Positions 1 through 64,000 of a stretch of DNA of 64,000 bases are shown here, piece by piece. The stretch comes from Acidobacteriaceae bacterium. Lineage in GTDB: Bacteria > Acidobacteriota > Terriglobia > Terriglobales > Acidobacteriaceae. Position numbers and translations under genes: made by a program. Every line of letters begins with the position of its first letter. Position 1 is the stretch's first letter. A model generated the notes under the pieces. It searched no databases. It saw only the letters and a program-made list of their open reading frames with translations, and was not told the DNA's origin. The stretch spans positions 2,773 to 66,772 of the forward strand of contig PLFY01000046.1 of NCBI GenBank assembly GCA_003138365.1. The letters run 5' to 3'.

Positions 1-506
1 ACTGAGCTGGACTCCTGGCCTCGCGGGCAAAATCCATCTGAAATTACGCGATTCAAGGGAGTATGAGCCACCAGAGCGTCCGCGTGCCGCAGAGCCGCCG
101 TGAAGGATGGTTTACGACGATCATGATCCGATGCTCCCTGGACGAGGAGACAAAGATTGGGTTGCAAGTGTTCGAGGATGCTGTTGGACTCGAAGATAAG
201 GTTTGTGCCAGGGCCGAAGTGGGGCCAGAGTTCGTCGAGCATCGGCGGGAGATCGCGTGTTGGCGGGTGATTGCGCATCGGCGGCGTGGCCAGGAAGGCG
301 CGCACCGCTCCGGCAGCCAGATAGCGGGCGGTGTCGGTTCCCTTCCCTGCGGTGGTTTCTTCCCATATGGGTTTGGGTTGGCCGTGATCGTGGGTGGTGA
401 TCTTGACGGCGGTCCAGCGGAACTCGGGCAGAGCCGCGATAAGGCCGCAGACCAGCGGGGTCTTGCCGACGCCCCGGCTGCTGCCGCCTACAACGATGAT
501 GGCCAT
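1..506 (-). CDS. Partial ORF (3' end runs off the window), small P-loop NTPase-like protein, possibly MobB-like
   Basis: Not in the ORF track. My translation from ATG at 506 is MAIIVVGGSSRGVGKTPLVCGLIAALPEFRWTAVKITTHDHG..., open to position 1. It has a hydrophobic strand followed by a GxxxxxGKT Walker-A-like motif and lies directly downstream of lpxD. Confidence 0.7.
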   Translation of the reverse strand, partial: MAIIVVGGSSRGVGKTPLVCGLIAALPEFRWTAVKITTHDHGQPKPIWEETTAGKGTDTARYLAAGAVRAFLATPPMRNHPPTRDLPPMLDELWPHFGPGTNLIFESNSILEHLQPNLCLLVQGASDHDRRKPSFTAALRHADALVAHTPLNRVISDGFCPRGQESSS

Positions 507-531
507 CAGCGTTCTTCCTATTCCCTATTTC

Positions 532-1578
532 CTATTCAATGTCTCGCGACTTGCGGGAAGCCTTCGCGAGGCGGGCGAGGACGACTTGCTCGCGAAGGAC
601 TTGTTTCAGCGGACGCGCTGGAGTTCCCCAGAGGACGGTTCCGGGCTTGAGGCCTTCATTGGTGAGCGTCTTGCCGCTGAGGACGCCGGCCTGCCCTCCG
701 AGAATCACGCCGGGGCCAATGTGGGCGTGGTCGCCGATGCCTACCTGTCCGGCGATGACGGCGCCCTTGCCGACAGTCGAGGAGCCGGAGATGCCGGTGA
801 GGGCGACCAGGATGACGTCTTCGCCGATGTCGCAGTTGTGGCCCACGTGCACGAGGTTGTCGATCTTTGTGCCGCGGCGGATGCGGGTCTCGGCCAGTGC
901 TCCGCGATCGATGGTGGAGTTTGCGCCGATCTCGACGTCGTCTTCGATCATCAGGGTTCCCTGCTGTGGAAACTGGGTGTACGCACCCGTGGCGTTGTCG
1001 CGGACATACCCGAATCCATCAGCCCCGAGAACAGCGCCGGCGTGGACGACAACGCGATTGCCGAGGGTGGTTCCGGGATAGAGGACGGCGCGCGGGTAGA
1101 TGCGGCATTGCTCTCCGATGCGGACGCCGTCGCCTACCACTGCGCCGGCTTCGATGCGGGTTCCTGCGCCGATGGACACATGGTCGCCGACGATCGCACA
1201 GGGGCTTACGGTCACGCCCTCCCCAAGTTCGACAGGATCGCCGAGAACAGCGGTTGGGTCGATTCCGGCTGCGAGCGGGGCAGCCTTGAGGAGTTTGGCG
1301 GCGCGCGCAAACCACAGGCGGGGCTGGGCAGTCTCGACGATGCACTTGTCGGTCGATTGCGTTTCCTCGCTCCCTGTGCGGAGTTCAGAGCTTCCCGTGC
1401 GCACGACGAGGACGCCCGCGTTGCCTGCCAGGGCTTCGGCAGTGGAAGCTGCGTCTTCGGCAAAAGCCAACTCAGAGTGACCGGCGAGCGGAGAGGAGTT
1501 CACGCCGGTGAGAACGATCGCAGGGCTTCCCTGCACCAGTTTGCCGCCCAGGATTTCGACCACTTCGCCAAGCTTCAT
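532..1578 (-). CDS. lpxD: UDP-3-O-(3-hydroxyacyl)glucosamine N-acyltransferase
   Basis: Hexapeptide repeats plus the [28 protein letters not shown] and IAGQVG motifs. Confidence 0.96.
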
Positions 1579-1602
1579 GCGTTTCTCCTCGAGCGCGGAG
1601 TT

Positions 1603-2502
1603 TCAATACAGTCCCGGCTCACCCGCCGGCCTGGTCTTCCAGCGGCGGTGAATCCAGAGCCACTGGTCAGGATAACGCCGAATCCAGGATTCGATGGCTT
1701 GCGTACACAGTTGCGTGGCGGCGAGGATGTCCTCGGCTGGGTTGGCGGTGTGGGGAATTTGGATTTCAGGGCCGAAGTGGAGGACGTAGCGGCGCTCGGA
1801 GGGCTCCCAAAGCATGAACCCCGGCAGCACGGCGGCGCCGGTCTTGCGAGCCACATGGGCCAGGCCGGTTGCGGTGCAGGCTTCAAGGCCGAAGAATTTT
1901 ACAAACGAGCCTTGGGGCGGGGTCATATTCGTATCCATCAGAATGCCGACGGTCTGGCCGGAGCGCATGGCGAGCAGCAGTCCGCGGCCGAAGTCGTCTT
2001 TGTGAATGACCTTGTTACCGTGAAGGCAGCGGATGCCATTCACAAAGTCGTCGAGGCGGCGGTTATCGAGCCGTCGGATGACCATGCCCATGGGATGGCC
2101 CATGAGGGAGTGGTAGAAGCTGGAGAGCTCCCATGCGCCCAGATGGCCGGTGACGACCAGAACACCCTTGCCGCGGGCCTGTGCGGCGAGATAGCGGTCA
2201 AGGCCCTCGGTGCGGAGCCATGCGCTGGTGTTTTGCGGGGTGTAACGGGTCATGCGGCAGAACTCGACCAGTTGCCAGGCCAGATGGACATAGACGCCGC
2301 GCAGGATGCGGTTTCGCTCGGCGGTTGAAAGCTCGGGGAGGGCGAGTTTGAGGTTGCGCACGCCCACGCGGCGAAGCCGGCCCAGCGCCCAATAGACGGC
2401 GATGGCGATGAGGCTGGCCAGCAGACGCGCCAAGGCGCGCGGTAGACGCCCCAGCGTGCGCGCCACAGCTACGACAAGCCAATACTCGAAATTCTCCCGC
2501 AT
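1603..2502 (-). CDS. Lipid A late acyltransferase (LpxL/HtrB family)
   Basis: HLGAWE (HxxxxD/E) motif, ILMDTN, and C-terminal YPDQWLWIHRRWKTRP; ATG at 2502 chosen as start. Confidence 0.92.
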   Translation of the reverse strand: MRENFEYWLVVAVARTLGRLPRALARLLASLIAIAVYWALGRLRRVGVRNLKLALPELSTAERNRILRGVYVHLAWQLVEFCRMTRYTPQNTSAWLRTEGLDRYLAAQARGKGVLVVTGHLGAWELSSFYHSLMGHPMGMVIRRLDNRRLDDFVNGIRCLHGNKVIHKDDFGRGLLLAMRSGQTVGILMDTNMTPPQGSFVKFFGLEACTATGLAHVARKTGAAVLPGFMLWEPSERRYVLHFGPEIQIPHTANPAEDILAATQLCTQAIESWIRRYPDQWLWIHRRWKTRPAGEPGLY

Positions 2503-2551
2503 GGTTGAAGGCAAAGATCAGTTTACCTTTCGATGCGGCTTGTTTTCTCGC

Positions 2552-3244
2552 CTACTGGTGGTATTTGGCCTTGACGAAGTACTGGGCCACGTCGCGGACA
2601 AACGCGACGGCTCCGGGCGGGACATCGACATTGCCCTTGAGGATGTCCTGAAAGGTGTGCGGCTGGCCGTAGTAAAGCTCAGTATCCTCGGAGTTCTGAG
2701 TGACGCTGGTGCCGTCCAGGTCAACCCCGGCAAAGAGGCCCTTGGCGCGCGAGTAGCTGAGCAGCTCGGCGTTCAACTTCCAGTCGGTGGCGGCCTGGCC
2801 GGCGCGGCCCACCGGACCGGCTGCCGCGGAGGCATCGCCGCCGATCTTGAACTTGCTCTTCAGCAGGTCCTGGAAGCCGCGGTCATTGACCGCAACCAGG
2901 ACCAGATCGGTCGACTGGCCGCCTATTTGAAATCCAAAAGACCCGCCGGCCATGCGAATAAAGACCGGCGCGCTCCAGCCGTGGCCGGTGCGGCAGGTCA
3001 CCACGCCCTGGCCGTATTGCGCACCCACCAGGATGGCGCCCTTGAGCATTCCGGGGACGACGCCGAGACAGGTGGCCTGCTGAAGAATATTCATGGGGAT
3101 GGTGCTGTCCTTGGCGGCCATGATGTGGTCCAGGACGAGCTTGGCTTCGTCGATGCGGGCCTGCAAGTCGTCGCGCGTGGAGGCGGCAAAGGCGGTGCAT
3201 GTGAGGATGAAACAGAGGCAGACGGAGGCAATGGTTTTGTTCAT
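2552..3244 (-). CDS. Secreted lipid-binding SYLF/YSC84-domain protein
   Basis: Signal peptide from MNKTIASV; GGSFGFQIGGQSTDLVL, AAAGPVGR and YSRAKGLFAGVDL motifs. The ORF-track extension to 3553 overlaps the repeat array and is not considered real. Confidence 0.9.
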   Translation of the reverse strand: MNKTIASVCLCFILTCTAFAASTRDDLQARIDEAKLVLDHIMAAKDSTIPMNILQQATCLGVVPGMLKGAILVGAQYGQGVVTCRTGHGWSAPVFIRMAGGSFGFQIGGQSTDLVLVAVNDRGFQDLLKSKFKIGGDASAAAGPVGRAGQAATDWKLNAELLSYSRAKGLFAGVDLDGTSVTQNSEDTELYYGQPHTFQDILKGNVDVPPGAVAFVRDVAQYFVKAKYHQ

Positions 3245-3441
3245 ATCCGTATCCTTTCCACAACAGCCTAAATCATGCGAGCGTACATGCGAGTGCATCG
3301 GCCACCAAGGCCGGGCCTTGGAAGGCACACACATGCACAGCGAAATGAACCGCCCTGAATGCTGGGATGCACGGATAGGCGTTGGGGAGGGCTGAATGAG
3401 TGAGGCGCAGAGGCGGTTTTCACTGGTTAGAGAGAAAAAGC

Positions 3442-3583
3442 AAAAAAAGAGGAGTTCCCAGACATCATGGAAAACATGCTGTCTAGAAACTCCTTTCCCC
3501 AGATCTGCGTTGTTTCTGTAAACCAGTCTGTGGGAAACGTGGACATGTTGCAAGGGTACGGAAGGAGCGTGGCGCTAAGTAAC
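3442..3583 (-). ncRNA. Candidate small RNA, array unit 1 (~140 nt)
   Basis: Putative promoter at 3589-3617, two adjacent hairpins, and a terminal hairpin (3451-3493) followed by a U-tract on the minus strand. Confidence 0.55.
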
Positions 3584-3588
3584 CACAA

Positions 3589-3617
3589 TGTTTACTAGTT
3601 GGTAAATGGGCTGAAAA
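3589..3617 (-). promoter_or_regulatory. Putative sigma70-type promoter TTTTCA-17-TAAACA with overlapping palindrome TTTAC-N6-GTAAA (3591-3606)
   Basis: 17-nt spacing; same position in unit 2. Confidence 0.45.
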
Positions 3618-3678
3618 GAGAGCGGGGGTTCGCGGAAAGCAGCGCGGTTTTCGGTGATGAACCATAGAAAGCCAACCC

Positions 3679-3843
3679 AAAAAGAGGAGTTCCCAGACGT
3701 CGCGGCGCAGAGAAGAAGGCGCCTGGGAACTCCATTCCCCAGATCTGCTTTGGTTCTGCGAATAAGTCTGTGGGAAACTAATCCTCAATGGTGGTCAATA
3801 TTGCTCAGTCTTTGGATTACGGAAGTCGCATGGCCGTAAGTAA
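3679..3843 (-). ncRNA. Candidate small RNA, array unit 2 (~165 nt, most divergent)
   Basis: Best promoter match (TTCTCA-17-TAAAAT). The GGAGTTCCCAG/CTGGGAACTCC stem is perfect although the loops differ from the other units. Confidence 0.55.
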
Positions 3844-3849
3844 CCGCAT

Positions 3850-3878
3850 ATTTTACTAATTGGTAAATGGACTGAGAA
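3850..3878 (-). promoter_or_regulatory. Putative sigma70-type promoter TTCTCA-17-TAAAAT with overlapping palindrome (3852-3867)
   Basis: 17-nt spacing; the conserved block GTTACTTA begins about 6-7 nt downstream. Confidence 0.5.
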
Positions 3879-3929
3879 GGGGGCCCGAGGATCGCAAAGC
3901 GGGTTTTCGTGGTGGGAGACGAAAAGACG

Positions 3930-4070
3930 AAAAAAGAGGAGTTCCCAGGCATCATGGAAAACATGCTGTCTAGGAACTCCTTTCCCCAGATCTGCGTTGT
4001 TTCTATAAACAAGTGTGTGGGAAACGTGGACATGTTGCAAGAGTACGGAAGGAGTGTGGCGCTAAGTAAT
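3930..4070 (-). ncRNA. Candidate small RNA, array unit 3 (~140 nt)
   Basis: -10-like TAAACT at 4076-4081 (minus strand), same two hairpins, terminal U-tract. Confidence 0.5.
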
Positions 4071-4151
4071 CGGAAAGTTTAATGGTTGATAAATGGCCGG
4101 CGGGACTCGTGGAGAGCAGAGCGGGTTTTCGGGACGAGAGACGAAAAAAAC

Positions 4152-4290
4152 AAAAAAAGAGGAGTTCCCAGGCATCATGGAAAACACGATGCCTGAGAAC
4201 TCCTTTCCCCAGATCTGCGTTGTTTCTGTAAACAAGTGTGTGGGAAACGCGGACATGCTGCAAGAGTACGGAAGGAGTGTAGCCATCGGT
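4152..4290 (-). ncRNA. Candidate small RNA, array unit 4 (5' end uncertain)
   Basis: Terminal hairpin 4161-4203 pairs over 19 bp on the minus strand if two G-U pairs are allowed, then a U-tract; the upstream region differs from units 1-3. Confidence 0.48.
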
Positions 4291-4315
4291 GACATGGCGT
4301 GTGTGAGGCGGGTCC

Positions 4316-4545
4316 GGGCTTTAGCCAGAGCCTAAACTGTGCATAATGAACGAAGCTTTAGCCACTGAGGTTGAGCTCTTCGAAGCCAAAGCATGCCTCA
4401 GGGGCTAAAGCCCGCGTTGATTCTGCTGCCTTTGTGCCGGGGATAAATCCCCGGCCTACCGCCCGAACGAGTTTTTCCGCAACCTGCAAAGGCCGCCATT
4501 TTTAGCGACCTGAATGTCAGTCAGGGCTGAGGCCCTGACCTACCG
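4316..4545. repeat. REP-like palindromic cluster
   Basis: GGGCTTTAGCC / GGGGCTAAAGCCC, CCGGGGATAAATCCCCGG and GTCAGGGCTGAGGCCCTGAC hairpins; similar to 16346-16490, 26281-26435 and 6641-6760. Confidence 0.75.
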
Positions 4546-4588
4546 TTGTCCCATGTTCCAGCCGAGTTCTTAGACAGGTTCTAAGGAA

Positions 4589-5318
4589 CTAACCGAGACG
4601 GCGCGCTTCCGCGCTCTGGCGGCGCTCGCCGCGGCGGCGCTCGATGGTCACGGCACTGGGCTTGATGGGATGGTTCATTTCGCGCATGGAGAGCTCCGTC
4701 CGGTTTTCGGTTCCGGTCTTGCGCATGAGGCGGCCCACATGGGCCTTTACGGTGCGCTCCTCAATGCCCAACTGGCGGGCGATCTCGCGATTGGAACAGG
4801 CCTGCATGATGAATTCCAGCACCTGGTGCTCCCGGTCGGTCAGGTGGGGGCTGCCGTTGGTGAGGCTGGTATCTGTCCCCTTCAGCAGGCGGTCAATGAG
4901 TTTGGAAAGCAGGCGGCGGGGCGCCCAAATCGAGCCGGCGGTGACCGCATCGAGGGCTTGGAGCACCATGTCCGCATCGGCGGTCAAATCCAGGTAGCCC
5001 CTGGCCCCGGCAAGGATGGATTCCAGGACCAGTTCATCGTTCCCATCCGGGCCGATGACAATCAGCCGGATGGAGGGACGCGCGCGGCGAACGGCCTCGA
5101 TGATCTCCAACCCCTTGGACGAAGAATGCAAGTCCACGAGCAGATACTCGAGCGTAGAGCGGGCCAGCAACTCTTCGACGCTCCCCAAAATCGGAAGCAG
5201 ACGGGGCTTCCCTGGCAGAGGAGGCTGCTCGAAAATGCTGGCGAGCCCCTCAAGGCGGATAGGTTCATCTGAAACCAAGCCAATATAAATTGGATCAATG
5301 TTACGGATCGAAAACATC
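4589..5318 (-). CDS. NarL/LuxR-family response regulator (REC + LuxR HTH)
   Basis: C-terminal LTDREHQVL...SNREIARQLGIEERTVKAHVGRLMRK and an N-terminal receiver-like domain. Confidence 0.92.
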
Positions 5319-5441
5319 TTGCTCTCCCGGTAAAACAGAAGGAGAGCTGGGCCCAGTGCGGTCGGGGAGCGAGCTTGGGCCCCCATCGCCGCACATTACG
5401 TACTTATCCAACCACCCCAACCAGATTGCTTGCGGCCACCC

Positions 5442-5996
5442 TTAAAGCTTGGGCAGCACAATTCCTTGCTGCTTCTGGTATTTGCCCTTGCGATCGGCAT
5501 AGCTGACCTCGCAGGCTTCATCGGAGCGGAAAAACAGGATTTGGCACAGCCCTTCGTTGGCATATACCTTTGCCGGTAGCGGGGTAGTGTTGGAGATTTC
5601 GAGTGTTACGAATCCCTCCCACTCCGGCTCGAATGGCGTTACGTTCACAATGATTCCGCAACGCGCATAGGTGGATTTTCCAACGCAGATCGTGAGTACA
5701 TCCCTGGGGATACGAAAGTATTCGATGGAGCGGGCCAATGCAAACGAATTAGGAGGGATAATCACTGAGCCGGCCTGGACGGAGACAAATGACCGCTCGT
5801 CAAAGGCCTTGGGATCGATGATTGCACTGTTTACATTGGTAAAGATTTTGAATTCATCGGAGACGCGGAGGTCATAACCATAGGAAGAAAGCCCGTAGGA
5901 GATGACGCCTTGGGCCACCTGCTTCTCGCTGAATGGCTCAATCATGCGGTGTTTGGTGGCCTGTTCGCGTATCCAACGGTCACTTTGAATCGACAT
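5442..5996 (-). CDS. dcd: dCTP deaminase
   Basis: [23 protein letters not shown] and [13 protein letters not shown] motifs. Confidence 0.95.
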
Positions 5997-6311
5997 GGTT
6001 CTCCCGTTCCGGAGCATTTTCCTCTCCGGACAAAAAATAAGATGGTTCGTTGCCCGAGTCGCAATACCTCATAGTACGAAAATGCGCTGGGAATGCACAA
6101 TGGTTTCTTGAAGATTTGCCTGCCGGCCTGTGGAAAACAACGATCGGCGCATTTGGATGGGCTGCGCAGGCGCATTCAACGGGTATTTCGGCAGCTTTCC
6201 TGGGATGAAAGTCCCGCCGGCAGGCTTCGGTTGTTTCACAATCGCATTAAAACTTGTAGCGTCATTCCCATCGGTCGTAGTAAAGTCAAACTTGCCAGCG
6301 AGGTTACCCCA

Positions 6312-6602
6312 TTGATTAAGCAGGACATCGTCCATCATGTAATCGAGCGCACGGGCCTGCCCCGCACCAAGGCAGAGGCCGCGGTGGATACGGTATTCGA
6401 GGGCCTGAAACAGGCACTTACCGCCGGTGAGCGCATCGAACTGCGCGGATTTGGCGTATTCAGCGTCCGCGCCCGCAAAACCGGCATTGGCCGCAACCCC
6501 CGAACCGGCACCGAGGTCAGCATCACTCCCGGCAAGGCGGTGCGCTTTAAACCAGGCAAGGAACTGCATTCGATCGAGTCGGGCGGAGCGCAGAAGAGTT
6601 AA
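6312..6602 (+). CDS. HU/IHF-family histone-like DNA-binding protein
   Basis: IELRGFGVF...GRNPRTG...VRFKPGKEL; TTG start at 6312. Confidence 0.95.
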   Translation: MIKQDIVHHVIERTGLPRTKAEAAVDTVFEGLKQALTAGERIELRGFGVFSVRARKTGIGRNPRTGTEVSITPGKAVRFKPGKELHSIESGGAQKS

Positions 6603-6640
6603 GGGAGTCTCCGATTCGGTCCCAATTCATGCGGCGACAT

Positions 6641-6760
6641 TCCCGAGGCGGCTAAAGCCGTATCCCTGTTTGGCCTTCTTGCGGCACGGCTGAAGTTCCA
6701 CGCCATCGACGAAGACCTGTCGATGGGGACCCCGGATGCGCTTTGCCCTTTCTGAAGCGG
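6641..6760. repeat. REP-like element
   Basis: GGCGGCTAAAGCCG and GCGGCACGGCTGAAG match the 26281 cluster. Confidence 0.6.
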
Positions 6761-6809
6761 GCCGATCCCAATGATTGATTCAGAGGCTGGCTAACGCAAG
6801 AGGAGTTCG

Positions 6810-7748
6810 GTGCGCTCAACCTTCAGGGACTATGGCCTGCCCTTGCTGCTACTGGCGGCCAGCGTGGTTACGACAACCGCGAACGGCGCCCGGTTCATGC
6901 AGAATTTTGTTCAAGGCCTGCCGCCGGTGGTGCGCGACAGCGACCTGTGGCCCTGGGGTTGGCTAGCCGGCCATCCAGCACTCTTCAAGACGGGCTGGGC
7001 CTTTTCTGTGTCCCTGCTGGGCATTCTTCTGATCCACGAGTTTGGCCATTACTTTGCGTGCCGCTGGCATCGAATCCGGGCAACGCTGCCGTGGGTGCTG
7101 CCGGCGCCCACGCTCAGCGGCACGGCCGGCGCCATCATCAGAATCCGCTCCCACATTCCCAGCCGCGACGCGCTGATGGATGTGGGCGTGTATGGCCCGC
7201 TAGCCGGTTACGTGGCTTCAGTGCTGGTCGTGGGGCTGGGTTTTGCGCTCAGCCATCCTGCTCCGGCCAACGCGCCAGAGGCCCTCGTCCGCTTTGGAGG
7301 CGAACCGCTGACCCTGCGCATGGTGCACGCGCTTCTGGCGCACTGGAACCCAAGCCTTCCCTCATTCGAGCACCTCACGCCGCACCCGGTGCTGGTGGCT
7401 GGCTGGATTGGCCTGTTCATGACCTCGCTGAACCTGATCCCCGGCGGACAGTTGGACGGCGGCCACTTGCTCTATGCACTCTCGCCGAAACTGCACCGGG
7501 CTTTTACGTGGATACTGCCTCCGCTGCTGTTGATCGCCGGAACGCTGTTCTGGGTGGGCTGGATTCTATGGGGACTGATCTTGCTGCTGCCTGCGATGCG
7601 CCACCCGAAGGTTCCTTTGCAAGGTGGACTGCATCGAGGCCGTGTTCTGCTGGGCATTGCCGGGATCGTGATTTTTGTGCTCACATTCACGCTTGCGCCG
7701 TTCTATGACAACTCGCTGCTGCAAATCCTGCATGTGAATCTTTTTTGA
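6810..7748 (+). CDS. Site-2 protease (M50 intramembrane zinc metalloprotease)
   Basis: HEFGH, GPLAG and NLIPGGQLDGGH motifs with several hydrophobic segments. Confidence 0.93.
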   Translation: MRSTFRDYGLPLLLLAASVVTTTANGARFMQNFVQGLPPVVRDSDLWPWGWLAGHPALFKTGWAFSVSLLGILLIHEFGHYFACRWHRIRATLPWVLPAPTLSGTAGAIIRIRSHIPSRDALMDVGVYGPLAGYVASVLVVGLGFALSHPAPANAPEALVRFGGEPLTLRMVHALLAHWNPSLPSFEHLTPHPVLVAGWIGLFMTSLNLIPGGQLDGGHLLYALSPKLHRAFTWILPPLLLIAGTLFWVGWILWGLILLLPAMRHPKVPLQGGLHRGRVLLGIAGIVIFVLTFTLAPFYDNSLLQILHVNLF

Positions 7749-7868
7749 ATGCCGCCGATCTCCTCCATAAGCTGGGCATCTGATGCGAGTTAGGATGGAG
7801 ATGAGCGAGCCGGGCTGGTCAAGCCGGTTTCAGCGCGACTTGAAGCGGCTGCAAATTGAGAATAATCG

Positions 7869-8720
7869 ATGACCAAAACCAGGTTTGCTCCTTCCGCTCT
7901 GTTTGAGAGTCAGCCGATACGCCGTGTGTACGACGAATCCACGGATACATGGTTTTTCTCGGTCGTCGACATCGTCCGTGTCCTCACGCAGCAAGCGGAT
8001 GCCACCGTTGCCCGGAAATACTGGAACAAGCTTAAACAGCGGCTGCATGAGGAGGGAAGTCAGTTGGTGACAAATTGTCACCAACTGAAGCTGCCAGCCT
8101 CCGACGGCAAGAGTTATCTCACCGATGTCGCCAATGCGGAGACGCTGCTACGGCTGGTTCAATCTGTTCCCAGCCCCAAGGCCGAACCCATCAAACTCTG
8201 GCTTGCGAAGGTGGGCTATGAGCGGCTGCGGGAGATCGCCGATCCGGCCTTGGGGTTGGAGAGGACGAGGGAAAACTGGCGCAAGCTGGGACGCAGCGAA
8301 AAATGGATCACCCAGCGCATGACTGGGCAAGAGACGCGCAACAAACTGACCGACTACTGGGTCGCCCACGAGGTCAAGCAGGGGGAGGAGTTCGCCATCC
8401 TCACCAATCTCATTCACGAGGAATGGTCCGGTGTATCGGTCAAGGAGCATAAGAACCTGAAAGGGTTGGAAAGCCAGAATCTTCGCGATCACATGAGCGA
8501 GGCCGAACTTATCTTCACGGCCCTGGCCGAGCTTTCCACCCGTCAGATCGCGGAGACGGAAGTGGCGGTGGGCCTGCCCGCTAACAAGAAGGCCGCGCAG
8601 TCAGGCGGCAAGATCGCCCAGCGTGCACGTGTCGAGCTCGAAAGCAAGACTGGCCGCAAGGTCGTCACCGGCGAGAACTATCTGCCGCCGGGGAAATCGA
8701 AAAAAGCACTCATGTCTTGA
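7869..8720 (+). CDS. Bro-N domain protein (phage antirepressor-like)
   Basis: IRRVYDE..WFFSVVDIV..L, YWNKLKQRL, DGKSYLTDVA and SPKAEPIKLWLAKVG motifs. Confidence 0.82.
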   Translation: MTKTRFAPSALFESQPIRRVYDESTDTWFFSVVDIVRVLTQQADATVARKYWNKLKQRLHEEGSQLVTNCHQLKLPASDGKSYLTDVANAETLLRLVQSVPSPKAEPIKLWLAKVGYERLREIADPALGLERTRENWRKLGRSEKWITQRMTGQETRNKLTDYWVAHEVKQGEEFAILTNLIHEEWSGVSVKEHKNLKGLESQNLRDHMSEAELIFTALAELSTRQIAETEVAVGLPANKKAAQSGGKIAQRARVELESKTGRKVVTGENYLPPGKSKKALMS

Positions 8721-8740
8721 AAGAAGGCTGCGTGATTAGC

Positions 8741-8779
8741 CGGGTGCCCCATCCATCGCGTACTTTGCGATGGGTGGGA
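8741..8779. repeat. REP-like hairpin CGGGTGCCCCA-[CCATCGC/GCGATGG]-TGGGA
   Basis: Hairpin between convergent genes; same ends as the element inside the UDG gene. Confidence 0.7.
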
Positions 8780-8806
8780 TTCAGAACTGCCTGCCAGCGT
8801 GCGTTC

Positions 8807-9085
8807 CTAAGCAGCCCGGTTGAAAGGCTCTATCTTTGGCTGTTTCTTTATGGATGCCTGCCACATATCGTAGTCGGACTGCAACTCATACCAGATTTCA
8901 GCGTGGGTGCCGAACGCGGCGGAAAGACGCAGCGACATGTCGGCAGAAATGCCGGCCTTGCCATTGAGGATGCGGGAAAGCGTTGCGCGGGAAACCTGCA
9001 AATGCCTTGCGGCAGTTGTTACGTCCACGTCGCCCAGGAATTCCCGAAGCACTTTGCCTGGGTGTGGCGGGTTGTGCATGCGCAT
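8807..9085 (-). CDS. HigA-family antitoxin / XRE HTH protein
   Basis: [13 protein letters not shown]...[37 protein letters not shown]. Confidence 0.9.
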
Positions 9086-9132
9086 ATCGTTTCTCCTAGT
9101 GGTAATCAGCACTTCATACCCCATCCACATTC

Positions 9133-11622
9133 TTACATCAAGCGCAGCGCATCGACATCGACAACCAGATTGCGGCGGGGAACCTGGGCGGCTTCGGCGT
9201 GGACCAACATCCCACGCAGCGCTGCATTGAGAACGCGGCGTGAGGAGGCTTTGAGAATCAGGTGAAAGCGGTACGTGCCTTTGATGCGGGCGATGGGCGC
9301 GGTGCAGGGGCCAAGCACACGCACGCCTGCGGGAGAGGCCTTTTGAAACCACTTGCCCAACTCCGCCGACCAGCCGGCGGCTTCTTCCAGCTTTTGCGAC
9401 TGCACCAGCACGTTGGCGAGCACGCCGAAGGGCGGATAGTGCATCCAGCGGCGATATTTCAACTCGCGTTCGACGAAGCTGGCGTAGTCGTGCTTGCTGG
9501 CGGCAACGATGGCGTAGTGGTCGGGATAGTAGGTTTGCACCACGACGCGGCCGGGGAGATCGCCACGGCCGGCGCGGCCTGAGACCTGGGTCATCAATTG
9601 GAAGACGCGCTCGGCGGCGCGGAAGTCGGGCATGGACAGCGCATGGTCGCAGCCAACGACGCCCACCAGCGTAATGCCGTGGATGTCGTGGCCCTTGGCG
9701 ATCATCTGCGTGCCAACGAGCAGGTTGATCTCGCCGGAGTGGAGGCGGGCTAGCAATCGTTCAAGGTCGTAACGGCCGCGGACGGTGTCGCGGTCCATGC
9801 GGCCGATGCGCGCCTCGGGAAAGATCTCGCCCAACCGGGCTTCGCCTTGTTCCGATCCTGCGCCGAGGTAGTAGAGGTGCTCGCTGTCGCATTTGGGGCA
9901 GCGGGCGGGGACGGCGCGGCGGAATCCGCAGTAGTGGCATTCGAGGCGCTGGCCTGCCCGCGCCAGGCCCGCATCTTCAGCCGGCGGCTTGTGGTGAGTC
10001 AGCGAGATGGCGCAGTTCTGGCATTCGAGCTTTTCTCCGCAGGCGCGGCAGATCACAGCGAAGGAGTAGCCTCGGCGGTTGAGCAGGATGAGCGCCTGCT
10101 CGCCGCGATCGAGGGCCTCGCGCGTTTGTTCGACCAGGGCACGGGAGAAGAGCTGGTCCTGACCGGTTTGCTGAAACTCCTGGCGCATGTCGATCAGCTC
10201 GACTTCAGGCAGCGGGCGGTTCATGACGCGGTCACGCATTTCAATGCGCGCGTACTTGCCCGTAGCCGAGTTCTGCCAGCTTTCAAGCGACGGCGTCGCG
10301 GAGCCGAGGACAACCACTGCGCCGAGGAGCTTGGCGCGCATCACGGCCACATCGCGGGCGTTGTAGCGCGGCGTCTCCTCCTGCTTGTAACTCTGGTCGT
10401 GCTCCTCGTCAACGAGGATGAGGCCGAGATTAGGCGCGGGTGCAAAGATGGCCGAGCGCGTGCCGACAACGATGGGCGCTTCGCCCCGCCGAATGCGGCG
10501 CCACTGCTCGCTGCGCTCCTCTGGCGTGAGCGCGGAGTGGAGCAGGGCGACGCGTTGCCCGAACGCCTGGTCGAGCAGGCCGGCAGTTTGTGGCGTGAGG
10601 CCAATTTCCGGAACCAGCAGGATGGAGGAGAGGCCGCGATCGAGGGCGCGCTGCATGGCGGCCAGGTAGACGGCTGTCTTCCCTGAACCCGTCACTCCGT
10701 GCAGTAAAAAGGGATGGAATGCCCCCAGAGCCGTGGCCAGGTCGGCCAGCGCGGCGGTCTGAGGCTCATTGAGGAGGAATGGAGATGCGGCGGGCTGCAG
10801 GCCGCCCAGGCGAAAGGCGGCGGGGCGCTCGTCGATGCGGACAAGGCTGCGGCGGACGAGGGTTTGCAGCGTGGAGGAAGGCAGATCGCGGCGGCGCAGT
10901 TCGGCCAAGGGCAGTTCGCCGCCGCAGGCCGCCAGCTCGGCCAGAATGGCCTGCTGCTTCTGAGTGAGAGCGGGAAGACGCGGCTCGGGAATCAGCACGG
11001 CGAAACGCTCCGTACGGCGCGCATCGCGCTCCACGGCGGTGGTCTCGCGGGCTATCCATTTTTTGCGCAGGAGGGCGGCGAGGACCGGCAGCGTGGCCGC
11101 AGTGGCCGTGCGCAGCGTGGAGACCTTTACCGGCTCGCCCGCGGCCAGGCGAGTCAGAACGCGGTGCTCCATATCCTGCTCTTCGGCGGACAGCTTTCCG
11201 CGCCGCTTCCCGCCGCCGCTCGATCCTGAGGCCTGGGAGTCCCCGTCCAGCGCTCCGGCCAGCACATCGCGGCCCAGGTCGGTAATGCGGTAGTAGACGG
11301 TGCGGCGGACCTCGGCCATCAGCGGCAACATGCCGCGCAGCACCTCGCCCAGCGGGGCCAGATAGTACTGCGCCATCCACTCGGCCAGGGCCAGCAGGTC
11401 GTCGCTCAGCAGGGGTTGGTCGTCCAGCACCGCCTCAAGGAAACGGACCTCAAAGTCCGCTGGGGCCGTGGTGCTGAGCGCGGTGACCACGCCGATAAGC
11501 TTCTCATTGCGAAAAGGCGCGATGACCCTGGCGCCCCGCTGCGGAAGCTGGCTCTCACGGACCGCGTAGGTGAAGGTGCGGTCGAGCGGGACGGGCAACG
11601 CGACTTCGCAGTAGGCGGGCAT
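9133..11622 (-). CDS. priA: Primosomal protein N' (replication restart helicase)
   Basis: [20 protein letters not shown], Cys-rich zinc module, GTQMIAKG and QVSGRAGR motifs. Confidence 0.97.
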
Positions 11623-11787
11623 GGGAGGCAACTCCCAGTGTATTGGAACTGCCCTTTAGACTGGGCGAAGTGAGCGGCGGATGGAAGAACGCCCGAGAAT
11701 ACACTTCGCGGATGGCTTTGCAATGAGCGCCATTTCAACGGGCATCCAGTCCTATCCCAATTCGCAGGAAGGTGAAATACTTTCGAA

Positions 11788-13863
11788 ATGAGATTTTCCG
11801 GGAGATTTGCCTGCATTTTTGCCCTGTGCTTCACGGCGTTTCAAACCACTGCGCTGGAGATGGCCGCACAACAGCCTGCCGTGGACCCTCTTCATTCCTG
11901 GGTGTCCGCCAAAGACTCCGCAGCGCTTGAGTCCTGGGTCAATCAGCGCCTGGCCGAGGAAGCCGCCGACATAGCCAAACTGCTTGCGGTCACCGGTCCG
12001 CGGACGGTCGAAAACACACTGCGTCCCTTCGACGACGCCCAGAATCAGCTCGCGGTAGCCAACAACAACGCGTACATGGCTTACTCGCTGGCAGACGCTG
12101 CGGCTTTGCGGGACAAGGGGCAGGCGCTTACGGCGAAGATCTCCTCCGCGAATACCGATCTGAGCCTGAACCAAAAGGTGTATAGCGCACTGGCGGCGGT
12201 TCCCTTGCCGACCAACAATCCGGCGACTCGGCACTACCTGGAGCGGACGCTGCTGGAGTACCGATTGAGCGGCGTGGACAAGGACGAAGCCACGCGCGTC
12301 AAGATTCGCGCACTCCAGGATAAAATCACCGACCTGGGGCTGAAGTTTGGCCGCAACGTGGCCGACGGCACCCTGAAAATTACTGCTACAAAAGCTGAGC
12401 TCGACGGCTTGCCCGCCGACTATATTGCACTGCACAAGCCATCCGCCGACGGCGCCTATACGCTGACCACCGAGCAGCCGGATGTGCAGCCTGTCATGAG
12501 CTTTTCCAAGAGCCCGGACCTGCGCCGCAGGATGTATCTTGCCTACAACGCGCGCGCCTATCCGCAAAACGTGCAGGTGCTCAAAGACCTGCTCACGGCA
12601 CGCCAGGATCTGGCAACCATCCTCGGCTACGCCCACTGGGCTGACCTGGCAACGGCCGACCAGATGATTGGCTCCGCGGCCAATATGGAGCAGCTCATTC
12701 AGCAGGTCGACGACGCATCCCGTCCGGCTGCGGCCCGCGAGTACGCCCAGTTGCTGGCCTTTGCGCAATCGAAGGAGCCGGGCCTGAAGAACATCAGTCA
12801 ATCGGATGGAAACTACTGGTCCGAGCAGTACCGCCGCGCGAAGTACAACTTCGACGCGCAGAGCGTCCGTCCTTACTTCCCCTACGCAGCGGTTCAGGCC
12901 GGAATCCTCAAAACCGCGGCCCGCCTTTTCCACGTCGAATTCAAGCAGGTTAAGGACGCTATCGTCTGGGACCCCTCGGTAGACACATTCGATGTCTTCG
13001 ACGCTGCCGAAGGCTCCAAGGGCAAGCTGCTCGGCCGCATCTATCTCGATATGCACCCCCGCGAGGGCAAGGACAAATGGTTCTCGAGCGCGCCCATTCT
13101 TCCTGGCATTCGCGGCCGTCAACTTCCTGAAGGCATGCTGGTGTGCAACTTCTCCGGCGGCAAGGCGGGTGACCCTGGACTGATGCAGTACAGCGAGGTA
13201 GTTGTCTTCTTCCACGAGTTCGGCCACCTGATGCACCACATTCTTGGCGGACAGGGCGAGTGGTCCGGAGAAGGCGGCTTCAGCGTGGAGGGAGACTTCA
13301 TCGAATCCCCGTCGCAGATGTTGGAGGAGATGTTCCACGACACGGCGATTCTGCAGTCGTTCGGCAAGCAATACCAGACGGGGGAGACGATTCCAGCCAG
13401 CCTGATTGCGAAGATGAACGCGGCCAGCGCCTATGGACGCGGACGCTGGCTCCAGGGTCAGCTTTGGGCCGCGACCTATGCTCTTGAGGTCCATGACATG
13501 GCCCCGGCCAGCGTCGATTTCGATGCCCTGCTAAAAGCCGACGACGCGCGCTTCGACCCCTATACGCCGCTCGAGGGCGACCGCTTCTATGCCTCCTTCA
13601 CTCACCTCGTCGGCTACACTTCCAACTACTACACCTATGTGCTGGACAAGGTGATTGCCATCGACTTCTTTGCGCAGTTCGACAAGCGCAACCTGCTGGA
13701 TGGGCCGACAGCCATGCGCTACCGGCGTGCGGTGCTGAAGCCGGGAGCGAGCAAGCCGGCAGCCGAATTGGTGAAGGACTTCCTGGGGCGTCCGCAAAGC
13801 ATGGACGCGCTGAAGAGCTGGATGAATGAGGAGTTTCAGCCCGCGGCGGACGGAGGCAAATAG
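11788..13863 (+). CDS. Secreted M3-family zinc oligopeptidase (thimet/oligopeptidase A-like)
   Basis: Signal peptide; FHEFGHLMH and DFIESPSQMLE motifs. Confidence 0.92.
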   Translation: MRFSGRFACIFALCFTAFQTTALEMAAQQPAVDPLHSWVSAKDSAALESWVNQRLAEEAADIAKLLAVTGPRTVENTLRPFDDAQNQLAVANNNAYMAYSLADAAALRDKGQALTAKISSANTDLSLNQKVYSALAAVPLPTNNPATRHYLERTLLEYRLSGVDKDEATRVKIRALQDKITDLGLKFGRNVADGTLKITATKAELDGLPADYIALHKPSADGAYTLTTEQPDVQPVMSFSKSPDLRRRMYLAYNARAYPQNVQVLKDLLTARQDLATILGYAHWADLATADQMIGSAANMEQLIQQVDDASRPAAAREYAQLLAFAQSKEPGLKNISQSDGNYWSEQYRRAKYNFDAQSVRPYFPYAAVQAGILKTAARLFHVEFKQVKDAIVWDPSVDTFDVFDAAEGSKGKLLGRIYLDMHPREGKDKWFSSAPILPGIRGRQLPEGMLVCNFSGGKAGDPGLMQYSEVVVFFHEFGHLMHHILGGQGEWSGEGGFSVEGDFIESPSQMLEEMFHDTAILQSFGKQYQTGETIPASLIAKMNAASAYGRGRWLQGQLWAATYALEVHDMAPASVDFDALLKADDARFDPYTPLEGDRFYASFTHLVGYTSNYYTYVLDKVIAIDFFAQFDKRNLLDGPTAMRYRRAVLKPGASKPAAELVKDFLGRPQSMDALKSWMNEEFQPAADGGK

Positions 13864-13919
13864 GGGACGCTTTTTCCGTCCGTTGCAAATGGGGTCGAGC
13901 GCAGTACAATTCATTTCTG

Positions 13920-14705
13920 ATGACTCCCAAGACCGAAACGCCCGCCCCTGCTATGCCCGCCTCTGCCGCGCCCGGTAAGTCGCCGAGCGCTTCGCCCAAA
14001 ACCGTTTCGCCCGTCACCATGTCGATCGACATTGGCGGCTCCGGGCTGAAGGCCATGCTTCTTGACCCGAGCGGCAAGCCGGTGAGCGAGCGGCAGCGTG
14101 TAGTCACTCCGGCCGTTCCCACGCCGGATGCGGTGCTGGCCGGGCTGGAAGAGCTGCGCAAGCTGCTGCCCAAATTCGATCGCGTGTCGGTTGGATTCCC
14201 TGGAGTCATCAAGCGCGGAACCACATGGACGGCGGCGAACCTGAATCCAGGATGGGTCGGCTTCCCACTGGCGGCGGAGCTTGAAAAGCGCTGGAAGAAG
14301 CCGGCGCGCGTATGCAACGACGCCGCGGTGCAAGGTTACGGCGCCATCAAGGGCGTCGGCGTGGAACTGGCGTTGACGCTGGGCACGGGACTGGGGTCGT
14401 CTCTGTTTACCGATGGCCGGCTTTGCCCCGGACTGGAACTGGGCCACCACCCCTGGCGCAAGAAGGGCATGTGCTACGAGGACTACCTGGGCCGGCGCGG
14501 GCTGGACAAATTCGGCAAGAAGATCTGGAACAAGTATCTCCAGTCGGCAATCGCGCAGACCTCGGCCACGTTCAACTGGGACCATCTCTACCTGGGCGGC
14601 GGGAATACCAAGAAAATCGACTTCGAGCTGCCGAAGAACGTCAGCATTGTCTCGAACGAGAGCGGGCTGCTGGGCGGGGTGGCGCTGTGGCGGGATCAGG
14701 GATAG
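13920..14705 (+). CDS. ROK-family sugar kinase (polyphosphate glucokinase-like)
   Basis: IDIGGSGLK, NDAAVQG, LTLGTGLGS and ELGH motifs. Confidence 0.88.
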   Translation: MTPKTETPAPAMPASAAPGKSPSASPKTVSPVTMSIDIGGSGLKAMLLDPSGKPVSERQRVVTPAVPTPDAVLAGLEELRKLLPKFDRVSVGFPGVIKRGTTWTAANLNPGWVGFPLAAELEKRWKKPARVCNDAAVQGYGAIKGVGVELALTLGTGLGSSLFTDGRLCPGLELGHHPWRKKGMCYEDYLGRRGLDKFGKKIWNKYLQSAIAQTSATFNWDHLYLGGGNTKKIDFELPKNVSIVSNESGLLGGVALWRDQG

Positions 14706-14712
14706 GCTCAAA

Positions 14713-16305
14713 ATGGGACGCTTGTTGAATTACTCAGCTGCCCCTTCGCGGCTGTTCAGAATGGTTGCTCATCTCCTGCTTCTGACAGGAGTTTCCCTGG
14801 CCACTTCTTCGCTTGGGCAAGACGCACCGCCTACGCAGACAGATCAACCGCCTTCTCACACGCCGCCCGTTACCGCCAAGATCTCCGCACTGGCTGACCG
14901 GGTGCTGAATGCCGGACTGAAGGCGAATGCTCTGGACGGCGACGATCTCCAACCGTGGCATTTGAAGGCGGATTTCCAAGTTGTCCTGGCAGGAACGCCG
15001 AAGCCGGCGGCCGGAACACTGGAAGTATGGTCCACGGGCCGCTACCAGTGGAAGCGCGCCTATATAGGCGCGCTTCCACAGTTCAACGGCATCGAGTGGA
15101 GCGTCTCGCAGACAGAGCGCTACCGCACCAAACCAGGCCAAAGCGGTTTTCAAACAGCATGGCTCAACCTGCGCGTCACGCGGCCGGTGATCGCCCCTCT
15201 CTACCAGGCGGCCAATATCAAACGCGATTTCGACATGAATATCCAGCGGGTCAACACTGGCGGGCTGGTTCTGAATTGCGTCTCGGTTGCCGATCCCTCC
15301 CGCTATGCAGACCAGACTGACCCCGATTGGCTTTTCCCAACGATGTGTTTTGACGGCGACATGCACCTGAGGCTGGTTTCAGCCTCCGATACGACAGTGC
15401 AGTTCGACGACATCCAGATCTTCCAGAACCGCGCTGTCGCCAGGGATGTGAAGGTCATTGTGAAAGGCAACCTGATCGCGGAGATGAAGGTGTCGCTGCT
15501 TGAGCCATTGGCCGCTACAGATGCGGCGGGTGTCAAGCCGGATAAGGGCGCGGCTGCAGAGCCGTATACCATCGAGCCGGGTAGTCCCAGACCTGAATCG
15601 GTGTATGAAGTTGGAGCCTCCCTTCCGATCAGGCCGGACGGCCTTCCCTATAGCGGAGTGTTCCCGTTCCCAGTGTTGATACATAAGGACGGCAGCGTCA
15701 AGGCCAACCCTGAGGGGGTTTCCTTCGCGCTCAGGGCTCTCTCCGATGCGCTTGAACTGGCTATTTCCAAATGGAAGTACAAGCCGTACATGGTTGACGG
15801 TCAGCCGGTTGAAGTAGCGATAATCATCCCCTACATCCTGAACGGAAAGCCGTTTGTTCCCTCCTATGATCGTCCCAAGCCAACCCCGGTAACCACCAGT
15901 CCGGAAGACTTCTCCAGCGCTTACGACCCCAAACGGGATCCGAAGAAGGATCTGGCGATGGCAGAGGCGCAGGCCCGGCCGGGAAAAAAGCGAATCCTGC
16001 TGGACGTGGGCGGCGATTGGTGCATCTGGTGCAAGTATCTGGACAACTTCTTTGCCGACCACGCGGATATCCGGGAGCTGCGGGATGAGAACTATGTGCT
16101 GATGAAGGTCAACATGAGCGCAATGAACGAAAACTACGCATTTCTCAGCCAGTATCCCAATATTCCTGGATACCCCTGGTTGTTCGTGCTGGATTCAGAC
16201 GGCAAGCTGCTCAAATCAGAGAATACAGACGAACTGGAAAACGGTGCAAACGGCTATAGCGCCCAGCGAATCAAGCAATTTCTTTCCGCCTGGGAGTCGC
16301 AGTAG
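14713..16305 (+). CDS. Exported protein with a TonB C-terminal-like domain fused to a thioredoxin-like domain
   Basis: Signal-like N-terminus; AISKWKYKPYMVDGQPVEV (TonB_C-like); ILLDVGGDWCIWC...GYPWLFVLDSDG (thioredoxin fold). Confidence 0.75.
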   Translation: MGRLLNYSAAPSRLFRMVAHLLLLTGVSLATSSLGQDAPPTQTDQPPSHTPPVTAKISALADRVLNAGLKANALDGDDLQPWHLKADFQVVLAGTPKPAAGTLEVWSTGRYQWKRAYIGALPQFNGIEWSVSQTERYRTKPGQSGFQTAWLNLRVTRPVIAPLYQAANIKRDFDMNIQRVNTGGLVLNCVSVADPSRYADQTDPDWLFPTMCFDGDMHLRLVSASDTTVQFDDIQIFQNRAVARDVKVIVKGNLIAEMKVSLLEPLAATDAAGVKPDKGAAAEPYTIEPGSPRPESVYEVGASLPIRPDGLPYSGVFPFPVLIHKDGSVKANPEGVSFALRALSDALELAISKWKYKPYMVDGQPVEVAIIIPYILNGKPFVPSYDRPKPTPVTTSPEDFSSAYDPKRDPKKDLAMAEAQARPGKKRILLDVGGDWCIWCKYLDNFFADHADIRELRDENYVLMKVNMSAMNENYAFLSQYPNIPGYPWLFVLDSDGKLLKSENTDELENGANGYSAQRIKQFLSAWESQ

Positions 16306-16345
16306 GCGTTCGCAGAACCCTCCCTTTCCCTAGCTCTGCGGCTTC

Positions 16346-16490
16346 ACAGGCTGCGGAAAAACTCGGTATTTCGGGTGAAATTGGCGGAAAGCGTCCCGCC
16401 GGGGCTAAAGCCAGCATTGATTCTGTTGGCTTTATGCGGGGGTTGAAACCCCCGCCTCCCTCCGAATCGAGTTTTTTCGCCGCCTGTTCA
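16346..16490. repeat. REP-like composite palindromic element
   Basis: CAGGCTGCGGAAAAACTC...GGGGCTAAAGCC...GCGGGGGTTGAAACCCCCGC...GAGTTTTTTCGCCGCCTG; the termini are inverted repeats; similar to 4400-4487. Confidence 0.75.
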
Positions 16491-16533
16491 GCCCCAACTC
16501 GCGCATGGCGAGCTTCGGGCGGCCCAGGCTCGT

Positions 16534-17934
16534 CTAGTGGTGGTAGCCAGCGCCATCCAATGTGAGATGGAAACCGGGCTGGGTGGCGAACCAGTCGAGA
16601 TGGCGGCGGATGTCCCGGAGCAACATACTGGCCAGGTCATGGGTGAAGCCGTTGCGGACCACAACGCGCTGAATGATCGCGTCCTGCCGGTTGGCGGGCA
16701 TCCTGTAGGTTGGCACCTGCCAGCCGCGATCGCGCAACCTGTCCGACAAGTCATACAGCGACCAGTTCAGCGTTGGGTCCTTCAGGGTCCAGGCGATGAC
16801 GGGGAGATCGTGGCCGGTGGAGAGCATCTTGAAGGGACCGAGTTCGGCGATCTGGCCGGCGAGTTCGACGGCCACTTCCTGACAAGCCTCGTGGATGGCG
16901 CGATAGCCCGACTTGCCGAGCCGGATGAGGTTGTAATACTGGGCCACAATCTGGCTGGCGGGGCGGGAGAAGTTGATGGCCAGAGTCGGCATGGCGCCGC
17001 CGAGGTAATCGACGTTGAAGATCAGGTCGGGGTCGAGATCAGCCAACTCCCGCCAGACGATCCAGCCCACACCTGGATAGACGAGCCCGTATTTGTGGCC
17101 GGAGGTGTTGATGGATTTGACGCGCGGCAGGCGAAAGTCCCAGAGCAGGTCCGGCTGCAGGAAAGGCGCGACAAAGCCGCCGCTGGCGCCATCGACATGA
17201 ATGGGGATGTCGAGGCCGGTCTTTTCCTGAAGCTGGTCGAGAGCGGCGCTGAGCGCAAGCACGTTCTCATAGTGTCCGGTAAAGGTGCTGCCCAGCACGG
17301 AGACAACGCCAATGGTGTTCTCGTCACAGGCCGCGGCGACGCGCTCAGGGTCGGTGACAACCTCGTTTGCTTCGAGGGCAACCTCCCTGGGCTCGACGTC
17401 CCAATAGCGGGCGAATTTGTGCCAGCAGACCTGGGTATTGGAGCCCGTGACCAGGTTCGGCTTGTCTGTCGGCTTGCCCACCTTGCGCATCTTCTGACGC
17501 CAGCGCCACTTGAGTGCAAGGCCGCCTAACATGCAGGCTTCGCTCGATCCAATTGTCGATGTCCCGATGGTGCGCTCAGGCTGGGGAGAGTGCCAGAGCT
17601 CGGCCAGCATGTGGACGCAGCGCATCTCCAGTTCAGCCGTCTGCGGATACTCGTCCTTGTCGATCATGTTCTTGTCGAAGGTCTCGGACATGAGGCGGTG
17701 GGCCTCGGGCTCCATCCACGTGCCGCAGAATGTGGCGAGGTTGAAGCGCGAGCTGCCATCGAGGATCAACTCGTCGTGGATCAGGTTGTATGCGGTACTC
17801 GGCGCCATGCCTTCATCGGGGATGGAGTGGCGCGGGGTTGGGCCGAGCAGCGACTTGCGGGCATACATGGGGCGCATCAGGTCAGTTCTTTGCTGTTTCT
17901 GGCCAAAATGCGGGATTGCGGCGTCCTTTTCCAT
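16534..17934 (-). CDS. Glutamate decarboxylase (PLP-dependent)
   Basis: NLATFCGTWME, NMIDKDEYP, HVDGASGGF and SGHKYG (PLP lysine) motifs. Confidence 0.93.
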   Translation of the reverse strand: MEKDAAIPHFGQKQQRTDLMRPMYARKSLLGPTPRHSIPDEGMAPSTAYNLIHDELILDGSSRFNLATFCGTWMEPEAHRLMSETFDKNMIDKDEYPQTAELEMRCVHMLAELWHSPQPERTIGTSTIGSSEACMLGGLALKWRWRQKMRKVGKPTDKPNLVTGSNTQVCWHKFARYWDVEPREVALEANEVVTDPERVAAACDENTIGVVSVLGSTFTGHYENVLALSAALDQLQEKTGLDIPIHVDGASGGFVAPFLQPDLLWDFRLPRVKSINTSGHKYGLVYPGVGWIVWRELADLDPDLIFNVDYLGGAMPTLAINFSRPASQIVAQYYNLIRLGKSGYRAIHEACQEVAVELAGQIAELGPFKMLSTGHDLPVIAWTLKDPTLNWSLYDLSDRLRDRGWQVPTYRMPANRQDAIIQRVVVRNGFTHDLASMLLRDIRRHLDWFATQPGFHLTLDGAGYHH

Positions 17935-18059
17935 TCGGGTTGGGTTCCTCCGGAGTCCTGATCATAGTCGCCGGCGTCGCGATACGTGCGTCAATTGTGG
18001 GCGAATCGTTGGGGAATTCGGAGGATTGCAATGGCCGGCTGCAGGTGATCCGGCTCTCT

Positions 18060-18911
18060 TCAGCCCTTCGCGGGCGGCTTGAGGCCGAGTTCGCGCATGG
18101 CGATCTGGAGGTCGGCCCACGCTTCTTTCTTCTGCCGCGGATCGCGCAGCAGATAGGCCGGATGATAGGTAACGATGAGCTGCATACCGCGGAACGCGTG
18201 TACCCGTCCGCGAAGCCCGGCAAGGGGCTGTCGCTGGCCAAGGAGATAGGTGGCCGCGGTTGCTCCGAGAGCTACCAGGACCTGGGGGCGCACGACATCG
18301 ATCTGGCGGAAGAGGAATGGGGAGCAGGTGTTGGCTTCCTCAGGTTCAGGAGTCCGGTTGCCGGGCGGCCTGCACTTGACCACGTTGGCAATGTAGACTT
18401 CTTCGCGCTTGAGGCCCATGGCGGCGATCATGTTATTCAGAAGTTGCCCGGCCTTGCCGACGAAGGGCAGTCCCTGCGCGTCCTCGTCGGCGCCGGGGCC
18501 CTCGCCGACAAACATCAGGCGGGCAGAGGGTGAGCCGTCGCCGAAGACGAGCTTGTTGCGGCCTGTGTGGAGCGCGCAGCGGGTGCAGTCGCCGATTTCG
18601 TCGCGGATGAGTTGGAGGGCGGAGGCGTGATCGGCGGGGGAAACGGCGGCGGCGATTTGCGGGGGCGCGGAGATGGGCTTGCGGGGGGGAATTGGCTGGT
18701 CCTCCTGAGATGAAATGGGCTGGGAGTCTGGCTGGGGGATCGACTCCCAGGTCTCAGACGCGAGACCCTTCGACAAGCTCAGGGCAGGCTCTGGGGCACC
18801 CGAAGTGGAATCCACAGGGCGGCGGTAGAACTCGGTGAGGCCGAGATCGCGATAGAAGCGGACGCGCGCCACAAGGGCTTCGCGAGTTTCGGGGTCGAGC
18901 GTTCGCGCCAC
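18060..18911 (-). CDS. Family-4 (Fe-S) uracil-DNA glycosylase
   Basis: CTRCAL, GEGPG, YIANVVKCRPP.NR and TYHPAYLLR motifs. Confidence 0.93.
   Translation of the reverse strand: MARTLDPETREALVARVRFYRDLGLTEFYRRPVDSTSGAPEPALSLSKGLASETWESIPQPDSQPISSQEDQPIPPRKPISAPPQIAAAVSPADHASALQLIRDEIGDCTRCALHTGRNKLVFGDGSPSARLMFVGEGPGADEDAQGLPFVGKAGQLLNNMIAAMGLKREEVYIANVVKCRPPGNRTPEPEEANTCSPFLFRQIDVVRPQVLVALGATAATYLLGQRQPLAGLRGRVHAFRGMQLIVTYHPAYLLRDPRQKKEAWADLQIAMRELGLKPPAKG
18745..18802. repeat. REP-like palindromic element in frame inside the UDG gene
   Basis: Minus strand reads CGGGTGCCCCA-GAGCCTGCCCTGAGCTTGTCGAAG-GGTCTCGCGTCTGAGACC-TGGGA; ends match the intergenic element at 8741. Confidence 0.7.
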
Positions 18912-18917
18912 TTTCCT

Positions 18918-20243
18918 TTACTCCACAATCAGTTGCCGGCGAGCAGCCGGGATGGGAGCGGCTTCGTCCCGGACTATATCCTGTCTCGATTTTTGATCCT
19001 GATGCTCATCCATTTCCAGAACCATCGAACGGGGACGGCGCAGGGTGACGATCTCGTCGAGAATGCGGTCGGCGAGCTTGCGCTTGGGCATCTCAGGCAG
19101 CTCGATCGAGGTGGTGAGGGTGAGAAACGTGGCCGCGTTCCGATCCGCGTCAATGCCCACCCCATCGCCTGAAACATCGTTGACTACAATCGCATCCGCG
19201 CCCTTGCGCAGCAGCTTGGCGCGACCGTTTTCCATCAGGTTGTCTGTTTCCGCGGCAAAGCCCACGATGAGCTGACCGGGGCGGCGGCGGCGCACTACCT
19301 CAGCCAGAATGTCTTCAGTGGGGGCGAGCTCGAGGACGAGGTGACCGGTGCGCTTCAACTTCTGCTCGGAGACGTTGATGGGGCGGTAGTCAGCCACCGC
19401 AGCGGCTTTAATCACCAGAGTGGCTTCGGTCATTCGCTCGAGCACAGCCTGGCGCATCTGGTCGGCGGTCACGATCTTGATGAGTTCACAGTGTGCGGGC
19501 GGATGCAAGGCCGAAGGGCCGCTGATGAGAATGACTTTTGCGCCGCGGCTCTGCGCGGCTTCGGCCAGCGCGTAACCCATTTTGCCGCTGGAGCGGTTGC
19601 CGAGGAAACGAACGGGGTCAAGGGCCTCGCGCGTGCCGCCGGCGGTGACGAGAACAATTTCTCCTGCCAGGTCATGACGGCGGCCGAGCGCATTGAGCAC
19701 CGCGTCGGCAATGGCCTCAGGCTCGGCCATGCGGCCTGCGCCGACCATGCCGCAGGCCAGATCGCCTGTGCCTGGTTCAACAACGCGGACGCCGCGCTGA
19801 CGCAGCGTTTCAAGGTTGGCCTGCGTGGCTGGGTGGTCCCACATATTCACGTTCATCGCGGGAGCCACCAGGACCGGCGCCTGTGTGGCCAGGTACATTG
19901 TGGTGAGGAAGTCGTCGGCGATGCCGTGGGCGAATTTGGCCAGGATGTTGGCCGTGGCAGGAGCAACGACCAGCGCATCGGCCCACTGCGCCTCGCCGAT
20001 GTGCTCAATGCCATTTTTTTCGCTTGCGGCCTCACAGCAGCCATCGACGGCGCCCGAGTCGTCCCAGAGGCTGGTGATGACCTTGTGGCCGGTCAGCGCG
20101 GCGAAGGTGAGGGGCTGGACAAACCTGGCGGCCGACGCGGTCATGACCACGTGGACTTCAAGGGCCTGGCGCTGCAGGGCGCGCACCAGTTCCGCCGCCT
20201 TGTAGGCGGCAATTCCGCCGGAGACGCCCACGGTTACTCTCAT
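18918..20243 (-). CDS. coaBC: Bifunctional phosphopantothenoylcysteine decarboxylase/ligase
   Basis: GVSGGIAAYKA, PATAN, PAMNVNMW, GDLACG, TAGGTRE.LDPVRF..NRSSGKMG and GFAAET motifs. Confidence 0.97.
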   Translation of the reverse strand: MRVTVGVSGGIAAYKAAELVRALQRQALEVHVVMTASAARFVQPLTFAALTGHKVITSLWDDSGAVDGCCEAASEKNGIEHIGEAQWADALVVAPATANILAKFAHGIADDFLTTMYLATQAPVLVAPAMNVNMWDHPATQANLETLRQRGVRVVEPGTGDLACGMVGAGRMAEPEAIADAVLNALGRRHDLAGEIVLVTAGGTREALDPVRFLGNRSSGKMGYALAEAAQSRGAKVILISGPSALHPPAHCELIKIVTADQMRQAVLERMTEATLVIKAAAVADYRPINVSEQKLKRTGHLVLELAPTEDILAEVVRRRRPGQLIVGFAAETDNLMENGRAKLLRKGADAIVVNDVSGDGVGIDADRNAATFLTLTTSIELPEMPKRKLADRILDEIVTLRRPRSMVLEMDEHQDQKSRQDIVRDEAAPIPAARRQLIVE

Positions 20244-20307
20244 GGCTCGATTGTAGCCGGTTTCGATTGTGGCCGGCGCGATGCGGGATGGAAGAAATTG
20301 ACGGAGA

Positions 20308-20336
20308 TTGCGCGGGAGTAGACCAGGCTGTATGAT
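20308..20336 (+). promoter_or_regulatory. Putative sigma70 promoter TTGCGC-17-TATGAT (extended -10 TG)
   Basis: Exact 17-nt spacing, just upstream of the GT-C gene. Confidence 0.5.
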
Positions 20337-20382
20337 CTTTCCATCATGAGTCAAATCGCCGGCCCAAAGCGAAACGCCTGAC

Positions 20383-22122
20383 TTGCGAATCCCATTCAAA
20401 ACTCAATTGCCGGCAATCGCTTGCGCGCTGTTGCCCGCTCTCTGTGCCCTCCTGATCCGTCCCGGCGTGGAGACGGGCATCAGTGACGACTGGTCTTATA
20501 TCAAGATGGTTCAGGTGCTGGCGCAATCCGGCCACATCGTCTATAACGGCGCGGAAACGCCGATGCTGGGCTGGCAGCTTTTTCTTGGCGCTTTGTTTGT
20601 CAAGCTCTTCGGCTTCTCCTTCACAGTGGTTCGGTCCAGCACGCTGATCGTAGCCATGGCGATCGCCTTTCTGCTTCAGCGCACCTTTGTACGAGCGGGG
20701 ATTGGCCAATGGAACGCGGCTCTCGCGACATTGACTCTGGTTCTTTCACCTCTGTTCATGCCGCTTGCTTTCATGTTCATGTCAGACCTGTCCGGCCTGT
20801 TTTGCATCGTGCTCTGTCTGTATATGTGCTTGCGCACTTTGCAGGCCGCAACACTCCGCTCCACCATAGCCTGGATCAGCTTCGCCGCCCTGTTGAATGC
20901 GATCGGAGGAACCGCACGCCAGATCTCTTGGCTTGGCGTCCTGGTGATGGTTCCCTCCACACTCTGGCTGTTGCGACGGAAGCCGCGGGTGCTCCTGATT
21001 GGAGGGATAGCGAACCTCGCCGGCATTGGAATCGTCTTTGCGTCGATGCACTGGTTTAGCCAACAACCCTATTCGCTCCCTGAACCGTTGATCCCGAATG
21101 CCGTCAACTTCAAATCTTTGGAGAACGTTGTCGCAAACTTCCTCCGCGGTGGCGCGGAAGTAACTTTCCTTTCGCTTCCGGTGCTCCTGATGTTCGTTGC
21201 AATCCTCGCCAAAGCTCGCCAAAAGATGATTGCCTGGTTCGCCGCGGGCAGTCTTTTCGTCGTGCTGGTGGGACTATTCATGTTCCACCACCATGGGCCG
21301 GAGCACTGGCTCGCTCCATTTTTCGGGGATTATTTGAGCGCTCTCGGTGTGGTTGACGCTTACTCCATCCTGGGTGACCGTCCGGTGATTCTGCAGCTTG
21401 GCATCCGCGTCCTGCTGACTGTTGCCACCATGATTGGCTTGCTCGGCTTATTGACGGTTGTCTTCGGAGGCCTGCCCAAGCTGCCATCCCTTCCAGGCAG
21501 CGTTGCTTCCCTTTCGTGGCGTCAACTTGGCATCGTCGTTTTGCCGTTCAGCCTCGCCTACATTGCCCTGCTTATACCAAGAGCCGTTGTCAGTCGAGCG
21601 GCTGACCGCTATTTCCTGCCTTTGATGATGCTGGCTCTGCTGGTGCTAGCGCGGTACTTTCAGGAGAATGTCAGGCCAAACCTGCCGCTTGCCAGTCTGT
21701 TTGTCGTCGGAATCTTCGCAGCCTTTGGTATCGCTGCCACACACGACATGTTTGCCATGTATCGTGGCTACCTGGCTGCAATTCAGGAGATTCGGTCAAG
21801 CGGATTGCCCGCCACTTCCTTCAAAGGAGGATGGGAATACGACGGCTGGACGGAACTGGAAAAGGACGGGTACATCAACGACGATCGGATTCGCATTCCC
21901 CGCGGCGCTTATGTCCCTCAGCCGGTCACCGTCTTCCCCGCCGGATGCAATGGGGACTTCCTGGACCATACTCCTGCAGTCAAACCGCTTTATGCCTTGT
22001 CGTTTGATTCATCGCTGTGTAATGGGCCGGCCGGATTTCCTCCCGTGACTTACACCACCTGGCTTGCCCCGCACGCCACCTCGATTTACATCGTTAAATA
22101 TCCGGCCCTGTCGGATCGCTGA
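20383..22122 (+). CDS. Polytopic membrane GT-C-fold glycosyltransferase (ArnT/PMT-like)
   Basis: N-terminal DDWSY acidic motif, many transmembrane segments, soluble C-terminal tail. Confidence 0.7.
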   Translation: MRIPFKTQLPAIACALLPALCALLIRPGVETGISDDWSYIKMVQVLAQSGHIVYNGAETPMLGWQLFLGALFVKLFGFSFTVVRSSTLIVAMAIAFLLQRTFVRAGIGQWNAALATLTLVLSPLFMPLAFMFMSDLSGLFCIVLCLYMCLRTLQAATLRSTIAWISFAALLNAIGGTARQISWLGVLVMVPSTLWLLRRKPRVLLIGGIANLAGIGIVFASMHWFSQQPYSLPEPLIPNAVNFKSLENVVANFLRGGAEVTFLSLPVLLMFVAILAKARQKMIAWFAAGSLFVVLVGLFMFHHHGPEHWLAPFFGDYLSALGVVDAYSILGDRPVILQLGIRVLLTVATMIGLLGLLTVVFGGLPKLPSLPGSVASLSWRQLGIVVLPFSLAYIALLIPRAVVSRAADRYFLPLMMLALLVLARYFQENVRPNLPLASLFVVGIFAAFGIAATHDMFAMYRGYLAAIQEIRSSGLPATSFKGGWEYDGWTELEKDGYINDDRIRIPRGAYVPQPVTVFPAGCNGDFLDHTPAVKPLYALSFDSSLCNGPAGFPPVTYTTWLAPHATSIYIVKYPALSDR

Positions 22123-22424
22123 AGAATGCGGACTGCCGCTGTGCCTTGCTGTTGCATTCGACTTTGAATCTCACACTTCAAACCTCAAGCTTCTCGCTTC
22201 CATTTGATGTCTGCACATGGCGAGTGCTCGCAGCAGCCCGTTGCTGCTGCGAGGTGTTTCAGACCGGCAGGTGTGGAGCGGCTTCAAACTCAATGTGCAG
22301 GCGCAACAGTAGATTCCGTGTCCGGCGCCGCGAAGCACAGGCTACGGAAGAACGCGATGGGTGGTATATATTGTTGCAGAGCAACTTTCTCTCGGAGATC
22401 TCCGTATCCTATGATTTCCACACT

Positions 22425-23375
22425 ATGCTTTCCGTCGTAATTCCCGCCTATAACGAGGAAGACGGCATCGCCGAAATGTACCGCCGTATCGTGGCGGCGG
22501 CTCCTGCCTGGGGCGAAGAATTTGAGATTCTGATCGTCGACGATGGAAGCCGCGACCGGACCCTGGAGATTTGCGAGCAAATAGCCGCCGCCGACAGCAG
22601 GTTCAAGGTCATCAGCCTTTCCCGCAATTTCGGCCATCAAGCCGCCGTTTCAGCCGGTCTTATGCACGCGCGAGGAAAGATCGTTACCGTGATGGATGCG
22701 GATCTACAGGATCCTCCCGAGGAACTTCTCCCCTTCATCAAGAAGATTCACGAAGGCTGGGATGTAGTCTATGCGATACGCGCCAAACGGAAAGAAGGCC
22801 CCCTGAAACGGCTCTGCTACTGGAGTTACTACCGCATCCTGAAGCGGCTCTCCGTTCTGGATATTCCGCTTGACACCGGGGATTTTTGCGTCATGCGGGG
22901 CGAAGTCGTGGATGCCATCAATCAGCTTCCGGAGCGCAACCGGTTCGTGCGTGGCCTTCGAAGCTGGGTGGGTTTCCGCCAGACGGGAATGGCCTACGAA
23001 CGGCAGGCCCGTTTTGCCGGAAAACCCAAGTACAATTTCCCAAAGCTATTCAAGCTCGCCATGGACGGCATTATCAACTTCAGCTACCGGCCGCTCCAGT
23101 TCATCATGTCAATCGGCTTGGTTCTCGCTGGTTTCTGCATGCTGGCAGCCGTGTTTGTAGTCGTCCAGTATTTAACCAACTGGACGATTATCGGCTTCAA
23201 TCCTCGCAATGCGCGCGGATGGACATCCACCATCTTTATCATCTTGTTCTTCTCCGCGGTCAATCTGGTATGCATGGGCATACTGGGCGAATATATCGGC
23301 CGGCTATTTGAAGAGGTGAAATGCAGACCGAGCTGGATCGTCAAGAAGCGGATCAACCTCTCCCATGATTCCTGA
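22425..23375 (+). CDS. GT2 polyprenyl-phosphate glycosyltransferase (GtrB/DPM1-like)
   Basis: SVVIPAYNEE, VDDGSRD, SRNFGHQ, MDADLQDPP and ERNRFVRGL motifs; two C-terminal transmembrane helices. Confidence 0.92.
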   Translation: MLSVVIPAYNEEDGIAEMYRRIVAAAPAWGEEFEILIVDDGSRDRTLEICEQIAAADSRFKVISLSRNFGHQAAVSAGLMHARGKIVTVMDADLQDPPEELLPFIKKIHEGWDVVYAIRAKRKEGPLKRLCYWSYYRILKRLSVLDIPLDTGDFCVMRGEVVDAINQLPERNRFVRGLRSWVGFRQTGMAYERQARFAGKPKYNFPKLFKLAMDGIINFSYRPLQFIMSIGLVLAGFCMLAAVFVVVQYLTNWTIIGFNPRNARGWTSTIFIILFFSAVNLVCMGILGEYIGRLFEEVKCRPSWIVKKRINLSHDS

Positions 23376-23387
23376 GGCACGCCGGTC

Positions 23388-24148
23388 TTAGATCGTGTCG
23401 AGAACAGCCATGACCGAGGTTCCCGCAATGCGTTGCGGCAGAACTTCACATCGGGAGAGGTGATACAGGCCTGTGTTTATCAGGTTCCAGCGTGCATCGA
23501 ATCCGGCAGAGTGGATATCTGTTCGAATCTTTCCGATAGTCAGAGCCGCCTTGCGCAACGCAAGGACAGGTACCAAAGGCCAGCCCCAATACGTCGCCTT
23601 GCTTACGTTGAACCCATTCCTTCCGGCGACCTCCAGCAGGGAAGCCAGCGAATACCTGCGGTGATGACCCTGAGCCCAGTCATAAGGCGAGAACAGCCAC
23701 TCGACTGCCGGAACATTGATGATCAGGCAGCCACGATCAGCCAGGAGAAACCTGACGGAATCCAAAAACCGATCCTGATCTTCGATGTGTTCGAGGACGT
23801 CAAACATCAGCAATAAGTCGAATGCTTTCCTAAACTCATCCGCACGATCGTGAATATCGTAGCAATACACTTCTCCTCGCCTGCACATGTTCCGGCGCAG
23901 AGCGAATTCGTGCAAATCATATCCCGCTGGAGCAATACCGTAGGCATCTTCGAGTTGCCTCTGCAGAACTCCATTTCCACATCCGATTTCAGCAGCGCTT
24001 TTAACTGATCGAAGCCGTGCGTCGGCAAGCTTCTGCAAGACCTGAAATCGCCGCCTGCGCCAGAAATGCTGGGGGGTGCGAGATCGAAGTACTGGCCCGG
24101 CATCATGCCACTGCGCGGCCTTGACTTGAAAACGACCCGGTTGGCCAT
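23388..24148 (-). pseudogene. Class I SAM-dependent methyltransferase split by a frameshift at a G6/C6 run (24071-24076)
   Basis: Upstream frame MANRVVFKSRPRSGMMPGQYFDLAP continues, if one C is added, into QHFWRRRRFQVLQKL...EIGCGNG...FDVLEHIED. Confidence 0.65.
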
Positions 24149-24224
24149 CTCTAGCGTGTCTGGTTCACGTTTATGCGCCATGTGCGGAACACAACCCATG
24201 ATCCCATGCTTGATGCGGCTTCCT

Positions 24225-24420
24225 CTTGGGGCGGTGAGGGCGGCGAAGGTGCGCGGCTGAACAGCGTTGCCGGCAGACGCGGTCATGACACCGGAGACTT
24301 CAACAGCCCGGCGCTGCAGAATGCGCACCACTTCCGCCGCCCTGCAATCGCGATCCTGCGGGAGATGCTCACGTTTCCTCTCGTGGCTCGATTTTAGCTG
24401 GTTTCGATTGCTGCGGGCGG
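24225..24420 (-). pseudogene. Decayed duplicate of the coaBC 5' end and its upstream ~35-40 nt
   Basis: Aligns by eye to 20082-20280. It encodes RAAEVVRILQRRAVEVSGVMTASAGNAVQPRTFAALT versus CoaBC KAAELVRALQRQALEVHVVMTASAARFVQPLTFAALT, and the start codon is ACG. Confidence 0.88.
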
Positions 24421-24601
24421 GCACCTTGAACCAGGAGATCCGGGCGCTTGCGCGGTGTTCCGCGAGAGAGGGCGGGCGAAGCGGCTCCGAAGTCACTCGA
24501 CGGCGGTATAATTTGGGCTGTTCAAGGCCGACGAAGAAGACTCCAACTCATGGGAGAAACCCTGCGGCAAATGTACTTTGATTCTTGGAGGGGGCGCCAA
24601 C

Positions 24602-25210
24602 ATGCAAGGCAAGTTGGAATTGATGCTGGGACCGATGAGGAGCAACAAGACCGCGGAACTTCTGCGTCGCGCCGATATGCGGCGTCAGTACGCAGGCCAA
24701 TATGTCATGGTGCTCAAGCCCAGCGATGACACGAAGGGCGGACCTGGGGTGGTTGAGAGCCGCAACCCGAGAGGTCACGGGAAGATGCATGCCCTGGAAT
24801 TCAAATCCAATGACCCATGGGAGATTCTTCAAGCGATCTCAGACAAGGAATTGGAAATTGGGAAGAGAGTGGAATGCATCGCGATCGATGAGGGGCAATT
24901 TGTGGATGAGCTATTCCCTTTGACGCGGCGCCTGCTCGATGAAAACCATGACGTCCTGGTCGCCGGGCTCGATCTGGACTTTCGAGCTATTCCTTTTGGA
25001 GAGATGCTCAACCTGGCGTGGTTTGTGAATGCATACGGCGGCAGTATTACCGAATGCATTGCATACTGCTCCTGCGGAAACCGAGCCCTTTACTCGCAGC
25101 GGCTGATCGAAGGTGAACCTGCGCCCTATGACAGTCCCATCAAAATGCCCGGCGACTCGTACGAGCCGCGTTGCGCGGAACATTTTGTACTGCCGGGGCG
25201 TCCTCACTGA
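24602..25210 (+). CDS. tdk: Thymidine kinase
   Basis: GPMRSNKT, IAIDEGQF, VAGLDLDFRAIPFG, Zn-binding C-SC...YEPRCAEHF; TATAAT at 24507-24512 upstream. Confidence 0.9.
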   Translation: MQGKLELMLGPMRSNKTAELLRRADMRRQYAGQYVMVLKPSDDTKGGPGVVESRNPRGHGKMHALEFKSNDPWEILQAISDKELEIGKRVECIAIDEGQFVDELFPLTRRLLDENHDVLVAGLDLDFRAIPFGEMLNLAWFVNAYGGSITECIAYCSCGNRALYSQRLIEGEPAPYDSPIKMPGDSYEPRCAEHFVLPGRPH

Positions 25211-25219
25211 CAGATGGAA

Positions 25220-25450
25220 CTAACTCAGCAGAATGGGAATGGCTGGACCATCGATCAGCGGCTTCACCACGGGAACATCGGTCTTGACGTAGGCGATTTT
25301 GCCCGCTTCGATTTCATCCTGGGCGATGCGGCAGGCCTTGGTGGACTGGCTGTGGACCAGAGCGTGGGAGCCACTCTGCAACTGCCGGGCGCGGCGGGCG
25401 GCTACCAGAACCTTGCGGTAGTTGGAATCGAAACCGGTCTCAATCGTCAT
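25220..25450 (-). CDS. rpoZ: RNA polymerase omega subunit
   Basis: DSNYRKVLVAARRARQL...KACRIAQDEIEAGKI; follows gmk. Confidence 0.9.
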   Translation of the reverse strand: MTIETGFDSNYRKVLVAARRARQLQSGSHALVHSQSTKACRIAQDEIEAGKIAYVKTDVPVVKPLIDGPAIPILLS

Positions 25451-26216
25451 TGGGGTCCTCACCATCCTGAGCGGGGTCCTCCCGATCGGAGTCCTCGCCA
25501 AAGTCAAGCTGCTGCTGGCCGGTGGAGCCGAGAATGCCAAAGGCCTCCAGCACGGGCTTTAGGCGCTCCTGCGAGTTGAACTGCAAACATGCAGCGGCAA
25601 CTTCCAACACCCGGCGCGAGCGGTACGCGATCACTTCCCCATTGCGATAATAGCGCTCGGCGAGCACAATCGCCTCGAGTTGGGCTACCGCCCTGTCCAG
25701 AATGTCGTTGACCAGAATATAACCGTACTCGCGATAATTTTCAATTTCCTTGCTGGCCTCGTTGAGCCGCCGGTAGACTTCTTCCTCGTTCACAACACCT
25801 TCGGCGCGGCTGCGATTGCGCAAGCGGGTGCGCAGAACTCTGGGGTTGGGCGGCATGACGAAGATGCTGACGGCCTCTGGCATTCTGGCGCGAACCTGGG
25901 ATGCGCCTTGAACGTCAATATCCAGCAGCAGGTCGTGGCCGGCCGAGCGAGCCTCTTCAAGCGACTTGCGGGCAGTGCCGTAGAAGTTGCCGAAGACCTC
26001 GGCGTGCTCAAGGAAGACGTTCGTGTCGAGCATGCGCTGAAACTCTTCCCGGGAGGTGAAGTTGTACTCGCGCCCATTCTCCTCAGAGCCACGGGGCGGC
26101 CGCGTTGTCCACGAGATGGCGAACTCGACGCCGCTCACCTGCTTGCGCAGTTCGCTTACCAGCGTGCTTTTGCCCGAGCCCGAGGGCGCCGAAATGATGA
26201 AGAGAATTCCTGCCAC
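25440..26216 (-). CDS. gmk: Guanylate kinase
   Basis: SAPSGSGKST, TTRPPRGSE..GREYNF and EHAEVFGNFYGT motifs. Confidence 0.96.
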   Translation of the reverse strand: MAGILFIISAPSGSGKSTLVSELRKQVSGVEFAISWTTRPPRGSEENGREYNFTSREEFQRMLDTNVFLEHAEVFGNFYGTARKSLEEARSAGHDLLLDIDVQGASQVRARMPEAVSIFVMPPNPRVLRTRLRNRSRAEGVVNEEEVYRRLNEASKEIENYREYGYILVNDILDRAVAQLEAIVLAERYYRNGEVIAYRSRRVLEVAAACLQFNSQERLKPVLEAFGILGSTGQQQLDFGEDSDREDPAQDGEDPNDD

Positions 26217-26280
26217 TGTTGTCCTTCAGGGAGTCTCGGATCACGCTGCCGAAAAGGCATATTCCGATAAGAAGCATTCC

Positions 26281-26435
26281 CTCGGGGGCTAAAGCCCATT
26301 GAATTCTTGCGTTCGTTGCGGCACGGCTGAAGCCGTGCCCTTTCAAAGCAACAAGTTTTGCTGCAACCTGTAAAGTCGTGCCCCTTGAAAGCAGCGCGTC
26401 TTTCAAAGCCAGTAAAGCCGTGCGCTTTCAAAGCC
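26281..26435. repeat. REP cluster with three tandem AAG(C/T)CGTGC..T(T)(T/G)AAAGC units
   Basis: GGGGCTAAAGCCC; GGCACGGCTGAAGCCGTGCC hairpin; repeats near 26330, 26372 and 26414. Confidence 0.78.
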
Positions 26436-26486
26436 TTGCTGTCCGACGCGCATCAAAGTTCGTTGGTTCATGTCCCTCAAGACTTG

Positions 26487-27374
26487 TTATTCCACGTTTT
26501 GAATCTGTTCGCGAGCCTTTTCGATCTCCGACTTCATGGCCAGTCCCAACTCAGTAATTCGGGTTCCCTTTCCGCCCACGCCGCCGGTCTTGGAGAGCAG
26601 GGTGTTGGCCTCGCGGTTCATTTCCTGGAGGAGAAAATCGAGTTTCTTGCCCAACTCGCCGCCTGCGGCCAGCAGCTCACGGAAATGCGCGATGTGGGTG
26701 TGCATCCGGGCCAGCTCCTCGGCAATGTCGCTGCGTTCGACGAGCACGGCAACTTCCTCGAGCAGCCGTTGGCGGTTGAACTCCGAGCCGGTGGCGGCAA
26801 CCAGCCGCTGGGTCAGACGCTCCTGGTAGCGCTGCTCGATTTCGGGGCGCAACGCAGCCACTCCGTCGGTTGCCTCGGCCAGCCGGTCGAGCGTGGCGTT
26901 GAGGATCGCATCGAGCGCCTCGCCGTCGCGAGCACGCATAATCTTCAACTGGTCGAGCAGGGGCGCAATCTCCTTCCGCACGCTTTCGGCCAGGGCCGCC
27001 AGGTCCTCGTCGCCGCGATTCTCAGTTTGCAGAGCCCCGGGCAGGCGCAGAACAGAGTTCAGGTCCGGTTCTCCGGTGAGCCCATTCTCGTCGCGCGCCG
27101 CGGCAAATGCGGCAATGTAGCCGGCCACCAGTTCGCGATTGTAGCCGCCCTTTTGCTGGTTGCTGCGATCGACGGTCAGAGTCAACTCGACGTGGCCGCG
27201 GACGAGGGAGTCCTTGATCGCCTTGCGCAGTTCGGTCTCCAGCGCGTCGAGGCCCGAGGGGAGGCGCAACTGCACGTCGAGGAAGCGGTGGTTGACGCTC
27301 TTTACGCTCAGCGTGTAGCTGAGTTGCTGGTGCACCTGAACCCGCGCAAACCCTGTCATCGAATAGATCGGCAT
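26487..27374 (-). CDS. YicC-family protein
   Basis: SMTGFAR, SVNHRFLD, DIAEELARM..H and GKKLDFLLQEMNREANT motifs. Confidence 0.95.
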   Translation of the reverse strand: MPIYSMTGFARVQVHQQLSYTLSVKSVNHRFLDVQLRLPSGLDALETELRKAIKDSLVRGHVELTLTVDRSNQQKGGYNRELVAGYIAAFAAARDENGLTGEPDLNSVLRLPGALQTENRGDEDLAALAESVRKEIAPLLDQLKIMRARDGEALDAILNATLDRLAEATDGVAALRPEIEQRYQERLTQRLVAATGSEFNRQRLLEEVAVLVERSDIAEELARMHTHIAHFRELLAAGGELGKKLDFLLQEMNREANTLLSKTGGVGGKGTRITELGLAMKSEIEKAREQIQNVE

Positions 27375-27413
27375 TTTCTGCTACTCCTGTGGCCCGGTGG
27401 TGAGCGCAAGATG

Positions 27414-29270
27414 CTACTGAGGCGGGTCTTCTTCCAGTGTGTCCAAACCTTGCGGCTCGGGCACGCCCATGAATTGCAGTTGATAGAGCCGCTGATAAGT
27501 CGACGATGAGGTCAACAGCTCGTCGTGGGAACCGATCGCGGTAATGCGCCCATCTTCAAGAACGGCAATGCGGCTGGCGCGGCGAATGGTTCCCAGACGA
27601 TGCGCGATGACCAGCACGGTGCGTCCCTGCATCAGGTTGGCCAGCGCGGCCTGCACCAGCGACTCGCTTTCGGCGTCAAGGGCCGAGGTGGCCTCATCGA
27701 GAATCAGAATCGGCGCATCTTTGAGGATGGCGCGGGCAATGGCCAGGCGCTGGCGCTCGCCGCCGGAAAGGCGGAAGCCCTTTTCGCCGATCACTGTGTC
27801 GTAACCCTGCGGCATGCGGAGGATGAAGTCGTGCGCGAGTGCGTTCTGGGCAGCCTGCTGCACGATATCCAACTTGACATCCGGGCGACCGTAGGCGATG
27901 TTGTTGCGCACGGTGTCGTTGAAGAGGATGGTTTCCTGCGTGACCTGGGCAACCTGGCGGCGCAGCGAGCCAAGCGTGAGGTCGCGGATGTCGTGGCCGT
28001 CGATGAGGATTCGTCCCGAGGTCACGTCGAAAAAGCGCGGAATCAGGTTGACCAAGGTCGATTTGCCGGCTCCGCTTGGGCCCACCAGCGCCAACACTTC
28101 GCCGACCCGCATCTGGAGATCGACGTTGTGCAGAATCTGGTGCTCGCCCTTTTCAGTGCTGTAGGAGAAACCCACATTCTCAAACTGGACGGACTGCAGA
28201 AAGCCCTTCAACCTGGCCGCGCGGGGCCGCTCTTTCACGTCGTCCTTGGTATCGAAGAAGGCGAAGATGGACAATGAAGCGCCCATGGCCTGTTGGAAGC
28301 TGTTGTAGAAAGAGGCGAACTTGCGCACCGGGTCGTAGAGCTTGAAGAGCAGGATGATGAAAGCGCCGAAGAGCCCGATGTCCATGCGGCCGTGCTGAAT
28401 CTCATTGCGGCCGACGAGCAGGAGCAGCGCGATGGCCACATAGCCGATGGTGTCCATCAACGGCGAACTGATGGACTGAATGCGCACGCTGCGGAGATTG
28501 GCGCGAAAAAGACGGGTAGCCGCTTTCTTGAAGCGCAGAATCTCCCACAGTTCCGTGTTGAAGGCCTTGACGATGCGATTGCCGGTAACCGTTTCATGCA
28601 GGATGTTCTGAATCTCGGCCAGCTTGTCCTGCCCGGTGCGGGTGCGGGTGCGGACTTCCCTGCCGATTTTGCGTGCGGAGGTAACCACGACAGGAACGAA
28701 CAGAAGCAACGCCCAACTGAGATGGCCGCCCAGGCGGATCACGAGCACCATCCCCACCAGAAAGGTAAAGAATTGCTGCAGGAATTCGCCGATCACCGAG
28801 CTGACCGCGGTTTGCACTTTATCCACATCGTTGATGAGCGTGGAAAGGATAGTGCCCGTGGCGTGCTTGTGAAAGAAGCTGGAGGAGCGGCGCAGAGTGG
28901 CTTCGTAAAGACTGTTACGCAGATCCGTGATCATGCCGAAGCCGGCATAGTTGACCAGGTAGGTGCCCAGATAGTCGCAGAGGCCTTTGACGATGGTGGA
29001 GGCTATCAGAGCAAAGGCCACCACCGTCCAGGCATTGTGCATGAAGTGGGGAACCAGAATGCGCAGGTCGAAGTGCCATTGAGATTTGGGCAGGCCGAGA
29101 GTGATGGGGCCGTCGGGAGCCTTGGGGTCGAGGACATTATTGAGGATGGGCTGGAACAGGAGGGTGCGAAAGTTGTCGAGCAGGCCGACCATGGCCAGCA
29201 ACAACACGCCGGGCAGGATGTGCAGCACGTAGGGAAGTCCGTAGCGCAGGAGGCGCAGGAAATTCTTCAT
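27414..29270 (-). CDS. MsbA-like ABC exporter (transmembrane + nucleotide-binding domains)
   Basis: GPSGAGKST, LSGGERQR, ILILDEATSALD and IAHRL motifs; located among LPS genes. Confidence 0.9.
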   Translation of the reverse strand: MKNFLRLLRYGLPYVLHILPGVLLLAMVGLLDNFRTLLFQPILNNVLDPKAPDGPITLGLPKSQWHFDLRILVPHFMHNAWTVVAFALIASTIVKGLCDYLGTYLVNYAGFGMITDLRNSLYEATLRRSSSFFHKHATGTILSTLINDVDKVQTAVSSVIGEFLQQFFTFLVGMVLVIRLGGHLSWALLLFVPVVVTSARKIGREVRTRTRTGQDKLAEIQNILHETVTGNRIVKAFNTELWEILRFKKAATRLFRANLRSVRIQSISSPLMDTIGYVAIALLLLVGRNEIQHGRMDIGLFGAFIILLFKLYDPVRKFASFYNSFQQAMGASLSIFAFFDTKDDVKERPRAARLKGFLQSVQFENVGFSYSTEKGEHQILHNVDLQMRVGEVLALVGPSGAGKSTLVNLIPRFFDVTSGRILIDGHDIRDLTLGSLRRQVAQVTQETILFNDTVRNNIAYGRPDVKLDIVQQAAQNALAHDFILRMPQGYDTVIGEKGFRLSGGERQRLAIARAILKDAPILILDEATSALDAESESLVQAALANLMQGRTVLVIAHRLGTIRRASRIAVLEDGRITAIGSHDELLTSSSTYQRLYQLQFMGVPEPQGLDTLEEDPPQ

Positions 29271-29381
29271 GCTGGTTTGACCGCCTCGCGGCCGCATGAC
29301 TCGGGGAGGAGCCATGAGGACTGGGTAAAAATCTCCATCCCCGTATTGTATCCGGCGGACGCTGGCTGAGCCGATGGCGCT

Positions 29382-30848
29382 CTAGGTGCCCGCGCCCCTG
29401 GCGATGAGGCGGGTGGTGGAGAAGCCTTCGACGATGGGGACGATTTTGACCTGTCCGCCCCAGGACAGGACTTCGCTGGCGCCGACCACGGTCTCCACGC
29501 CGTAGTCGCCGCCCTTGACGATGACGTCGGGCCGCGTGGCTACGATGTGTTCCAGCGGCGTTGGCTCGTCAAAGACCACCACGGCATCGACGGCGGCGAG
29601 CGCCGCCAGTACACGGGCACGTTCGTTCTGGCCCACGATGGGGCGGTTGGGGCCCTTGAGGCCGCTTACGGATGCGTCGCTGTTGATGGCCACGATGAGC
29701 CGGTCGCCGAAGCGTCGAGCCTGCTCGAGTACGGTGATGTGACCCATATGCAGAAGGTCGAAGCAGCCGTTGGTGAAGACTACACGCTCGCCATTGCTCT
29801 TCCACAGCGCCACACGGCTTACCAGTTCCTGGCGCGTGACCACCTTGTCCTCGGCGTGGAGGGCAATGTCCGGAGCCAGCGCAGCCAGCAATTCGTGCTT
29901 CTCCACGGGAACCGTGCCCACCTTGCCCACCACGATGCCGGCGGCAGTATTGGCCAGTTCCACGGCGGTCTCCGGCTTGAGCCCGGAGGCGAGGCACAAC
30001 GCCAGCACCGCGATGACCGTGTCTCCGGCGCCGGAGACATCGAAGACCTGGCGAGCCACGGCAGGTGCGATGAACCGATTGCCGGGCCGCAATAACGCAA
30101 TGCCTTTATCACTTAGGGTTGCGGTGAGGAACTCGATTTCGAGCGCGGGGACCATAGCCTCGGCCGCGTCCAACACGGCATTCAAATCGTGCGCGTCGAG
30201 ATGTGTGGCCGTGGAGAGCTCGCCGAGGTTGGGGCAGATGGTGGTAGCGCCGCGGTAGCGGGCAAAGTCGGCGCTTTTGGGATCGACCAGCACCGGAATC
30301 GCCAGCTTGCGGGCGGCCTGAATCACAAGCTGGCAGACCCCTGGGGTGAGCACTCCCTTGGCGTAATCGGAAAGCACAACGGCATGGCTGCCGGGCAGGT
30401 GCGCAAGCACGGCGGCTACCAGGCGATCGTAGTCGGCCCGTGGACGCGTGCTCAGGCGCTCGCTGTCAAGGCGCAGCATTTGCTGCCGGCCGCCCAGAAT
30501 GCGGAGCTTGGTGATGGTGGGAAAGCCGTCTGAGACGACGAAATGAGGCGAGATTCCGCTCTTGCGCAGACTCGCGGCGAGCAGCTTTTCGTTCTCGTCG
30601 CCACCGGTAAAACCAATCACCTGTGTGTGTGCGCCCAGGCGCGAGAGGTTCATGGCCACGTTGGCCGCACCGCCAGGCTGCTCGCTCTGGTGGGTAGCGC
30701 GAACCACAGGCACCGGCGCCTCCGGGGAGATGCGCCCCACGTCGCCCCAGATGTATTTGTCGAGCATCACGTCGCCCACCACCAGCAGGCGCTTGGCGGC
30801 CCATTTGTGCTCGATCTCCTGGATCACTTGGCGCAGTTGCTCGATCAC
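29382..30848 (-). CDS. hldE: Bifunctional heptose 7-phosphate kinase / heptose 1-phosphate adenylyltransferase
   Basis: [25 protein letters not shown] and [13 protein letters not shown] motifs. Confidence 0.96.
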
Positions 30849-31519
30849 CTCGGTGCCTCCGATTGGACTGCGGCGACTGGCGATTGCGCAGCGGCGACTG
30901 GAGCTGGCGCGGCGGTCTGGGTTCCGGCAGGTTGCGCGCCGATCCAATCCAGTTCGATCCAGTCGCAGAGCATGTGGCCGGCCAGAATGTGGGCCTCCTG
31001 GATGCGCGCAGTATCGCGCGAGGCAACGGCGAAGAGATGATCGGCCAACGCCGCCAGTTTGCCGCCGCCTGCACCGGTAAAGGCTACCGTAACCAACCCC
31101 TGGGAGCGAGCGGCCTCAAGAGCGGCAATCACGTTGCGGCTGTTGCCCGAGGTGGAGATGCCCACGACAAGGTCGCCGGGAACTCCCAGCGCCTCAATCT
31201 GGCGGGAAAATACCGCCTCGAAGCCATAGTCGTTGGCCACCGAGGTCAGGACCGACGAATCCGTGGTGAGCGCCATCGAGGGCAGACCGCGGCGCTCGCG
31301 GCGAAAGCGGCCCACAATCTCGGCGGCCAGATGCTGCGAGTCGCCGGCACTGCCGCCGTTGCCGCACCAGAGAATCTTGCCTCCGGCACGCAGGGTTGCG
31401 GTCATAGCCAGCGCAATCGACTCCAGCACGGGCTGCTGTGCTTCCATCTCGCGCACAACCTCCAGGTGCTCCGCAATGGCCTTCCCGAAGATGCTTGCGG
31501 CATCAGGACTCGTGGACAT
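30845..31519 (-). CDS. gmhA: D-sedoheptulose 7-phosphate isomerase
   Basis: [28 protein letters not shown] and TARIQEAH motifs. Confidence 0.95.
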
Positions 31520-31631
31520 GACTTCCCTCTCGCTTTCGCTGACAAAACTTCCCTGGGCTTTACTTGCTGGGGCCTCACTTGCCGGCGAACTGGCTGGCCA
31601 GCGCAAGTCCCTCTGTTGCTATCATAGCGGG

Positions 31632-32267
31632 GTGACCAACGTCCTCAACCCATCGTATCCCGGTCTGGTGCAGACGGTGTTCCTTGACCGGGACGGTGTG
31701 GTGAACGAGAAGATGCCGGAAGGCCGCTACGTGACCTGCTGGAGCGAGTTCCAACTGCTGCCCGGCGCGGTGGAGGCCATCGGCCTGCTCAACCGGGCAG
31801 GGCTGCGGGTGGTGGTGATCTCGAATCAGCGCGGCATTGCGCTGGGACTGTACACGGCTGAGGATGTGCGGACCGTTCACGCGGAGTTCCAGAGGCTGCT
31901 GGAGGCGTTCGGGGCGCACGTGGACGGGTTCTACTTTTGCCCGCACGACAAGGGGCAATGCAACTGCCGCAAGCCGCTGCCGGGGCTCTTCGAACAGGCA
32001 GTGGCAGATTTTCCCGGGATCACCGCGGCAAGCAGCGTGATGATCGGGGACTCGTTGTCGGACATCGACTTTGGGCGGCGGCTGGGGATGGTCACCGCCT
32101 TTATTGATGGCGACCCTGAGCGGCGGAAGCCCGGCGCTGAGGCGGCGCGGGAGCTGGCCGACCTGCGCTATTCGTCTCTGGTTGAGGCGGTGAACGATTT
32201 GCTGGCGAGGAGACACGTTCAAGGCCAGTTGAGTGGAACGATGTGTCTCGGACTGCCCGCGAAATAG
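31632..32267 (+). CDS. gmhB: D,D-heptose 1,7-bisphosphate phosphatase
   Basis: FLDRDGVVN, SNQRG, CPHDKGQCNCRKP and MIGD motifs. Confidence 0.93.
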   Translation: MTNVLNPSYPGLVQTVFLDRDGVVNEKMPEGRYVTCWSEFQLLPGAVEAIGLLNRAGLRVVVISNQRGIALGLYTAEDVRTVHAEFQRLLEAFGAHVDGFYFCPHDKGQCNCRKPLPGLFEQAVADFPGITAASSVMIGDSLSDIDFGRRLGMVTAFIDGDPERRKPGAEAARELADLRYSSLVEAVNDLLARRHVQGQLSGTMCLGLPAK

Positions 32268-32269
32268 CG

Positions 32270-33268
32270 CTAATCCCCGATGGCGTTGAGTGTGGCGTAG
32301 GTCTCGACGATGCCCTCTTCGAGCGGGGTGGGCTCCAGATTGCAGCCAAGTTGGCGCAGGCCGGTGAGATCGGCTTCTGTGAAGTGCTGGTAGCGGCCTT
32401 CCAGATCGGCGGGAAAGGGAATGTACTCGATGGGGACTTCGCCATGCACCGCCATCAGCGCTTTGGCCACATCGTTGAAGGTGCGGCTGACGCCGGAGCC
32501 GGCATTGACCACGCCGCGATAGGTCTTTGGCGCCTCGCCAGGCTTGGGCGCGTAGGGGCCGATTTGGGCGAAGAACATGTTCAGCTGGGCCAGGTCGTGG
32601 ACATAGATGAAATCGCGGCGCTGTTCGCCGTCGCCAAAGCCGCCCGTACCGGCAAAGAGGCGCACCTTGCCGGTTTCCTCCATTTGTTTCGTGAAGTGGT
32701 GAATGACCGAGGCCATGCGCCCCTTGTGCTGCTCGCGCGGCCCGTAGACGTTGAAATAACGGAGGCCGACGGCAGTCATCGGGACCCGGTCCAGAGCGAG
32801 TTGATGGCGAAAGTAGTGGTCGAAGACCAGCTTGGAATAGCCGTAGATATTCAGCGGGCGCTCATTTTCGATGGTGGGCGTGAAGTGCCCTGGGCCGGAT
32901 AGGCCGTAGACCGCCGCAGTGGAAGCGTAAACCAGCGGCGCGCTCTGGCGAATGGCAAAGGCCAACACTTCCTTTGTGTACTGGAAGTTGTTGTCCATCA
33001 TGTAGACGCCGTCGTCCTCAAGCGTGTTGGAGCAGGCGCCCTGATGCAGGATTGCCTCGATCTTGCCTGCAGCCAGCGCATTGTCTCCGATGGCGCGGCG
33101 GAACTCCCGCTTGTCCATGTAGTCCACATAGCGGGCGCCGTGCAGATTCTGGAACTTCTTCACGTTGGCGAAGTTGTCCACCACGAGGATGTCGGTGAGG
33201 CCGTGGGCATTCAGCTCGTGAACCAGATTGCTGCCGATAAAGCCCGCGCCTCCGGTAACGATCAACAT
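32270..33268 (-). CDS. hldD: ADP-L-glycero-D-manno-heptose 6-epimerase
   Basis: GGAGFIGSN, HQGACS, YASTAAVYG, YGYSK, LRYFNVYGPRE.HKG.MASV and RYQHFTEAD motifs. Confidence 0.95.
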   Translation of the reverse strand: MLIVTGGAGFIGSNLVHELNAHGLTDILVVDNFANVKKFQNLHGARYVDYMDKREFRRAIGDNALAAGKIEAILHQGACSNTLEDDGVYMMDNNFQYTKEVLAFAIRQSAPLVYASTAAVYGLSGPGHFTPTIENERPLNIYGYSKLVFDHYFRHQLALDRVPMTAVGLRYFNVYGPREQHKGRMASVIHHFTKQMEETGKVRLFAGTGGFGDGEQRRDFIYVHDLAQLNMFFAQIGPYAPKPGEAPKTYRGVVNAGSGVSRTFNDVAKALMAVHGEVPIEYIPFPADLEGRYQHFTEADLTGLRQLGCNLEPTPLEEGIVETYATLNAIGD

Positions 33269-33315
33269 ATCCTACGGCTCCTCTTGAGCGCTGAGTATCT
33301 ATCCGAGAAACGGCA

Positions 33316-34410
33316 TCAAACAGCGACGATTGCGGGCTTCTCCCCCGCGCGTGCGTTCATTACCCTGCCTGCGGCTACAACCATCTCATCCACGGTGATG
33401 GAGGTGAGGCACCGGCGAGCCTCGACGATGCACGTCTCCAGGTTGCAGCCGTAACAACTGGTTTGATGATAAATGACCTGGTGCTGCGAGCCCGATGGGT
33501 ACCAGATGCCAGGAAGCCCGCGCGCGGAAAAGGCAATCGCGCAGGGAACTCCAACGCTGGCGGCAAGGTGCATCGGCCCGGAGTCAGGCCCGAGAAAGAC
33601 ATGGGCATGTTCGAGTACTGCAGCGGTTTCGCGCGGGGTGAGCCGACCGCAGAGGTTCACCTTGGGGCCGGTCCACTCCTGGGCGGCATACTCGGCCACG
33701 CCAGCGTCTTCTTTGGCGCCGATCAGCGCAAGCCCATGCCGTGGATATTCTGCGTGCAACCTGGTGAGCAGCGATCGCCAGTTTTCCTGTCCCCAGTCCT
33801 TGGCCTGCATCTTGGTGCCAGGGCCGCACACGATCAGGGGCCATTGCGCGAGAGTGCCCAGCGCCGCAGCCGCAGCCTCGCGTTCCGGAGCGGTTAATCC
33901 AAGGCTCCAATTTGCCAACTCTCCAGATCTCGCGTCGCCCAACTCGCCGAGCGAGCGGCTCAGCCGGGAGGCCTCGGACTCGTAGAGCCGGGTCGTGCCG
34001 TCGAAGCGGTGTTCCAGTTCCTCCACTCCGGGCAGCCCGACGAATTGCCGCACACCGGCTACCCGGAAGAAAAGCCGGTCGCGGCGCACTTTCTTCAATG
34101 GGCGCACTGGCATCAGATAGACCAGGACATCGGGGCGGAAGCGGCGAATCTGCCACGCCAGGCGCACCAACTCGCCCACCCGGCGCGTGCCTACTGTGTA
34201 GCGCAGGTAGCCATGGACCAGTCCGGTGTTGCCCAGCACCGCCGCGGAGGCCGGCGCCTTGGCATGGGCGGGAAAGTTGGTGAGCAGAACGCGCTCCGCT
34301 TGTGGAAAGGTGCGCGCAATCAGGTGGAAGCACGGCAACGCGACCACCGTGTCGCCCAGGCTACCCAAACGGTAAATCAGGACCCTTCGAACTGTTAATC
34401 CAGGCTGCAG
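33316..34410 (-). CDS. GT9 (heptosyltransferase-like) glycosyltransferase; possible CTG start
   Basis: RVLIYRLGSLGDTV, LCGRLTPRE and DSGPMHLA motifs. No ATG/GTG/TTG precedes the first strand, but there is a CTG at 34410 behind GGGAG. Confidence 0.88.
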   Translation of the reverse strand: MQPGLTVRRVLIYRLGSLGDTVVALPCFHLIARTFPQAERVLLTNFPAHAKAPASAAVLGNTGLVHGYLRYTVGTRRVGELVRLAWQIRRFRPDVLVYLMPVRPLKKVRRDRLFFRVAGVRQFVGLPGVEELEHRFDGTTRLYESEASRLSRSLGELGDARSGELANWSLGLTAPEREAAAAALGTLAQWPLIVCGPGTKMQAKDWGQENWRSLLTRLHAEYPRHGLALIGAKEDAGVAEYAAQEWTGPKVNLCGRLTPRETAAVLEHAHVFLGPDSGPMHLAASVGVPCAIAFSARGLPGIWYPSGSQHQVIYHQTSCYGCNLETCIVEARRCLTSITVDEMVVAAGRVMNARAGEKPAIVAV

Positions 34411-34612
34411 GCTGCTTCTCCCAAACCTACATCAGCAATCTTCCACTCCAAGGCAAAGGAACAATGACTCAGGGCCGCGTCCATTCTTCCCACTGAAACA
34501 GTCGTCCTGAGCGGAGCCAAAAGCCTGCTGTTGGGTTCCAAGACACTCTCATGAAACCAAGGCAACCGAATCGCAAGGACACTTCATCACGAACCAATTC
34601 TGATGCGGGATC

Positions 34613-36517
34613 TTAAAAACTGATCTTTCTTTCTGGGAACCAAGTGAGTTGGATAGTGGTTGTAGTGACGGTCTGCTGTCCGGGAAGATAGATGGGCGCC
34701 TTATAGTGCTCGTAGGCAAAGTTGCCGTTGACCTCGAAGTCCTTGCCGATGCGCTTGACCACCTTGAAGTTGATGTCGTTCAGGGTCGTTCCGCCGGGAA
34801 TAAAGTCCTTGGCCGCCTTTTGATTGCGGACGCCCACCTCAAACCACTCGTTGCCGCTCAGATGATAGGTGATCCAACCTTGGCCGCCCTTGTCTTCGCG
34901 GCCGATCCAGTCGCCGAACATCTGGCCCGCGTTGGTGTAACCCTGCACCTGAATGGTCTCCCAGTACATGAATTTACCGCCATTACTGGTCGAGACGGGC
35001 GGATCGGTGGAGGCGCCTTCGACGCGCACATCGAGCTTGGGAACGCCCGGGACATGGGACAGATAGATGCCCGGCCTCCAGGAGGCGCGACGGGGCGCGT
35101 CGGCGGGCGAGACATCGTCGTGCACCTCAGAGTCGCAGTAGAGCGTAAGCCACTTGCGCACGAAAGGAAGGCGGTAGGTGAAATCGAATGCGCCAAAGCG
35201 TGCGCCTGGATCCTTGTTACTGAATTTGATCGCGGGTGTGACAGCAGTCAGGCTGAAGAAACTCCTCAGGAAGGACTTGATGGTAATTGCTTCGTGGCCC
35301 TCGCCTCCCCAGATCACGGTGCGCTCGAAGCCGAACTCCAGATCGGGCGTGGGCTTGAAGCTGACCTTCTCGACATGCACCCATGGATCGTTCGGATATT
35401 CGTGCCCCTTCAGGGAGCCGACGAGAAAGTCGTATCGAAATGGCCCGGTAATACGGGAGAGCAGTGGAATGCGCAGCGGCTCAATGCGGTTGATGCGAAA
35501 CGAGTAGATGTTCTCGGCGTTATTGGAATAGGCCATGCCGCCGCCCATACCGGGTCCAAGCCAGTCGTCCTGTTTGCCGAAGGAAATCTCGTGGTTAAGG
35601 TAGTGGGCAGAGGCGTATGCCTCCATCACCCGCGCATCGATGGCCGCCGGTATCGGTCCCAACGGGATGGTCTCCTGGCCGGCTGGCGAGACGGGATAGT
35701 TGTAGTAGGCGGGGTCGTAGGGAGGCGGGAGGTCAATGTTGGAGAGCGTCTGGGCCAGGGCGGTGGAGTAACCGGCAGCCGAGGGTGCACCCTGAAACTC
35801 ACCGCGCACATAGAGCAGGAACCGGCCGGCGGACGCGTAGCCGCTGGCGCCGGAGTAGTTGTTGAAGCCGTTCGAGTAGGGCCGGCCGTAGTCGTTGATG
35901 ACCGTTGAGCCGAGATGAAAGCTGTCGCGGAGAGGCGTGCCGCTGATGGCGCGCGCCACGGAGTAGACCGACTCAATGCGCGAATTGCCCTCATGCACCA
36001 GGCAGGGGCCCTGCATATCGTCGCGCAGTGTGTGAATCAGCGCCTCATAAATATCTTGCGCTTCGTCCGTGGCTGGACCAGCATCCGCGTCCTCGATGCG
36101 CGCGCCGGCCTCTTCCAGCATGTGGTCCACGCTCGAACGCGTCCATGGGCGCATCCCCAGATATGCGCTATCCACAAATCCAAGCGAGAAAAGACGAAGA
36201 ACTGCCGGATAAACCCAACTGTCGACAGGAATGTACGGCGAATCGAGAAGAGAGGGTTCGCAGACCGGCGCCGGACGGCTGGAATCGCGGTGGCCCCACT
36301 GCCACTTCCCTGTTGCCGACGATCCAGCATCTGCCGATTCAGCCGCAGCCGGTCGGGCATCGGCCTGTCCAGACGGAGCCTGTGCAGCCGCAGCCTGTCC
36401 AGATGCGGGTCCAGGTTGTTCGGCCGACACTGCGCTCGCGGTCAACAGCAAAAAGCAGGCCAACCATGCCGCGCTGAAAACCACCGGAGCTTTGGCCCTT
36501 CGGCTGTCCACATTCAT
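34613..36517 (-). CDS. Capsule assembly Wzi-family outer-membrane protein
   Basis: Signal peptide; SPYIPVDSWVYP, FGKQDDWLGPG..G.M.YSNNAE and GARFGAFDF motifs; C-terminal Phe. Confidence 0.85.
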   Translation of the reverse strand: MNVDSRRAKAPVVFSAAWLACFLLLTASAVSAEQPGPASGQAAAAQAPSGQADARPAAAESADAGSSATGKWQWGHRDSSRPAPVCEPSLLDSPYIPVDSWVYPAVLRLFSLGFVDSAYLGMRPWTRSSVDHMLEEAGARIEDADAGPATDEAQDIYEALIHTLRDDMQGPCLVHEGNSRIESVYSVARAISGTPLRDSFHLGSTVINDYGRPYSNGFNNYSGASGYASAGRFLLYVRGEFQGAPSAAGYSTALAQTLSNIDLPPPYDPAYYNYPVSPAGQETIPLGPIPAAIDARVMEAYASAHYLNHEISFGKQDDWLGPGMGGGMAYSNNAENIYSFRINRIEPLRIPLLSRITGPFRYDFLVGSLKGHEYPNDPWVHVEKVSFKPTPDLEFGFERTVIWGGEGHEAITIKSFLRSFFSLTAVTPAIKFSNKDPGARFGAFDFTYRLPFVRKWLTLYCDSEVHDDVSPADAPRRASWRPGIYLSHVPGVPKLDVRVEGASTDPPVSTSNGGKFMYWETIQVQGYTNAGQMFGDWIGREDKGGQGWITYHLSGNEWFEVGVRNQKAAKDFIPGGTTLNDINFKVVKRIGKDFEVNGNFAYEHYKAPIYLPGQQTVTTTTIQLTWFPERKISF

Positions 36518-36645
36518 ACGCTCACTCACTCTCTCGACTCTTGTGCGCACGTCTCATGTTCCAAACGTGGAAAAGGAACCTGACGAACAGATTTGCAGCG
36601 GGAATTCGGAATTCTCCCAGCATGGCGCAGACTTCGTACCCATTT

Positions 36646-37605
36646 TTATGGGGTCAGAGCACTCGATCCGCCCACATTAGAAAGATACCACTGATACGCT
36701 TCCTTCATGCCCGTTTCAAAGTCGGTGGGGGCACTCCAACCGAGGGCGCGCAAGCGGCCGACATCCATCACCTTCCGCGGTGTGCCGTCGGGCTTCGATG
36801 GGTCGAACGTGAAAGTTCCCTTCCAGCCGATGGTGGAAGCAATGCATTGGGCCAGTTCCAAAATCGTCCTATCGACTCCGGTGCCGACATTCAAAAACAT
36901 CTCGCCGGAGTAGTTCTTTATCACGAAGACGCAAGCGTCTGCCAAATCCTCAGAGAACAGGAATTCGCGTCTCGGCGTTCCGCTTCCCCACAATTCGACC
37001 GTTGGGCGGTTCGCGATCCTGGCCGCGTGGATCTTCATAATGAGCGCAGCCACAACATGACCGCCTTCCGCATCGTAACGGTCTCCGGGGCCGTAAAGAT
37101 TGGTCGGCATCACCGAAACAAAATCGCAGCCATATTGGCGTCGAAAGGCCTGGCACAATTTGATGCCGGCAATCTTGGCGATTGCATACCACTCATTGGT
37201 GGGCTCCAACGCGCCTGTCAGGAGCGCCTCTTCACGCATCGGCTGGTCTGCCATGCGCGGATAGATGCAAGACGAGCCAAGGAACAGCAGTTTCTTGACG
37301 CCGGTGCGCCACGCCGCATGGATGATATTGGTTTCGATGGCGAGATTCTCATACAAGAACTCCGCAGGCCGGGTCGCGTTGGCCAGAATGCCACCCACGG
37401 TTGCAGCGGCAAGGAAGACAACATCGATCTTTGCATCCGCCATCCACGCATCAACATCCGCTTGCCGCAACAGATCGAGTTCGCTGCGCGCCGCCGTGAC
37501 AATTTCGCAACTCTCTCGCTGCAAGCGCCGCACAATCGCCGAGCCTGCCATGCCGCGATGCCCGGCGACCCAAACGCGCATGCCGGTCAAGTCGAAGCTA
37601 CTCAT
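36646..37605 (-). CDS. fcl: GDP-L-fucose synthase
   Basis: [39 protein letters not shown] and [10 protein letters not shown] motifs. Confidence 0.95.
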
Positions 37606-38668
37606 GACCAAGCTCTCTCATGTGGGCTTCCTTGGCGATGATCTTCAAATCCGAGCCCAACATATCAGAGACCAGTTCGGGAAATGCGACCGTATGCTTC
37701 CACCCCAAAATGCGGTGCGCCTTGGAAGCGTCACCGAGAAGCAGGTCAACCTCGGTGGGGCGGAAATAACGGCTATCGATTCTGACCAGCGGGTGGCCAT
37801 TGGTGGAATCGATGCCGACCTCATCAATGCCGCTGCCCTTCCATTCGATCTTGCGATCGACCAAGGAGAATGCCAGCTCGATGAACTCGCGAACGCTGTG
37901 CGACTCACCCGTTGCGAGAACAAAATCGTCCGGCACTTGTTGCTGCACAATCCGCCACATGCCCTCGACATAATCCCGCGCATGACCCCAGTCGCGCTTG
38001 GAATCGAGATTGCCGATATACAGCATCTTCTGCACGCCCAGATGAATGCTTGCGACCGCGCGAGTAATCTTGCGCGTAACAAACGTTTCTCCGCGGATGG
38101 GGCTTTCGTGATTGAACAGAATTCCGTTCGAAGCATGCATGCCGTAGGCTTCGCGATAGTTTACGGTAATCCAGTAAGCATAGAGCTTGGCGACGCCGTA
38201 GGGACTCCGCGGATAGAATGGCGTGGTTTCTTTCTGCGGAGTCTCCTGAACCTTCCCGTATAACTCAGACGTCGAGGCCTGATAGAACCGCGTCTTTTCG
38301 ACGAGTCCGAGGATCCGGATCGCCTCCAAAATGCGCAATGCGCCAAGAGCGTCGGCATTCGCGGTGTACTCCGGTGTTTCAAAACTGACCTGGACGTGGC
38401 TTTGCGCGGCGAGGTTATAGATCTCGTCCGGCTGCACGGCCTGAATGATGCGGATCAGATTGGTGGAGTCCGTCATGTCTCCATAATGAATCTGGAAGTG
38501 GCTGTCCGGCACATGGGGATCCTGGTAGATATGGTCGATGCGCGCAGTATTGAAAGATGAAGAGCGCCGCTTGATGCCATGCACAAGATAGCCCTTGTCC
38601 AGCAGAAGATCGGCTAGATAAGCGCCGTCTTGCCCCGTAATACCCGTAATGAGAGCAACCTTCCCCAT
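37598..38668 (-). CDS. gmd: GDP-mannose 4,6-dehydratase
   Basis: [42 protein letters not shown] and RDWGHA motifs. Confidence 0.97.
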
Positions 38669-38872
38669 GAATGTGCCTCGTTGAATGGATTTGTTGAGCG
38701 GCAAAGAGATGCCCTCTCATGGGCATATGCCTTCGCACGTGAGGTCGCGGCTACTGCCGCTGCAACGATGTGGAGATCAAACTGAAAAGCGCCACGGCAG
38801 GCACTTATAGTCTAGAGCATGGCTCGACGAGCCTTCACAATTGCGTGGCGTATTGGCCCACGCTGAACATGC

Positions 38873-40168
38873 TCAGGTTACGATCGCCTGGGCTGCTTCA
38901 GCCTTGGCATGCACAGAAAGGCCCTGGATGAGGTGAAGTATCTGGACCGAGAGCGCGCCAAAGGCCGTATAGATATTCATTTTGAGAACGCCCTCGGACG
39001 TATTCAGCGGAAGGAACATAACGCAGACAAGCTGTACCAGCGTCAGCACAATCACCTGCAGGGAACCGCTCCACCAGAAGATCCACTTTCGTGAAACTGC
39101 AATGGCCCACATGGCTCCCGCGAAGTACCCAATCGCCGAAGCGTAAATCACGAGCTGTACCTGGGGAGTGAGATTGCTGTATTTCGCGCCCAGCAGGAGG
39201 AGGTATGCGCCCGGGCACAACTTTGCCGACGCAGCCACCATGAGGGCAATTACCGAGATGGCGCACATGGCGTGGATGTATCTTTTGCGAAAGAGGGAAC
39301 GCGGACTTTTTGCAAAGTAGGGTCCGATAAGGACCCCATTCGATGAATTCAGCAGCAGAAACAGTTGGCCAATCCTGCCTGCCGCCGCGACTTCCGCTAT
39401 CTGGCCCGCGTGTCCGAAAACCGCGATCAGGAACAGTGAAATCTGGCCCTGCAGCGCTTGATACACGGTACCCGGCAGGAGCGGGACCAGGAACCGTATC
39501 ATCTCCCTGCCGTGTTCCTTGGAAGCTTTACGGGGCACATCGATCCACGGACGAGCCATGACTCTGTACGACACGCCCGTGACCACGATGCTCAACGTAT
39601 TTGCGGCGATCACCGTGGTCGCGGAGATCCAATGCATGTAATAGAGGGCGACGGAACTGACGATACGCAAGGCGGCGGCAGCTATCTGCGGGCTGTAATA
39701 CGAAACCAGCTTGTTGTTCAACAAAAATGGAATTTCGTAGTACGAAGCCCACGCCTGGAACTGGACGGTCAACAATACCGCAAGGGCAAGGAAGACAAGT
39801 TCTCTCCTGCCATGCGCCTGGAACTGGACATTACGGAAGGCAACAGCAAGCAGAATGCCCGCGCCACAAATGAACAACAGAAGAACTTGTCTAAGATGGC
39901 TGGCGGTTCTTATATAAGAACCCAGGACAGCCTTGTCCTGATATCTCGTGCCCACCAGCCCTGAAATAGCTCCTCCGAAGCCTATATCAGTGAGGATGGT
40001 AATCATTCCCTGAATGCCGAGCGCAATGGCATAGACGGCGAAGTCGGGCTTGGTCATGAGACGAAGCAGCAGCAGCCCCGTTGCCGCATTGAGTAATTGG
40101 ACTGCGCTTTGGCCACCAACAAATGTGGACAGTCTCTTCCCTATTCGGGAGACAGTACTGATATTCAT
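38873..40168 (-). CDS. Wzx-like polysaccharide flippase
   Basis: About 12 hydrophobic segments, D.GF.G motif in the N-terminal half, cluster context. Confidence 0.72.
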   Translation of the reverse strand: MNISTVSRIGKRLSTFVGGQSAVQLLNAATGLLLLRLMTKPDFAVYAIALGIQGMITILTDIGFGGAISGLVGTRYQDKAVLGSYIRTASHLRQVLLLFICGAGILLAVAFRNVQFQAHGRRELVFLALAVLLTVQFQAWASYYEIPFLLNNKLVSYYSPQIAAAALRIVSSVALYYMHWISATTVIAANTLSIVVTGVSYRVMARPWIDVPRKASKEHGREMIRFLVPLLPGTVYQALQGQISLFLIAVFGHAGQIAEVAAAGRIGQLFLLLNSSNGVLIGPYFAKSPRSLFRKRYIHAMCAISVIALMVAASAKLCPGAYLLLLGAKYSNLTPQVQLVIYASAIGYFAGAMWAIAVSRKWIFWWSGSLQVIVLTLVQLVCVMFLPLNTSEGVLKMNIYTAFGALSVQILHLIQGLSVHAKAEAAQAIVT

Positions 40169-40175
40169 AGGCTCC

Positions 40176-40655
40176 CTATGGAGTGATTTGGCGGACGACC
40201 CGTGCCGGAACCCCGAGCGCCAAGGAATAGGAGGGGATATCTCTGTTTACAACTGCGCCTGCGCCGATGATGCTGCCTCTTCCAATGCGAACGCCGGGGA
40301 GAACGATTGCGCCAGCGCCCAGCCAGCAGTCCTCCTCGATCGTGACCGGCAACTCGACCGCGATTAGACGGGTGGCGATCTGTTCAGAATGCGTAACGGA
40401 TGCGATCGAGCAATTCGAGGAAATCAAGGTCCTTGCCCCGACATGCACGCCTCCTGCGCCAAAGATATGCGTGAAGGCGTTAATAGCAACATCGTCTTCC
40501 AGGGTCACTCCGTGCGTTCCCCAGATTCTTGCCTCGTGGCTAAGCCATACCCTCGCTCCGCAGAAATGAAGCTCCTTCATGAGCTTTTCGGTCCGATAAT
40601 TCTGATGCCACCTGATGAGCTTATCGATCACCCTGAATGTAAATTGCTTCACCAT
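40176..40655 (-). CDS. Hexapeptide-repeat O-acetyltransferase
   Basis: VTIEEDCWLGAGAIVLPGVRIGRGSIIGAGAVV..D motif. Confidence 0.88.
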   Translation of the reverse strand: MVKQFTFRVIDKLIRWHQNYRTEKLMKELHFCGARVWLSHEARIWGTHGVTLEDDVAINAFTHIFGAGGVHVGARTLISSNCSIASVTHSEQIATRLIAVELPVTIEEDCWLGAGAIVLPGVRIGRGSIIGAGAVVNRDIPSYSLALGVPARVVRQITP

Positions 40656-40836
40656 CGCATCTCCCTATCTGTAGGCGCCGAGCTTCTTTGAAGATAGACC
40701 GCGGCAAAGAAGCATTCCCGGAGCCAGGCGGTACACAAGGGTTCGCGGAGCTTGTGGAGTCGCTACAGAGATCCCCGACACAATCAACGGAGCAGACCGC
40801 ACAGGCAAATCGTAACTCCGGTGTCGTCTTGGCTCA

Positions 40837-41931
40837 TCAACGCCAAGCCGAAAGAACAGACTCGTACATCTTGAGATAGCGCGGAATGAGCACGTTCCAA
40901 CTGTAGCAGTTCTCGGCTCTCGTCTTGCCCAGTACGCTGAAGCGGCGAAGCACTTCCGGTTGACTGGCGACTTCCTGGATCTTCGACACCAGAGCGCCGG
41001 GCGCGGCCATGTCGATGTAGAGTGCCGCATCTCCAAGCGCCCATTGGAAATGCGAGGTGTTGTGGGAGATAACCGGTACTCCGGACGAACAGGCTTCAAG
41101 GAGGACCATTGGGAGCCCTTCTGCTAGGGATGGGAGTACAAAGAGATCCGCGGCAGCCAGAAGCGTCGGAATCCTGGCTCGCGGCACGGTGACGATTATG
41201 TGCCGGCCAGGAAGAAGTTCTGCTGCCAATTCTCTCAGCCCGGGAGTTTCCGGGGTTGGCTGGCCCGCTATACACAGAAAGACGGAATTGTCGCGCAGAG
41301 CGGCAACTTCCCGAATCAAGTAATCCAGTCTCTTTGCACTGCGGTTGAGAGCCGCGACAGAAAGAATTACGAAGCTGTCGTGTGGCAGGGAAAACTGCTC
41401 CCGCGCAGCCTCCCGGCTCTCTGACGAGCGGAACTGCTCCGGATTGATGCCATATGGGACCAAACGCATGCGTTCCGGGGCGATGCCAAACGCAAGTGCC
41501 TCCTTATAACACTCTCCACATATCTGCTGAATAAAGATGTCGGGCCGGAGGTGCTGGGCAGAATAGGGACCACCGTTAGACAGCAAGAGCTTGACCCGCG
41601 AGCCGGTGAAGCGCACAAGGCGGCCCAGTATGTTTCCCGCAGTGCCGTCGCTGTAGTGGACAAGATCGACTTTCTTCAGGATCAGATACGGAAACAGGGC
41701 GATGGCAAATGTAATCTGTTCCCAGCGATATGCGGTTTGCGGGTTCATAAACCGCGCGAGGAAGTTGCGCCTGAGGCAAGGCACCACCACCTCGTTCGGC
41801 TGGCGCTTGCCTGAGCCCTTGCACAGCGTGACATCGACCTGCCCGGAAAGAGCGCCAAACAGTTCCCGTGCGAACGATTCATAGCCGCGCCGTGTGTGTT
41901 CCAGGCCGCAGCACGCAATGACCATGCGCAT
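40837..41931 (-). CDS. GT4 glycosyltransferase
   Basis: DLFVLPSLAEGLPMVLLEA motif. Confidence 0.9.
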   Translation of the reverse strand: MRMVIACCGLEHTRRGYESFARELFGALSGQVDVTLCKGSGKRQPNEVVVPCLRRNFLARFMNPQTAYRWEQITFAIALFPYLILKKVDLVHYSDGTAGNILGRLVRFTGSRVKLLLSNGGPYSAQHLRPDIFIQQICGECYKEALAFGIAPERMRLVPYGINPEQFRSSESREAAREQFSLPHDSFVILSVAALNRSAKRLDYLIREVAALRDNSVFLCIAGQPTPETPGLRELAAELLPGRHIIVTVPRARIPTLLAAADLFVLPSLAEGLPMVLLEACSSGVPVISHNTSHFQWALGDAALYIDMAAPGALVSKIQEVASQPEVLRRFSVLGKTRAENCYSWNVLIPRYLKMYESVLSAWR

Positions 41932-42022
41932 CGCCAGATCCCTCCAGAAATATGTTGATGCAGAATTGATACCGTTCGTTCGAGAGGCCTATTGCGCCAG
42001 AAACCGCGATGGCGGAACCCGG

Positions 42023-43024
42023 TCAAACCGGGCGGACCTTGGAATACTCCGAATGCCATTTCCAGGCGGAACGGATGATGCAATCCAGGTCAGAGTACTG
42101 CGGACGCCAGGCCAAAACTCTGGCCGCGGAAGAAGGATCCGCAACCAGAATGGGCGGATCGCCCACGCGCCGGGGAACAATGCGGTGCGGCACTTTGCGA
42201 CCGGCCACATGTTCCGCAACGCCGATAACTTCCCTGACCGAATGGCCGTTGCCTGTTCCAAGGTTCATTGCAACCGAGGCACCTCCGCTCAGCAGATAAT
42301 CAAGAGCCCTCACATGGGCATCGGCCAGATCGGCTACGTGGATATAATCGCGCACACACGTCCCATCAGGGGTGGGATAGTCGCCGCCATAGATTTCGAG
42401 CGCTCCCCGACCGTCAATGGCATTCAACACCAGGGGAATGAGGTGCGTCTCCGGAGAGTGAACTTCTCCAAGTTTCCCGTCGGGATCGGCACCTGCAGCA
42501 TTGAAATATCGAAGTGCGGCGAACGTAAGGTCGTGTGCTCCCGCATACCAGTGCAGCGCCCGCTCCATGATGAGCTTGGTTTCGCCATACGGATTGACCG
42601 GACGCTGCGGGGTATCTTCGGCGATCGGCATCCGGTCCGGCGTGCCGTATGTGGCGCAGCTCGATGAGAAGACTACGTGACGCACTCCAGAATCCACAAG
42701 GGCATCGAGCAGCGTAAGAGACTTGGTCACATTGTTATTGAAGTACCGCTCCGGCCGCTGGATCGATTCTCCGACATATGCAAAGGCCGCGAAATGCATC
42801 ACCGCTGAGATGTTATAGCGGCTAATCGTCTCCAGCAGCTTCGCTCGATCCCCAATGTCCCCTTCAACGAAAGGGCCGGATTGCACAGCCCAACGGTGGC
42901 CATGGATCAAATTGTCATAGGTAACAGGGACAAAGCCGCGTGCAGCCAGCGCCTTGGCTGCATGACTGCCGATATAGCCTGCGCCGCCAGTTACCAAAAC
43001 GAATCTCCCCGATGAATCGGACAT
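42023..43024 (-). CDS. galE: UDP-glucose 4-epimerase
   Basis: GGAGYIGSH, HFAAFAYVGES, PYGETK, LRYFNAAGA and DGTCVRDYIHV motifs. Confidence 0.93.
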   Translation of the reverse strand: MSDSSGRFVLVTGGAGYIGSHAAKALAARGFVPVTYDNLIHGHRWAVQSGPFVEGDIGDRAKLLETISRYNISAVMHFAAFAYVGESIQRPERYFNNNVTKSLTLLDALVDSGVRHVVFSSSCATYGTPDRMPIAEDTPQRPVNPYGETKLIMERALHWYAGAHDLTFAALRYFNAAGADPDGKLGEVHSPETHLIPLVLNAIDGRGALEIYGGDYPTPDGTCVRDYIHVADLADAHVRALDYLLSGGASVAMNLGTGNGHSVREVIGVAEHVAGRKVPHRIVPRRVGDPPILVADPSSAARVLAWRPQYSDLDCIIRSAWKWHSEYSKVRPV

Positions 43025-43086
43025 AGGTCCTCGAATCTTGCAGCGAACGATTCACATAACTCTGGATCACTCTTCGCTCATTTCCA

Positions 43087-44187
43087 CTATCGCAGACAGC
43101 CCAGCAGCAGTCTTGCCTGGCTCTCCACATCGGCGACTCGCACGTGTTGCTCATCGTCGCGAGGAAACAGCTGGTAATGCACGCCGTCGACTTCCCACAA
43201 TTCCGCGTGGCTCTTGGGGTCTTGCAGCCTGGTGAGGATGAGAACACAACGCTTCTCGAAAGCGGCGGCAAGATGCATTGCAAAACTGCCATGACAAATT
43301 ACCAAATCGGCCAATGAAATCAGAGCCATCGATTGTCGGAGCGAAACTTTCCCGCATCGGTTGCTCCAGCCTCCCAATTCGCGAGCAATTTCCTCTCCCA
43401 ATGGCCAATCCGCTTGCGATCCAATCACACAGCCGCACGTCTGCTCGGACAATCGGCCTGCCAACTCGGCGAAGTTCTCGACTGGCCACTGCTTCTCTGG
43501 GGCGCCAGCTCCAGGAGCGACAACGATCCTGGGATTCCCACTGCCCCCTGTCGCTTCTATCTCCAACCACACCCTTTCTGCTTCTTCTATTTCATGGGCG
43601 TCGAGAAACAGTTGCGGCTTTGAACCCAAATCGACTTCGACACCGCTCTTAAGCAGGCCGACAAACTCGCTGGCGCTTTTTGCAACAGAAAGTGTCTTGC
43701 CGGCGTCCAGATATGCCGTTGAGCCGGTGTGACCGCCCGCATATCCCTTTCGACCTAACCGAATCGGGATCCGCAAATGGATGAAAAGCATTGAGCCGAA
43801 TGGACTCCCCAGCACATCGATTCCGACGTCGAACTGCTTCGCTCTCAGCCGAGCGACCTCCCGAGACATGAAGATATATCTCAGCGCCTTTAGAAGGCTT
43901 TTCCGTCCTGTGCAGTGGTTGTGCCATGGTGCGTTGCAGTCGATAACTTCAGATATATAGGGATTGTTCTTGAGAATGTCTTTCGACCAACTGCCGACTC
44001 CTGCGGCGATATGTGAATCGGGAAACGCTCTCCGCAATGCCTGGAAGAGCGGGGTAATGATTACAAGGTCGCCAAGGTCATTGTTGCGCAATACAAGAAT
44101 CGAGAGAGGTTCTTTTGCTTTACGATACCGGTACACTTTTCGCATCGTTGTTACGCATGCTTCCAGAATAGATCTTCTTATTCCCAT
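43087..44187 (-). CDS. GT9-family glycosyltransferase
   Basis: ILVLRNNDLGDLV, APGAGAPEKQWP..F and C..SFAMHLAAA motifs. Confidence 0.85.
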   Translation of the reverse strand: MGIRRSILEACVTTMRKVYRYRKAKEPLSILVLRNNDLGDLVIITPLFQALRRAFPDSHIAAGVGSWSKDILKNNPYISEVIDCNAPWHNHCTGRKSLLKALRYIFMSREVARLRAKQFDVGIDVLGSPFGSMLFIHLRIPIRLGRKGYAGGHTGSTAYLDAGKTLSVAKSASEFVGLLKSGVEVDLGSKPQLFLDAHEIEEAERVWLEIEATGGSGNPRIVVAPGAGAPEKQWPVENFAELAGRLSEQTCGCVIGSQADWPLGEEIARELGGWSNRCGKVSLRQSMALISLADLVICHGSFAMHLAAAFEKRCVLILTRLQDPKSHAELWEVDGVHYQLFPRDDEQHVRVADVESQARLLLGCLR

Positions 44188-44339
44188 GTAACCCTCCTCT
44201 CTCGACCTTCGCCTTGCCCGCCGATCCCATATACAATCCCGGATAGGCGCATGCAGGCTTCCCCATCGGTGCATCGTCAGCCATCTCGTCTGTGATGCCT
44301 ACAACAATGATTCCAAAAGGATAAAGTCAATAACAGGCT

Positions 44340-45512
44340 CTAGCGCACATTCATGGATTGGACGGGATTCAGCAGACCGGAATACGCTGAATCCACCAAC
44401 TCTGCCGCCGCCCTCCAGGTGTACTTCCTGGCAGCGTCAGAGGCTCCCTGCCGGCCAAGCCTCTGCCGCAAACTCGAGTCGGTCATGATGAGCTCAACCG
44501 AGCTAACAATCTGTGCTGTATTCCCTGGAGAAACAAGCAGACCGTTTTGCCCATCCTGCACAACATCCTTCATTCCACAGGTTGCGGTGGTAATGGCGGG
44601 GATGCCCGTGCACATCGCTTCAATTAAAGCGAGCGGCGTACCTTCAGCGAAACTGGGCAGGAGAAAAACATCGTAATCCAGCAGCACTTCAGCACAATCG
44701 GAATGCGAAAGAAGCGGGTGCACAACAATTCTCGAATGAAGGGACGCGGGAAAATCCGCGTAGACGCGCTCCGCGGGCATTCCCGCGCCCAGGATGCCGA
44801 GTTGCAACGAAGGGTACTTGCCGGCCAAAACTGAAAACGCTTCAATCACCTGCCGGATCCCTTTCCGTTCAATCCATGTGCCGGAAAACACCACCTTATT
44901 GCAGGGGCGATCGTAGGACCGTCTGCGGGCAACACCCGGAAACTCCGGGCCTGTCCCCGGAAATACTCGTGTAATCCTCTCCGGATTCAGGTGGAAACGA
45001 GTCACAAGGAAGGCCTTGTCTTCTTCATTCAGGCACAACACATGGTCGGCCCGCTTCAGCGTCAGCCGCGACTGCCACAAACTCATCAGGGGGAATAAGA
45101 TGCGGGTCTTCAAACTCGGAGGCTCGGGGCCAGGAGGATCCTTTCTCAGGCGCAACTCCCAGTAACGCTGTTCGACTCCATGAGACATGGCCACAATGGC
45201 CGGGCTGCCCAATCGCGATTGCCCTAACACGATGGCCGCTCCGGCTGGTTCATGAATGTTAATCAGATCGTAGGGCTCACCGCGGAGAAATGCCTCCCGG
45301 GCACGGCGGCGGGCATACCACGTGAAAGCATATCGCTGAAACCGCTTGCCACCCACGTCGGGCAAATCGTCAGCGGTAAAGTAATCTGTTTTCCATCCGA
45401 AGGATTCCAGTTCAGAGTGGATAGATTCCATCAATCGCGCCATCCCGCCCCAGTTACCCCGCGGCACGTTGTGCGCAACAAGCATACGTTTGGATTTGGA
45501 ATCGTGGAGCAT
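44340..45512 (-). CDS. GT4 glycosyltransferase
   Basis: FLLPSFAEGTPLALIEAM motif. Confidence 0.9.
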   Translation of the reverse strand: MLHDSKSKRMLVAHNVPRGNWGGMARLMESIHSELESFGWKTDYFTADDLPDVGGKRFQRYAFTWYARRRAREAFLRGEPYDLINIHEPAGAAIVLGQSRLGSPAIVAMSHGVEQRYWELRLRKDPPGPEPPSLKTRILFPLMSLWQSRLTLKRADHVLCLNEEDKAFLVTRFHLNPERITRVFPGTGPEFPGVARRRSYDRPCNKVVFSGTWIERKGIRQVIEAFSVLAGKYPSLQLGILGAGMPAERVYADFPASLHSRIVVHPLLSHSDCAEVLLDYDVFLLPSFAEGTPLALIEAMCTGIPAITTATCGMKDVVQDGQNGLLVSPGNTAQIVSSVELIMTDSSLRQRLGRQGASDAARKYTWRAAAELVDSAYSGLLNPVQSMNVR

Positions 45513-45711
45513 AGAACTTGATCTACCTCAGAAGTCGGGCCAAGCCGGATGAACACTTCATTGTAAAGGACCGGAACGACAGGCCCGCTGCTCGCGCGAA
45601 TTAGCAAGAATCAGAGTCTAACCATCAAACCGTTAAGAGCCTGAAGATGTGTCGCCCCGCTCGGGCGCATATCACTTGAAGTTAGAAGAAGCTTCAGATG
45701 CTTTTGCGACG

Positions 45712-46350
45712 TTACGGATGACTAACTCGCATCTTGCGCTCTCCAACCACCTTAGCAGGCGTTCCTACGGCGATGGCGGCCGGCGGTATATCGTGGAATA
45801 CCGAACTCCGCGCTCCAACAACAGCTCCATGTCCGATTGTTACTCCGGGAGCGACAAACACATCCGTCGCCACCCACGCTTCCGCTCCGATTACTATCTT
45901 CTTGGCAAAAATGTCGAAGGTTGGGCTGGTGTAGTCATGGGAGCCCGTGCATAGATAGGACCGCTGGGATACCACGGCGCAGTCCCCGATCTCAATCTCC
46001 CCATAGGTGTATAGGTGGACATCGTCGCCGATGTGACAATGGTCCCCTATGGTGAGTTTCCAGGGGTACGGAATCTTAACGGATGGGCGAATAATGGTGC
46101 TCTTCCCAATCCTCGCTCCGAACAGTCTCAACAGGTTCGCCCGCCATCCGTACATCATCTGTGGCGACATAGCGAACAAAGTGGACTGCACCAGCCACCA
46201 CAATTGAACGTAAAGCTTGGATCGTCCCCGAAAACCGGAGGGCACCTTGAACTGCTCCATTTGCTGATACCCGCGCAGAACAGGTTCCTCGGATTGAGAC
46301 AACTCCTGGGCGAGTTCCAGCGACGCCGGCACGGGTTTGTCAGTGAGCAT
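45712..46350 (-). CDS. WcaF-like acetyltransferase
   Basis: GWRANLLRLFGARIG, IPYPWKL.IGD and SQRSYLCTGSHD motifs. Confidence 0.9.
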   Translation of the reverse strand: MLTDKPVPASLELAQELSQSEEPVLRGYQQMEQFKVPSGFRGRSKLYVQLWWLVQSTLFAMSPQMMYGWRANLLRLFGARIGKSTIIRPSVKIPYPWKLTIGDHCHIGDDVHLYTYGEIEIGDCAVVSQRSYLCTGSHDYTSPTFDIFAKKIVIGAEAWVATDVFVAPGVTIGHGAVVGARSSVFHDIPPAAIAVGTPAKVVGERKMRVSHP

Positions 46351-47317
46351 CTGTTCCTTCCTTCAGTGGAGTCACAGGATGATCGGGACTGGCAATGGCG
46401 GCGTGAATCAATTCACAACCGGGACAACATGGCGGATAAAACCTTCTTGCGAGCAGGGCGTGATATCTCCAGAAAAAGAGAATCAGCGATAGTTGAAGGT
46501 TAGCCCAGCAATGGAGAACAAGCTGCCCAGGATTCTTCATCTTCAGAGCGCGAAGGTGATGAGCTCCACTGAAAACCAGAGTTCTCATAGCCATGCTAAG
46601 AAAGTATGCTGAACTTTTGCCCGAAGCTTTCAGCCCATGTATATGAAGAAAGAGCAGGACGGAAAGCGTGTGGTGCTGGACGACCTTCCAGCCGTGCCGC
46701 AGTTCAATTTCGTGCCAGACTCTTGCATCCGGCAGAAAGAGAACCTCAGAATGCCTCTTCACTCGCAGATGGAGATCGACATCTTCCATTGCCGCAAAAG
46801 GGTATCGGTCATCGAACCCATTGATCTTCTGGAATAGGTCCCGCCGGATGGCAAAGTTGCAAGACCACAAATAGCCGCCGGTTTCATTTGTGGGAACTTG
46901 ATCCGCGAAGCCGGACAACTCCCCCTTTGGGCTGATTCGCCCCTCAAAGACACCGATTTCCGGATTTCTCAGGGCGGCATCCTGATAGGCCGCAATCAGG
47001 TTTTGGTCCGGGATGCAGTCATCGTCGAGAAAAATGAGAAGCTCCGCGGTCGCGTGTGCGGCTCCACAATTTCGATTGGCGGACGGGCCTCGCCGTGGTC
47101 CCTGGACCACTTGCACGCTGGCCAGTTCCCGAGCCAGCACCTCCCTGGTCTGCAACGAGTTTCCGTCATCGCTGACGACGATCGAACAATTCGGGTGAGC
47201 AACGACATACGGAACGATCCGGCTGAGGCACCGCATAAGAAACTCATGCCGATTCCGGGTGGGGATGATAATCGCAACGCTGGGCAAGGCCATAAGGACA
47301 ATCCAATTCAAGATCAA
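46340..47317 (-). CDS. GT2 glycosyltransferase
   Basis: IIIPTRNR, VSDDG, GPSANRN, FLDDD and EDVDL motifs. Confidence 0.9.
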   Translation of the reverse strand: MILNWIVLMALPSVAIIIPTRNRHEFLMRCLSRIVPYVVAHPNCSIVVSDDGNSLQTREVLARELASVQVVQGPRRGPSANRNCGAAHATAELLIFLDDDCIPDQNLIAAYQDAALRNPEIGVFEGRISPKGELSGFADQVPTNETGGYLWSCNFAIRRDLFQKINGFDDRYPFAAMEDVDLHLRVKRHSEVLFLPDARVWHEIELRHGWKVVQHHTLSVLLFLHIHGLKASGKSSAYFLSMAMRTLVFSGAHHLRALKMKNPGQLVLHCWANLQLSLILFFWRYHALLARRFYPPCCPGCELIHAAIASPDHPVTPLKEGTDAH

Positions 47318-47491
47318 ATGATTGTCAAAACCGCTGATCTCGACTTACAAACGCAAGGCCGCGTCCTTTGCAGGCTTGTTTTTCCTTCACCGGATGGGGA
47401 CCAGCAAGATTGAGATGAGGCGCATCTGCGTGGATCGTGGTGGGCAGGGTTTTGGCGCCGGCGCCAACGCATTCAAGGGTGGATAGATGGG

Positions 47492-48169
47492 TTACGGCTG
47501 CTGTCTTGAACCTTTCGTGGCCAAGCCCGTATCCACTCCACCGTTTAGGGAGGGACTCTTGATGAGTCCTTGCTGCGCCAACCTGGAGGCCAAGCCTGAA
47601 GATGGCCGAGTCTCGCCGCTGCCGGCGCCGCCGGCTAGCGAAGCAAGCCCCCGCCGCGATCCGACGGCAGCATGACTTATTCCAGAGGATTTGGGCATAG
47701 CACGGCGGCCAAATGCAGTGCCGCCAGAAGACCGGCCCGAGGAAGAACGGGAGAGGTGCGCTGTACCCGCCGCGGCATTCCCTCTGACGCTTGCAGGCTT
47801 CGAACTGGAGAATTCCGAAGGAAGGGCGCCGCTGGGCGGAAGAACATCTACTACAGACGTGCGGGGTTGCGTGGTGCTGCGAACGCCGACAGCGCCTATA
47901 CCGAGAGACGGCCCACTATCATGCCAGACTCCACCAGGCTGGGCAGATAGCCCGAAACTCCCTTTTCCCGCCGCCCAGTTGGAGCCTCCACCGGATCCAG
48001 TGCCCCGGACCGGAGCGCTTGCGCCTGTGGTCAAGCCTGAACTCGATGCGCCCTGGCCGAAATGGGCCGCACTTGCGGCCTGCTGGCCTTGAACGGCTGG
48101 CAGACAGATCGAGCATGCGAAGACACACGTGAGAATCGAGACAGAATTCGGCTTCTTTTCAGAGTTCAT
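47492..48169 (-). CDS. Hypothetical secreted Gly/Ser/Ala-rich low-complexity protein
   Basis: ATG overlaps the upstream stop (ATGA); signal-peptide-like MNSEKKPNSVSILTCVFACSICLPAVQG. Confidence 0.6.
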   Translation of the reverse strand: MNSEKKPNSVSILTCVFACSICLPAVQGQQAASAAHFGQGASSSGLTTGASAPVRGTGSGGGSNWAAGKGSFGLSAQPGGVWHDSGPSLGIGAVGVRSTTQPRTSVVDVLPPSGALPSEFSSSKPASVRGNAAAGTAHLSRSSSGRSSGGTAFGRRAMPKSSGISHAAVGSRRGLASLAGGAGSGETRPSSGLASRLAQQGLIKSPSLNGGVDTGLATKGSRQQP

Positions 48170-49422
48170 CGAATGGTCCCTTCCTGTGCCAAAGAATGCG
48201 TGACGGATGCGGCGACCGATAAAAGACTTCGTTCCAGATGCCCCAAAACGCGGGTGGATGACCACCTTCGGCTCGCGTACTCCTGCGCATTTTGGCGATA
48301 CTCCCGCAGATCTGCGCCTCGAAACTCATGAATTGCCGCCAGCAGAGCCGCCCCGTCTTCCGGTGCGACAATTGTTCCGGCTCCCGATTCGCGAATGGTT
48401 TGCGCGGTTTCGCAGTTGGGATTTACTGAGGCTATAACTGGACGTCCCGCAGCTAGATAGGTCACAATCTTCGACGGGAAGGCGATTTCGGAAACCGATT
48501 TCTGCTGCGTCAGCAGACAAATGTCGCTCGCCGCCAGCAACCCTCGAAAGTCCTTCGCTTCCAGCAGCGGCAGAAACCGCACGTTGTGCAATTCAAGTTC
48601 AGCGACCCTTCGCTTGATCCTTCCGCAAACGGCGCCATCCCCCACGAACAGGAACTGCATCGAGTCATCCCCGCGATTCAGGACAGCGGCATCCACGATG
48701 ACGTCCAGTCCCTGTTTGACTCCCATATTGCCGCTGTGCGTGACGAGAAACTTGTTTTCGAGGCCATAGCGCTGCCTGAATTCGCTTCCCTCCGATGCTC
48801 CGATGTCGAACAACGAATCGTCAACGCGCGCCTCGAGCAGCTCAACCTTTTCTGGCGGAATACCTTTGCCAACGATCTGGTTTCGCATCCCGTTCGTCAA
48901 GGTGGTAACCAGCGCGGCGCGGCGGTACGCTGCCTTCTCCACCTTGTAGAGGAATTTCAGGGCCCAGGACGGAAGCATGTTGAGCTCCGCCGCTGAGTCC
49001 GGTTGCAGATCTTCCACATCGAAAACATAAGGAATTCGCCACAGGCGGCTCAACAGAATGGCGTTTACGGCGAGTCCCAGGGGCGGAGAAACAACCAGCA
49101 GCAGATCGGGGCGCTTCCGGGCAATTGCTCTGACCATGGATGAAGCGATGAACGTGGCCTCATGCAGGACGCGCTTCAGAGAGGTAGCGGGGTTCGGAAC
49201 GTAGGCATAGCTGCGAAGAATTCTAACCCCGTTGCGTTCTTCACTTGCCGTAAGTTTGCCGGCATAGTCTTGTGGAACCTTCCATTCCGGGTAATACGGA
49301 AAGGTTGTACACACTTCGACGTCGTGACCGACAGCAGCGAGATATTCCGCGCGATATGTAGTAAAAGCACCGATGCCGGTGACTTCGGGCCAATAATTAA
49401 TGCTTAAGATCAGGACTTTCAT
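48166..49422 (-). CDS. WcaI-like GT4 glycosyltransferase
   Basis: INYWPEVTGIG, PYYPEW, VEDLQPD, SGNMGVKQGL and FPSK motifs. Confidence 0.9.
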   Translation of the reverse strand: MKVLILSINYWPEVTGIGAFTTYRAEYLAAVGHDVEVCTTFPYYPEWKVPQDYAGKLTASEERNGVRILRSYAYVPNPATSLKRVLHEATFIASSMVRAIARKRPDLLLVVSPPLGLAVNAILLSRLWRIPYVFDVEDLQPDSAAELNMLPSWALKFLYKVEKAAYRRAALVTTLTNGMRNQIVGKGIPPEKVELLEARVDDSLFDIGASEGSEFRQRYGLENKFLVTHSGNMGVKQGLDVIVDAAVLNRGDDSMQFLFVGDGAVCGRIKRRVAELELHNVRFLPLLEAKDFRGLLAASDICLLTQQKSVSEIAFPSKIVTYLAAGRPVIASVNPNCETAQTIRESGAGTIVAPEDGAALLAAIHEFRGADLREYRQNAQEYASRRWSSTRVLGHLERSLLSVAASVTHSLAQEGTIR

Positions 49423-49706
49423 CGGCCAGCCTTCCAACTCCAATTTTACACCGTTCAACGAGGCGGCAACAGCGGAGCCGGGTGACGGGTTCGAGGAAAG
49501 CCACAATGGGCCGGCCAAATGCCTGACGGAAACGAGGCCTGAGTACGGTCCCAGGCTTGGCGGCCTCATCGATAAGAGCGCTCGAAATGGACGGTCATAA
49601 CACGCTGCTATGACGAATGAAGACCTATGAACCAGCATCCACCGCAAATCTACAAAGTCAGGTCGCGGCCTGCATCATTCCGCTCAACAATCACCCCGTG
49701 CGACAA

Positions 49707-51275
49707 TCACCCCGCCGCGGAGCTCTCGCGAATTCTCCTGCGCAGAGCGATCGCGCAATAGACCGCAACAGTAATCGACGCGACGGCCACAATAGCAAGC
49801 GGTATCCGCGAAACTCCTGCATAGGCCGCCGAATTCATCCATACGTTGATCGTATTTGCAGCATAAGAATTGATGGGAGAATACGCATGCAGAGGGGGAA
49901 TAGGCAACTTCAAAGCTATGTTGCGAAGATTTGACAGCGCACCCTGAATCATATCCAGTGCCTGCCCTCCACTTAGCGACCAAAGCATCGCGTCGTGCCG
50001 TCCCTGCGCATCGGCGAGCGCAAGGCGAAAGTGCCAGTTGCCGATAATTGACGAAGCGGAAAGAATCGCGCCCCATGTGAGAGCGCATATGAGTAAAATG
50101 CGCCGCCATAAACTTTCCTTCATCCACTCCCAATTGACGCACGCTGGCAGAACGAGAACCGGCGCAATGGTAACAAAGTGTCTTGGGCCCCAACCCCAAG
50201 AGCCGTACCAGTTAGTCTGAAGCTTTGCGTGAACAACCAGCCACAACCCGGACAGAACGACCACGAACGCAGCCTCGCATGGGTAGTTAGCCATAAAACG
50301 CCGAAAGCAAACAACCGACAACAGTGCAAGAGGGACAAACACGAAGATGCTCTTGCCGGGGCTGAACAGCAACCCAAACATGCCGCGCGCCAGATTGCCT
50401 GTGAGGCCGTTGGAAGAAGCATATTGACCGGATACGACTGGCGCAATCAGCCACTCCCCAGTCCGCAAATGATTGTAATAAGTTTGCCAGGCGGCAAATG
50501 GAGCCAAGACAGTTGCTCCTATCAATACCAGACGGATCAGCCGCTTGCGATCGTGCCAGAAGGCCATCGTCAGGTATACCGCAAAGGCCGGCAGTGATAG
50601 CACCATCGTAAGCCGTGTGATGACCCCCAGACCGCACAAGGCTATTGCGATCAGAAAGAAGCGCATTTTCATGGTCTTTCTGAAATGCAGCATGCAGAAC
50701 ACTGCTCCAGTCAACAAGCACATGCACAAGACACCGTCGTATAGAACGCGCGAATAGGTCCAGACGAAGGTGCAGAATGCAAGGGCCATCGAGCAGCTAA
50801 GTGCTGCCGCGATCGGTTTCCTGAAACTTATTCGGAGCATCGCGTAGAACAGCGCAATCGTTAGGGAACAGTAGATGATTGGCATCAAACACGCGATGAA
50901 GCCCGTAACGAAGCTTAGCCTTCGCTGGTCAAATCTATTCGACAGTGCCTTCTCCAAAACAATGTTGAAACCTGCGGCGGGAAGAAGAAACAGTGAGTTC
51001 CCAAATTCATGCGATCCATAGGTGCGGCCGTTGGGAGCAATCGTAGTAATTCCGGCCCCCATGTAGCTGCCATCGCTAGGCGACTCAAAGCCGATCGCGC
51101 CCCGCGTCAATACCTGGTGAGCGACTCTGTAATCATAGAAACCCTCCGATCCATCGAACCCTGCCGAGGTGAGGAAGAAAACCGCAAGAATCAAGGCAAA
51201 TACGAGAAGACTTTCAGTGCGCACGGTTGCCGGAGCGGAAACTGATTGTCGATCTTGGCGAATCATTGTATCCAC
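49707..51275 (-). CDS. Polytopic membrane protein, probable GT-C glycosyltransferase
   Basis: Many transmembrane segments; TFVWTYSR, GLLFSPGKS and WGWGPRH patterns. Confidence 0.6.
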   Translation of the reverse strand: MDTMIRQDRQSVSAPATVRTESLLVFALILAVFFLTSAGFDGSEGFYDYRVAHQVLTRGAIGFESPSDGSYMGAGITTIAPNGRTYGSHEFGNSLFLLPAAGFNIVLEKALSNRFDQRRLSFVTGFIACLMPIIYCSLTIALFYAMLRISFRKPIAAALSCSMALAFCTFVWTYSRVLYDGVLCMCLLTGAVFCMLHFRKTMKMRFFLIAIALCGLGVITRLTMVLSLPAFAVYLTMAFWHDRKRLIRLVLIGATVLAPFAAWQTYYNHLRTGEWLIAPVVSGQYASSNGLTGNLARGMFGLLFSPGKSIFVFVPLALLSVVCFRRFMANYPCEAAFVVVLSGLWLVVHAKLQTNWYGSWGWGPRHFVTIAPVLVLPACVNWEWMKESLWRRILLICALTWGAILSASSIIGNWHFRLALADAQGRHDAMLWSLSGGQALDMIQGALSNLRNIALKLPIPPLHAYSPINSYAANTINVWMNSAAYAGVSRIPLAIVAVASITVAVYCAIALRRRIRESSAAG

Positions 51276-51500
51276 GGTTTGGATCTCCTTGAGTACGCCT
51301 TGCCGACCGCGCCTGTCTGCAAAGCGGACTTACTTTTACCGCCGCGGCGGTGCATTACACTGACCGCTGTCCGGAATAAGCCGCTAGGTTTCTTCTCCGG
51401 CGAAGGCGGGTCACGGCGTTAAGCATTGAGCCAGGCTAGTAAATATTTGAGCCGTTGGAATTGGCACGTACATGGGGTTGATCCCGGAAGAGAGCCAAGC

Positions 51501-52310
51501 TCATGTGTACCAGCATTTCGGAAGCGTTAGATGCCTTGCCGTCCGCGAGTTATCCGCGTCTAACTCGTGCGGAAACGTAACCTGCGGCCTGACGCTGCTC
51601 GCGCGCCTCTTGTTGAGAAAGGTAAACTCCATCATGATGGGAACTTCAATGTCGCCCCTTCTGACGGATTCACCGCGGTTATCCGGATGGATGTGGACAA
51701 CATGAAATGACTTTAGCAGCTTTTCAAAGCAGGATGACAACAGATTGAACACAAAGGCGTCGAATAGCCTGTCCAGGCAGTGGAACTCTATCACCAGAAT
51801 TCTGAATTGATCAAGCACGCTGTCTGGCGTGCTGAGGATAACCTCATACTCAGCGCCTTCAATATCCATCTGCAGAATTAGATCTCCGGTGTAATTCCTA
51901 AGGTATTTATCCTTCCAGGAGGCAAGCGTAATGAAGTGTTCCCGATCGAATGCGCCGAGGAATTTCTTATCAAAGACAAACTCAGGTCTGAAGATCGGCG
52001 GCGCGTCCACGGAGAAGTCGGCAAGAAACGACTTGATCTTCCGGTCTGCCAGTTGGTTCTCAAAATCCGATACGGTATTCACTCCAGGCGAGAAGCAGTA
52101 CTCGATTCCTCCGAGATCGTCGGGGATCAAATAGCCCCCATCTCCACTTCCTCCAAATCGGATCAATTCAATTCCACAGTTCTGCGGTCTCAACTTCCTC
52201 ATAAGCCCAAGGATATCTGCAGACTTTGTCTGTTCGACGGCGTGAAAGCCCAGAGCGAAATGTACGGACCTGAATGCCTGGCGGGATGCCGTCTTGATTC
52301 CTAGTCCCAT
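51501..52310 (-). CDS. FkbM-like SAM methyltransferase-domain protein
   Basis: RFGGSGDGGY, LQMDIEGAE, ILVIEFH and VHIHP motifs. Confidence 0.72.
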   Translation of the reverse strand: MGLGIKTASRQAFRSVHFALGFHAVEQTKSADILGLMRKLRPQNCGIELIRFGGSGDGGYLIPDDLGGIEYCFSPGVNTVSDFENQLADRKIKSFLADFSVDAPPIFRPEFVFDKKFLGAFDREHFITLASWKDKYLRNYTGDLILQMDIEGAEYEVILSTPDSVLDQFRILVIEFHCLDRLFDAFVFNLLSSCFEKLLKSFHVVHIHPDNRGESVRRGDIEVPIMMEFTFLNKRRASSVRPQVTFPHELDADNSRTARHLTLPKCWYT

Positions 52311-52497
52311 GCAGAATCTCTTTCCTCAAACAAAGGGTGCTTAATTAAAATTGTAATCCCAGTTCCGGCGTTAGCCAAAGATCGGGACCCGCTCCACATT
52401 GCCGGAACGGCCTGCCACCTATCTTGATCTTTGCATCGAGTTATGAAGAAATGAAAAGAATGGTCCTGTTTCTCCGCGAAGCTAAATCTAACTTCGT

Positions 52498-53739
52498 TCA
52501 TGGCAGTTTTGCAATCGAGATCTCCGGGCCGGTCATAGCCGGCAGCTGTGACTCAGCGGTTGCCATCCCTATGGCGCCGGACGCATCAGAGAACTTGTAC
52601 CGGAAGTTTCTTTTGAGACGGAGAAACCTGCTCTCATAGAAATGGAAAGATAGGGCGGCGAGGGCGATGGAAGCAAGAACCGCCATGGCGAAAGCGAGGA
52701 GATGAAGCCCAACACCCGCGTTCGCACCTCCCAACCGTCCAGGCAGGTCAAGACGAGCGGCCAGCGTGATGATGGGCACGTGCAATACATAGATTCCGTA
52801 GCTGTACTTTCCCAGCATGCGCAACGTAGGCCGGTTGATTAAGGCGTGGAGCGCAGGCGTCGTCAGCGAAAGTGTTATCAGGGCCGCGCTTGCTAGTGCA
52901 ATAACGGTATAGCCAAACATCGCCAAGCCGCTAGATTCCCAGTTGAGTTTTTGATAAGGCCACGCGAAAGCAGCCAGCACGACAAGGCTGCCTGGCAACA
53001 CGAACCACGCAGCGCGTATCAACCTCTTTCGCGTTTCAGGCTGCGAGCGCAGAGCCAATGCGAGCAGCGCCCCAATCATCAACGAATCCGCTCGGGCCGG
53101 AGTGAATGTATAAATTGCCCCGAGCGGCATGTTCTTGTAGACCATCAATATCCGAACGCCAATGGAGCAGGCTGTAAGCATGACGGCTAGCAGCATGATC
53201 TTGGTCCGGTCCTTGAGGAGAAACACCAGGGCGGGCCACACGAAATAGAACTGCTCCTCTACCGCAAGAGACCATAAATAGTTGAGGTTGAAAAATGGAG
53301 AAAGAGGCTGGCTAAAGACGTGTTTCACAATGAGGGCATTATCAAGATAGGTGAGATAGAGGAATTGCCGCCCCCCCCAATCAATCTGCAAAGGTCGGGT
53401 AAAGGCCATAACTACAAAGAGGAATCCATAGTACAGCGGGAAGATGCGGAGGAAGCGACGGGCATAGAATGCGCGGAAGTAATTGAGGGACTCCCTTGTG
53501 TCGTAGAGGATGCCGGTGATCAGGAATCCCGAGAGTACAAAAAACAGATCGACGCCTATCCAGGCAGATTGTGTAAGCCCCTGAGCAACCCGCCCGGGAA
53601 AACTGTCGGGGAGAGTGACTCCCGCTATTGCGAAATGGTGGATAAGCACAAGCAGGATTGCCAAGCCCCGAATCCCATCCAGGACAGGAACGTGCTTTTC
53701 CTTCTCTTGTGAGTACCCCTTTTCGCTCATGCTCGCCAT
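52498..53739 (-). CDS. Acyltransferase-3 family membrane O-acyltransferase
   Basis: LDGIRG, GVDLFFVLSGFLI, RRFLRIFP, WSLAVEEQFY and SYGIYVLH motifs. Confidence 0.93.
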   Translation of the reverse strand: MASMSEKGYSQEKEKHVPVLDGIRGLAILLVLIHHFAIAGVTLPDSFPGRVAQGLTQSAWIGVDLFFVLSGFLITGILYDTRESLNYFRAFYARRFLRIFPLYYGFLFVVMAFTRPLQIDWGGRQFLYLTYLDNALIVKHVFSQPLSPFFNLNYLWSLAVEEQFYFVWPALVFLLKDRTKIMLLAVMLTACSIGVRILMVYKNMPLGAIYTFTPARADSLMIGALLALALRSQPETRKRLIRAAWFVLPGSLVVLAAFAWPYQKLNWESSGLAMFGYTVIALASAALITLSLTTPALHALINRPTLRMLGKYSYGIYVLHVPIITLAARLDLPGRLGGANAGVGLHLLAFAMAVLASIALAALSFHFYESRFLRLKRNFRYKFSDASGAIGMATAESQLPAMTGPEISIAKLP

Positions 53740-53776
53740 TCTCCGGAGCTTCGAGTCCCCCCTGCCGCAAGAACCC

Positions 53777-55105
53777 TCACCGCGCACCCCAGCTGAACTT
53801 CCGTTGCTGCCATGGCTGGTTTATGGGCTGCGCCGGCTCGACCGGGACAGATGCCAGCCGCAACGCCGCCAAGGAAAAGGCTACACTGATCACCATGAAT
53901 CCTTGTTCCGTTGGCTGCTCGAGTACTCCGAATACCAAGGTCCAAAACATCAGCGGAGCCAGGAGCCATGGAAGCGGTTGGTGATCGCGTACTCGGGCGA
54001 GCGCCTTGGAGATGATCATCAATGCCAGAAAACCGCGAAACAGCATAAATGCGATCCCCGCGGGCAAACCGAATTCGTTGATGACGCGGGGAAACTCCTC
54101 TTCCCCGACGGTAAAGCCCGGGGTGCCGGTCAGGAGCGCCGAAACCGCATTGGCGCCGTGACCCAAGCCAACGCCGAGCCAGTTACTCCTACTAATGCTT
54201 TCTTCAATCGTTCCAGTCACAGGATGAAGAACACGCAAGAAGATCGAATCTTCCACAGTTCCTTCACTTGCCGATGCTTGGGAGAAACGCGTCGAGAGAG
54301 TGTCGGAGGCTCCGGAGAAAATCGGCAAACGCGAAACCATCGCGGATACCACCACTAGTACGGCGATTATTTGGAGAGATTTTACAAACTGGGATACTCC
54401 AAAGAACGCGGCCACTCCCACGCAGGCGACGATCGCTGTCAAGAGGAACACCAGCGTACGGCTGCCAGTGACCGGAATCGACAGAACCAAAGCGCCAGAT
54501 GCCGCCCACAGTGCCGATTTCTTCACGAACCTGGGATTGGCCAGGCCGTAGAGAATGAATGCCGCTGCCATGGGAATATAAGACATCGGCCCCACGACAT
54601 AGCTAAAGGTGGCGGAGGCTCTCACGTGCCCAAGCGCATAGTTGAGTTGCTCGGAACCTCGGTATGCACCAACGTTCAGAAACGAAACGGGCGGCGCCAT
54701 GTACTGCGCGATCTCCAATGCGGTCAGGGGCAAAAGAAGCCATAAGGTGCACTTGCCGAACTTGCGCAGGTCTTCCTCGTCGAGATTCGATCCCATGATG
54801 AAAGCAACGGGGAATGGAAGCAGGTAGGAACGCAAACCATAAAGTGCAATGAACCATCGGGTTTCGCCGACGACCAACTGCACGAAACACAAGACCAGTA
54901 TCCCGGCAGTTAGAATCCCAACGACAGCTGACCATTCCCTCGGCCACTTGCGAGTGCGATATGCCTCAGCGATGATGAAGAATGCGACCGGGTCGCGCAC
55001 TACCAGCAGCGGCCCGGCGAGCTGCGGCACAATCCATTTGCGCAGCGCACCTTCAAAAATCAAAAGCAGGAAATATGCCCAGAAGAGCTTCTTCAGCATT
55101 GACAT
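53777..55105 (-). CDS. Wzy/O-antigen-ligase-like polytopic membrane protein
   Basis: About 10-12 transmembrane segments, TGSRT motif, periplasmic loop with G.GLG; cluster context. Confidence 0.65.
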   Translation of the reverse strand: MSMLKKLFWAYFLLLIFEGALRKWIVPQLAGPLLVVRDPVAFFIIAEAYRTRKWPREWSAVVGILTAGILVLCFVQLVVGETRWFIALYGLRSYLLPFPVAFIMGSNLDEEDLRKFGKCTLWLLLPLTALEIAQYMAPPVSFLNVGAYRGSEQLNYALGHVRASATFSYVVGPMSYIPMAAAFILYGLANPRFVKKSALWAASGALVLSIPVTGSRTLVFLLTAIVACVGVAAFFGVSQFVKSLQIIAVLVVVSAMVSRLPIFSGASDTLSTRFSQASASEGTVEDSIFLRVLHPVTGTIEESISRSNWLGVGLGHGANAVSALLTGTPGFTVGEEEFPRVINEFGLPAGIAFMLFRGFLALMIISKALARVRDHQPLPWLLAPLMFWTLVFGVLEQPTEQGFMVISVAFSLAALRLASVPVEPAQPINQPWQQRKFSWGAR

Positions 55106-55140
55106 ATGAGGCTCACGAACGATTGGGCCTCGCGATTCCA

Positions 55141-56424
55141 TCACTGCCATAATGCGGCCCTCACAGCTTGCGCCCAATGTTCGCGATAACTCTTCCAAGA
55201 CTTTGCTTCCGCGGTAACCTGTGCGTTATGCGACATTTCAGCCAACAACTGCCGATCCTGGCAGAGCAGGCTCAGCCGATCGGCAATCGCTTCAGACGAA
55301 CGCACCGGAACTACGAAGCCCTCATGCCCATCTCTGATCAAATCGCCTGCGCCCACGTTGGGAGTGACAATGACCGGCAGCCCACAAGCGAGCGCCTCTG
55401 TCACTACGAGACCGAATGCTTCACTGATCGAGGGAAGCACGAGCACGTCCGACTGCATCATTTCGTCCAATACCTGACTATGCGGAATCGTCTCAAGCCA
55501 GCGCCAGCGCCTGCATGCGGCGTCTACGACGTCGTTGGGGGCGAAGCGCTGCCCAATCAGCGTGAGGTTGACATCCGATCCAAGCGTATCAATGGCGCTC
55601 AAGAGATATCCGATGCCTTTTCGCTGGTGGAGCGCGCCGGCAAACAACACTCGCAAGGGACGGTGAAATTCGGTTGGGCGCTCCGGCCTGGTGCGAACAG
55701 GAGGAGCGCCATAGGGCACAACCAGTATTTTATCTTCAGGAACAACTCCCACCAAAGTTCTGCGCACATGATCGCTGGCAACGACAATCAGGTCGGCAAG
55801 CGCGATTTCTTCGTCCTTCTCACGCATGTGTTCAACGGAGTCGGACAGCTTGGGAAGCACGGACGCCATGTGCGGGCTTCGTGCCTGCTCCTCGCGGAGC
55901 AGATCGCGTTCCCAGTACCAATACCCGCTGGTGAGGTCATACAAAGTGCGAATGCCCCGGCGCTTGGCCTGACGGAACGTTTGCAGTGCGCCACCTTCAT
56001 AGGCATAGACGGCGTTGGCGCCAATTTCCCCTAGCCGCCGCGCCACCATGGCATCGAAGTTGCGGTACATTCCGATGACTGAGAACGCCCGCTCTCCAGA
56101 ACAAAGGAGCCGTTCCAGGGGCGAGAACCTGGCACCCAATCGGACCATCTCTCTCCAAGGAACACATCTCACGCGGTCACCGGGCACATCCCCAAAAGCG
56201 CGCCTCACCAACTGGCCGCGGAGGCTTGACGGCACCACCCGGTTCCACCTGGACTCGGGATTCCACGCAATGGTCGTCCAGAACTCGGCAAGCATTTCGT
56301 GCTCGACGAGGCTGCGGAGGGCATTGCGCACGTTCTGATTGCCCGTAGGATGGGAGATCAGGATGGAGGGCTTTGCTTCCCGGTTGGCAGCCGTCGCGAG
56401 CGTCTCGTCCTCAACCATACGCAT
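55141..56424 (-). CDS. GT4 glycosyltransferase
   Basis: LVLPSISEAFGLVVTEALACG motif. Confidence 0.9.
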   Translation of the reverse strand: MRMVEDETLATAANREAKPSILISHPTGNQNVRNALRSLVEHEMLAEFWTTIAWNPESRWNRVVPSSLRGQLVRRAFGDVPGDRVRCVPWREMVRLGARFSPLERLLCSGERAFSVIGMYRNFDAMVARRLGEIGANAVYAYEGGALQTFRQAKRRGIRTLYDLTSGYWYWERDLLREEQARSPHMASVLPKLSDSVEHMREKDEEIALADLIVVASDHVRRTLVGVVPEDKILVVPYGAPPVRTRPERPTEFHRPLRVLFAGALHQRKGIGYLLSAIDTLGSDVNLTLIGQRFAPNDVVDAACRRWRWLETIPHSQVLDEMMQSDVLVLPSISEAFGLVVTEALACGLPVIVTPNVGAGDLIRDGHEGFVVPVRSSEAIADRLSLLCQDRQLLAEMSHNAQVTAEAKSWKSYREHWAQAVRAALWQ

Positions 56425-56431
56425 GTCCCGT

Positions 56432-57559
56432 CTACGCTCCTGCGGCTCTGGAAGCGGGCCGCATATCCGATCCAGCCTGGGTGGCCGACCGATCCATCCA
56501 TTCCGAGTATTCCGCTGCATGGACATGCAGCCGATGTCCTGAGTACCAATGCCAAGCCGCGGCGGAACATCGCTCCAGTCCGCCAGCCATCGCAGCGGCT
56601 GCGGTGCTTGGGCTCACCAACTGAACTCCGTCTTTCAGTCCGTCGACCTCCCCAGAAAAGGATTCCGCAATCACAGGAATGACACCAAGCGCGCAAAGAC
56701 CAGCGAAGACTCCGGATTTCGCAAGGCAGAAGGACTCATGCTTCACAAACCCGAATTTCGACTGCGACAGCAAGTTGGCGAGATCCGGCATGGGCAGCAC
56801 TCCCATGCGTCTTACCGGAATTCCGTTCAGCTCCGAAGAGGCACTGAATTCCGGGCCGACATCCACGATTTCCTCGACGCCAAGGGTATGCAGCAGTTCC
56901 CCCAGCGAAGACAGCAGGTCATAGGCTTTTCGTCTCGTGTCTGCCAGGCCAAAAACAACCAGTGCCGGCCGTCTGGTGCGCAGCAGCGGAGTCTCCAGGC
57001 TCTCTCCAACGTTGGAAAACATCGGCAACAGCCGGACCGCGGGGTTGCCGCCTAGGATCGCTTCCCGTTCAAGCCAGTCCAAATGAAAAGTCGCATTGGT
57101 TGCAATCAGATCGGATGCATGCGCAAGCCTGCGAATCACCTGCTTCTGGCGGCGCGTGTACCAGAATGCAGATTTCCAGGGCATTCCGGTTGCATACAAT
57201 TCATGAAAATAAGTTCCAATGCGGAATTGCTGACTTTTTCTGACACGCTCAAGCGCTTCGGCAAGGATCAGCGGAGCTCCATCCCTCGAGTAACCGTATC
57301 CGCTGTAGTGGACGAGGAGCGCCCCAGGTTGGCCCTTGCTCAGGGAAATGCATGCCTCAAGCAACTGACATGGCGCGCAATAGACCCGTGGAAACGGCGA
57401 GTTGCACGGCTCGGTTGAATTCAACACGACAAATGCCGTGCCGATTCGAAAAGCAGCCTCCAGCTCCTGCGCCAACAGTATCGCGTGATCGCTCACCCCG
57501 CAACGTTCGGGCTTTAGCTGGGCAACAACCTGAATCAGCAGTCGATTCGTGGGGGGCAT
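56432..57559 (-). CDS. Putative GT-B (GT4-like) glycosyltransferase
   Basis: CGVSDHA..LA.EL, YFHE and KSGVFA patterns; cluster context. Confidence 0.6.
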   Translation of the reverse strand: MPPTNRLLIQVVAQLKPERCGVSDHAILLAQELEAAFRIGTAFVVLNSTEPCNSPFPRVYCAPCQLLEACISLSKGQPGALLVHYSGYGYSRDGAPLILAEALERVRKSQQFRIGTYFHELYATGMPWKSAFWYTRRQKQVIRRLAHASDLIATNATFHLDWLEREAILGGNPAVRLLPMFSNVGESLETPLLRTRRPALVVFGLADTRRKAYDLLSSLGELLHTLGVEEIVDVGPEFSASSELNGIPVRRMGVLPMPDLANLLSQSKFGFVKHESFCLAKSGVFAGLCALGVIPVIAESFSGEVDGLKDGVQLVSPSTAAAAMAGGLERCSAAAWHWYSGHRLHVHAAEYSEWMDRSATQAGSDMRPASRAAGA

Positions 57560-57738
57560 AGATGAATCCGAAGATTGGACGGCAACCGGCTCAGTCCCGG
57601 CAACCACGCATCAAAGACGCAATAAGACGGGCGGCCATTCTCGAGTTCAGGTCAGATATCCATGACAGAAGCTGTTTCAAAGGCGAATCACCTGAGCGCG
57701 ATGGAAAGACTCGGCACGCCCCGCGGACCGCGTGGTCC

Positions 57739-58674
57739 TTACTGGTATGCGGTTCGATAGATCGCGACGCTGGTGCCGATGCCAAGAGCGGAATTGATAG
57801 CCTGTATCAATATCGACTTGGCGTCGCTGGTGGGAATGAACAGAATATCTCCATCCTTCAATGCCATGTCCGGAGCTTTAGCTTCCTGGATCTTATTGAC
57901 GTTGAGGATAATATCCTCCTTTCGGCCATCCTCCAGAGTACGGACGAGGTGGGAACGCCACATCGCCGCGGAAGCTCCGCTGCCCCCGGCCAGCGCCATC
58001 GCTGTTTCTACCGACAGGGTTCGGCGGCCATCAAGGACAAATCCTCCGGGGCGATTCACTTTGCCAAGCACATAAACAATGCCGGCCCTGGGAACCGTAA
58101 TCGTATCCCCCGGAAATATCTGGATTCGAGGTACCACGGGGGTGAGAGCCTCGGGGTTGTAATCGACCGTGATCGGGTGGTCCGGATCGGTTTTGCGGGT
58201 GATGATCACCTTTGAGGACGCAGCCGGCGTCACCCCGCCGGCAGCGGTCATCACATCGCTGAACATGCGAACGCCCAGAGCCGGGTAGAGACCGGCGCTT
58301 TTCACCTGCCCGTTCACCAAAATACCCTGGGTCGCATACTCGGATATGAAAACGGTGGCGTGTGCCTTGCCTGGCCTGAGAATGTCGGCCTCTACGAAAC
58401 GCTCCTCGATGGTTGCACCAACCTCCTCCGCGGTCTCTCCCGCGACATGGACCAAGCCCAGCAGCGGAACGGTGATGTCGCCCCTCTCATCCACCCGAAA
58501 GCGGCCAGACAGGTCAGCGTTGTCGTACATAGCGATTTCAATCAGATCGCCGGAACTGATGATCAGTGGCGGCACAGCCGGTGTGGGATTCCCGGTTTGC
58601 TGGGCAACGCCAGCACCCGCCTGCACCAAAAGAAATGCCGCAATGGTCGCTGCGAACGCGAATGTCTTAGCCAT
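57739..58674 (-). CDS. Polysaccharide export protein (Wza/Poly_export + SLBB)
   Basis: ISSGDLIEI, RVDERG.I.VPLLG.V, VYVLGKVNRPG and LKDGDILFIP motifs. Confidence 0.88.
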   Translation of the reverse strand: MAKTFAFAATIAAFLLVQAGAGVAQQTGNPTPAVPPLIISSGDLIEIAMYDNADLSGRFRVDERGDITVPLLGLVHVAGETAEEVGATIEERFVEADILRPGKAHATVFISEYATQGILVNGQVKSAGLYPALGVRMFSDVMTAAGGVTPAASSKVIITRKTDPDHPITVDYNPEALTPVVPRIQIFPGDTITVPRAGIVYVLGKVNRPGGFVLDGRRTLSVETAMALAGGSGASAAMWRSHLVRTLEDGRKEDIILNVNKIQEAKAPDMALKDGDILFIPTSDAKSILIQAINSALGIGTSVAIYRTAYQ

Positions 58675-58675
58675 G

Positions 58676-60958
58676 CTACTCACCCTTTTCCTCGTCTTCT
58701 TCATGTCCGTAGGCAATATCAGAGCCCTTGGGCGCATATCGATATCCATACCCGTAGTTGTAGCCGTACATGCCGTAGCGATATGTGTAGAAGTTTTCAA
58801 GTCGCATGTCGACATCGTTTACGACGACCCCGGCGATGGGTGCATTGATGCGCCAGAGCAGATCGCGGGCGCGGACCAACGCGCGTTTGCGAGTCATTCC
58901 GGCGCGAGCAACCAGGATGACCGTATCGGCAAGCGCCGCCATCGCCTGTGTGTCGCTTACGGCAAGCACCGGGGCAGTGTCGAGGACCACACGGTCGAAT
59001 TCCTGGGTCCACTGATGCAACTGCTCCTCCATTCGATTGGATGAAAGCATCTCGGCTGGATTGGGAGGCCTCGGGCCGGTCGGCAGCACCCGCAGCATTG
59101 GCAGTTCAGGCAGCGGACAGGCCAGCTCCCTGTAAACCGCCGGTTGCGTGAGCACGGTGGACAAGCCGAAATTCTTTTCCTCCAATTTGAACACGCGGTC
59201 AAGGCTTCCACGGCGAAGATCGGCGTCCACCAGCAGAACCCGCTCTCCGCGCTGAGCGAGAACGATTGCAAGGTTGACGGCGGTCGTCGTTTTGCCCTCG
59301 CCCGGGAAGGCGCTGGTTACGACAATCACGCGCGGCGGCCTGTCGATAGAAGACAGCAACAGAGAACTGCGCAGCCCACGGTAGGCTTCAGCGGCATGCG
59401 ATTTGGAGCTGTGCAGGGCAATGAGCTGCTGAGCGTGGGCGCCTTCGGGAAGGGGATCGTCGGTGGCTTTGCGCTTGCGCTTCCCCGCTTCGCCCAGGAT
59501 GTGGGGAATGGTCGCGAGCGATGCCAACGTCGACACGTTTTCCACCTCTTCCGACGTCTGCAGCGTGTCATCAATCGATTCGACCATGAAGGCGAGAACA
59601 ATGCCGCACAGGAGCCCGCCCGTCAGCCCCATCATCATGGCCAGGGTTTTCCTGGGTGCGACCGGTTCCAAAGGAACCTGGGCGCGGTCGACGACCGTGA
59701 TGTTCGTCGCTGACAGACCCGCCGTAACACTGGCTTCCTTCAGCCTCATCTGTAAGGTGTCGTATAGATCGCGGTTCAATTCGGCTTCGTGGCGGAGTAT
59801 TGCATATTGAGCCTCGTCCTCGTTCAGGCGGTAGGCGTCTTCCTTCTGCGCATCCAGCCGCTTCTGCAGCATCTCCTCCAGGCGAAGCGAGCCGGTGTAT
59901 TCATCGCGCACCTGACGCCGGGCAAGCGTAACTTCGCTGTTAATGCTGGTCTGGACTTTGTCAATCTGCGCATTGAGCTCCTGCATTCTCGGATGGTGTT
60001 CGCCATACTTTGAAGCGAGATCCGCGCGCTGCGTTTGCAGGCCGGTGAGTTGGCCTCGAAGACTAGACAGTTCGGGATTGTCGCCCATCAGTGCCACGAG
60101 ATCCGGATCCTGAGATTCAAACTCGCGCATCCGCGCTTCCTTCATAATCCGGTCTGCCTCGGCGGTCTCCAGGTCTCCGCTGATCTGTGCCAGGTTCTGC
60201 ATTGTAAGATTCGAGGTCTCGGTGGTTCCGACGATATTGTGCTGCTTCTGGTAGTCCGCGAGTTGGCGTTGCGCATCCCCCGCCGACTGTTTGAGACTCT
60301 CGAGTTGCTTCTGCAGCCAGACCGACACGCGCATCGTATTGTCGAATTTTGACCGCAGATCTTCATCGACGTAGGTATCCACGAGCTTGTTCACAACATC
60401 GGTCGCCAGTTTCGGATCGTTATTGCGGTAGCGAATGTCGACCATCTGCGTCGAGGGGACGATCTGAACTTGCAGTCCGCCCTTGATCAGGCCGATCAGG
60501 GCAATACGCTCCGCTGTCGTCATCTCGCCGGAAGGGATGGATTCCCCGGCCTTGCTCTCTTTCTGCTCGGCACTACGAACCAGTTTCAGCAGATCGAGAC
60601 TCTGGGCTGTCTGAAGCATCACCGAATTGCTCTGAAGAACAAGGATCTCCGTCTGCAAGGCGCTGGCGGATTCCGCGCCGGCGGCCTCTTCATTGATCAA
60701 ACTCTCCAGCCCGACGTTGGGCGAGTTGTTCGGTTTGACCTCAATGCGCGAAACACTCTCATAGACCGGCTGGGTGCGGAATGTATAGATGGCGGCTCCG
60801 GCCAGGGAAATAGCCGTCACGGCCAGGATGATGAAAATCCGCTTCATCAGGACGCGCCAAACGTCCATCAGTGAGAGCCGTTCTTCAGAGGGAATAATGG
60901 TCGCCCGGGCACGAGCTATCTGGCCGGCTTGCGACTCGGGCTGCGGTTCAAGGGACAT
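58676..60958 (-). CDS. Wzc/GumC-type chain-length regulator and BY-kinase
   Basis: Two transmembrane segments around a coiled coil; EAYRGLRS, GEGKT, VDADLRR and VLDTAP motifs; Tyr-rich tail YTYRYGMYGYNYGYGYRY. Confidence 0.94.
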   Translation of the reverse strand: MSLEPQPESQAGQIARARATIIPSEERLSLMDVWRVLMKRIFIILAVTAISLAGAAIYTFRTQPVYESVSRIEVKPNNSPNVGLESLINEEAAGAESASALQTEILVLQSNSVMLQTAQSLDLLKLVRSAEQKESKAGESIPSGEMTTAERIALIGLIKGGLQVQIVPSTQMVDIRYRNNDPKLATDVVNKLVDTYVDEDLRSKFDNTMRVSVWLQKQLESLKQSAGDAQRQLADYQKQHNIVGTTETSNLTMQNLAQISGDLETAEADRIMKEARMREFESQDPDLVALMGDNPELSSLRGQLTGLQTQRADLASKYGEHHPRMQELNAQIDKVQTSINSEVTLARRQVRDEYTGSLRLEEMLQKRLDAQKEDAYRLNEDEAQYAILRHEAELNRDLYDTLQMRLKEASVTAGLSATNITVVDRAQVPLEPVAPRKTLAMMMGLTGGLLCGIVLAFMVESIDDTLQTSEEVENVSTLASLATIPHILGEAGKRKRKATDDPLPEGAHAQQLIALHSSKSHAAEAYRGLRSSLLLSSIDRPPRVIVVTSAFPGEGKTTTAVNLAIVLAQRGERVLLVDADLRRGSLDRVFKLEEKNFGLSTVLTQPAVYRELACPLPELPMLRVLPTGPRPPNPAEMLSSNRMEEQLHQWTQEFDRVVLDTAPVLAVSDTQAMAALADTVILVARAGMTRKRALVRARDLLWRINAPIAGVVVNDVDMRLENFYTYRYGMYGYNYGYGYRYAPKGSDIAYGHEEDEEKGE

Positions 60959-62607
60959 TTACGCTCCTGAGTTTACTTGGAACCAGTTCATATTGCCATC
61001 ACTTCGCCAACCGCGCGAAATGCTTCATACCGAACGAAATTCATCCTTTGCAACGCGCCGGGACGAACGCGGAACAGTGCAATGTTAAGGAATGGGAAAG
61101 GACAGCGGAATTGGAGCAATGGCACGCGAGCTTCGCGCACAAAACCCCGATCGATTCGACCGATCGATGTTCCGGAGCACCTAAGCCGCATGACCGGGAG
61201 GATTGCGAAGAACACGACACAAACTGGCGCAGCCTCAACGAACAGTCCCCCATTGATGCAACTTCGCACTGTGGCTGCATGGTCTCATTGCCGGCCCAGG
61301 CTGCCAGACTGGCGCCCGACGGCCTATCTGTTGCGCCATCGTGACAGTTGCCGCCGGAAAGGTTCCCGGTTGGCACGAATTCCTTCTTGCAGACTCGCCC
61401 TCGCTGCCCACCAGCATTTGGATCAGCCTGATGTCCATGACCAATCGCAGCCTGGTTTCCGCCCATGAGATACCTAACAACGATTCGCCGTCAGCTTCCA
61501 GCACCTGCCGGTCAGTCAGGCCAGATCGAGAATGGTCAAACCTTACTCTGTAGCGATGTTAATCAGGGGCAACATCCCCAGTCAAGAGGGCGTCTTGCCG
61601 AACGCGCGAACGTCTGGCACTGGGAATTCTTGAAATTCCTCTTTTGGGCAACGTAAGGGCCTAAATGAACGTCTGCCCTGACACTGCGATTGAAAGGGTC
61701 AATCAGTGGTCGGAGGGACAAGGATGCTCGAAGAATAACCTGGGCGCCGTTCTTCCATCAGCGCCCCGCTCGAACCAGCGGACGATCATGCTCAATCCAG
61801 CACTGCCTGAATCGCTGTGCGGCACTCTGCGGATGGCGTAAAAACTGCAAAATCACTTTGGCGACGGCGATTCAGAGAGACTGGAAGATACCAAACACCA
61901 CGAAGGGACAACCGTCGCCTTGGCAATTCCGGACAAAGCTTCGCCCTCCTTACTTGGGTAAGGTTTTCCACGACGCAAATTGAGTGTACGCTTCCAGGCA
62001 TGCAATCGGACAGAAAACACGCACTGGAACTGCATTGCAGATACCCCACTCGAAAGCATGTGCTTTCACACATCGTGTCCGTACTAAGGTTCCGCGCCAA
62101 CAGGATTGAGCACTGTTTCGACTATATCAGTAATCACTGGGTAGTCAACTTCTAATTCAAAGGGGATAGGTCTGGTTTCCACGGGAAAGATAGTAAGAGT
62201 TTGACATATTCAGAAGCGAGCGCAATCCTGCGGTTGGCTTTTGGTTGCTGCTTGCAAACGATTGCGTTCAGAGTCTCTCGGGGGGCCGGCAATCATCGAT
62301 TCCCGCGCTCTGAATGAAGCTCGAACCGTTGGAAATCCATCGATGCGGGATTGAAGGATCTTGCTCATATAACTGTCCAGACTCAGTCCGCAGGCTAGAG
62401 TTTGGCTGGGTCACTCGCCCATCCGCTTACCTTCATGCAAGCGGATCATTGCATTGAGAGGGCAGCAAGGCCAGACCTGCAATTGCAGTCAAATCCCTGG
62501 CTGCCGGAGGGAGGCTTGATCGGTTGGAACGGCTCAGGCCGGGCAGGCTGGAATGGCGATCCGGAGCCGGGACGTAGGAAACACAAGAAATGAGTGTCGT
62601 CGTCTCT

Positions 62608-63840
62608 CTATTCTGGCTGAGTCCCAAGCTCGCTGGGAGAGAATTGCCGATTGATGACCACTGCCGCGCGCTTCATGGCATAACGCTTGATAAAACTGGC
62701 CCGTGCACGGGTGGCCATGGCGGCGCGTTCTGCCGGGGGCAGGTTAAACCAGCGGCGCAGGAGGCGCTCGGTGCCTTCAAGCGTGTCTTCCTCGACCAGG
62801 CCCACCCCGTCGGCCTCGATATCCGGCCAGATGTTCACTTGATTGCTAATGAGCACCGGGCGTCCGACGGCAAGGGATTCGATCACGGCGACGCCGAAGT
62901 TCTCCTGGTGAGACGGCAGGACGAAGGCGTCGGAGGCTCGGAGCGCGCCCCATTTGATGTCGCCGCCAATCATGCCGGGCCAGTGCACGCGGCTGGCAAT
63001 ACCAAGCTTTTCGGCCATGCGCTGAAGCCTGAGCTTGAGTCCCGCCTGGTCGGGGCCGGCTATGACGAGGTCCGCTTCCGGATGCGAAGCCGCGGTCCTG
63101 GCAAATGCCCGGAGGAGGAGATCGCAGCCCTTCTTCTCGTGGATTCGACCGAGGAACAGGAGATAGGGACGCCCGCGAAGCTCCGGCAGCATGCTGTAGA
63201 ACGCCGCGATCTGCTCAGCGGGATCTCCCCTGTGCAGCTTTCTGCGCTCCACCCCATCTGCCCTGGACACCTCAGGTTTTTTCCTGCGCTCCTCAGGATC
63301 GTTGATCCCAATGGGAACGACCACGCTGTTCCAACGGTTCGGACGGAAGCTGGTTTTCGCCAGATCCCGCTCCGTTCCGCTGGTAAAGAAGACCGCCCGA
63401 GCATCGCGGAGGACGGCATATTGGAAAGGCCAGTAAAGAATCTTCTTGAGGTGCTTGAGAGGATAGGTCCGGTTAAACCAGGGATCCAGCGCACCGTGCG
63501 CAAATATCCCATAGGGTTTTTGAGCGCGGCGCGCAGCGGAACGAACGGCAAGATCGGGGAATGTCCAAATCCCGTTCATGACGATTCCGTCGAAGCGATG
63601 CGCATTGCGGTGAAGCCAGGTCCAGAGCCGCGGCGAGAATCCAAACCTGCCCAAATAAGACGGCCCGAGAGCATGCACCGGGCAAGCAATGGATGTGAGG
63701 AAGGTCTCATCTGGATTGTCCCCGCAAACCACCTCGATACCCTCACCGACTTCGATATAGGCTTCGACAAGCTGGCGCACCGCTTCAGGCGGGCCGCCGG
63801 CCGCGGGAGAGAGACTACCGATGACGTGAAGTATATGCAG
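62608..63840 (-). CDS. GT4 glycosyltransferase; possible CTG start
   Basis: HILHVIGSLSP..GGP, FLGRIHEKKG and LPSHQENFG motifs; in-frame TAG just upstream of the CTG at 63840. Confidence 0.9.
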   Translation of the reverse strand: MHILHVIGSLSPAAGGPPEAVRQLVEAYIEVGEGIEVVCGDNPDETFLTSIACPVHALGPSYLGRFGFSPRLWTWLHRNAHRFDGIVMNGIWTFPDLAVRSAARRAQKPYGIFAHGALDPWFNRTYPLKHLKKILYWPFQYAVLRDARAVFFTSGTERDLAKTSFRPNRWNSVVVPIGINDPEERRKKPEVSRADGVERRKLHRGDPAEQIAAFYSMLPELRGRPYLLFLGRIHEKKGCDLLLRAFARTAASHPEADLVIAGPDQAGLKLRLQRMAEKLGIASRVHWPGMIGGDIKWGALRASDAFVLPSHQENFGVAVIESLAVGRPVLISNQVNIWPDIEADGVGLVEEDTLEGTERLLRRWFNLPPAERAAMATRARASFIKRYAMKRAAVVINRQFSPSELGTQPE

Positions 63841-64000
63841 AAGAGACCGCTATGCCTTCGTGGATTTGAGACGAACAGGTTCATGGTAAATCAAGAACCC
63901 GGTCGACTGTGGAATTTGAGCCTGTTCCCAACACCTGCCCGCGGGAGGCGGCAACTGCGCCTCATGGGGCTGACTGGAAACGGCCGGCTTGGGTGTTTGG

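Follow-up and report, generated by a model that had tools for sequence, protein, structure and literature searches.

What kind of element is repeated four times downstream of a regulator gene in an Acidobacteriaceae bacterium? The question arises from a stretch of 64,000 nucleotides of contig PLFY01000046.1 (assembly GCA_003138365.1), referred to here as the window. A sequence-only reading had noticed four diverged tandem units in it, with GGAGTT anchors at 3451, 3686, 3938 and 4161, and had proposed that they are independently transcribed sibling small RNAs. The tandem arrangement was confirmed by a repeat search and by alignment. Four direct-repeat units fill positions 3441–4279 on the minus strand, and each of them ends in a long GC-rich hairpin and a U-run. 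The repeat search returned four-copy families of 69 nt and 28 nt. Units 1, 3 and 4 are mutually 77–90% identical over 176 nt of the alignment, with 90% between units 1 and 3. The 20-nt core CAGATCTGGGGAANGGAGTT has four matches in the window, all on the minus strand, against a chance expectation of 0.01, and CUUCCGUA is unchanged in all four aligned units. Tandem Repeats Finder, run on the window, missed the array; the divergence of the units and their interruption by indels presumably kept the score below its threshold. The array is best explained as the product of local amplification within a conserved family of small non-coding RNA genes, whose subtypes (A and B) follow one another as A-A-B-A in transcription order. 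The coordinates of the units and of their surroundings are collected in Table 1.

Table 1. Features of the array and its flanks, in positions of the window.
Feature	Position	Strand	Evidence and remarks
lpxL	1603–2514		After ysc84; Pfam Lip_A_acyltrans 1.7e-56
ysc84 (SYLF-domain lipoprotein) gene	2552–3244	minus	Usual downstream neighbour; Pfam Ysc84 8.4e-37
Unit 1, type-A RNA gene, ~129 nt	3441–3569	minus	Covariance model match 132.1 bits, full length; repeat families; inverted repeat; alignment
Unit 1, parts	U-run 3442–3448; terminator stem 3450–3494	minus	Also 5' CUCCUUCCGUA motif and hairpin B
Unit 1 upstream motif, TTAC-N6-GTAA-N7-GTTAC	3579–3605	minus	Exact match; 0 expected in shuffles; conservation profile
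Unit 2, type-B RNA gene, ~153 nt	3676–3830	minus	Covariance model match 80.2 bits
Unit 2, parts	U-run 3679–3683; terminator stem 3686–3733	minus	Insert UGAGCAAUAUUGACCA; terminator loop rewritten; only 5 U
Unit 2 upstream motif, TTACCAATTAGTAAAATATGCGGTTAC	3840–3866	minus	Exact match
Unit 3, type-A RNA gene, ~129 nt	3928–4056	minus	Covariance model match 132.9 bits; alignment
Unit 3, parts	U-run 3930–3935; terminator stem 3937–3981	minus	
Unit 3 upstream motif, TTAT..TTAA..GATTAC	about 4066–4092	minus	Degenerate
Unit 4, type-A RNA sequence, ~129 nt	4151–4279	minus	Covariance model match 134.1 bits; hairpin listed by terminator scan
Unit 4, parts	U-run 4152–4158; terminator stem 4160–4204	minus	
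High-copy repeat adjoining the array	about 4374–4507		
LuxR/GerE-type regulator gene, atypical receiver domain	4589–5386	minus	Directly upstream of the array; Pfam, translation

Does this family correspond to any RNA that is already known? Rfam 15, its Acidobacteria motifs included, gave no family match at the gathering threshold over the whole window. At E ≤ 10, a search of positions 3200–4650 returned only hairpin-shaped chance matches to miRNA, snoRNA and sRNA models, far below their thresholds; the best of them, mir-335, reached 25 bits where 64 are needed. The sequence-only reading, for its part, had not recognised the units as tRNA, 6S, SRP, tmRNA, CRISPR or a known riboswitch. A covariance model and a wider search then defined an undescribed Acidobacteriaceae family. 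The model scores the sense strand at about 130 bits and the antisense strand at 35–45 bits, where only the palindromic terminator matches. The copies in the window (80–134 bits) are siblings in the sense of at least two homologous non-coding RNA genes in one genome.

No fewer than 119 species genomes contain the exact core; apart from one chance match, all are peat and soil Acidobacteriaceae (Terracidiphilus, Occallatibacter and Telmatobacter). Across the 119 species, there is one locus per genome. When metagenome loci were chosen through the neighbouring Ysc84 protein and not through the RNA sequence, the RNA was present at 57 of 60, and a repeated search of the other three at E ≤ 0.1 again gave no match. 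Most genomes carry one copy, about one in five carry two or three, and the window carries four; tandem arrays of two or three copies were counted at no fewer than 18 of the 119 genome loci and at 13 of 64 metagenome loci. Subtype A (units 1, 3 and 4) is about 128 nt long. Subtype B (unit 2) reaches about 153 nt through a conserved UGAGCAAUAUUGACCA insert and recurs between species, at 17 or more other loci. Two cultured strains, Telmatobacter bradus DSM 23630 and Occallatibacter savannae AB23, have a single copy. A literature search found no description of the RNA and no characterised regulatory RNA for Acidobacteriota. On the strength of these sequence comparisons, it is well supported that the units are non-coding RNA genes, paralogous to one another and each closed by a terminator, and that the family to which they belong is an undescribed one of Acidobacteriota.

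The most robust structural element of the RNA is its terminator. The arms of the terminal hairpin are 20 nt long and 85–90% complementary in units 3 and 4. In unit 2, they are 14 nt long and 93% complementary, in line with the earlier remark that this unit rewrites the loop and keeps the stem. Five to seven U follow the hairpin on the minus strand in every unit, as had also been described. Across homologues, the terminator helix has 19 pairs and is 93.8% paired, which exceeds all 500 shuffles and all slid controls. Compensatory changes, on both sides of the pair, occur in 10 of the 19 pairs. The element has the form of a Rho-independent terminator with a long U tail, shortest in unit 2, and its CUCUUUUUU is nearly invariant. 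A terminator scan called just one terminator because it excludes loops of more than 8 nt.

The remaining structure is less constrained by covariation. Hairpin B (UUUCCC-A-CAGA / UCUG-GGGAAA), the other hairpin of the sequence-only reading, could be confirmed; in units 3 and 4, CACA replaces CAGA and creates a single mismatch. It does not covary across homologues, however; its 3' strand is invariant, and 24.5% of the cells are unpaired. A small 5' hairpin, GUAC-UCUU-GURC, is 79% paired, no better than shuffles, and has no covariation support. From the full alignment, RNAalifold recovered only the terminator and a 4-bp CAGA/UCUG helix. In linear order, the RNA begins with the conserved segment CC.U..GUACUCUUG, which reads CUCCUUCCGUAC in the window, and a variable middle follows. 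The A-rich loop AGAAACAACGCAG can be read as three A-R-N triplets; AGA-AAC-AAC is at least 95% conserved, and the loop has a mean unpaired probability of 0.5–0.66 in predicted ensembles. The invariant UCUGGGGAAAGGAG pairs back with a C/U-rich stretch upstream of it, and the terminator with a tail of 6–7 U comes next. Conservation peaks in the 3' half of the RNA, terminator sequence included. In the Ysc84-anchored metagenome copies, a block of about 31 nt is conserved to at least 95% at each position, and the exact 19 specified bases are kept in 67 of 82 copies. A pure base-pairing sRNA would not usually be conserved most strongly in its 3' half and terminator, and a protein partner could be the reason instead.

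Where might transcription of the individual units begin? The upstream motif of unit 1 is an inverted repeat with a third half-site that overlaps a -10-like TACTTA. Within the window, the exact motif was found only before RNA units, namely 1 and 2. At 43 other loci, it lies directly 5' of RNA copies in every case checked by hand. Before unit 4, the motif is absent, its -10-like hexamer is replaced by TCACCG, and the sequence 5' of the unit has diverged from that of the others in the alignment. All four units have their own terminator, and the exact family motif precedes only two of them. The proposal of four independent transcription units is not supported in this form, since unit 3 has only a degenerate copy of the motif and unit 4 has lost it. 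Unit 4 may be in decay, or it could be transcribed solely when transcripts of the regulator gene read through into it. The stretch GUUACUUA more likely forms part of the -10-like promoter element than of the RNA. The inferred 5' ends are therefore placed near 3569, 3830 and 4056 instead of 3583, 3843 and 4070, and the RNAs become about 128–153 nt long, shorter than the 140–165 nt suggested before. The motif itself would act as the promoter. The upstream hexamers fit the sigma-70 consensus poorly, and the family's upstream element was missed by a generic sigma-70 promoter scan; for this reason, the start sites are guesses.

The genomic surroundings of the RNA are conserved as well, in the order dcd, regulator, RNA, ysc84, lpxL. 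The regulator has a clear GerE domain (Pfam E = 7.6e-17), and its Response_reg match of 20.2 bits lies under the cut-off of 30.2. It is present at 114 of the 119 genome loci. When its co-occurrence with the RNA was scored, both were present at 49 loci, the RNA alone at one, neither at three and the regulator alone at none. The gap between the aligned end of the regulator and the start of the RNA is 38–197 nt, with a median of 89, and in Telmatobacter bradus the regulator reading frame terminates inside the upstream motif. On the other side, ysc84 is syntenic at 103 and lpxL at 79 of the 119 loci, and the RNA and the ysc84 ATG are 149–981 nt apart (median 353). ysc84 occurs without the RNA at 3 of 60 loci, and the same three loci also lack the regulator. 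The ysc84–lpxL pair is regarded as genomic context.

Discrete RNAs of 128–153 nt were not resolved by the transcript data. Assembled contigs of peat metatranscriptomes cover spacers and units alike, continuously and at a low depth of 4–14, and are fragmented by the repeats; this coverage may stem from DNA carry-over or read-through. A metatranscriptome contig of T. bradus spans the 3' end of the regulator and the 5' part of the RNA, and the flanking genes have zero depth. It starts about 145 nt upstream of the inferred RNA start, and therefore the RNA is possibly, at least in part, the 3' end of the regulator mRNA.

Possible targets were sought close to the locus. Between the non-terminator part of the RNA and the -60 to +21 regions of five syntenic genes, duplex energies equalled those of shuffled controls. 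Across the 64 kb of the window, sequences complementary to the 5' motif or to the invariant block lie only in the units themselves and at a chance-level site at 26970. A match of 10 of 11 positions between UCCGUACCCUU of unit 1 and AAGGAUACGGA in the ysc84 start region was rejected because, in other genomes, the 5' motif and the start region of ysc84 show no covariation.

How could such a module work? With moderate confidence, we favour the view that the units are regulator-linked sibling sRNA genes of the trans-acting, chaperone-dependent base-pairing kind, under the control of the neighbouring regulator. A functional unit would begin with an upstream DNA element composed of the TTAC-N6-GTAA inverted repeat and a third GTTAC overlapping a -10-like TACTTW; an RNA of about 128 nt (A) or 153 nt (B) would follow and then a strong intrinsic terminator. 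Transcription of the RNA would be controlled, through the inverted repeat, by the atypical LuxR-type regulator encoded next to it. The RNAs would probably act in trans by base-pairing, presumably with the help of a chaperone. In single-copy genomes, the RNA gene would start inside or just past the end of the regulator gene, and its terminator would probably be common to the RNA and the regulator mRNA. Additional copies would increase the dose of the RNA, and the division into A and B would make the set of targets more diverse.

The closeness of regulator and RNA also admits another reading, in which each unit is primarily the untranslated 3' end of the regulator mRNA, a conserved cis-acting terminator and stability module that possibly yields a processed 3'-UTR fragment, and the extra copies in the window are duplicated 3' ends. 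This is unlikely, although several observations agree with it: the short gap behind the regulator, in which no separate regulator terminator was noted; the T. bradus reading frame that extends into the motif; the sole T. bradus metatranscriptome contig at the locus, which bridges the coding end and the RNA; the lack of a motif before unit 4, the unit nearest the regulator gene; and the lack of any locus with a regulator and no RNA. Nevertheless, the distance from the regulator stop is about 1 kb for unit 1 and 0.75 kb for unit 2, and both units, behind one to three strong terminators, retain the exact motif in non-coding DNA, as do downstream copies in other arrays (e.g., at loci L101, L161 and L199). 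A pure cis-acting stability element would need neither a conserved 5' motif nor an A/B split that crosses species. The conservation of the 3' half leads in another direction, that of a protein-binding sponge or scaffold whose invariant 3' half (AGAAACAACGCAGAUCUGGGGAAAGGAG and the sequence-conserved terminator) is the binding platform. More copies would then provide more titration capacity, as for CsrB and RsmX-Z under the LuxR-family UvrY/GacA. We consider this doubtful. It would account for the conservation even of terminator positions that are paired and free to covary, for the frequent tandem multiplication and for the failure to detect an mRNA target among neighbouring genes. Two adjacent GGA motifs are found in the GGGGAAAGGAG of each unit and a further GGA in the 3' strand of the terminator; this makes just 2–3 per RNA, however, with none in a hairpin loop as in Csr/Rsm RNAs, and the GGA-bearing stretch is mostly paired in predicted ensembles. 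UvrY binds an 18-nt inverted repeat upstream of csrB/csrC, and the LuxR-family gene and inverted repeat described here form a parallel to it, but the repeat adjoins the -10-like element here and is located far upstream in the case of UvrY (PMC4682653). There is a slim chance that the 31-nt block and the terminator are the docking site of a dedicated protein partner (e.g., the regulator itself or a global RNA-binding protein) and not a seed. If this were true, the locus would be an undescribed, Acidobacteriaceae-specific regulator–RNA module with a capacity set by the dosage of one to four copies.

Other readings look to neighbouring genes or to the DNA itself. A cis-acting leader, riboswitch or attenuator that governs read-through into ysc84–lpxL would be expected to share the orientation of these genes, to lie upstream of them (as at 103 of the 119 loci) and to end in a terminator, and all of this is observed. 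In addition, AGGAGU at the terminator base could pair with ACUCUU of the 5' motif, as judged by eye from the alignment. This reading is improbable all the same: the distance to the ysc84 ATG is too variable for a closely spaced leader, ysc84 lacks the RNA at exactly those loci that lack the regulator, and it has its own conserved GC hairpin just 5' of its ribosome-binding site. The alternative helix of 6 bp is no competitor to a terminator of 19 bp, and up to four complete promoter-to-terminator units do not suit a leader. It is highly improbable that the units encode a small protein, whether from a plus-strand frame of 43 aa that starts in the terminator loop (MENMLSRNSFPQICVVS...) or from a short minus-strand frame. 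An AGGAG stands 12 nt 5' of the plus-strand ATG in units 1, 3 and 4, which have frames of 41–49 aa, and the peptide NSFPQICVVS recurs in homologues, the latter because the underlying DNA is invariant. Over 130 copies, however, the frame is anywhere between 12 and 58 aa long, and an in-frame ATG is missing from 10 of them. No frame is kept since the spacing of the conserved blocks is 33, 34 or 35 nt (39, 56 and 6 copies), and in unit 2 the frame is shifted by 5 nt. The core is equally invariant at all three codon positions, while neighbouring proteins have diverged to 60–86% identity. Coding hypotheses for both strands were rejected on these frame and length statistics. Just as little credence is given to a dispersed or mobile palindromic repeat of the REP/MITE type, or to an assembly artefact. 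The units are short, intergenic and rich in palindromes, and a true high-copy repeat is adjacent to them. Against this, the window contains only four copies in 64 kb, in a single array and not at many sites. Each of the 119 species has one syntenic locus. The DNA depth of the units is about 4x that of the flanks, which fits four copies, and that of the adjacent repeat is about 40x. An artefact is excluded because overlapping contigs from independent peat DNA metagenome runs reproduce the array, with breaks at no place other than the repeated cores.

In soil and peat, Acidobacteriota rank among the most abundant bacteria. The family described here offers a concrete and testable entry to post-transcriptional control in this phylum because it is conserved in more than 100 species, is tied to a regulator and is present as a single copy in two cultured strains. 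In addition, copy numbers that range naturally from one to four, together with the A/B split, provide a system in which the origin and divergence of sibling sRNAs can be studied.

Regulator-linked sibling sRNAs would not be without precedent. LhrC1-5 of Listeria, CcsR1-4 of Rhodobacter and PrrF1/2 of Pseudomonas are locally duplicated sibling sRNA arrays with their own terminators. The present units resemble them as short, locally duplicated sRNA genes in tandem, each with a terminator, and in a C/U-rich motif able to pair with ribosome-binding sites, here CUCCUUCC in units 1, 3 and 4. They have no Rfam match to any of these families, however; their C/U-rich 5' motif is only partly conserved (CC.U..GUA), and what they conserve most is a purine-rich block on the 3' side instead of a CCUCC or UCCC loop. 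GGA in hairpin loops is the hallmark of Csr/Rsm RNAs. With CsrB/CsrC and RsmX/Y/Z, the family shares a LuxR/FixJ-family regulator, an upstream inverted repeat (PMC4682653 for UvrY) and a copy number that can multiply, but it has few GGA and none in loops, a promoter-proximal inverted repeat and an atypical receiver domain. As in 3'-UTR sRNAs of the DapZ/MicL type, the motif of one single-copy species, T. bradus, reaches back into the end of the coding sequence before it, and the RNA probably has its terminator in common with that mRNA; in contrast to that type, the downstream copies of the arrays are free of any coding sequence. In enterobacteria, the response regulator OmpR controls OmrA and OmrB, two sibling sRNAs encoded in tandem. 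Like them, the units are adjacent paralogous sRNA genes on the same strand, with conserved ends, a variable middle and their own intrinsic terminators, and a response regulator is their proposed controller. There is no sequence or Rfam similarity to OmrA/OmrB, and, in contrast to that pair, the regulator gene lies next to the RNAs here and is of the LuxR type instead of the OmpR type, and the RNAs occur in up to four copies and two subtypes.

Four diverged direct repeats occupy positions 3434–4320, as seen both by reading the sequence at 2800–5000 and with a repeat finder, which recovers a 69-nt block and a 28-nt block, each four times. The units are numbered from the ysc84 side, so that unit 4 lies nearest the regulator gene. 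Units 1, 3, and 4 are 77–90% identical across 176 nt, with 90% shared by units 1 and 3. A long inverted repeat lies in every unit, with arms of 20 nt and 85–90% complementarity in units 3 and 4, and of 14 nt at 93% in unit 2, whose loop is longer and different. Every inverted repeat is preceded on the plus strand by an A-run, so that a minus-strand transcript would have a U-run 3′ of the hairpin. The sequence-only reading had proposed four diverged tandem units, each with a hairpin and a U-tract, and both points are confirmed. The 20-mer CAGATCTGGGGAANGGAGTT occurs four times in the window, always on the minus strand, against 0.01 expected, and a covariance-model search of the window found no further unit copies beyond the array. 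The array region is AT-richer (about 50% GC) than the coding flanks (60–65%). It is genuine in the source DNA, since overlapping contigs of independent peat DNA metagenomes reproduce it, with approximately fourfold depth on the repeated cores.

The RNA encoded by these units had not been recognized as a tRNA, 6S, SRP, tmRNA, CRISPR, or known riboswitch, and a lack of described relatives holds: across the 64-kb window, none of the 4227 Rfam models reached its gathering score in cmscan, and at E≤10 over 3200–4650 only hairpin-shaped chance matches appeared (e.g., mir-335, 25 bits against a threshold of 64). Full-text literature searching turned up no account of such an RNA from Acidobacteria. 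Among genomes taken one per species, exact-pattern scanning gave at least 120 matching stretches, one of which, in an actinomycete coding region, was rejected as chance. The pattern is carried by at least 119 different Acidobacteriaceae assemblies, with one locus per genome; among the matches listed are Terracidiphilus, Occallatibacter savannae AB23, Telmatobacter bradus DSM 23630, and many MAGs, which come from peat, bog, fen, and soil. Because this sample was chosen by the RNA's own sequence, a second was drawn, consisting of 80 metagenome loci anchored on the Ysc84 protein alone (74–86% protein identity) and searched with a covariance model made from the first alignment. Sixty of these loci extend 900 nt or more upstream of ysc84, and the RNA was present in 57 of them. 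In this sample, the exact 19 specified bases were kept in 67 of 82 copies, and the block AGAAA.AA.GCAGATCTGGGG..AGGAGTTCCC.GG was at least 95% conserved at each position. The flanking intergenic DNA is far less conserved, to the point of being unalignable, and the block is near-invariant despite divergence of the neighboring proteins to 60–86% identity. On this comparative evidence, the RNA is a widespread, syntenic gene family in Acidobacteriaceae.

In the alignment of 130 copies and its consensus, the RNA comprises a conserved 5′ segment (CC.U..GUACUCUUG), a variable middle of 33–35 nt, a frequent UUUCC(C)ACA, the invariant AGAAACAACGCAGAUCUGGGGAAAGGAG, a terminator hairpin of 19 pairs whose sequence is itself strongly conserved, and the 3′ end CUCUUUUUU. 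Subtype B, to which unit 2 belongs, has an extra 21–24 nt containing UGAGCAAUAUUGACCA and recurs in many species, mostly as the second gene of a pair. For this reason, unit 2 is judged from its sequence to be the orthologue of a conserved type-B paralogue and not a decayed copy. Within the type-B insert, YUGAGCnnUAUUGACCA (3760–3800 in unit 2) is conserved across species amid variable surroundings; the insert also holds a palindrome, CAAUAUUG, and TTGACC, which resembles a −35 box. Type-B copies were seen at the homologous loci L001, L002, L004, L017, L024, L030, L039, L062, L065, L095, L099, L101, and L111. Two or three tandem copies, as counted with the covariance model, are found in at least 18 of 119 genome loci and in 13 of 64 RNA-bearing metagenome loci; the window has the highest copy number among the loci studied. 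Its order in transcription is A-A-B-A (units 4, 3, 2, 1), compared with A-B-A in its closest relative, L095 (LpxL 89% identical). Together with the identity of units 1 and 3, this comparison of sequences shows one further recent duplication in the window.

The changes between units had been said mostly to preserve pairing. This is true of the terminator helix, which is 93.8% paired over 130 sequences, with both-side changes in 10 of its 19 pairs, and whose pairing exceeds that of all 500 column shuffles and all slid registers. Hairpin B, the helix 5′ of the terminator, is 75.5% paired and shows one-sided changes only, as its 3′ strand is invariant. In minimum-energy folds of homologues without UUUCCCACAGA, GGGG pairs instead with a 5′ CCCC/CCUU segment, so that hairpin B is plausible but unproven as a real helix. 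RNAalifold retains just two helices, the terminator and 4 bp of CAGA/UCUG, and a small 5′ hairpin, GUAC-UCUU-GURC, pairs no better than shuffles. Ensemble folds leave the A-rich AGAAACAACG more accessible than any other conserved part (0.5–0.66 unpaired), and they show UCUGGGGAAAGGAG and the terminator as paired.

An upstream DNA element, TTAC-N6-GTAA-N6-10-GGTTACTTw on the gene strand, matches exactly in 43 of 200 fetched loci and stops some 10 nt short of an RNA copy in every hand-checked case (e.g., L004, L011, L098). In the window, exact matches precede units 1 and 2 only, with 0 expected; unit 3 has three mismatches, and unit 4 lacks both the motif and the −10-like hexamer (TCACCG, not TTACTT). 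If TACTTw is taken as a −10-like hexamer, the conserved CA some 6–7 nt downstream is the likely start. The 5′ ends proposed earlier would shift accordingly, and the RNAs would measure about 128 nt instead of 140–165 nt. Independent transcription had been proposed for all four RNAs; this needs correction for units 3 and 4.

Genes and elements around the array
Feature	Position	Strand
BRO-N domain ORF (Pfam 6.4e-08)	7869–8720	plus
dCTP deaminase (dcd)	6017–5442	minus
LuxR/GerE-type regulator, receiver domain under the Pfam cut-off	5386–4589	minus
Palindrome-rich spacer element	4300–4589, chiefly 4374–4507	
Unit array	between regulator and Ysc84 genes	minus
GC-rich hairpin 5′ of ysc84	3245–3300	
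Ysc84/SYLF lipoprotein gene	3244–2552	minus
lpxL	2514–1603	minus

The order dcd, regulator, RNA, ysc84, lpxL is kept nearly throughout the 119 loci, in which tblastn of the window proteins found the regulator in 114, Ysc84 in 103, LpxL in 79, and Dcd in 74, counts bounded by the 8-kb locus size. From the aligned regulator end to the RNA start, the median distance is 89 nt (38–197), and ysc84 follows 149–981 nt downstream (median 353). Regulator and RNA occur together at 49 loci, the RNA only at 1, neither at 3, and the regulator only at 0. Three Ysc84-anchored loci without the RNA retain an intact ysc84-lpxL pair but lack the regulator and dcd in the upstream 3.5 kb; the RNA gene is therefore linked to the regulator rather than to ysc84. 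The sole copy without a detectable regulator in 3 kb upstream (L121:3056-3183) is diverged (71 bits) and may be a relic after regulator loss or relocation.

Several further features of this neighborhood were observed. By eye, the regulator keeps the phospho-acceptor Asp context (LLVDL) but not the usual Thr/Ser and Lys positions (IVIG, GYLDL), and no kinase gene adjoins it; it may be an orphan, phosphorylation-independent regulator. The palindrome-rich element in the spacer from the regulator gene to unit 4 (GGCTTTAGCC / GGGGCTAAAGCCC / CCGGGGATAAATCCCCGG) has about 40 times the flank depth in peat DNA and RNA runs, many of its contigs exit into unrelated sequence, and the window contains only one other, partial copy (16401–16442); it looks like a REP-like dispersed repeat common to the community. 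In most species, a GC-rich hairpin (e.g., CCGCGGCG....CGCCGGCGG) without a following U-run directly precedes the conserved ysc84 ribosome-binding site (GGAAAGGA) and may be a 5′-UTR stem of ysc84. BRO-N domains are frequent in phage and prophage proteins, and the lower-GC DNA (0.54–0.60) around the BRO-N ORF, within a few kb of the array, may be left over from a prophage or island.

Evidence of transcription comes from assembled metatranscriptome contigs. Peat metatranscriptomes contain 20–43% of the array 31-mers, in contigs that span spacers (e.g., 3505–3829, 3511–3922, 3750–3941, 4014–4186) at depths of 4–14, about as for ysc84. Such coverage could come from read-through or carried-over DNA just as well as from expression. 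A contig with one end at 3829, adjoining the inferred unit 2 start, passes the weak 5-U terminator of unit 2 into unit 1; this is suggestive only. For a single-copy locus, soil and peat contigs (depth 2–12) extend beyond the terminator. In one peat run, X28, a 1285-nt contig at depth 238 covers the regulator 5′ half and upstream sequence (4766–4900 and beyond), with depths of about 14 on the array and 0 on ysc84; this may reflect strong in situ expression of the regulator-dcd region or the pooling of several species in one contig. In a bioreactor metatranscriptome, the T. bradus locus yields a single 183-nt contig (3040–3222, depth 11.9), with zero coverage in the 2-kb flanks. It spans 120 nt at the 3′ end of the regulator ORF, whose end (3162) falls within the upstream motif, and 38 nt at the 5′ end of the RNA. 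A real RNA thus arises from this locus, and at least some transcripts begin upstream of the inferred start, which keeps alive the reading of the unit as a 3′-UTR of the regulator mRNA.

Three other readings are rejected. A protein-coding unit is ruled out: the plus-strand ORF beginning in the terminator loop is anywhere between 12 and 58 aa long, its in-frame ATG is missing in 10 of 130 copies, and the conserved-block spacing of 33, 34, or 35 nt (39, 56, and 6 copies) preserves no frame on either strand. The single locus per genome and the lack of further covariance-model matches in the window exclude a dispersed or mobile repeat. A ysc84 leader is rejected given the variable distance to ysc84 and the intact gene in RNA-less loci. 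The main rival is a protein-binding role of the RNA, retained because conservation peaks in the 3′ half, including positions within the terminator. The sibling-sRNA interpretation is largely supported by the comparative evidence, the transcripts themselves being putative; in detail, it needs correction as to 5′ ends and RNA sizes, whether units 3 and 4 are independent, and how hairpin B is regarded. Each sRNA gene would have a dedicated upstream element, followed by the conserved 5′ segment, an accessible A-rich loop of three A-R-N triplets, and, closing the RNA, a strong terminator and its long U tail, and the paralogues would differ in their variable middles. This architecture matches that of chaperone-dependent, trans-acting base-pairing sRNAs, which the RNAs probably are; a search for targets among neighboring genes gave no signal. 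Tight linkage and a promoter-proximal inverted repeat suggest that the LuxR-type regulator controls the RNA genes through that repeat.

The family is new, and its kind is already known. Its interest lies in its breadth, invariance, and link to a regulator, in a phylum without characterized riboregulators in the literature searched. The arrangement is like that of OmrA/OmrB and other sibling sRNAs, and the putative regulator control parallels that of UvrY/GacA, which drives csrB/rsm genes via an inverted repeat (PMC4682653).
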